From Desulfocapsa sulfexigens DSM 10523 (GTDB lineage Bacteria > Desulfobacterota > Desulfobulbia > Desulfobulbales > Desulfocapsaceae), in assembly GCF_000341395.1 (NCBI RefSeq), contig NC_020304.1, positions 3,720,001-3,752,000 on the forward strand: a DNA stretch of 32,000 nucleotides, given 5' to 3'. The position numbers and the translations under genes were made by a program. Below, one piece after another: positions 1-32,000 of this stretch. Every line of letters begins with the position of its first letter. Within the stretch, counting starts at the first letter, position 1. The notes beneath the pieces are model-generated. The model did not search any database. It was given only the letters and a program-made list of their open reading frames with translations, and was not told the DNA's origin.

Positions 1-669
<669 letters not shown>

Positions 670-794
670 AACGTAATATAATGTTTTCCGGCTTCCCCAT
701 AAAAATAATTTTGAAGACATCTCTGCTGGCTGATTTCCAGTTTTCAGATTTACAATCATCAGTTCAAAGCTGTTTTATACATTAGAGACATCCC

Positions 795-3236
795 ATGAAG
801 TTTACCCTTGATTGGTTAAAAGAATACGTTGACACCGGAGACCTGAGTCCGGAAGCTCTCTCGGAACACCTTACCATGTTAGGTCTTGAGGTCGACAGTG
901 TCACCCCCCTGTTCCCTGAACTACAGCCATTAAAAACGGCTAGAATACTTTCAGTGCAACCTCATCCAAATGCTGACAAACTGCAAATTTGTGAAGTAGC
1001 AGCAGGCGACGAAACCTTATCGATTGTTTGCGGCGCCCCCAACGCCCGTAAAGATTTGGTCACTGCCCTGGCACCTGTCGGCACTGTGATGCCCGACGGA
1101 ACAAAGATCAAGGCTTCTAAAGTTCGTGGTGTGAAATCCTCAGGCATGCTCTGTTCCGAAAAAGAGCTTGGATTAGGGGATTCTCACTCTGGTATTATGG
1201 AATTGCCAGCTGATACTGAACATGGCCTTTCCTTACTTGCCGCCCTTGGCATGGACGATCTGCTGGTTGAAGTCGACCTGACCCCGAATCGCCCCGATTG
1301 TGCTTCGGTTATCGGAATAGCAAGGGAGGTGGCTGGTATTACGAGAAATCAGCTCAAACTACCAGTGGAATCGGCAACGCTCAATCACTCCAATGAACAC
1401 TTTTCAGTTGATATTGAAAGTTCTGATTACAGTCCCCGCTATGCCGCAAAACTCATCAAAAATGTTACCATTGCTCCTTCTCCATGGTGGCTTCGCAAGC
1501 GTCTTCTATCCGTTGGGATGCGCCCTATTAACAACGTGGTAGATATTACAAATCTTGTCATGATGGAATACGGACAGCCACTCCATGCCTTTGATTATGA
1601 CAAGCTTTCAGGCAGACAGATTATTGTCCGTCATCCCAAAAATCAGGAAAAAACATTTACCACTCTCGATGGCCAGCAAAGAACACTTGAACCTGACATG
1701 CTCATGATCTGTGACGCCCAAGAGCCCATAGCAATAGCCGGTATCATGGGTGGAATGAATTCAGAAGTGAGTGACAGCACCACCTCAATCCTTCTGGAAA
1801 GCGCCTGTTTTAATGCCATATCCGTTCGTCGTACTGCCCGCAGACTTAAACTTGCCACGGAGGCATCCTATCGTTTTGAACGTGGGGTTGATCCAGGTGG
1901 CTGTGTTACTGCCATGGAACGAGCAGTCTCCCTCTTTTGTGAAGTAGCGGGAGGTAAGGCAGTTGATGGAGGCATCGATTATTACGGAGGCGTCTGTCCA
2001 CTCAACTCATTAAAACTGCGCATTTCAAAGACATCATCACTTCTAGGCATTAAACTTGACTATGACAGGATAGCCGATGTGCTCCAGTCCATAGGCATTC
2101 GCTGTAAGCCTAAAGACGCAGACACCATCTGGGTCAACCCTCCTACCTTCAGAATAGATATCGAACGTGAAGTTGATCTGATTGAAGAGGTAGCACGGCT
2201 TATTGGCTATAACAATATTCCAACCAGCCTGCCAACCGTCAAACTCAGTTACCCAGAACAGAATTCTCAACGACAGCTTCGAGCTCAAATTTCAAATCTG
2301 CTCGCTGATATAGGATTTTCAGAGGCAATTAACTACAGCTTTGTCACTGAAAAACATATCTCCATGATGCAGCTCACAGCTGAAGATAGCAGACGAGCGC
2401 AAGTCAGACTGCTCAATCCATTAAGTGAAGAACAGTCTGTTATGCGTACGATGGTTCTCCCCGGACTCCTTGAGAACCTGAAGCGAAACATCAACTTTCA
2501 AAACAATGCTGTCAAACTTTTTGAATTTGGAAAAGTGTTCACTCCTCAGGGTAAAAATGAACAGCCCATTGAAAAAGAACGGCTCACCTGTATTCTGTCT
2601 GGAAGGCGTTCCGGTCAGACAGCCTCATTGTACAGCAGCGAAGACGGAGTCGATATCTTTGATGCCAAAGGTACAACAGAGCTCCTTCTTGAAAAAATTC
2701 GTCTTCACGGCTGTGGCTCAAACAGTGTCACACTTCGTACCCCTGAAGAGTCAGAACTGGAATCCTACGCTGATCCTTCACAGTGTCTTATATTGGATTC
2801 TGAGAATGGACCTGTAGGCAAACTCGCAAGACTTCTACCTGAAATCGCCAAACACTTTGGCATTAAACAGGATATATTCTTCATTGATATTGACTTTGAG
2901 ATGCTTTGCAGTTTAAAAGCTGCAGCTAAAAACTTTTCATCATTACCTGTTTTTCCTTCTGTTAAAAGAGACATCGCTCTTCTTGTACCGGTTTCTGTCA
3001 GGGCAGGCGACCTTCTTGACACCATACGTGAGAGCAAGGAAGATTTTATTGAACATTGTGAAATTTTCGACGTATACCAAGGAAAACCACTTGATGCTGG
3101 AATGAAAAGTGTTGCTGTCTCTGTGACCTACCGCTCACCGAAAAAGACACTGACAGAGAAAAATGTTAATAAATCACATACCAAAATTATTAATTCACTG
3201 ACCTCCAGATTCAATGGAAGTTTGAGAGAAGGTTGA
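795..3236 (+). CDS. pheT: Phenylalanine--tRNA ligase beta subunit
   Basis: 813-aa ORF with an N-terminal tRNA-binding OB region (..HPNADKLQICEV..GVKSSGMLCSEKELG..), B3/4 and B5 regions and a C-terminal FDX-ACB-like end (FDVYQGKPL). It lies directly downstream of pheS. Confidence 0.95.
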   Translation: MKFTLDWLKEYVDTGDLSPEALSEHLTMLGLEVDSVTPLFPELQPLKTARILSVQPHPNADKLQICEVAAGDETLSIVCGAPNARKDLVTALAPVGTVMPDGTKIKASKVRGVKSSGMLCSEKELGLGDSHSGIMELPADTEHGLSLLAALGMDDLLVEVDLTPNRPDCASVIGIAREVAGITRNQLKLPVESATLNHSNEHFSVDIESSDYSPRYAAKLIKNVTIAPSPWWLRKRLLSVGMRPINNVVDITNLVMMEYGQPLHAFDYDKLSGRQIIVRHPKNQEKTFTTLDGQQRTLEPDMLMICDAQEPIAIAGIMGGMNSEVSDSTTSILLESACFNAISVRRTARRLKLATEASYRFERGVDPGGCVTAMERAVSLFCEVAGGKAVDGGIDYYGGVCPLNSLKLRISKTSSLLGIKLDYDRIADVLQSIGIRCKPKDADTIWVNPPTFRIDIEREVDLIEEVARLIGYNNIPTSLPTVKLSYPEQNSQRQLRAQISNLLADIGFSEAINYSFVTEKHISMMQLTAEDSRRAQVRLLNPLSEEQSVMRTMVLPGLLENLKRNINFQNNAVKLFEFGKVFTPQGKNEQPIEKERLTCILSGRRSGQTASLYSSEDGVDIFDAKGTTELLLEKIRLHGCGSNSVTLRTPEESELESYADPSQCLILDSENGPVGKLARLLPEIAKHFGIKQDIFFIDIDFEMLCSLKAAAKNFSSLPVFPSVKRDIALLVPVSVRAGDLLDTIRESKEDFIEHCEIFDVYQGKPLDAGMKSVAVSVTYRSPKKTLTEKNVNKSHTKIINSLTSRFNGSLREG

Positions 3237-3237
3237 T

Positions 3238-3528
3238 ATGAACAAAGGTAATCTTACCCGCAAGGAACTGGCTGAAGCACTTACTACCCAACTTGGATAC
3301 TCCCAGAGCACCTGTTCAGAGTTGATTGATGCATTTCTGGATAGAATGAAGGACAGACTACTCGAGGGTGAGTCAATTAAGTTCGTCCATTTTGGCACAT
3401 TCAATGTTCGGGACAAGCAACCACGTCGTGGGCGTAACCCACGAACAGGTGAGACTATTACTATCAAACAGAGACAAATGATCTCTTTTCGTCCCAGTAA
3501 AAAGATGCGGGAACAGGTTAACGAATAA
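3238..3528 (+). CDS. ihfA: Integration host factor alpha subunit / HU-family DNA-binding protein
   Basis: 96 aa. The segment ..FGTFNVRDKQPRRGRNPRTGETITIKQRQMISFRPSKKM.. matches the IHF/HU beta-arm signature (R-x-G-R-N-P-x-T-G). The position after pheT is as in the pheST-ihfA arrangement. The start codon overlaps the pheT stop region. Confidence 0.85.
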   Translation: MNKGNLTRKELAEALTTQLGYSQSTCSELIDAFLDRMKDRLLEGESIKFVHFGTFNVRDKQPRRGRNPRTGETITIKQRQMISFRPSKKMREQVNE

Positions 3529-3556
3529 TTTATTCTATGGGAGAATCAGTACCTGA

Positions 3557-3904
3557 ATGAGCCCAGAAATCCCCGACAAGCTTTATTTCAAAATCGGTGA
3601 AGTCAGTAAACTCGCCTCTGTGGCTCCCCATGTTCTCAGATACTGGGAAAGCGAATTTAAAGAAATACAACCTAAACGCGCCAACTCAAATCAACGGCTA
3701 TACAAACGCAATGATGTTGAAATTATTCTGTTGATTAAGACCCTTCTTCACGAACAGGGCTACACCCTGGCAGGGGCAAAAAAATTTCTTTCAGAAAAGA
3801 GTGAAGCCCCATTTGTTGCAAAGGTAACACATGCAACAAACCACCTTGAAACAATAAAGAAAGAGCTCCTGGTCGTTAAAAATATTTTACAGGAAAAAGA
3901 GTAG
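3557..3904 (+). CDS. MerR-family transcriptional regulator
   Basis: 115 aa with an N-terminal MerR-type HTH (YFKIGEVSKLASVAPHVLRYWESEF..QRLYKRNDV). Confidence 0.8.
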   Translation: MSPEIPDKLYFKIGEVSKLASVAPHVLRYWESEFKEIQPKRANSNQRLYKRNDVEIILLIKTLLHEQGYTLAGAKKFLSEKSEAPFVAKVTHATNHLETIKKELLVVKNILQEKE

Positions 3905-3932
3905 CAAAGCCACATTCACTGTCGACCATTTA

Positions 3933-3961
3933 TTGACAGCCTCTTTCCTCCGTGGTAGAAA
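3933..3961 (+). promoter_or_regulatory. Sigma-70-type promoter candidate for tRNA-Pro (TTGACA-17 nt-TAGAAA)
   Basis: Perfect -35 TTGACA at 3933-3938, a 17-nt spacer, then TAGAAA at 3956-3961, ending 11 nt upstream of the mature tRNA 5' end. Confidence 0.4.
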
Positions 3962-3972
3962 GTATCGAATTT

Positions 3973-4049
3973 CGGAACGTAGCGCAGCCTGGTAGCGCAC
4001 TTGTCTGGGGGACAAGTGGTCGGAGGTTCAAATCCTCTCGTTCCGACCA
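3973..4049 (+). tRNA. tRNA-Pro (anticodon GGG), CCA encoded
   Basis: The cloverleaf folds by hand. Acceptor CGGAACG/CGTTCCG, D stem GCGC/GCGC, anticodon stem CTTGT/ACAAG with loop CTGGGGG (anticodon GGG, G37), T stem GGAGG/CCTCT with loop TTCAAAT, discriminator A plus CCA. Confidence 0.9.
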
Positions 4050-4059
4050 GTCATATCAA

Positions 4060-4091
4060 CCACTTACAGGCTAACTGTAAGTGGTTTTTTT
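4060..4091 (+). terminator. Rho-independent terminator after tRNA-Pro
   Basis: Perfect 10-bp stem CCACTTACAG/CTGTAAGTGG (4060-4069 / 4075-4084), 5-nt loop GCTAA, followed by T7 (4085-4091). Confidence 0.8.
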
Positions 4092-4137
4092 GTTAGTAGC
4101 TTATTATGTTCAGACACACATAAAACAGGGAGCCACC

Positions 4138-4377
4138 ATGTTTTTTAGAGTTATTGCCTTTCTTGTTGGACTTATAGCTGTAATTTCGGGACTCCAGAAT
4201 TACGACAGTGACGTAGCTACCTCCCCTCTCCCGCTAATTCTTGGCGGTCTTGTGATGTTAATTGCAATATTCAACCTCATCCCTCAATTGAAACGATGCT
4301 CTTCCTGCCGAAAGAGACTCCCCAAGAAAGCGAAAACCTGTCCTTTCTGTAAGCAAGACCAGCCTCCACAGGAATAA
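4138..4377 (+). CDS. Small membrane protein with C-terminal zinc-ribbon (2 TM + CxxC..CxxC), hypothetical
   Basis: ATG at 4138 is preceded by AACAGGGAG. The GTG at 4081 offered by the ORF track lies inside the tRNA terminator stem and is unlikely. There are two hydrophobic segments, then CSSCRKRLPKKAKTCPFC. Confidence 0.5.
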   Translation: MFFRVIAFLVGLIAVISGLQNYDSDVATSPLPLILGGLVMLIAIFNLIPQLKRCSSCRKRLPKKAKTCPFCKQDQPPQE

Positions 4378-4595
4378 TCTCAGTTTCCAGCTGCCGTAAT
4401 TTTCAAGATACATAAAAAATGCCAGGTAGCTGTGAGGCACAGTCACTCAGTCGCTTCTGTGCTTTGCATGTCAGAAACAACTAAAACTGCTCATTTGCTA
4501 AACAATTTCTCACAGCTTACCGAAAAGAAAAAGAAAACCAAGCTTAGAGTGAGAATACCATGCAATCTGTAATTAGATTCAACAAAGAGTGATAG

Positions 4596-4901
4596 ATGCA
4601 ATTCTGTAAAGACTGCGGAGGGGTGCTCAATCTTTTTGGAAACAATACATCTGAACTCTGCTCGTCCTGTATCCAACATAAAAAAAAACCGGAAACTGCT
4701 CCCCCCACTCTTCAGCAGGATAATGACGATTTACTCGCTGAATGCATACTTACGGTGAAAAACGGTAAAATCATCCTCAGTTCTAAAGAAGGCTGGCAAC
4801 TATGGAGCGCCCCCCTGGACAGTCAGACAAATCTGGGTTCAATGCTTAAATCAGCAAAGCTTATATATGGCATTCGCAGTAATCGTAAAAAGAAACCATA
4901 G
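4596..4901 (+). CDS. Hypothetical protein with N-terminal zinc-ribbon (CKDC..CSSC)
   Basis: 101-aa ORF with MQFCKDCGGVLNLFGNNTSELCSSC at the N-terminus. It has the same orientation as the flanking genes. I recognise no family. Confidence 0.45.
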   Translation: MQFCKDCGGVLNLFGNNTSELCSSCIQHKKKPETAPPTLQQDNDDLLAECILTVKNGKIILSSKEGWQLWSAPLDSQTNLGSMLKSAKLIYGIRSNRKKKP

Positions 4902-4940
4902 AAGTTTAACAAATTTCGTAACCAACCAACAACCAGATAT

Positions 4941-5846
4941 ATGACAGTCACCATTTCCATAGGCTCCGGAAAAGGAGGTACCGGCAAGACGATGCTTCTC
5001 TGCAATCTTGCATTCCTCCTCGCCAGAAGTGGAAAGAAGGTGTGTCTCGTTGATCTTGACATCGGTGGTGCCGATGCCCACATCCTTTTCGGCCTCTTTG
5101 AACCTAAACACACCATTACGGATTTCCTGAATCGTAAGGTTGACACACTTAAAGATGTCGTTCATACCCTGTATGCCTTTAATGGTCTCCAGATCATCCC
5201 CGGAACCGGCAACACCCTGCAAACAGCAAATATGAGTTATCAGGAAAAGCAGCGCCTCCTGCGTAGCATATCTGCTCTTGATGCAGATGTTGTTCTTCTG
5301 GATGTTGGTGCTGGAGCAAGCTACCACACCCTCGATTTTTTCATGTCTGGCGATATACAAATCTGTGTTACTCTACCAGAACCAACCTCGATAATGGATT
5401 TCTATAGTTTTCTGCAATTGGCGACCATCCGCAAGGTACTCGGAAGCTTTCTCTCTCACAGCGATGTTGGAAATACTTTAAAAAAACAAAACTTTTCTTC
5501 ACTGGCTGAAGTTTTTGCACTTGCAGAATCAACACAACCCGGGGCAAAAAAAAAGGCCCAGCAGGCATTGCATTACTTTCATCCCTTGCTGGTTATTAAC
5601 AGGGATATTCAAAACACCAAGGTAAACAAGAAAAAACTCAAACAATTGGTGGCCAAATATCTTGGAATCGATATCCCTTCACTCGGTGAAATCCCCGAAG
5701 ACACCGCAATCAAGGATGCATTGAAGGCATATATCCCCGTATGTGAGCTTTACCCAGATTCTCCTGCAGCTAAGGCAATTGCACAAATAGCAGCTAAAAT
5801 AGAAAAAATCCTTGAGCTATTTTCAAAAACAAGCTCCTCTACCTGA
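4941..5846 (+). CDS. MinD/ParA/FlhG-superfamily P-loop ATPase (orphan)
   Basis: Deviant Walker A GSGKGGTGKT near the N-terminus, then VDLDIGGADAHILFG and LLDVGAG (Walker B-like). Length is 301 aa. Confidence 0.8.
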   Translation: MTVTISIGSGKGGTGKTMLLCNLAFLLARSGKKVCLVDLDIGGADAHILFGLFEPKHTITDFLNRKVDTLKDVVHTLYAFNGLQIIPGTGNTLQTANMSYQEKQRLLRSISALDADVVLLDVGAGASYHTLDFFMSGDIQICVTLPEPTSIMDFYSFLQLATIRKVLGSFLSHSDVGNTLKKQNFSSLAEVFALAESTQPGAKKKAQQALHYFHPLLVINRDIQNTKVNKKKLKQLVAKYLGIDIPSLGEIPEDTAIKDALKAYIPVCELYPDSPAAKAIAQIAAKIEKILELFSKTSSST

Positions 5847-6043
5847 ACCTGACAATCCATTCAGCAACATGCACAACCCGGAAATTCATTCCAAATATCT
5901 ATTTTTTTTGACTCAACTCCGTTCGCAGCTTGACAGAATATTTTTTATTAAGTATTTTTCTTTGTTTTTCTATCATGTTTTCAGCTACTCCATTCCAAAA
6001 GAAAACGGAATGAGTCACCTGAAAGACTAATAAAATACTTTTA

Positions 6044-6070
6044 TTGGTAATATTTTCGATCTATTACCAA
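6044..6070 (+). repeat. 9-bp perfect inverted repeat (TTGGTAATA-9 nt-TATTACCAA) in the ffh leader
   Basis: Read directly from the sequence. It lies 29 nt upstream of the ffh ATG and could be an operator or a 5'-UTR hairpin. Confidence 0.3.
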
Positions 6071-6098
6071 CTAAACAACGGCAAGTAAAAAAACTGAT

Positions 6099-7451
6099 AT
6101 GTTTGACAATCTGACAGACCGGCTGGAAGGTGTTTTCAAAAAACTTCGTGGCACCGGCAAACTCACTGAAGAGAATATCAAAGAATCCATGCAGGAAGTA
6201 CGTATGGCTCTTCTTGAGGCAGATGTTAACTTTCAAGTCGTTAAGGATTTCATTGCCAAAGTCAGTGAAAAGGCCGTTGGCCTTGAAGTTACCAAGACAC
6301 TCTCCCCTGGACAACAGGTTATTAAAATTGTCCACGATGAGCTGGTTGAACTTCTTGGCGGTACAACCGAACAGATTCGTCTTGATGGTCGCCAACCCGT
6401 AACCATCATGATGACAGGTCTTCAAGGATCTGGTAAGACCACCACATCCGGAAAACTTGCAAAGATATTAAAAGAAAAAGGAAGAAAGCCTTATCTTGTG
6501 CCGGCTGACATTTATCGACCAGCGGCAATTGACCAGCTTCAGGTGTTAGGAGAACGACTGGATATTCCTGTTCATCCGTCAACCACCGATATGAAACCGG
6601 TTGAGATCTGTCGTCAGGCAATGACCGTGGCAGGACAGAAAGGTTATGACACCCTTATATTCGATACTGCAGGTCGACTGCACGTTGATGAAGCCCTGAT
6701 GGGTGAACTCAAAGAGATCCAGAGTGCAATCCAACTCTCCGAGATTCTCTTTGTTGCCGATTCGATGACAGGCCAGGATGCGGTAACTGTCGCCGAAAAG
6801 TTCAATCAGGATCTGGAAATAAGCGGTGTAGTGCTCACCAAGATGGAAGGTGACGCCCGTGGTGGTGCCGCCCTTTCCATTAAAAGTGTCACTGGTAAGC
6901 CGATCAAATTTGTGGGTATCGGGGAAGCACTTGATGCTCTGGAAGTTTTCCATCCCGATCGTATTGCTTCAAGAATCCTTGGTATGGGTGACGTTCTCAC
7001 TCTTATTGAGAAAGCTGAAGCTGTAGTTGACAAAAAGAAGGCTGAAAAGCTCGCTAAAAAGCTCAGGCAATCCACCTTTACCCTTGAAGATTTCCTGGAT
7101 CAAATCCAACAGATTAAAAAAATGGGTTCCCTTGACCAGATCATGGGGATGATACCAGGCATCAACAAGCTTAAGCAATTAAAAGACGCTCCAAAGCCGG
7201 ACGAGAAGGAACTGGCAAAGACTGAAGCCATCATCCGCTCCATGACAAAAAAAGAGCGTCAAAGTTATAAAATCATCAATGCCAGTCGCAGACAACGTAT
7301 TGCCGCTGGATCTGGAACAACTGTTACAGAAGTCAACCGGGTTATTAAAAGCTACTCGGCAATGCTTAAGATGATGAAAAAGATGCGTGGAAAGCCGGGT
7401 CTCGTAACCGGACAGAAGCGGAGAAAAGTGCCGAAGGGCATGCGAAGATAA
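6099..7451 (+). CDS. ffh: Signal recognition particle protein Ffh
   Basis: 450 aa. The N/G domain carries GLQGSGKTTT, DTAGR and TKMEGDARGG. The Met-rich M domain (..MGMIPGINKL..MLKMMKKM..) is present. It sits upstream of rpsP-rimM-trmD-rplS as in many bacteria. Confidence 0.95.
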   Translation: MFDNLTDRLEGVFKKLRGTGKLTEENIKESMQEVRMALLEADVNFQVVKDFIAKVSEKAVGLEVTKTLSPGQQVIKIVHDELVELLGGTTEQIRLDGRQPVTIMMTGLQGSGKTTTSGKLAKILKEKGRKPYLVPADIYRPAAIDQLQVLGERLDIPVHPSTTDMKPVEICRQAMTVAGQKGYDTLIFDTAGRLHVDEALMGELKEIQSAIQLSEILFVADSMTGQDAVTVAEKFNQDLEISGVVLTKMEGDARGGAALSIKSVTGKPIKFVGIGEALDALEVFHPDRIASRILGMGDVLTLIEKAEAVVDKKKAEKLAKKLRQSTFTLEDFLDQIQQIKKMGSLDQIMGMIPGINKLKQLKDAPKPDEKELAKTEAIIRSMTKKERQSYKIINASRRQRIAAGSGTTVTEVNRVIKSYSAMLKMMKKMRGKPGLVTGQKRRKVPKGMRR

Positions 7452-7528
7452 TAATAGAGAAGATGGCATAATGCCATATTCATGGGGCCAGCTTACGTGC
7501 TCCACATAAACCTGAGGATATATCCGGA

Positions 7529-7774
7529 ATGGCAGTTAGAATTCGTTTAACAAGACTTGGCAGAAAGAAGAAACCATTTTATCGTATCGTTGTCGCGGAT
7601 GCTGAATGCAAACGTGATGGCAAATTTCTTGATGTGATCGGAACCTATGATCCTCTCACGGATCCTGTCGCGATCAAACTTGACAATACCAAGCTTCAGG
7701 ATTGGCTCGGAAGAGGTGCCCTGCCAACAACAACTGTAAAGAGTATTCTCAAGAAAGCTCCAGTGGCCGAGTAA
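7529..7774 (+). CDS. rpsP: 30S ribosomal protein S16
   Basis: 81 aa with MAVRIRLTRLGRKKKPFYRIVVAD.. , the typical S16 N-terminus. GAGGA lies upstream. Confidence 0.95.
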   Translation: MAVRIRLTRLGRKKKPFYRIVVADAECKRDGKFLDVIGTYDPLTDPVAIKLDNTKLQDWLGRGALPTTTVKSILKKAPVAE

Positions 7775-7780
7775 CCGATT

Positions 7781-8011
7781 ATGCAGGAACTGATCTCCTT
7801 TATCGCCAGATCTCTGGTAGATAAGCCGGATGATGTACAGGTAACTGTCACTGAGGAAGATGATACTATTCTGGTTGATCTGGTTGTAGCCAAAGAGGAT
7901 CTTGGAAAGGTGATCGGAAAACAGGGCAGAACAGCGAGGGCTATGCGTTCCCTGCTTTCTGCTGCTGCAGGCAAGGAAGACAAAAAGTCACGCCTCAACA
8001 TTCTGGAATAA
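7781..8011 (+). CDS. KH-domain RNA-binding protein (UPF0109/YlqC-like)
   Basis: 76 aa. The motif ..DLGKVIGKQGRTARAMRSLL.. is the GxxG KH signature. It holds the conserved position between rpsP and rimM. Confidence 0.85.
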   Translation: MQELISFIARSLVDKPDDVQVTVTEEDDTILVDLVVAKEDLGKVIGKQGRTARAMRSLLSAAAGKEDKKSRLNILE

Positions 8012-8021
8012 CTCCTGGAAA

Positions 8022-8594
8022 ATGGCTGACAGCTTTCCCTTTGAAAAAGAGAAGTATGTGTTGATTGGTAAGGTAACTAAGGCTCATGGCATCAAGGGTG
8101 AGTTGAAGATGCATGCCTACTCCGGAGAATTGCAAAGCGTTACCCGGCACAAAAAACTCATACTGGTTTCAAGGGATGGTCTGATTACTCCTATGCAGGT
8201 TGTTCAGGCACGTATTGGGAACAGGGACGCAATTGTTTCACTTGAGGGAGTGTCTGACCGAAACCAATCCGAAGCACTTTGCGGTATGGGAGTACTTGTA
8301 TGCAAAGAAGATCTTCCAACCCCAGACGCCGATGAGTTTTATCTTCATGAGCTTGAGGGACTTGAGGTGCGGACAACGGAGGGAAGCATTGTTGGAACGG
8401 TAGAGGCCTTTTCCAACAACGGGGCACAGGATCTCCTGGTTGTAAAGTCAGGTAGAAATGAGGTGCTGATACCTCTTATTCCCGGAATGATCACGGAAAA
8501 GAATAAGAAGTACCTGATCATAGCCCCACCGCCAGGCCTGATTGAAATAAACTCGGGAGAGGATATTAAGGGGGCTGTTCCCCGTGATCTTTGA
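8022..8594 (+). CDS. rimM: 16S rRNA processing protein RimM
   Basis: 190 aa. The N-terminal ..[15 protein letters not shown].. is the RimM signature, followed by a PRC-barrel-like C-terminus. Synteny is rpsP-rimM-trmD. Confidence 0.9.
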
Positions 8595-9345
8595 TATACT
8601 GACAATTTTTCCTGATTTGCTTGAATCACCGCTGAATGAAGCAATTATTCGTCGGGCACGCGAAGCAGATCAGGTGCATATAGAAATAACTAATATTCGA
8701 GACTTTGCCACGGACAGACACTCCATGACCGATGACCGGCCATTTGGAGGTGGTGAAGGTATGGTGATGAAGCCAGAACCGCTCAGTGCTGCTCTTGCTT
8801 CGGTTAACCAGAAAAACGAATCAGGCAGGGTTGTACTCCTCAGTCCACAGGGCAGACAGTACACTCAGGAAATTGCCAGGGAACTCAGTCGCGAAAAGCA
8901 TCTTATCCTGGTTTGTGGCCGTTATGAAGGAGTGGATGAACGCTTCAGAAGTGCAAGTGTTGATGATGAACTCTCCATTGGTGACTATATTCTCACCGGA
9001 GGAGAACTTGCAGCCATGGTCATTATTGACTCCGTGACCAGATTGTTACCAGGTGTTTTAGGATGTGCTGATTCTGCCAAAAAAGATACCTTCAGCCGAC
9101 GATTATTGAAGCACCCTCAATACACACGGCCAAGAGTTTTTGAAGGTAGAGAAATTCCTGAAATATTGCTTTCAGGTGATCATGCCAAAATTGAAGAGTA
9201 TCGTTTTGTAGAGTCCGTTAAAAGGACTCTGGATCGCAGGCCTGATTTATTGCGAAAAGAGTTTGGATCATTCAGCAGGATAGAAGCAAAATTGCTTCGC
9301 AAACATCAGCTTTATGATATAATAAAAGCGTTGCAAGAACAATGA
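8584..9345 (+). CDS. trmD: tRNA (guanine37-N1)-methyltransferase TrmD
   Basis: GTG start overlaps the rimM end. Motifs: [13 protein letters not shown].., ..[13 protein letters not shown].., ..[21 protein letters not shown].. . Confidence 0.95.
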
Positions 9346-9908
9346 AGACAAACCAGAGCGGGTTAGACATTGTTCTTGTTCACCACCCCGTAGTCAATAA
9401 GGTTGGCGAGATTATCGGATCAGCCGTAACCAATCTCGATATCCATGATATTGCACGGGCTGGCAAAACATACGGTGTGGACAACTACTATATCGTCACA
9501 CCCTATGAGGACCAGCATAAACTGGTCGCTGAGATACTTGAACACTGGGATAGTGGTCATGGTGCGAAATACAACCCTGCTCGAAAGGAAGCCCTTGAAC
9601 TTGTCACCCTTGCTGACAGTCTTGAACGAGTGGTTGAAATGGTTACTGAAAAACGTGGCCATAAACCTCTACTGCTTTCGACAAGCGCCAGGACTCAGGA
9701 AAAGACGTTAAGTTATACAGATGTTCGTGCCAGGATCAGAGCGAAAGAATCCTTACTCCTTCTCTTTGGAACAGCGCATGGACTTGCCCCGGAGGTTATG
9801 GAGACAACAGATTACTGTATCCCTCCTGTTGGCGCGAATAGTGGCTACAATCATCTCTCTGTACGCTCGGCAGTATCGATCATACTTGATCGGCTCCTCG
9901 GTGTATGA
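9342..9908 (+). CDS. Predicted SPOUT-like RNA methyltransferase (Methyltrn_RNA_4-type; recalled family, unverified)
   Basis: 188-aa ORF whose ATG overlaps the trmD stop (ATGA). The C-terminal ..[18 protein letters not shown].. resembles the SPOUT knot motif. It sits between trmD and rplS. Confidence 0.55.
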
Positions 9909-9989
9909 AAGAAGGTTAATTTTATTTACATTACATATATGAGCAGCTGCATAAAGCAGCATCATTATTGATAAACAACGGAAAATATC

Positions 9990-10343
9990 ATGAGCACAAT
10001 TATTGACAGAATTGAAATGGAACAGATGCGTCAGGATCACCCAGATTTTCGTCCCGGTGATACGGTTAAAGTATATATTCGTATTATTGAGGGTGCAAAA
10101 GAGCGTGTCCAGATCTTTCAAGGCGTAGTTATAAAACGCAAAAAAGCAAACATGGGTGCATCCTACACCGTTCGCAAGATATCCCACGGTGTTGGTGTGG
10201 AAAAAACATTTGCACTGCACAATCCTCGTATTGAAAAAATTGAAGTTGTAAGCCGTGGACGAGTTCGTCAATCCCGTCTCTACTACCTTCGTGGGAGACG
10301 TGGTAAAGCTGCACGTATCCGCGAGCGCGGCATTGTGCGTTAA
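9990..10343 (+). CDS. rplS: 50S ribosomal protein L19
   Basis: 117 aa with ..[44 protein letters not shown].. , typical of L19. Confidence 0.95.
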
Positions 10344-11034
10344 AACGAATACGCCCAAAAAGAAAATCTCGTCTTTCAAACAGCTACCGGATTCACTTCT
10401 GGCTCTGTTTGATCCTCCCCGGGACGATAATTATTTTCTCGAACGAACTCTGCAACAACAGGGCTATCCTGTTGTTGCAGGGCTCGACGAGGTTGGTCGA
10501 GGCCCTCTGGCAGGACCTGTCGTTGCCGCAGCAGTGATACTCCCTTCAAACTGCCAGCATTCCCTCTTTATCGACTCTAAAAAGCTCACTCCGAAGAAAC
10601 GTCAGCTACTCTTTGAGTATCTTTATGAAATACCTGCTCACATTGGTATTGGTATTGTCTCTCATAAAATCATAGACAAAATTAATATTTTGCAGGCCTC
10701 ACTCCTTGCCATGAAACGTGGCGTGAATGAACTTACAAAACTAAAGGTTGTACCCGACTTCCTTCTTGTGGATGGAAAATTTCCTATCCCCACGCGAACG
10801 CCCCAACAGCCATTAATCAAGGGTGAAACACGATCGGCCTCCATTGCTGCGGCCTCTATTGTTGCAAAGGTTACCCGTGATAGAATCATGGCTGAACTGC
10901 ACAGCAAATACCCTCACTACAATTTCATTAAAAACCAGGGTTACCCTACAAGAGAGCACCGCTCGGCCATTTCATCCCATGGTATCACTCCCCATCATCG
11001 CGTGACATTCAGAGGGGTGAAGGAATTTGTCTAA
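10333..11034 (+). CDS. rnhB: Ribonuclease HII (start uncertain: canonical in-frame starts at 10255 GTG, 10291 GTG, 10300 GTG, 10333 TTG)
   Basis: ..[23 protein letters not shown].. (DEVGRG active-site motif), ..LVDG.., ..[14 protein letters not shown]... All candidate starts overlap the rplS 3' end. I list the most downstream one. Confidence 0.85.
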
Positions 11035-11406
11035 AGAACGTATCAGCCTTGGAAAACATGGAGAAGACCTTGCCGTGACCTATTTAAAAAAAATAGGTAT
11101 ACAATAATCCAACGAAACTACAGGCAGAAATCAGGAGAAATTGATATCATTGCCCGTCACGAGAATACGCTTGTCTTTGTTGAAGTAAAAACACGAAAGA
11201 GCCTCCATTTTGGACACCCATTTGAGGCCGTCACCCAGAGAAAACAGGCACAGATCAGCAGAACAGCATTGGATTACATGACACGTAACAAATTAACTGA
11301 AGCAGCGGTGCGTTTTGATGTCATTTCCATTATGATGGTTCCTGATGGAAATCCCCAAATCGAACACCTTACCAACTGTTTTGAAGCAACCGGCAACTTT
11401 TGTTAA
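11027..11406 (+). pseudogene. yraN: YraN/UPF0102-family endonuclease-like gene interrupted by a 1-nt frame change at an A8 run (11086-11093)
   Basis: Frame A from TTG 11027 gives (M)[25 protein letters not shown]-stop (TAA 11105-11107). Frame B from 11092 gives NRYTIIQRNYRQKSGEIDIIARHENTLVFVEVKTRKS..EAVTQRKQ..RFDVISI.. up to TAA 11404-11406, with no start codon of its own. Nine As instead of eight, or a -1 slip, fuses both into a normal ~126-aa YraN. Confidence 0.75.
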
Positions 11407-11425
11407 ATTTCAACAGTAAGTAATC

Positions 11426-12433
11426 ATGATACCATTAGCTATCACAATGGGATGTCCCGCCGGTATCGGCCCTGAAATCATTCTGAAATATTTCACCCAA
11501 CCCCAAAATCCCATGCAATTCCCCTGCATTGTGGTTGGCGACAAAAACGTTCTTAACGTCTATGCCCAACGACTAGCCATCGACTGTACTATTATACCGT
11601 GGCTGCCAGGAGATGCTATTCCAGCAGGTCAAAACATTATCCCTGTTTACGAGACATCAGAACTCAGTAAAAATTCGATTCAACCAGGAAAATTCACCAA
11701 AGAGACTGCTATCGCCATGGCATCTGCCATCATCTCCGCAGTCAAAGGGATCAAGGAAGGCTGGTTGTCAGGCCTCTGTACCTGTCCGATTTCCAAGGAA
11801 GCACTTCAGAAGAGTGGACACCTCTACCCTGGGCATACTGAGATGCTAGCCAGGCTCACAGCCTCAGGAAACCAGGTGATGATGCTTGCCGGAAACACTC
11901 TTCGAGTGACGCTTGCTACCATTCACTGCGGTATCGCTCAGGTTTCCGGACTACTCAACAAAGACTTACTCCTCAATCTCTACCGGACCACTCACAAAAG
12001 CCTTCACGTTGATTTCAACATCCCCGCCCCCAGACTGGCAGTGGCCGCCCTTAACCCACACGCCGGTGAAGGTGGTATGTTTGGTAATGAAGAGGAAAAA
12101 ATCATAATTCCGTCCATTGAAGCAGGCCAAAAAGAAGGCATTGTCTTGCACGGTCCTTTTCCGCCTGATACAATTTTCTTTAAGGCAGCTCAGGGTGAGT
12201 ATGATGCTGTTGTCTGTATGTATCATGATCAGGGACTTATCCCTTTCAAACTGCTCCATTTCAAAGATGGTGTAAATGTTACTCTTGGTCTACCCATTGT
12301 CAGGACATCGGTCGATCATGGCACCGCTTATGATATTGCAGGAAAAGGCATCGCGGATCCATCAAGCCTTGCTGCAGCTGTTGCGCTTGCAACTCAAATA
12401 ATTCATAATAGAACGCAACTCGACACCATATGA
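11426..12433 (+). CDS. pdxA: 4-hydroxythreonine-4-phosphate dehydrogenase PdxA
   Basis: 335 aa with ..ITMGCPAGIGPEI.., ..PGHTEML.., ..LNPHAGEGG.., ..MYHDQGL.., ..VRTSVDHGTAYDIAGKG.. . Confidence 0.9.
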   Translation: MIPLAITMGCPAGIGPEIILKYFTQPQNPMQFPCIVVGDKNVLNVYAQRLAIDCTIIPWLPGDAIPAGQNIIPVYETSELSKNSIQPGKFTKETAIAMASAIISAVKGIKEGWLSGLCTCPISKEALQKSGHLYPGHTEMLARLTASGNQVMMLAGNTLRVTLATIHCGIAQVSGLLNKDLLLNLYRTTHKSLHVDFNIPAPRLAVAALNPHAGEGGMFGNEEEKIIIPSIEAGQKEGIVLHGPFPPDTIFFKAAQGEYDAVVCMYHDQGLIPFKLLHFKDGVNVTLGLPIVRTSVDHGTAYDIAGKGIADPSSLAAAVALATQIIHNRTQLDTI

Positions 12434-13041
12434 CATCTCCAAACGAACCCGGCCGCCTCATTGTTTTTGAAGGGACAGATGGTACAGGAAAATCAACCCA
12501 ACTGAAGCTTTTAGCCAAGGCTCTCCAGGAAAAAGGCTTGGCTGTTGTCTCCACCCGTGAACCAACGGATGGTAAATATGGACAACAGATTCGAGAGTTG
12601 TATAGTGATCGCGGAAACGTAAGTCTCGAGGAGGAACTCAATCTTTTTCTGGCCGACAGACAGGAACATGTTGAGTCCTTCCTCAGGCCAGCATTACATG
12701 ATGGAAAAATCATTCTCTGTGACCGCTACTATCTCTCGACCATTGCCTACCAGGGGGCAGCAGGACTCGAACCATCCATGATCCTGAACCGTAACAGTTT
12801 TGCACCTGTCCCTGATCTTGCCATTCTTTTCCATGCTCCCATCGCCATCGGGGTTAAACGTATTACTCAAAACCGCGGTGACACCCAGAATGATTTTGAA
12901 AAAGAGGGGTATCTAAAAAAGGTGGCTCAACAGTTTGAATTACTGAACCTTCCCTATATCAGACGTATTAACGCATCGGGAACCATAGAGACCGTCCACC
13001 GGGAAGTTCTTAAACTGGTTCTGCAACTTCTTGAGGCATGA
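12430..13041 (+). CDS. tmk: Thymidylate kinase
   Basis: 203 aa. P-loop FEGTDGTGKSTQ, then ..REPTDG.. and ..CDRYYLSTIAYQG... The ATG overlaps the pdxA stop (ATGA). Confidence 0.9.
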   Translation: MTSPNEPGRLIVFEGTDGTGKSTQLKLLAKALQEKGLAVVSTREPTDGKYGQQIRELYSDRGNVSLEEELNLFLADRQEHVESFLRPALHDGKIILCDRYYLSTIAYQGAAGLEPSMILNRNSFAPVPDLAILFHAPIAIGVKRITQNRGDTQNDFEKEGYLKKVAQQFELLNLPYIRRINASGTIETVHREVLKLVLQLLEA

Positions 13042-14786
13042 TGAAACTCCACATGCACCTTCTTTCATATGGATTCGTATCTATCCTGACACTATTCTAC
13101 TTCAATGGATGCAGTTCTGTACCACCTGACACTTTTGAACTTGAAGAGCACCTTGTTCCTGAAGAACTTGCTCATGACCCGCTCCAGGAAAACAGCGACA
13201 GCTCGTGCTCCTATTTCTATTTTCTCTGGGGGACACACGCAGAAAATAACGAACAGTATGTAGAGGCCGAAGAAGCCTTTGAAAAAGCACTCATCTGCGA
13301 CCCGGATTCACGTTATATCCTTCGCAGACTCCCCATTCTTCTTCTCAAAATGGGGAAACAGCAAACCGCCGCCAAATGGCTGCGCACTGCCATTGAGAAA
13401 TACCCTGACGAGACACAGGACAGACTCCTCCTCGCTCGTCTGGATATCCAAAATAATGAGATTGATGAAGCCATCAATCTCTACAATGAACTCATTTCGC
13501 TAAGCCCGGAAGACGAGACGCTGTATCTCCGTCTGGGATTTCTATACTCCGAGCAGCATCGATATATGGAGGCAGAAAAGACCTACCAGAAAGCCCTTCT
13601 GGTGAATCCCGAATCTCTCTTTGCCCACCTCTATCTTGCACGATTGGCTTCACAGATGAGCAAAACAGCGCTGGCTGAAAAATGGTACCAGAAGGCTCTG
13701 GAAATCAACTGGTCCATCGAACTTGTCTTTGAAATTGCAGATTTTTTTGGAAAGTATGAAGACTACCAGAAAGTTGAAGAACTGTATCGATCTATTTTGG
13801 AAAAGAATCCTAAGGAGACTCGAGCCGGCCTTGGACTTGTCCATACCCTGCTCCTTCAGGAAAAAGAAGAGAATGCTCTTCAAGTATTGCAGGATTTGCG
13901 TAATAACAGCGATGACCCGGCCCAAATAGATATAATCACCGCAAGGATCCATCTCCGCTCCAAGAATTTTGACAGGGCTGCTGAAATCCTCACGCCCTTA
14001 ACAGTTGACCATGAGATGCCTGAGGCCACATACATGCTTGCTGTCATCCGTTATCAGCAACAGCAACTGGACAACGCCATGGCCCTGCTGCAAACAATAG
14101 GACAGGAGGCAGATCAGTTTGAAGATGCGACCTATCTCCAGGTACGAATATTCATGGAACGTAAGCAGGATTCACGTGCCATTGAGCTGCTCAAACAAAC
14201 ACTTCTCAATGAAGAACTGGCGAGCCCCGGTCTCTACACACTTCTGGCATCACTCTATATGGAGCAAGATCAGATAGAGAAGGGCTATGAATTGCTGGAC
14301 GCAGCCCTTATCAGATATCCTGACAACGCCACAATCTATTTTGAATATGGGCTGCTCCGTGAACAGGATGGCTCTCAGCAACAGGCAATTGCTCTCATGA
14401 AAAAGGTTCTGGAAATTGACCCGGATCATACCGAAGCATTAAATTACCTCGGTTACACATGGGCTGACAACAACACCAACCTGGAAAAGGCTCTGGAATA
14501 TATCCAGAAAGCAATACAACTGAAGCCCGGGAACGGATACATTCAAGACAGCCTTGGATGGGTCTATTTCCGTATGGGAAAACTTGAACTCGCAGCAATT
14601 GAGACATTAAAAGCTCTGGAACTCGAGCCTCAAGATCCAAACATTTACGAGCATCTGGGTGACATCTATATGGCACAGGGTCAGCAGAAAAAAGCAATCC
14701 AGGCATACCAGGAAGCGGAAAAACTCTTCCAGAAAGCAGGTGATAAGGCCCGCCTCCTGAAAAAAATCCTTGATACTCAGGAATAA
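13038..14786 (+). CDS. TPR-repeat lipoprotein
   Basis: 582 aa. Signal peptide ends in a lipobox-like FNGC. There are many 34-aa TPR-like repeats (..A..Y.KAL...P....A...LG..Y..). The ATG overlaps the tmk stop. Confidence 0.8.
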   Translation: MMKLHMHLLSYGFVSILTLFYFNGCSSVPPDTFELEEHLVPEELAHDPLQENSDSSCSYFYFLWGTHAENNEQYVEAEEAFEKALICDPDSRYILRRLPILLLKMGKQQTAAKWLRTAIEKYPDETQDRLLLARLDIQNNEIDEAINLYNELISLSPEDETLYLRLGFLYSEQHRYMEAEKTYQKALLVNPESLFAHLYLARLASQMSKTALAEKWYQKALEINWSIELVFEIADFFGKYEDYQKVEELYRSILEKNPKETRAGLGLVHTLLLQEKEENALQVLQDLRNNSDDPAQIDIITARIHLRSKNFDRAAEILTPLTVDHEMPEATYMLAVIRYQQQQLDNAMALLQTIGQEADQFEDATYLQVRIFMERKQDSRAIELLKQTLLNEELASPGLYTLLASLYMEQDQIEKGYELLDAALIRYPDNATIYFEYGLLREQDGSQQQAIALMKKVLEIDPDHTEALNYLGYTWADNNTNLEKALEYIQKAIQLKPGNGYIQDSLGWVYFRMGKLELAAIETLKALELEPQDPNIYEHLGDIYMAQGQQKKAIQAYQEAEKLFQKAGDKARLLKKILDTQE

Positions 14787-14788
14787 CC

Positions 14789-15604
14789 ATGGCTGCCAGA
14801 GCACTCTTTTTATGGACCACCCTGTTTCTGATACTCATCATTACAGGCTGTGCCAGACAGCGATGGACCGAACCTCTTCAGGAAGATGAAAGCCGCAGAG
14901 TTTCAGAATTAATAACCACCATGCAGGATACAAATAAATCATGCCCAAAAGGGTTTGATGCTGACGCTATAATTTCCTGGAAAAGTCCGGTGATAGACAC
15001 GGCCGTACAAGGCTACCTTCAGCTTCTCTCACCATCGTCAGTGAAATTTATCGTCAGTAATCCACTTGGTATGCCCGTTTATGCCTTTGCAAGTGACGGA
15101 AACACATTTCAAATTTTAGACACCAGCAAACGGCAGCATATCAGGGGAAATGTTCGCAATCTCGCCTTCAGAAAAGAACTTCCCATAATCCTGGCTCAGG
15201 GCGACTGGTTTTCCTTTCTCAGCGGACAACTTCCATCACAGGTAATCCACGCAGAACAAATCAGTAAAGACACGACAAATGGGACTGTCTGGGTACGCTT
15301 TCCAAAATCTGAAAAAATTAAAACAGAAGACGAACAATGGGTCAATCTGGATCTTGGGCAAAGAAAAGTGTTGGGATATTTATTTCTTGACAGGAGTGGA
15401 GAGACAATCGCTGAAATCTCCTATGACAATCAGGAAGAAGACGAGAACTGCCTTTCTGCAGAGAAAAAGATTCGGATCACGGATCTTCCCTGGGGAGCAG
15501 AAATAGAAATAGAACTGCATGACATCAGGACAGATGATTCGTTCAGTGAGGCCGATTTTTCACTCCCTGTCCCTGTCGGTTACTTCAAACAACTCCAACC
15601 ATAG
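14789..15604 (+). CDS. Lipoprotein, possibly LolB/DUF4292-like
   Basis: 271 aa. Signal peptide with lipobox IITGC. It starts 2 nt after the TPR gene stop. The family assignment rests only on size, context and recollection. Confidence 0.5.
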   Translation: MAARALFLWTTLFLILIITGCARQRWTEPLQEDESRRVSELITTMQDTNKSCPKGFDADAIISWKSPVIDTAVQGYLQLLSPSSVKFIVSNPLGMPVYAFASDGNTFQILDTSKRQHIRGNVRNLAFRKELPIILAQGDWFSFLSGQLPSQVIHAEQISKDTTNGTVWVRFPKSEKIKTEDEQWVNLDLGQRKVLGYLFLDRSGETIAEISYDNQEEDENCLSAEKKIRITDLPWGAEIEIELHDIRTDDSFSEADFSLPVPVGYFKQLQP

Positions 15605-15607
15605 ACA

Positions 15608-16564
15608 CTACTTTTTCATACCATCCAGTGAATCATAGGAGTTCACAATAATCACAAACAGATTGTCTTCTTTAAAAAAAACCTGCTGCAGATCATAATT
15701 CTTACTGGGAACAAGCTCAAGCGTCACACGTACGAGATCAGAATCTTTTAGCTCTTGAATATTCACCTGTTCGATGTATTCGCCATGAATGGCCTGGGTC
15801 TGAACTACTTTTTCATCGAGCCTGGTTCCTGGAAAATTGCAGATAACAAGCGGTGTCCCCTCCTCTTCTCCAACGACCTCGGGAGGATAAAAACCATTCA
15901 ACTTGAAAAGAATCATCTCTCCCTTGTTGGATGTGTTTTCAAATGTCACCTCAAGAAGCAGAGGATCAACACCAGGGCCTTCCTCTTCCTGCGGAGCTGG
16001 ACTGTTTTCCACAGGCTCTGCTGGTTTTTCTGACTCCACAACTTCCGCTGTCGCTGCAGTCGCCACAATATCCTGCACCGGCTCAGCTGCTATCGTTTCT
16101 GCGACGGGTTCTTCAGCAATCACTTTTTCCGGTGCAACCGCATCTTTTTCCGGAAAATTTGCGGAAAAGAGCTGAACGGTAAAAATATTGTTCTGTTCAT
16201 CAAACTGCTGGTCAAAGTTAAAATCACCACCGGCAGTAAGGTCGATCACGACTCTGGTCTTATCGGCATGCCGTCCCAGTCTGATTTTCTGGATCATGGT
16301 ACCTTGAGTTTCAATAGCATTCGGAACACTTCGTACCATGGCTGTCTCCATAAAATCAAAGACAACACGAGGATTGTCCCCCTTTAAAGAAAATATTTTG
16401 GGTAGCCAGGGACCATTGAGATGAAAAACAACCGATTCAATTTTGCCATTATCCTTCTGGAATTCAACTTTTTCTATTAATCCTTCCGCAGCATGCAACA
16501 TACCGGAAAACAGAAAAATGGAAGCCAAAACAGCAACAGAAAAAACAAATTTACGACCATTCAT
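15608..16564 (-). CDS. Secreted tandem AMIN-domain protein
   Basis: 318 aa. An N-terminal signal peptide (..LFSGMLHA-AEG) is followed by two modules with AMIN-like signatures (..NPRVVFDF.., ..KTRVVIDLT..). They are separated by an acidic Pro/Glu/Ala/Val-rich linker. Confidence 0.65.
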   Translation of the reverse strand: MNGRKFVFSVAVLASIFLFSGMLHAAEGLIEKVEFQKDNGKIESVVFHLNGPWLPKIFSLKGDNPRVVFDFMETAMVRSVPNAIETQGTMIQKIRLGRHADKTRVVIDLTAGGDFNFDQQFDEQNNIFTVQLFSANFPEKDAVAPEKVIAEEPVAETIAAEPVQDIVATAATAEVVESEKPAEPVENSPAPQEEEGPGVDPLLLEVTFENTSNKGEMILFKLNGFYPPEVVGEEEGTPLVICNFPGTRLDEKVVQTQAIHGEYIEQVNIQELKDSDLVRVTLELVPSKNYDLQQVFFKEDNLFVIIVNSYDSLDGMKK

Positions 16565-16759
16565 AAAGGATACCTATGTAAGCGTCTATTTTTTAAGGAA
16601 CTAATCAGATATATTCTTGCATACCTCATACACTCTTGTAAAGTCAACCTATTTTCAGTAAATGACTAGCATGGAAATTATTCTCCAGAGTTGATTTCAG
16701 TGACTCTACAGCAGTTTAAAGCAATTGGATCTAATCACTTAACATATACAGACACACAC

Positions 16760-19318
16760 ATGAAACGAAACTTCGAACAGAGAGAAACCCTTCCTTTTGT
16801 CAACAAACCAGGACGTTACCTTGGTCACGAATACAATGCCTTTGTAAAAAACTGGGAGCAGACTCCGCTCCATTGTGCACTTGTCTTCCCGGATCTCTAT
16901 GAAATTGGTATGTCCCATCAGGGTTTACAGATACTCTATCACATCCTGAATGCTCAGGACAGTGTCCTTGCTGAACGTTGCTATTGTCCTGCCAAGGATA
17001 TGGAAGAACTTCTGCGGTCACGCAACCTTCCCCTCTGTTCACTCGAAAACAATCGTTCCCTACTTGACTTTGACCTTATCGGGATAACCTTGCCCTATGA
17101 GCTTTGCTATACCAACATCCTCACCATCCTTGATCTTGCCTCAATCCCTCTTCGCTCAACTGATCGCGACGAGGATATGCCCATCGTGCTTGGCGGCGGC
17201 TCCTGCAGCCTGAACCCAGAACCTGTTGCTGATTTTTTTGATGCCATCCTCCTCGGTGACGGTGAGGAGGCCATTCTCGAAATTGCCGAAAGTGTTCGCC
17301 TTGGCAGGAAGGATCAGCTTCCAAGAGCTGCCATTCTTGAAAAACTTGCCGCCATCCCCGGTGTCTACATACCTTCCCATTTTGAGCCTTCCTACAAAGA
17401 GGATGGAAGTATTGCAGAAATCAAGGCTCTCCATCCTGATTTTCAGGTGGTTACACGAAGAGTTCTCAATGATCTGTCCAAACTCGACCACCTTCTCCAT
17501 CCCCTGGTCCCCAATTCAAAAATTGTCCATGACAGATTAGGGGTAGAGGTAGCCAGAGGGTGCACAAGAGGGTGCCGTTTTTGTCAAGCTGGGATCATTT
17601 ATCGTCCTGTCCGGGAACGAAGTCCCGAACAAATTTTTGAACTTGCCAGTCAGGGAATCAAAAATTCAGGTTTTGACGAACTTGCCCTGCTCTCTCTTTC
17701 CACCGGCGATTACTCCTGTCTTAGTACAACTTTGCCCCAACTGATGGATCGATTTTCCAGGCAGGCCATATCAGTTTCCATGCCTTCCATGCGTGTTGGC
17801 ACACTCACCCAGGGGCTTATGGATCAGATTAAACGAGTTCGCAAAACCGGTTTCACACTGGCTCCCGAGGCCGGAAGTGAACGCTTGCGTCGAGTTATCA
17901 ATAAGGGAATCACCGAAGATGATCTCCTCAACACCAGCAAAGATGCCTTTGGACTTGGCTGGAAGGTGATGAAGCTCTATTTCATGATAGGTCTGCCAAC
18001 CGAAACCCTGGAAGATATTGAAGCTATAGCTGAGCTTGCCAACAAGACCAAGGAGGTGGGAAGCCGGTCGGGCGGCAGGGGCCGGCAACAGATTAATGTA
18101 AGCGTTGGAACATTCGTCCCTAAACCGCACACCCCTTTTCAATGGGATGCACAAATATCAATCGAAGAAAGCCGAGAAAAAATATCCCTGCTGAAAAAGA
18201 TACTGCCGAGAAAAGGAATCAACTTCAAATGGCACGATCCGGAACAAAGCCTGCTTGAAGGTGTATTCTCCCGTGGTGACAGACGGTTGGCGGATCTACT
18301 TGAAACAGTGTGGAAGAAAGGTGCCAGGCTTGACGGTTGGTCCGATTACTTTGATCTTTCACGCTGGCAGGAGGCGGCCGATGAATGCTCGCTTGTCCTC
18401 AGCGATTTTCTCCGTCCAAGAGGCCTGGAGGAGATCCTCCCCTGGCACCACCTCAGCAGTGGTGTTGACGAGAATTTTCTCAAGGAAGAATTACAGAAAG
18501 CCCATACGGAAGCATACACGCCCGACTGTCGCTATCACGATTGCCAGAAATGCGGCCTCTGTGATTTCAAAGTAATCAAACCCGTTGTCATTGACAGAAA
18601 ACAGCGGCAGCCAGAGGAAGCTGAAGGCAAACCTCCCTTCGGCCTCCCAAAGCAAACAGATAGACCGCAGCAGAACGAAGAACTCCATTTTCGCTATTTC
18701 GTTACTTATTCCCGCATGGGAGACATCTGTTATCTTGGCCATCTGGAAATCCTTCAGATTGTTTTCCGTGTTCTGCGCCGTGCTGGAATCGAAACTAATT
18801 TTTCCAAGGGATTTAACCCATCTCCCAAGGTATCCTTCGGCCCTGCAATGCCCGTTGGTACACAAAGTCTTGCTGAATATTTTGTAATGGATCTGCCCAT
18901 GCCGCTTGATAACCTGGAAGAAGCCAGGGAACGATTGAATAAACAGATGCCCCCGGGTCTCACCGTTCAAAAAATAGTTCTCAGCAACGGCAAGGTTCCG
19001 CAGGAAATGGTCAGTTCCTATCGGATCACTCTCTACCCGACACTGAGCAGTAACGACAAACAACTGATTGAGAAATTCCTGGCTACTGACAGCTTTACCG
19101 TGAAACGGGTTCGCAAGGGAAAGGTCATGGAAATCGATTTCAGACCACTTGTTGTTTCACTGGAATGTATAGAAGAGGAAACACTGTCCCTGGAGTTGCT
19201 CAGCAAGGCAAGTCAGGCCGGAGTAAAACCACTGGAAGCACTTGCGTCCATTCTGCAAAAGGAACAAAAGGAATTACTCTCCTCCGTGGTCATAAAAACC
19301 GGCTGGAAAGAGGTTTAG
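16760..19318 (+). CDS. B12-binding-domain radical SAM protein fused to a DUF2344-type C-terminal domain (TIGR03960/TIGR03936-like, recalled)
   Basis: Radical SAM cluster motif CTRGCRFCQAG. The N-terminal ..VNKPGRYLGHEYN.. is typical of this family. The C-terminal ~220 aa (..FRYFVTYSRMGDICYLGHLEILQIF..GFNPSPKVSFGPAMPVG..) looks like the usually separate DUF2344 protein. I prefer ATG 16760 over the TTG at 16691. Confidence 0.8.
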   Translation: MKRNFEQRETLPFVNKPGRYLGHEYNAFVKNWEQTPLHCALVFPDLYEIGMSHQGLQILYHILNAQDSVLAERCYCPAKDMEELLRSRNLPLCSLENNRSLLDFDLIGITLPYELCYTNILTILDLASIPLRSTDRDEDMPIVLGGGSCSLNPEPVADFFDAILLGDGEEAILEIAESVRLGRKDQLPRAAILEKLAAIPGVYIPSHFEPSYKEDGSIAEIKALHPDFQVVTRRVLNDLSKLDHLLHPLVPNSKIVHDRLGVEVARGCTRGCRFCQAGIIYRPVRERSPEQIFELASQGIKNSGFDELALLSLSTGDYSCLSTTLPQLMDRFSRQAISVSMPSMRVGTLTQGLMDQIKRVRKTGFTLAPEAGSERLRRVINKGITEDDLLNTSKDAFGLGWKVMKLYFMIGLPTETLEDIEAIAELANKTKEVGSRSGGRGRQQINVSVGTFVPKPHTPFQWDAQISIEESREKISLLKKILPRKGINFKWHDPEQSLLEGVFSRGDRRLADLLETVWKKGARLDGWSDYFDLSRWQEAADECSLVLSDFLRPRGLEEILPWHHLSSGVDENFLKEELQKAHTEAYTPDCRYHDCQKCGLCDFKVIKPVVIDRKQRQPEEAEGKPPFGLPKQTDRPQQNEELHFRYFVTYSRMGDICYLGHLEILQIVFRVLRRAGIETNFSKGFNPSPKVSFGPAMPVGTQSLAEYFVMDLPMPLDNLEEARERLNKQMPPGLTVQKIVLSNGKVPQEMVSSYRITLYPTLSSNDKQLIEKFLATDSFTVKRVRKGKVMEIDFRPLVVSLECIEEETLSLELLSKASQAGVKPLEALASILQKEQKELLSSVVIKTGWKEV

Positions 19319-19440
19319 GAAATCCTGTTGCTTCTACCCGCTTTCATATGGTACAGATGTGTATTCATTTGCATTCAGTATTTTTTTAGTATTCGTATAA
19401 AAATCAAAATATCCAAGCAGTTCTACCAAGGAGACCCCCC

Positions 19441-20787
19441 ATGACAACTAAGAAGATTGTCCTTCGTGATGATGAGATGCCAACTCAATGGTACAATGTA
19501 GGTCCTGATATCCCTAATGGTCTGCTGCCACCCCTTGATCCAGAGACCAAGCAACCCATGGGACCGGAAAAACTTGGCGCAATCTTCCCCATGTCACTTC
19601 TTGAGCAGGAAATGTCCCAGGAACGATTTATTGATATTCCTGAAGAGGTGCTCGACGTCCTGAAAATCTGGCGGCCTTCTCCCATGGTCCGTGCCAGAGC
19701 ACTTGAAAAAGCACTGGGAACGAAATCCAAGATTTACTTCAAAAATGAAGGTGTTTCTCCGGTTGGATCACATAAGCCTAACTCAGCAGTCCCTCAGGCA
19801 TATTATAATGCCAAGGAAGGAATCAAACGGTTGGCCACAGAAACAGGTGCCGGACAGTGGGGCAGTGCTCTCTCTTTTGCAACCCAAAAATTTGGCCTGG
19901 ACTGCAAGGTCTATATGGTGAAGATTTCCTTTGACCAGAAACCATACCGAAAATCCATGATGCACACCTTTGGGGCCTCCATTGTGGCAAGTCCAAGTGT
20001 GGACACCAATATCGGCCGTCAAATCCGTGAACAATACCCAGACACCGCTGGTTCTCTGGGCATTGCCATTTCAGAAGCCATAGAGGATGCTGCAAGCCGG
20101 GACGACACCAATTACGCACTTGGCTCTGTCTTAAACCATGTTGTCCTTCATCAGTCTATTATTGGCCTTGAAGCAAAGAAACAGATGGCTATCGCAGGAG
20201 ACTATCCCGATGTTATTGTCGGTTGCTGCGGTGGTGGATCAAATTTTGCCGGCCTTGCCTGTCCCTATGTTCCAGATTATCTGGAAGGTAAAAAGATACG
20301 TTTTGTCGGCGTAGAGCCTGCCTCATGCCCATCGCTCACCGGAGGTACCCTTGCCTACGACTTTGGCGATGTAGCGCAAACCACTCCACTACTGAACATG
20401 TATACTTTGGGCCATGATTTCATCCCTCCTGGAATCCATGCCGGTGGCCTGCGCTATCATGGCATGTCTCCCATTGTGTCAGCCATGGTTCGTGAGAAGA
20501 TAGTTGATCCTGTTAAAGTCCATCAGCTCGAGTGCTTCGAGGCCGGAGTGCTCTTTGCTAGAACAGAAGGCATCATTCCAGCGCCTGAGACCTGCCACGC
20601 CATCCGCGGTGCAATCATAGAAGCAACCCGTGAGCCTGAAAAACCTCAGACCATTCTCTTCAATTTTTCAGGACATGGTCTTATTGATATGGCATCCTAT
20701 GATAAATATTTTTCAGGCGACCTTCATGACTACGAATACCCACAGGAAGCTATCGCTGCCTCAATGGCTAAACTGCCAAAAATATAA
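19441..20787 (+). CDS. TrpB2-type tryptophan synthase beta-like PLP-dependent enzyme
   Basis: 448 aa with ..[16 protein letters not shown].. (PLP lysine), ..[11 protein letters not shown].., ..GLRYHGMSP... A strong AAGGAG lies upstream. Confidence 0.88.
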
Positions 20788-20804
20788 TTCTTAAATATCT
20801 GGCA

Positions 20805-22058
20805 GTGCGCTCAACAGTGGCCCAAAAGCTGCTCCGAAAAATTCATTATTCCATATTTTTCGGAGCAGTTTTGTTCTTTTTTGTTTCCCTTTTTCTGCCG
20901 TGCCTTTCCCAATCCGGAGAACTGCCGAAACTCCGAAAATATATTTCGAATGGCGGCTATGCCCTCAGCACAAACGGAAAAACTCTTTTTTCAAAAAACC
21001 TGACAACACCCTTCATTCCCGCGTCCACCTTAAAACTTGTCACCAGCCTCGCCGCACTTGAAATATTAGGGCCGGACCATTTCTTTTCTACCTATATCTA
21101 TCGAGATACCCAGGGAACACTTTATGTAAAAGGCAGCGGGGATCCCTTCCTGGTTTCGGAGAAAATCAGAACAATTGCCAGACTTGTTGCGGAGAAAGGG
21201 GTCACGGAAATAAACAATATCATTCTTGACGACACAGCTTTTGCCCTCGAGCACCCGATAACCGATGGTTCTATTAATTCATCCAATCCCTATGATGTCG
21301 GTTGCACCGCTCTCGGGGTGAATTTCAACACGGTCCCCCTGAAAGTACTTCAACATGCCAAAGTAGAATCGCCAGAATCCCAGACACCCTATCTCCGAAT
21401 CATGGGTCAAATAGGAAAAAGTCTCAACAGCGGTTATCACCGGGTGAATGTGGATGCATTCCCACGACAAAGTGAATTGGCCAACAATTTACTTTACTTT
21501 GGGCAACTGTTTCAAATCCTCCTTGAGGAACAGGGGATCGTGGTAAAAGGCACAATCAAACAAGGCGTTGTTCCTCAAGAAACCGAACTGGTTATCCAAT
21601 ACACAGCTGAAGAGACGACAGGCGATCTCGTGAAGTCCTGCCTCCTTTCATCCAATAACTTTATGGCGAATCAACTTTATCTTGCAATCGGCGTGAAACA
21701 ATACGGTTCCCCCGCAACATGGGAAAAAAGCCAGAAAGCGATGGCTGCTTTTGTTCACAACACCCTTGGCCTCAGGAATCAACAAATAACGATGGTTGAA
21801 GGTTCCGGCCTCTCAATGAAAAATCGTATTACTCCTGAAGCTCTACTGGTTGTTCTTGAACAGTTCAAACCCTACGCATCCCTTCTTCCCGTCAAATATG
21901 GCGTGGTCATGAAATCGGGAACTCTCAGAAAATCCGGTGTATTCTGTTATGCTGGATTAATACACCGAGGTAAAGATACACGTTGCTTCGTCATCCTTCT
22001 TAATCAAAAACAAAACAACAGAGACAAAATCCTTAACGTCCTTTACCACCAGTTATAA
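20805..22058 (+). CDS. D-alanyl-D-alanine carboxypeptidase/endopeptidase, PBP4 (peptidase S13) family
   Basis: 417 aa. It has an N-terminal hydrophobic signal, SxxK (PASTLKL), SxN (SSNNF) and KSG (MKSGTL) motifs in the expected order. GTG start, exact start uncertain. Confidence 0.8.
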   Translation: MRSTVAQKLLRKIHYSIFFGAVLFFFVSLFLPCLSQSGELPKLRKYISNGGYALSTNGKTLFSKNLTTPFIPASTLKLVTSLAALEILGPDHFFSTYIYRDTQGTLYVKGSGDPFLVSEKIRTIARLVAEKGVTEINNIILDDTAFALEHPITDGSINSSNPYDVGCTALGVNFNTVPLKVLQHAKVESPESQTPYLRIMGQIGKSLNSGYHRVNVDAFPRQSELANNLLYFGQLFQILLEEQGIVVKGTIKQGVVPQETELVIQYTAEETTGDLVKSCLLSSNNFMANQLYLAIGVKQYGSPATWEKSQKAMAAFVHNTLGLRNQQITMVEGSGLSMKNRITPEALLVVLEQFKPYASLLPVKYGVVMKSGTLRKSGVFCYAGLIHRGKDTRCFVILLNQKQNNRDKILNVLYHQL

Positions 22059-22388
22059 ATACTCAAAAAACATTCCGGACACACCCCACACGGTAGTACT
22101 GCCAATTTGTTTGACCCGAAAATCCTTCTCTAAAAAACACCCTGACAAAAAGTTTCGTTCTTTTTTTCGCAATCCAAAACAATACGCAAGCAACACAATA
22201 AGTCACTCCAGTTTAACACCCTGAAACAGCATAATTAAAGAAATAAATTGAACTCTTTAACTGTGTTTTCAAACATTTACCTTTACATTGTCCCCCCTCT
22301 TTGTCGTATAATTCATTTGCACCCCATAAATGGCACTGTTTGATAATTTTCACTTACAATAACAGGCCAGTAGTAATTTTTTCGAAAA

Positions 22389-22403
22389 TGGCATGGAATA
22401 TGC
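22389..22403 (+). promoter_or_regulatory. Sigma-54 (-24/-12) promoter candidate TGGCATGGAATATGC
   Basis: GG and GC are at exactly the consensus spacing (TGGCAC-N5-TTGC versus TGGCAT-GGAAT-ATGC). The -12 element ends about 80 nt upstream of the rhodanese ATG. Confidence 0.45.
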
Positions 22404-22410
22404 TTATGAT

Positions 22411-22451
22411 GTGCAAAGTTTATACTATCGCAAAGAAATTTACCTTTGCAC
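22411..22451 (+). repeat. 8-bp perfect inverted repeat GTGCAAAG-25 nt-CTTTGCAC in the predicted 5' UTR
   Basis: Read directly from the sequence. It begins right at the start site predicted from the sigma-54 match. An internal CGCAAAG copy also lies in the loop. Confidence 0.4.
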
Positions 22452-22483
22452 ATAAACATTTCTTTTAACTTTTTGGAGGAAGT

Positions 22484-23806
22484 ATGAAGAAAAATCTGAT
22501 CAAATTTATTCCTTTTTTCATCATGGCATCGTTTATGATGACCGGATGTAATCAGGATACGAGTTCCACCACCGCTGCGGCCAAGCCCGCAGTATCTACC
22601 CAGGCAAAAGCGCCGAAAGAACTGAAGTACGCGGGTAGTGTTGTGGGAAAATCCAACAAAGCAAAGAGTATTTCTATTTCCGTTGGAAAAGGCAAAGAAG
22701 CAAAGACAGTAATGGTTAAATTTGATGACAATACCAAGGGCGTTGAACATGCATCCCAAGGTCATGCGTCAATCATTTTCTATGAAATGCGTGATGGTCA
22801 GCCATGGGCAACTGTTATCAAGCCAAAGCTCGCAAAACTCCCTGAAGGAGTCACCGAGATCAAAACAGCAGAGATGAAAGCTCTGATGGACAGTCAGGAA
22901 AAATTTGTCCTTATTGATGCTCGTCCTGCAAAAAGATATGCTGCCGACCATATGCCCGGTGCTGTTAATCTCTCAGTACCTGACTATAAAGAAAAAGCCG
23001 CTTCCGTACTCCCTAAGGATAAAGACATACAGCTTATTTTCTATTGTGGAGGCCCCACATGAGGTATGTCCACCAAAAACGCCGGTCTGGCGAAGAAAGA
23101 AGGCTATAAAAATGTACGTGTTTACCTTGAAGGTGAGCCTGCATGGATAAAAGATGGCAACATGGTCCATGCCAGTAAAGGATTTGTCACAAAAGGAAAC
23201 ATCGTTCTCATCGATCTCCGTTCAGCAAAGAAATCTGCTGAAAAAAGGATCCCTCGGGCAGTCAGCATACCTTATGACACTCTTGACGACCGCCTGGATG
23301 ATATTCCTAAAAAAGCTCCCGTCGTTATTTACAGTGATTCCATGGAAGAATCCATGGATGCGTACTCTGATCTTCACGATGAGGGGTTCAAAAAAGTTTC
23401 AATGGTACCAGGAAACTTTGATGGCTGGGTAAAGAATGGTGGAGCAACCACCAGTGGACCAGTAGTCACCGACATCGTTTGGGTAAGAAAGCTTGGAAAA
23501 GGCGAAGTTGGCAAGGCCGATTTCATGAAAGCAGTTGACGGTAGCGATGCTGGTGCAATTATTCTTGATGTACGAACTCCGGACGAAGCAAGTGCCGGCG
23601 GGTTTAAAAATGCTATTGCTGTTCCTTTGGATCAAATAGCTAAACGTCTTTCCGAGATTCCAAAGGACAAAAAAGTCTATGTCCACTGCACCACTGGTGC
23701 CCGTGCAGACATGGCCGCTCAGGAACTGAACAAAAATGGCTACAAAGCATTCTTCTTCGTTGCAAATATCGACTGTAAAGGCAATGAGTGTAAAGTAGAA
23801 GATTAA
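22484..23806 (+). CDS. Triple-rhodanese-domain lipoprotein with in-frame UGA (candidate selenocysteine at 23060-23062); the ORF track splits it into 22484..23062 and 23066..23806
   Basis: Both ORFs share one frame and are separated by TGA plus one Gly codon. The TGA falls inside the rhodanese catalytic loop (..DIQLIFYCGGPT-U-GMSTKNAGLAKKEGYKNVRVYLEGEPAW..). There is a lipoprotein signal MKKNLIKFIPFFIMASFMMTGC with GGAGGA upstream. The third domain has a canonical HCTTGAR loop. Confidence 0.72.
23080..23092 (+). other. SECIS-like mini hairpin CGCC-GGUCU-GGCG downstream of the in-frame UGA
   Basis: A 4-bp all-G:C stem with a 5-nt loop GGUCU. The loop begins 22 nt after the UGA. The GGUCUG hexamer is shared with the apical part of the E. 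coli fdhF SECIS as I recall it (GCAGGUCUGC). Confidence 0.45.
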
Positions 23807-23828
23807 GAAGTACGAAAAAAAATCCTGA

Positions 23829-23866
23829 ACAGTCAGAATATAAGCTCATATTCTGACTGTGTTTTA
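23829..23866 (+). terminator. Rho-independent terminator after the rhodanese gene
   Basis: Perfect 13-bp stem ACAGTCAGAATAT/ATATTCTGACTGT (23829-23841 / 23848-23860), loop AAGCTC, followed by GTTTT. Confidence 0.8.
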
Positions 23867-24126
23867 CCATTCTGAGTCGATCCTGCCGGTCGACAACTCT
23901 CCGCAGGAGATGGAAGCCCTATCTATCCATCTCCTGCCTCTTTTTCCTGCGACTTATTCCTCGTTCTTCCCCCCTTATAAAACATTCTTTCTTGTTTTTG
24001 CTCTCACCCCTCACATCTGTTGCCTCCTTATCCTTTACTTATGGTAACGATGTCGATATTATCAAAGAGATGAACTGACCTAAACCCGTCATTTACCAGC
24101 CACCTTCTACCAAAAAAAAATGTAGT

Positions 24127-25872
24127 ATGACAAACAATACTGAAAAAACAGACGCAAACAAAAAATACCTGGAACCAACCCTTCATTTTACCAGAAAACG
24201 TATCCCAGTCGGAAACGAAGAGAAATCTGTAAAACTCATGGTTTCAGAACTGGTAAAAAAAAACCAGCCCCTTCTCTCATTTCCGCAATTTGCGAAATTT
24301 GAGGCAAGGGGGTATGAAAAAAGCCCTGTACGATCTGGAAAAAACACTCGGTTTTCTGATGACGGAGAAACACTGCTTGCCGATATAATTGGTTACCCAA
24401 GGATTGACACCATGTCCCAGGGAAATGACGAAGAACCAGTTCTACTCGTTTCCGTCACACCTCTTGTGAAAATATCAGGAGATGCCATGGCCGCCACCCT
24501 CCAACTTCACCCTCCCATTTCAACTGATTTTGCCATACGTAAAGAACCACTTCCGGAACTGCTAAACGAGGCTGGCATCCTCTTTGGGATAGACCAGACC
24601 GCCCTCCAGACGGCACAGGATATTATTGCTCAGGGCTACAGTGATTTTCATGACATCCCTATTGCCTTCGGACAACCGTCTCAGCAGGGGGTTGACGCCT
24701 ATCTGCAATTTGCCTTTGAGATTGGGCCCATCGCCGGCCAGATCATGGAAGATGGTACCATAGATTTTCGAGAACGTAGAATTATGATTGCGGTGGTGAA
24801 AGATGAACTCATTGCCACTAAAATACCTGAAATTCCAGGGACACCCGGGACAAATGTCCTGGGCCAGGAGATAGAGCCGGAAGGTGGCGCTGAACTTGAA
24901 ATCAAAATACACCAGGATGTCATATTTATAGAAAAAAGTGGCGAAATCAAAGCAACTAAAGATGGTATTCTGACGGTTGTCAATGGCTGTGAAATCAAAG
25001 TCTGTTCAAAGCAGGAGATACGAACCGACATTGATTACGCCACCGGCAACATAGAATCAAAGAGTTGTGTAATCATATATGGAGCAGTACAGCCAGGGTT
25101 CAAAGTAATAACCGGGGGAGATCTTGAAATAAAGAAAGAAGTCATGTCAGCTACCCTTTTCAGCGAGGCCAATATTGTCATTAAAGGTGGTATTACTGGT
25201 AAGAAAACAGATATTAAAGCTCTTGGTGATGTAGACTTCTTTTTTATAGAACAGGGCCAGATTAATTCTGGCGGCAACGTTATCATGCGCAAGCAGTCTT
25301 ATTACAGTGATATTTCCGCAAGAGGTTCCATTCTCTGCCAGGCTGGTACAACTATCATTGGCGGAAATATAATAGCTGGTAATTCGTTAACCGCTTTCAA
25401 TGTCGGTTCTCCCAATGGTAAACCCTCTTTTCTTGCCGCAGGTGTGGATATTGACAGACTCAATCTCCAAAGAGAGCTTTCACAACTCCTGGCCACACAA
25501 CAAGATGATATTATCCAATGGTTACAGCGCTATGGAGGGAGTAGGAAATCAAAAAAAATCAGGAAAATGGAAGCAGAGGTCAGTGAAACGAAGATGAAAC
25601 TCCTGAAACTGAATCTTATTCCAGGCAGCGGTCTCTACTCAAGAGTCGGTGAACTCAGAGAACCCACTGACCAGACAGAACAAAATGACGACGAAAGTGA
25701 AACGAATGCAATCCGGATTGATAAAATATTCATCGACCTCAAAGGCACTATCTTTTCCGGCACCGAAGTAAGGATTGGGAATTGCAAATTGCTGATCAAA
25801 AAAAATATCACAAAAAGACGACTCAAGTTGGATCAGAGCCTCAAAAGAATCATAGCACTTCCTCTAAAATAA
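24127..25872 (+). CDS. DUF342 / FapA-family protein
   Basis: 581 aa. It has the conserved ..IPGTPGTNVLGQEIEPEGG.. motif. A long beta-helix-like run of G-x-I/V repeats follows (..GNIESKSCVIIYGAVQPGFKVITGGDLEI..GGNIIAGNSL..), then a C-terminal coiled coil. The family call comes from remembered features. Confidence 0.7.
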   Translation: MTNNTEKTDANKKYLEPTLHFTRKRIPVGNEEKSVKLMVSELVKKNQPLLSFPQFAKFEARGYEKSPVRSGKNTRFSDDGETLLADIIGYPRIDTMSQGNDEEPVLLVSVTPLVKISGDAMAATLQLHPPISTDFAIRKEPLPELLNEAGILFGIDQTALQTAQDIIAQGYSDFHDIPIAFGQPSQQGVDAYLQFAFEIGPIAGQIMEDGTIDFRERRIMIAVVKDELIATKIPEIPGTPGTNVLGQEIEPEGGAELEIKIHQDVIFIEKSGEIKATKDGILTVVNGCEIKVCSKQEIRTDIDYATGNIESKSCVIIYGAVQPGFKVITGGDLEIKKEVMSATLFSEANIVIKGGITGKKTDIKALGDVDFFFIEQGQINSGGNVIMRKQSYYSDISARGSILCQAGTTIIGGNIIAGNSLTAFNVGSPNGKPSFLAAGVDIDRLNLQRELSQLLATQQDDIIQWLQRYGGSRKSKKIRKMEAEVSETKMKLLKLNLIPGSGLYSRVGELREPTDQTEQNDDESETNAIRIDKIFIDLKGTIFSGTEVRIGNCKLLIKKNITKRRLKLDQSLKRIIALPLK

Positions 25873-25924
25873 AGGTTTTATCAGCTCCCGGGTGAACCTT
25901 TAGCGGTCCCCAACACCAGAAGCA

Positions 25925-27142
25925 ATGATACTACTCCACACTTCAGACTGGCATCTGGGCCATAAACTTTACGGTCGCCAACGTCACCAGGAACAGTCCG
26001 AATTTCTTGATTGGCTGCTGGAGTGCATCGAAGAGCAGGAAGTAGATGCCCTTATTGTCGCAGGAGATATCTTCGACAGCCAGAGTCCATCCAACCAAAG
26101 TCTCGAAATGTATTATCGCTTCCTCTCCCGCGCTGCAAATTCCTGCTGCCGCCACATTATTATTATTGGAGGCAACCACGATTCCCCAACCCTCTTGGAC
26201 GCACCGCGGGAACTTCTCCATTTCTTGAATATCCACGTGATTGGGAGAGCTCCAGAGAACATCGAAGAGGCCCTTCTCATGCTCAATGATGCCGAGGGTA
26301 GCCCTGAACTCATTGTGCTTGCTGTCCCATATCTGCGCGACAAGGATATCAGACTGTCAGAGGCCGGTGAAAGCATAGAGGACAAACAGGATAAAATGCT
26401 GCACGGGATTAGGGAGTATTACCTGAGACTTTTCGAACTGGCCAAAAACAAGCAGCAAGAGCTGGATAATAAAGTTCCTCTTATTGCTACCGGACATCTC
26501 TTCTGTCAGGGTGGAAAAACCCGGCAGGGTGATGGAGTCAGAGAGTTGTATGTCGGTTCACTGGTTCAGGTGGGCCTTGATACATTCCCTCACGATATCG
26601 ACTATCTGGCTCTGGGTCATCTCCACCTTCCGCAGCGGGTCGCTAAACAGACCAATCGACGATACTCCGGCGCTCCGCTGGCCATGAGTTTCACAGAAGC
26701 CGACGAGGAAAAAGCTGTACTGCTCATCGATACGGACATGCAGTTTGATGTCAGGGAACTCGCAGTCCCCTCTTTTCAAGCCATTGCAAGTATTTCCGGT
26801 ACTCTTGAATCTATTCTTGAAGAAATCCAGACTTTATCCCAACGGGAGGAGGACATTCTTCTTGAAATTAATTACCAGGGACAAAGCCTTATTGATGACT
26901 TACAGGAACAGATTCATGCTGCTGTCACCAATACAAAGCTGCATGTACTCCGTATCAGCAATAAACGCATTTATGACCACATTCGGCAGCAGCACTCCGA
27001 GATCAAAACGCTTGAGGAGCTTACTCCATATCAGGTATTCCAACAGTGCCTCGATCTCAGTGGAATTCCGGATGAACAGCGCCCGGAAATGGAACTTGGG
27101 TTTGCCGCCGCTCTAGATGCCCTCCAGAACGAGGAAAACTGA
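25925..27142 (+). CDS. sbcD: Exonuclease SbcCD, nuclease subunit D (Mre11-like)
   Basis: 405 aa with the phosphoesterase motifs HTSDWHLG, GDIFD, GGNHDS, GH(L)F and GHLH in order. Confidence 0.9.
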   Translation: MILLHTSDWHLGHKLYGRQRHQEQSEFLDWLLECIEEQEVDALIVAGDIFDSQSPSNQSLEMYYRFLSRAANSCCRHIIIIGGNHDSPTLLDAPRELLHFLNIHVIGRAPENIEEALLMLNDAEGSPELIVLAVPYLRDKDIRLSEAGESIEDKQDKMLHGIREYYLRLFELAKNKQQELDNKVPLIATGHLFCQGGKTRQGDGVRELYVGSLVQVGLDTFPHDIDYLALGHLHLPQRVAKQTNRRYSGAPLAMSFTEADEEKAVLLIDTDMQFDVRELAVPSFQAIASISGTLESILEEIQTLSQREEDILLEINYQGQSLIDDLQEQIHAAVTNTKLHVLRISNKRIYDHIRQQHSEIKTLEELTPYQVFQQCLDLSGIPDEQRPEMELGFAAALDALQNEEN

Positions 27143-27146
27143 AGTC

Positions 27147-30100
27147 TTGAAGATCCTGCGTATTCGCTTCCAAAACCTCAACTCTCTCAATGGAATATGG
27201 GAAATTGATTTCAGCGCACCTGCCTACTCGGAAAATAGTCTCTTTGCCATTATCGGCCCCACTGGTGCTGGAAAATCCACTCTACTCGATGCCCTCTGCC
27301 TTGCCCTTTACGGCGCAACTCCCCGTCTCGGGAAAATTACCAAGACCTCCAATCAGATAATGAGCCGCCACACTGGCGTTTGTTTTGCTGAAGTTGAATT
27401 CTCAACTATCAGAGGCAGGTTTCGCTGTCACTGGTCCCAGCATCGATCACGCCAGAAAAGTCATGGTGAACTCCAGCAACCAAAACATGAGATCACAGAT
27501 GCCTCAAATAACGTTCTTCTTGAAAGCAGAATACGTAACGTGGCAAGTAAGATCGAAGAAGTAACGGGAATGGACTTTGACCGTTTCACCCGTTCCACCC
27601 TTCTTGCCCAGGGAGGGTTTGCAGCATTTCTCCAGGCATCCGCTGACCAACGCGCCCCCATACTCGAACAGATCACCGGTACTGAAATTTATTCCCGTCT
27701 GTCAATCAAGGTTCATGAACTGCGCCTGTCTGAACTCAACAGACTCCATGAACTCGAACAAAGCCTTTCTCATATAAATCTTTTGAGCTCTGAAGATGAG
27801 GAGCAGCTTCAAAAACGTATCCGAGAAAAAAACACCGCTGCTGAAAAGATCAAAATGCAGGTTACAAACCTGCGAACACAACTCAGCCGAGCCAGGCACA
27901 TTGCTAAACTTGAAACAGACCACGCAGCATATGTGACAGAACTGGAAGCCCTGTATACCAAAAAAAAAGAGCACGCCGAACTGCTGGACACTCTCGGTCC
28001 AGCACTTGCAGCCAGGGAAATTGAGCCCTTGTATCAGGCTGTGGAGAAGCTTATTACCAGCCAGAAAGAAGCTGCAAAGGAAAATGACCTTCTGGCGGAA
28101 AAACGGAAAAACCTTGAAGAGACAAAGCAAAAAACCATCCTGGCAATAAACGAAGCAGAAAAATCCCTACAACAGGCAGAGGCATCAAGAAAAACAGGCC
28201 TTGAACAGATACGAGCTGTCGAGAAAATTGATCATTTAATTCAGAACATCAGAAATAGCCTTCAGGAACAGACAGACAACCTCAACGTCCAGCGTAAACG
28301 GCATACAAAAGAACTCTCCACTCTGAAGACACTGGAACAAAATCTTCTTCAAGCTGAAAACGAGAAAAATGCTCTGGAAACCTTCTTCACCGGACAGGCA
28401 AAGGATGAAAAACTGCTCGAGGAATTTGCAGCCATTGAACTAAGTGTTCAAAGAGTAAGCGAGCTTTACCTTGATCTGGAAAACATGAGTAAAGCAAAGA
28501 TTGCAGCAAAACTTGCCGTAGGGAACAAAGAACAGATACTGAGAGATCTTCACACAAAAAAAGTTGCTATCCAGTCACATCTTCTTACAGCAAGCGCCAG
28601 GCACGACGAGATCCAAAAGAACATTGCAGATATTCTTCAGGGCAGTGAATTTAACGACCTGCAACAGAAACTCTTCACAACCCAAACCCGTCAAAAAAGT
28701 TTCCAGGAACTGACCCTTTTCCTGGAACAGCTTGACAGCCTTACAAAACAACTCACTCGATCCAATGAACAGCTTCTTACCCTGGCGACTGAGAGCAAGG
28801 AACGGAAAGGTAAACTCTCGGAAGAAAATAGAAAAAGGGCTGGTAAGGCACAGGAAGTCGAGCTTCTTGAAAAGAATCTGCTTCTCCTCGCAAGAATCCA
28901 AACGCTAGAACAAGACAGGCTGCAGCTAAAAGACAATGTCCCCTGTCCTCTCTGCGGCTCAAAAACCCACCCATACCACCATGGTAATGTCCCAAGCCCT
29001 TCTGAGGAAGAAAAGAAACTGCGGTTTGCAGAGCAGGAACTGCAAGTGCTTCTCGAGCAGATTGAAAAGCTCAAGCATCAGGAGATTATTGCTGCTGAGA
29101 GGAAGTCATCTCTTGCAGAGCAGATAAAGAAAACAGAAACTGAGAAAACGCTTGCCACCAAGGCTGCTGAAGGGCTTCTTTCAGATCTGGAGTTACCACC
29201 TTTAGCAGAAATTCATCTGGAACGTCTGCAACAGGAGTCTCTTCAGCTCAATGAAGACCGGAAAAAGCTATTTGCGGATAGAGAACTGCTTGAAAAATTG
29301 AACAAAAAAATTGGTTCAATTTCCACTAGAAAGGAAGAATTCAGGGTAACACTCCAGGCACTTGAAAAAGATATTCTTACCGCAGAACATACTCTCACCT
29401 CTGCTCAAACAGAATTGAGGAAGCTGTTACAGGAGGAAGAAACACTTTCTGCATCCCTCATCACACTGAGTGATACTCTTAGACAAAAACTCCAGGTATA
29501 TGGAGATTTCGTGGTCGAAAGGAAGCATCTCTCTAAAATCCTTATAGAACTTGGTCAAAGAATTACTTTGTGGAAAACCAGAAAAAATGAAGAAAGAAAT
29601 CTCGCCCCAAAACTCCTCAGTCTTCATTCAGAATGTGGTCACCAAAAAACTCTCTGCACGGAAAGAGAAAAACAGATAACCGATCAGGACGCTCTCTGCT
29701 CGGTAACTCGAAAACAACTCAGTGATTTTCAGCAACAACGCCTTACCCTCTTTGGTGAAAAGAATACCACAGAAGAGGAAGAGCGTCTCGAACAGGCTGT
29801 TATCAACAGGAGAAAGATTCACAGCCAGTTACAGGTCAAATCCGGCGATATTCACAGGAAAATCACCGCTGTTATGACATTACAGGATCGACTGCAGCAG
29901 GATGTCATTAGAATGGAAACAGATATAACAACGCAGCAGCAGCTTTTTCTCACAGCTTTGACAAAATCCTCCTTTTCCAACACTGAAGAATTCATTGCAG
30001 CAAGACGATCGCCTCAGGAACTGCTGCAGGTACAGAATCTACAAAGAAAACTGCAGGAAAAAGAAACAGAACTGACAACTCTGATTAAAGAAAAGTTAAG

Positions 30101-30821
30101 CAGCCTGCAAGTCGAAAAGGAAAAGCATCTCTGCCGGGAAACTGCCGCAGAAATAGAACCACTGCTTATGGAGAGTGAAAAACAGCTGGAAACGCTTCAG
30201 GAGGAATCAGTAACTGCAAAAGAACAGCTCAAGAGAAACAGCCTGGATAAGGGAAAATCCGCTACACAGCTGATAGCTATCGCGACACAGAAGAAAAAGG
30301 TGAGCAGTTGGAACACTCTTCATATGCTTATCGGATCTGCCGATGGAAAAAAATTCAGAAATTTTGCACAGGGCCTCACCTTTGAGCTGATGGTTCATCA
30401 TGCAAATAATCATCTTCGGAAAATGAGTGACAGATACATTCTGACCAGAGACAGCATCCATCCGCTTGACCTCAATGTCATCGATACTTATCAGGCAGAT
30501 GAGGTTCGTTCGACCAAAAATCTATCTGGCGGTGAATCCTTTCTAGTCAGCCTGGCCCTTTCACTGGGACTATCCAAAATGGCATCCCATAATGTCAGGG
30601 TTGATTCTCTGTTTCTTGACGAAGGATTTGGAACACTGGATGAAGATGCACTGGAATCGGCCCTTGAAACACTGGCTCAGTTGCGTGACGAGAACAAGCT
30701 TATTGGAATTATCTCCCATGTGGGCGCATTAAAAGAACGTATTCCCCTGCAGATAGAAATCATTCCGGGAAGCAGGGGAAAGAGCACCATTAGTGGGCCG
30801 GGTGTCTCACGGGGGGTCTAA
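27147..30821 (+). CDS. sbcC: Exonuclease SbcCD, ATPase subunit C (Rad50-like)
   Basis: Walker A GPTGAGKST, a very long coiled coil with zinc hook CPLCGS, signature LSGGESF and Walker B LFLDEGFGTLD. I prefer TTG 27147 (product LKILRIRFQNLNSL..) because the ATG at 27117 overlaps sbcD by 26 nt. Either start is possible. Confidence 0.9.
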   Translation: MKILRIRFQNLNSLNGIWEIDFSAPAYSENSLFAIIGPTGAGKSTLLDALCLALYGATPRLGKITKTSNQIMSRHTGVCFAEVEFSTIRGRFRCHWSQHRSRQKSHGELQQPKHEITDASNNVLLESRIRNVASKIEEVTGMDFDRFTRSTLLAQGGFAAFLQASADQRAPILEQITGTEIYSRLSIKVHELRLSELNRLHELEQSLSHINLLSSEDEEQLQKRIREKNTAAEKIKMQVTNLRTQLSRARHIAKLETDHAAYVTELEALYTKKKEHAELLDTLGPALAAREIEPLYQAVEKLITSQKEAAKENDLLAEKRKNLEETKQKTILAINEAEKSLQQAEASRKTGLEQIRAVEKIDHLIQNIRNSLQEQTDNLNVQRKRHTKELSTLKTLEQNLLQAENEKNALETFFTGQAKDEKLLEEFAAIELSVQRVSELYLDLENMSKAKIAAKLAVGNKEQILRDLHTKKVAIQSHLLTASARHDEIQKNIADILQGSEFNDLQQKLFTTQTRQKSFQELTLFLEQLDSLTKQLTRSNEQLLTLATESKERKGKLSEENRKRAGKAQEVELLEKNLLLLARIQTLEQDRLQLKDNVPCPLCGSKTHPYHHGNVPSPSEEEKKLRFAEQELQVLLEQIEKLKHQEIIAAERKSSLAEQIKKTETEKTLATKAAEGLLSDLELPPLAEIHLERLQQESLQLNEDRKKLFADRELLEKLNKKIGSISTRKEEFRVTLQALEKDILTAEHTLTSAQTELRKLLQEEETLSASLITLSDTLRQKLQVYGDFVVERKHLSKILIELGQRITLWKTRKNEERNLAPKLLSLHSECGHQKTLCTEREKQITDQDALCSVTRKQLSDFQQQRLTLFGEKNTTEEEERLEQAVINRRKIHSQLQVKSGDIHRKITAVMTLQDRLQQDVIRMETDITTQQQLFLTALTKSSFSNTEEFIAARRSPQELLQVQNLQRKLQEKETELTTLIKEKLSSLQVEKEKHLCRETAAEIEPLLMESEKQLETLQEESVTAKEQLKRNSLDKGKSATQLIAIATQKKKVSSWNTLHMLIGSADGKKFRNFAQGLTFELMVHHANNHLRKMSDRYILTRDSIHPLDLNVIDTYQADEVRSTKNLSGGESFLVSLALSLGLSKMASHNVRVDSLFLDEGFGTLDEDALESALETLAQLRDENKLIGIISHVGALKERIPLQIEIIPGSRGKSTISGPGVSRGV

Positions 30822-31102
30822 TGGGCTGCTGCAGAAAACTTATAAACCACTATTCCTCATCCAGGCGTGGCGTCTTCTGCCTTCGATGGGTTTTGCCATT
30901 ACAGATTTTAGCCGTTGGCAGCCTTGTGACACATCTTCTCTATAAGATTTTTTTCAAGCCTCCAGCCTATTCATCTATCATCACTGTTGCTCACATCTTT
31001 TTCGCTTTTATGATTCTTGCCGAATGCCGCAGAAGCATTCGGTATCACAGTGCTCTCAAGGAACTGGAAGCGCTCGAGGAGAGAAGAAGAGCATTACGAT
31101 AA
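30821..31102 (+). CDS. Small hypothetical membrane protein, start overlapping the sbcC stop (TAATG)
   Basis: 93-aa ORF with one or two hydrophobic segments (..SSIITVAHIFFAFMILA..) and a charged C-terminus. I recognise no family, so coding status is uncertain. Confidence 0.35.
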   Translation: MGCCRKLINHYSSSRRGVFCLRWVLPLQILAVGSLVTHLLYKIFFKPPAYSSIITVAHIFFAFMILAECRRSIRYHSALKELEALEERRRALR

Positions 31103-31160
31103 AATCAATCGTTTGCATAATGTAGAGATTGAACGAAAGGGCAATTTTTCAAGCAAGCCT

Positions 31161-31517
31161 TTAGATATCAGCCGGCTTCTCATCCAACTCCTTTCCGATT
31201 CGCCAGGCATCAATAACCGATGCCAGCCAGCAGCAGAACATAATAAAAAACGATATTTTCAAAAATACTGAAGAGGCAGTTGTTGAAGCTTCTGCGACAA
31301 TACCCATCACCCTTGGTATGGTAGCCACCTCTCCCGCAGCAACAATATCCTGCAACATAACAACAGCTTGACGAACAACAGCGGTAACACAGAGAATCCC
31401 ACTGATGAAAGCAAGGACGAAAAAGACGGCTCCGCGACGGTACCTTGAGAGAATAATCTGTCCTGCTCCGGGAAAAATAAGAGCAGAAAAGAGTACTCCT
31501 TTAATTACATTACTCAT
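31161..31517 (-). CDS. Small integral membrane protein, hypothetical
   Basis: ATG at 31517 is preceded by AAGGA at about 8 nt spacing. The product MSNVIKGVLFSALIFPGAGQIILSRYRRGAVFFVLAFISG.. has 3 predicted TM segments. The longer start at 31577 has no obvious RBS. Confidence 0.55.
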   Translation of the reverse strand: MSNVIKGVLFSALIFPGAGQIILSRYRRGAVFFVLAFISGILCVTAVVRQAVVMLQDIVAAGEVATIPRVMGIVAEASTTASSVFLKISFFIMFCCWLASVIDAWRIGKELDEKPADI

Positions 31518-31709
31518 GAATTTAGTCCTTCTAAAATATTGGCTTCCAGGAACTTCTGAAAGAGTCTCGGCACACACAGCAACAGGAAAAACCCTTGTAT
31601 TTCCAACTTGCTATTTCATATTTTGTATTATACCCTTAACCATAAATGTTTTGTTCACTTTTTATTGAGAACATAGCCAATCAAAACAGATGCCACCAAG
31701 TAATACCAT

Positions 31710-32000
31710 ATGACACACCAAGATCCACCTATATTTATTACCTTTGGAAACCGCAAAGGAGGAGTCGGCAAGACAACCTCTGTTATCAATCTTGCAAGTT
31801 ACCTGGCAATCCTTGGAAAAAAAATTCTGATCGTCGATACAGATCCTCAGTCTAACTGTTCCTCTGTTCTACTCAAAAATCTGGACGACAGAAACAAACA
31901 CTCTCTTATTAAGGCACTTGAAGCTCCAGAAGGAGAAGGGTTGCTCTCTCGATTTGCCTGCGAAACACATCATCCCAATTTACAAATCATTCCGAATACA
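31710..32000 (+). CDS. ParA/Soj-family ATPase (3' partial, runs off the window)
   Basis: MTHQDPPIFITFGNRKGGVGKTTSVINLASYLAILGKKILIVDTDPQSN.. shows the deviant Walker A KGGVGKT and the DxDPQ motif. The frame stays open to the window end. Confidence 0.85.
   Translation, partial: MTHQDPPIFITFGNRKGGVGKTTSVINLASYLAILGKKILIVDTDPQSNCSSVLLKNLDDRNKHSLIKALEAPEGEGLLSRFACETHHPNLQIIPNT

Follow-up and report, generated by a model that had tools for sequence, protein, structure and literature searches.

Here, we report that positions 22484-23806 of the window, the whole 32-kb stretch of Desulfocapsa sulfexigens DSM 10523 DNA that was analysed, very likely form one gene for a selenocysteine (Sec)-containing, lipid-anchored and periplasm-facing rhodanese protein. 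Judged from the sequence and its relatives, the UGA codon inside this gene almost certainly encodes Sec. We suggest that the protein probably functions in periplasmic sulfane-sulfur handling by means of a Cys/Sec redox pair. The gene and its predicted features are as follows.

22475..22479, + strand: Shine-Dalgarno sequence GGAGG, 4 nt upstream of the ATG, read from the sequence.
22484..23806, + strand: very likely a single selenoprotein gene of 440 codons plus a TAA stop, with UGA193 as Sec (sequence and comparative evidence).
22484..22549, + strand: lipoprotein signal peptide with lipobox M-T-G-C22 (Cys codon 22547-22549), the lipobox being kept in orthologues.
22625..22831, + strand: N-terminal beta domain, approximately residues 48-116, placed from the AF2 model of the Cys homologue P0004.
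22841..23167, + strand: rhodanese domain 1 with the loop C188-G-G-P-T-U193 (Pfam match 129-223; Cys188 codon 23045-23047).
23060..23062, + strand: UGA codon 193, almost certainly read as Sec (Cys in 77/77 full-length homologues; TGA in 71/80 other species).
23080..23092, + strand: predicted SECIS apical hairpin CGCC-GGUCU-GGCG, with four G-C pairs and a 5-nt loop, nt 21-33 counted from the U of UGA.
23177..23449, + strand: rhodanese domain 2, predicted to be catalytically inactive, as VVIYS-D lacks the active-site Cys (residues 232-319 give a GlpE-type match).
23501..23773, + strand: rhodanese domain 3 with the classical loop C402-T-T-G-A-R (Cys codon 23687-23689).
23829..23865, + strand: intrinsic terminator, a 13-bp hairpin followed by GUUUU (-17.5 kcal/mol, z = -4.29; none of 200 shuffles was as stable).

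Two open reading frames, 22484..23062 (192 aa) and 23066..23806 (246 aa), share one reading frame and are separated by nothing but TGA (23060-23062) and a GGT codon (23063-23065). The upstream ORF ends in ...IQLIFYCGGPT and the downstream ORF begins with MSTKNAGLAKKEGY; read-through yields a product of 440 residues in which UGA is residue 193. This TGA is the only one in the six frames of the window with at least 100 open codons on each side. TGA closes 8 of the 19 long ORFs in the window, i.e., it is an ordinary stop there, and reassignment of TGA in the genetic code is thus ruled out. When the read-through protein is compared with the Pfam Rhodanese model (PF00581), three stretches match (E=2.3e-40; 137.6 bits, above the gathering threshold of 22.2), and the best of them, residues 129-223, bridges residue 193. 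The earlier note on this DNA had proposed that the two ORFs are one gene, which annotation would enter as two. The shared frame, the single Pfam stretch across the UGA and the retention of the TGA in 71 other species all support the first point, and GenBank and RefSeq indeed hold two proteins, AGF79885.1 and AGF79886.1.

The evidence for Sec is comparative. The alignment of homologues runs unbroken through residue 193, and each of the 77 full-length sequences has Cys in this column, within the loop YCGGxTC. Among 80 other species-level Desulfobulbales genomes, the same column holds TGA in 71 and TGT or TGC in nine. Each of the 71 TGA-containing genes has one in-frame stop, and nearly all are open for ∼195 or more codons upstream and ∼247 codons downstream of it. 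The two halves are equally conserved, with mean pairwise identities of 60% and 59%, and on both sides of the TGA synonymous sites are saturated while amino acids are kept. The homologues are, thus, not pairs of separate proteins that happen to end and start at this point. Across the wider family, both loop cysteines tend to be retained or lost jointly, which fits a functional pair. Sec looks ancestral within this subfamily, with several independent reversions to Cys; one TGT gene (L025), which still has the hairpin described below, is nested in a Sec clade.

A conserved RNA element accompanies the TGA. All 72 Sec-type genes have the 13-nt hairpin CGCCGGTNNGGCG (CGCC-GGUNN-GGCG) at the same offset, whereas only 1 of 11 Cys-type genes has it. 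Among 63 conserved four-fold degenerate codons, third-position entropy is zero only in the three that lie in the hairpin, while the other 60 have at least 1 bit; moreover, in the codon preceding the stem the amino acid varies (N, I, V, S or A) and the third base is always C. The alifold consensus is this same hairpin, its apical loop GGUCU is identical to that of the Escherichia coli fdhF SECIS, and its energy is about -6.4 kcal/mol. When the 71 nt surrounding the UGA are folded as a single sequence, the result does not stand out from shuffles (z = 0.46), so that the element is revealed by comparative analysis only. Because the stem is invariant, covariation is absent. No Rfam SECIS family matched at gathering thresholds, nor did any match permissively on 23030-23150. 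A lower stem (nt 9-13 with 41-45) appears in some individual folds but is absent from the consensus and was dropped. Altogether, a hairpin with G/U in its apical loop lies shortly 3′ of the UGA, as expected of a SECIS. The claim of the earlier note that this UGA is a candidate Sec at the position of a second Cys, giving a Cys-x4-Sec pair, is borne out by the Cys column, the recurrent TGA and the hairpin together.

Peng et al. (2016) list D. sulfexigens DSM 10523 among the Sec-utilising organisms, for which SelD/SelA/SelB are the defining genes, and give 14 selenoproteins for it. For the machinery of the host we rely on this published survey, the sequence that we examined being 32 kb of the genome; within this window, selA, selB, selC and selD are absent, and a tRNA-Sec was found neither in the window nor in the 80 flanks of relatives. 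The metagenome-assembled genome behind one Sec-type relative (L078) has 56 selenoprotein genes in BSepDB.

Three other explanations for the interrupted frame have to be weighed against Sec insertion. A pseudogene or an assembly error, with a Cys-type rhodanese gene split by a nonsense mutation or by misread sequence, might be argued from the two separate proteins in GenBank and RefSeq and from the existence of intact Cys-type homologues. Yet an identical TGA, with no further stop, recurs in 71 independently assembled species-level genomes, both halves are under equal purifying selection, amino acids are kept on either side despite saturated synonymous sites, the invariant hairpin goes with TGA only, and the tree shows that the TGA genes are not contaminants from a single source. 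This explanation is effectively refuted by conservation and retains virtually no probability. We also regard as extremely unlikely that translation stops at the UGA and restarts at the AUG three nt on, giving two polypeptides. It is true that all Sec-type genes have an ATG one codon after the TGA and that gene callers choose this ATG as a start; however, this codon is simply that of the conserved Met in C-G-M-S, which uninterrupted Cys-type genes encode as well. A cut at this point would split a rhodanese domain between the central strand plus active-site loop and the next helix and, because the downstream piece has no signal peptide, would place the two pieces in different compartments. Re-initiation also leaves unexplained why a hairpin with a GGUC loop lies at SECIS distance and why it decays in Cys-type genes.

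Read-through of UGA193 without Sec, whether by a near-cognate tRNA (Trp or Cys) or by Cys-tRNA(Sec), likewise predicts the full-length product. Homologues function with Cys at position 193, and the Sec machinery is able to insert Cys when selenium is scarce. Nevertheless, the conserved element has the hallmarks of a SelB-binding SECIS in its spacing and fdhF-like GGUC loop, and both the organism and its relatives use Sec in many selenoproteins. Moreover, an inefficient, leaky stop would have been kept in 71 species although TGT or TGC is one mutation away, implying that UGA delivers something that Cys does not. We consider this third explanation very unlikely. Sec insertion at UGA193 is, therefore, the reading that we adopt.

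The Sec-containing protein is predicted to be a lipoprotein. Its N-terminus, MKKNLIKFIPFFIMASFMMTG followed by Cys, fits the lipobox pattern [LVI..][AST..][GAS]C by which bacterial lipoproteins are recognised in sequence, and this lipobox is kept in most orthologues as ..TGC, ..SGC or ..FGC; no twin-arginine motif was found in the signal peptide. Between the signal peptide and rhodanese domain 1 lies a beta domain of ∼70 residues that the first reading of the sequence had overlooked. In the AF2 model, for which the Cys homologue P0004 was used in place of the read-through protein, the strands of this domain (59-125) are confident (pLDDT ∼90), the preceding linker is disordered, and three alpha/beta rhodanese folds follow. 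The NCBIfam rhodanese models cover residues 120-231, i.e., domain 1, the C-x4-C pair of which is kept in homologues. The active-site loop that follows the central strand opens with a catalytic Cys in domain 1 (IFYC188) and domain 3 (YVHC402) but not in domain 2 (VIYS284), and Cys402, Gly405 and Arg407 of domain 3 are invariant. The three Pfam stretches and the conserved lipobox, thus, agree with the 440-residue lipoprotein with three rhodanese modules that had been proposed. By contrast, the view that a lipid-anchored, triple-domain rhodanese is unusual did not stand, because the architecture is represented by 235 tblastn-confirmed matches in species-representative genomes and by 464 representative clusters at E<=1e-30.

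Rhodanese-type selenoproteins are an already catalogued kind, as the earlier note had stated. The catalogued members share with the present protein the PF00581 domain, Sec in or beside the active-site loop, Cys homologues, identification by computational prediction and a distribution mostly in Desulfobacterota (Deltaproteobacteria). In the catalogued UxxG, CxU and UxU forms, Sec is at the canonical Cys or at +2, whereas here it would be at +5 (C-x4-U). The U-G-M-S of the present protein also reads as UxxS, and by this motif it may be the published "UxxS form 1" (WP_010941598.1, Geobacter sulfurreducens); neither of the two clusters looked up had a Geobacter member that would link the family to this form or to ExtH (below). 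As far as descriptions can be compared, the combination of a lipoprotein anchor, a beta domain and three rhodanese domains is mentioned for no catalogue entry.

The present protein reaches the cut-off of no NCBIfam selenoprotein model. The best-scoring such model for domain 1 is rhodanese_LYCAU (NF041203), a single-domain rhodanese of ∼126 residues in which Sec likewise alternates with Cys; however, the score of 81.6 bits is under the cut-off of 115, and the L-Y-C-A-U motif of that family (C-x-U) puts Sec at C+2 rather than C+5. TsoB (NF045694; Haft & Tolstoy 2025) is a curated rhodanese selenoprotein that resembles the present protein in having two redox residues spaced by x4, although as U-x4-U rather than C-x4-U. 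The TsoB model matches domain 1 (residues 126-231, E=6.7e-14), but the score of 50.9 bits comes from the rhodanese part only and compares with a cut-off of 805. TsoB is a rhodanese/DsbD fusion-like protein, and its DsbD-like partner suggests an extracytoplasmic redox couple. In contrast, the present protein has no DsbD-like membrane domain, has one Sec, is not accompanied by a tso operon or by selenoprotein neighbours, and adds a lipoprotein anchor and two more rhodanese domains.

Tandem rhodanese folds are also found in E. coli YnjE and other multi-domain rhodaneses (PDB 2wlr/3ipo and 1yt8; Foldseek probability 1.0). YnjE itself is exported and has three rhodanese domains, of which only some are active, and it is not known to be lipid-anchored. 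With an identity of 14-17% and a global TM-score of ∼0.2, the domain arrangement of the present protein differs from that of these proteins, which also lack Sec, a C-x4-C loop and an N-terminal beta domain. The RNA element can be compared in the same way. Both the present hairpin and the SECIS of E. coli fdhF are located within the coding region immediately 3′ of the UGA and have an apical GGUCU; the GGUC starts at nt 22 in fdhF and at nt 25 here, one codon farther from the UGA. The fdhF SECIS is a stem-loop of ∼40 nt (-14.9 kcal/mol), whereas conservation here extends to a 4-bp G-C stem and not to a lower stem.

We suggest the following model. The hairpin, at nt 21-33 counted from the U of UGA193, would be bound by SelB-GTP-Sec-tRNA(Sec), and Sec would be inserted at this codon, allowing translation to continue. 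The 440-residue prolipoprotein would then be exported by means of its Sec-pathway signal peptide and acylated at Cys22, presenting in order a flexible linker, the small beta domain and the three rhodanese domains. Cys188 and Sec193 would be a probable redox pair able to form a selenylsulfide. With polysulfide, thiosulfate or elemental sulfur as the source, this pair may accept sulfane sulfur as a persulfide or perselenide and may subsequently resolve it by passing sulfur to or from domain 3 or by releasing sulfide. Sec would, thus, stand in place of the second Cys of an ancestral C-x4-C loop, possibly because it is the better nucleophile and leaving group. This position of Sec leads to the hypothesis that the role of domain 1 is redox rather than pure transfer and, together with the need for selenium, to the hypothesis that growth on sulfur compounds requires selenium.

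A bolder version of this model would be that the protein represents a selenoprotein family that has yet to be catalogued and that is the default in Desulfobulbales. In this family, Sec would not be the canonical persulfide carrier but would pair with the catalytic Cys of the C-x4-U loop, and a rhodanese domain would serve as a periplasmic selenylsulfide redox module. We consider this version unlikely. If true, the protein could be the extracytoplasmic enzyme with which Desulfocapsa and related bacteria begin sulfur disproportionation, through activation or reductive cleavage of polysulfide, elemental sulfur or thiosulfate. Rhodaneses have been invoked repeatedly for the first steps of this chemistry, and here an exported, lipid-anchored protein of the sulfurtransferase type is kept in a lineage of sulfur disproportionation, cable bacteria and sulfate reduction.

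The genomic neighbourhood does not point to a partner. In the window, the gene is surrounded by radical SAM, PALP, peptidase S13, FapA and SbcCD genes, and these neighbours are common to only 11-19 close relatives; elsewhere, the most recurrent neighbours are ABC-F, Sua5/YrdC, PurD/E, TetR and GreA, and across 75 loci the neighbours that recur are housekeeping genes. We therefore rejected a functional gene cluster or operon partner, none being conserved across these loci. By description, the present protein can be likened to ExtH of G. sulfurreducens (GSU2940, extHIJKL cluster), which is likewise a lipoprotein, has rhodanese domains and is comparable in size (49 kDa), and the gene of which adjoins that of the Sec-containing multihaem cytochrome ExtKL/MccSep needed for sulfur respiration. 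However, ExtH is not reported to contain Sec, and no porin or cytochrome genes, such as those for the extI porin and the extKL multihaem selenocytochrome next to ExtH, are near the present gene or its 80 relatives.

The gene is a good teaching case for a minimal SECIS, a 13-nt hairpin that is seen from frozen synonymous sites and that decays after reversion of TGA to TGY. The nine rhodaneses counted in the D. sulfexigens genome paper very probably include both halves of this gene. In database entries of 246 aa, the start is always the conserved Met two codons past the TGA, and WP_459944181.1, a very recent RefSeq record from another genus, is a C-terminal fragment only. The two-fragment annotation needs the same correction in ∼70 species-level Desulfobulbales genomes as well as in more distant split clusters.

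The two ORFs called at 22484–23806 (forward strand) form one gene of 440 codons, as the earlier note had claimed: they share a reading frame and only a TGA and one GGT codon lie between them. Conceptual read-through of the UGA at codon 193 gives a protein of 440 residues, and the locus and its product are laid out as follows.

22484, forward strand: start ATG, preceded by GGAGG
23060–23062, forward strand: in-frame TGA, ending the frame opened at ATG 22484
23066, forward strand: ATG following the GGT codon, in the same frame as the upstream part, which stays open up to TAA 23804–23806
23080–23092, forward strand: SECIS hairpin (nt 21–33 counted from the U of UGA), located by comparison across species
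N terminus: signal peptide and lipobox, MKKNLIKFIPFFIMASFMMTG before C22, with no twin-arginine motif
After the signal peptide: linker rich in Ser, Thr, Ala and Pro
Between linker and rhodanese domains: beta domain of ~70 residues, missed in the earlier note
After the beta domain: three rhodanese domains
Domain 1 active site: C188-G-G-P-T-U193-G-M-S
Domain 2 active site: Ser at the catalytic position
Domain 3 active site: classical C402-T-T-G-A-R loop, with Cys, Gly and Arg invariant

The three rhodanese modules and the N-terminal lipoprotein signal had been anticipated, and Pfam Rhodanese indeed matches three stretches (E=2.3e-40). The best of these, residues 129–223, spans the stop at residue 193 and, thus, the first domain is incomplete in either called ORF, bearing out the claim that neither half holds a complete domain. 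TGA is a regular stop in the window, where it ends 8 of 19 long ORFs, and no other TGA in the six frames of these 32 kb is flanked on each side by 100 or more open codons.

The reading of this UGA as selenocysteine (Sec) proved correct and is supported by a conserved TGA, a Cys column and a SECIS hairpin. Among the best 120 database matches, all 77 full-length homologues (~440 aa) have Cys at the residue-193 column, within a near-invariant F-Y-C-G-G-x-T-C, while the 43 shorter ones (246 aa) all start at one same Met, two codons past this column. At the DNA level, the column is TGA in 71 of 80 species-representative genomes, Desulfobulbales throughout, and TGT or TGC in nine. Each TGA gene has exactly one in-frame stop, nearly all are open for ~195 or more codons upstream and ~247 downstream, and in most the upstream part opens with a lipoprotein signal. 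Mean pairwise identity among these Sec-type genes is 60% upstream versus 59% downstream of the UGA, indicating the same purifying selection on both halves. A pseudogene or a sequencing error, either of which could likewise place a stop inside a frame, is ruled out by the conserved TGA together with the equal conservation of both halves.

Folding the single sequence around the UGA gave nothing significant. Across species, CGCC-GGTNN-GGCG is present at an identical offset in 72 of 72 Sec-type genes, with the loops GGTCT (55), GGTCA (14) and GGTTC (3). These 13 nt comprise the third codon position of residue +6, Ala+7 (GCC), Gly+8 (GGT), residue +9 (NNG) and Ala+10 (GCG). Of 63 conserved four-fold-degenerate codons, 60 have a third-position entropy of 1.01–2.0 bits, whereas it is 0 bits at the three that lie within the hairpin (64/64 sequences identical). 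At residue +6 the amino acid changes (N, I, V, S, A) and the codon constantly ends in C. Cys-type genes encode Ala-Gly-x-Ala in varied codons (e.g., GCA GGA CAG GCA or GCG GAT CTT GCC), and the hairpin is retained in one of 11. The alifold consensus is the 4-bp G-C stem alone (−6.4 kcal/mol), and because this stem is invariant, no covariation can be counted. No Rfam model matches the hairpin. The apical GGUCU is identical to that of E. coli fdhF, the archetypal bacterial case, as taken from the genome; the GGUC lies at nt 22 in fdhF and at nt 25 here. Altogether, recoding of UGA193 by SelB and this very clean minimal SECIS is well supported by the comparative sequence data. D. sulfexigens DSM 10523 appears among the Sec-utilising organisms, with 14 selenoproteins, in a survey in which the Sec trait is defined by the presence of SelD, SelA and SelB (Peng et al. 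2016). No tRNA-Sec was found in the window or the fetched flanks; BSepDB lists 56 selenoprotein genes in the Desulfocapsaceae MAG behind one Sec-type locus (L078).

In the tree, Cys-type genes are scattered singletons within Sec clades, and there is a single, invariant SECIS; taken together, these suggest an ancestral Sec in the subfamily, followed by several independent reversions to Cys. One TGT gene (L025:5676–5720) is nested in a Sec clade with an intact CGCCGGTCAGGCG hairpin and, therefore, looks like a recent reversion carrying a fossil SECIS. Two genomes (L027:4886–6346 and L032:5189–6478) have a second, Cys-type (TGC) paralogue ~5 kb upstream of the Sec-type copy, and these paralogues pair up as the outgroup. 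A search with the family profile against 1.84 billion representatives gave 464 clusters at E<=1e-30; further distant clusters are cut off right at profile positions 191 and 194, which makes them additional Sec-type lineages. Three giants matching the profile (P0148, 2327 aa; P0224, 1654 aa; P0253, 1197 aa) have 7–15 rhodanese stretches.

The AlphaFold model of a Cys homologue with the same loop (P0004, FYCGGPTCGMST) is confident, at a mean pLDDT of 87.5; the signal peptide and the linker are disordered in it. The non-helical loop of its domain 1 starts at the first Cys and extends one residue beyond the second, and a helix begins two residues after the second. PDB matches are the multi-domain rhodaneses 1yt8, YnjE and EanB (identity 14–17%, global TM-scores ~0.2), which have similar folds but a different domain arrangement. 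Domain 2 is inactive because of its Ser. Both domain 1 loop cysteines are present in 60 of 88 full-length representatives; ~16 have lost both and seven only one, fitting a pair that works together. In distant full-length relatives (P0131, P0133, P0170, P0188, P0198 and others) they are usually replaced jointly (G/S, D/G, D/R etc.) while the domain 3 Cys is kept, indicating lineages with a dead domain 1. The terminal beta-hairpin contains a C-terminal C-x3-C (CKGNEC; 23777–23791, residues 432–436), whose Cys436 does not vary within the family. This motif may form a structural disulfide or act as a further redox site.

We suggest an exported, lipid-anchored protein in which two rhodanese domains are potentially active and the Cys/Sec pair of domain 1 probably cycles via a selenylsulfide while handling sulfane sulfur that could come from polysulfide, thiosulfate or elemental sulfur. 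This redox reading is favored because the loop residues are usually kept or lost together, because in TsoB, a curated selenoprotein, a DsbD-like electron-transfer module is fused to a rhodanese domain that has U-x4-U, and because Sec, according to reviews, commonly replaces redox-active Cys. For bacteria that disproportionate sulfur, the finding offers a testable lead to selenium-dependent sulfur chemistry in the periplasm.

Predictions of rhodanese-type selenoproteins date back to 2005, in line with the earlier note, and five forms (UxxS, UxxG, CxU, UxxG and UxxxxU) are given in a 2026 review. Here, Sec lies five residues past the canonical Cys, unlike in the CxU, UxxG and UxU forms, although U-G-M-S would also read as UxxS, the motif of form 1 (WP_010941598.1, Geobacter sulfurreducens), with which the protein may be identical. 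The protein reaches none of the NCBIfam selenoprotein cut-offs (NF041203, 81.6 versus 115; TsoB model, 50.9 versus 805). The gene encodes a selenoprotein of a known kind, new or at any rate not yet annotated, rather than a new kind of system; it may be one of the 14 selenoproteins attributed to the strain. Going by its description, ExtH of Geobacter, a 49-kDa rhodanese-like lipoprotein whose gene adjoins that of the Sec-cytochrome ExtKL/MccSep needed for sulfur respiration, makes an attractive functional analogue, but the gene context that defines ExtH is absent here.

In D. sulfexigens DSM 10523, the databases list the halves as two proteins, AGF79885.1/WP_015405567.1 (192 aa) and AGF79886.1/WP_015405568.1 (246 aa), the mis-annotation that had been foreseen. 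They are very probably the adjacent UWK_03368/UWK_03369, counted among nine rhodanese-related sulfurtransferase genes in the 2013 genome paper, which makes no mention of selenocysteine; the true count would then be eight. The best 120 database homologues include no full-length U-containing record, and a RefSeq entry added very recently for a different genus likewise consists of the C-terminal fragment alone, indicating that current pipelines still split this family. The present reading puts right a mis-annotation that runs systematically through an entire bacterial order.

The gene stands alone, behind a 425-nt intergenic region and ahead of a 13-bp terminator hairpin with a U-run (z = −4.3). 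No partner gene recurs at more than 29 of the 75 loci, and the recurrent neighbors are housekeeping genes. Its own neighbors (a radical SAM protein, a PALP enzyme, peptidase S13, FapA and SbcCD) are common only to the 11–19 closest relatives. The large radical SAM gene (16691–19318; Radical_SAM_N2, Radical_SAM, DUF2344; TTG start) keeps synteny with the rhodanese gene only among the nearest Desulfocapsa relatives. A tRNA-Pro (GGG) at 3973–4049 is the sole tRNA and sole Rfam match in the window.
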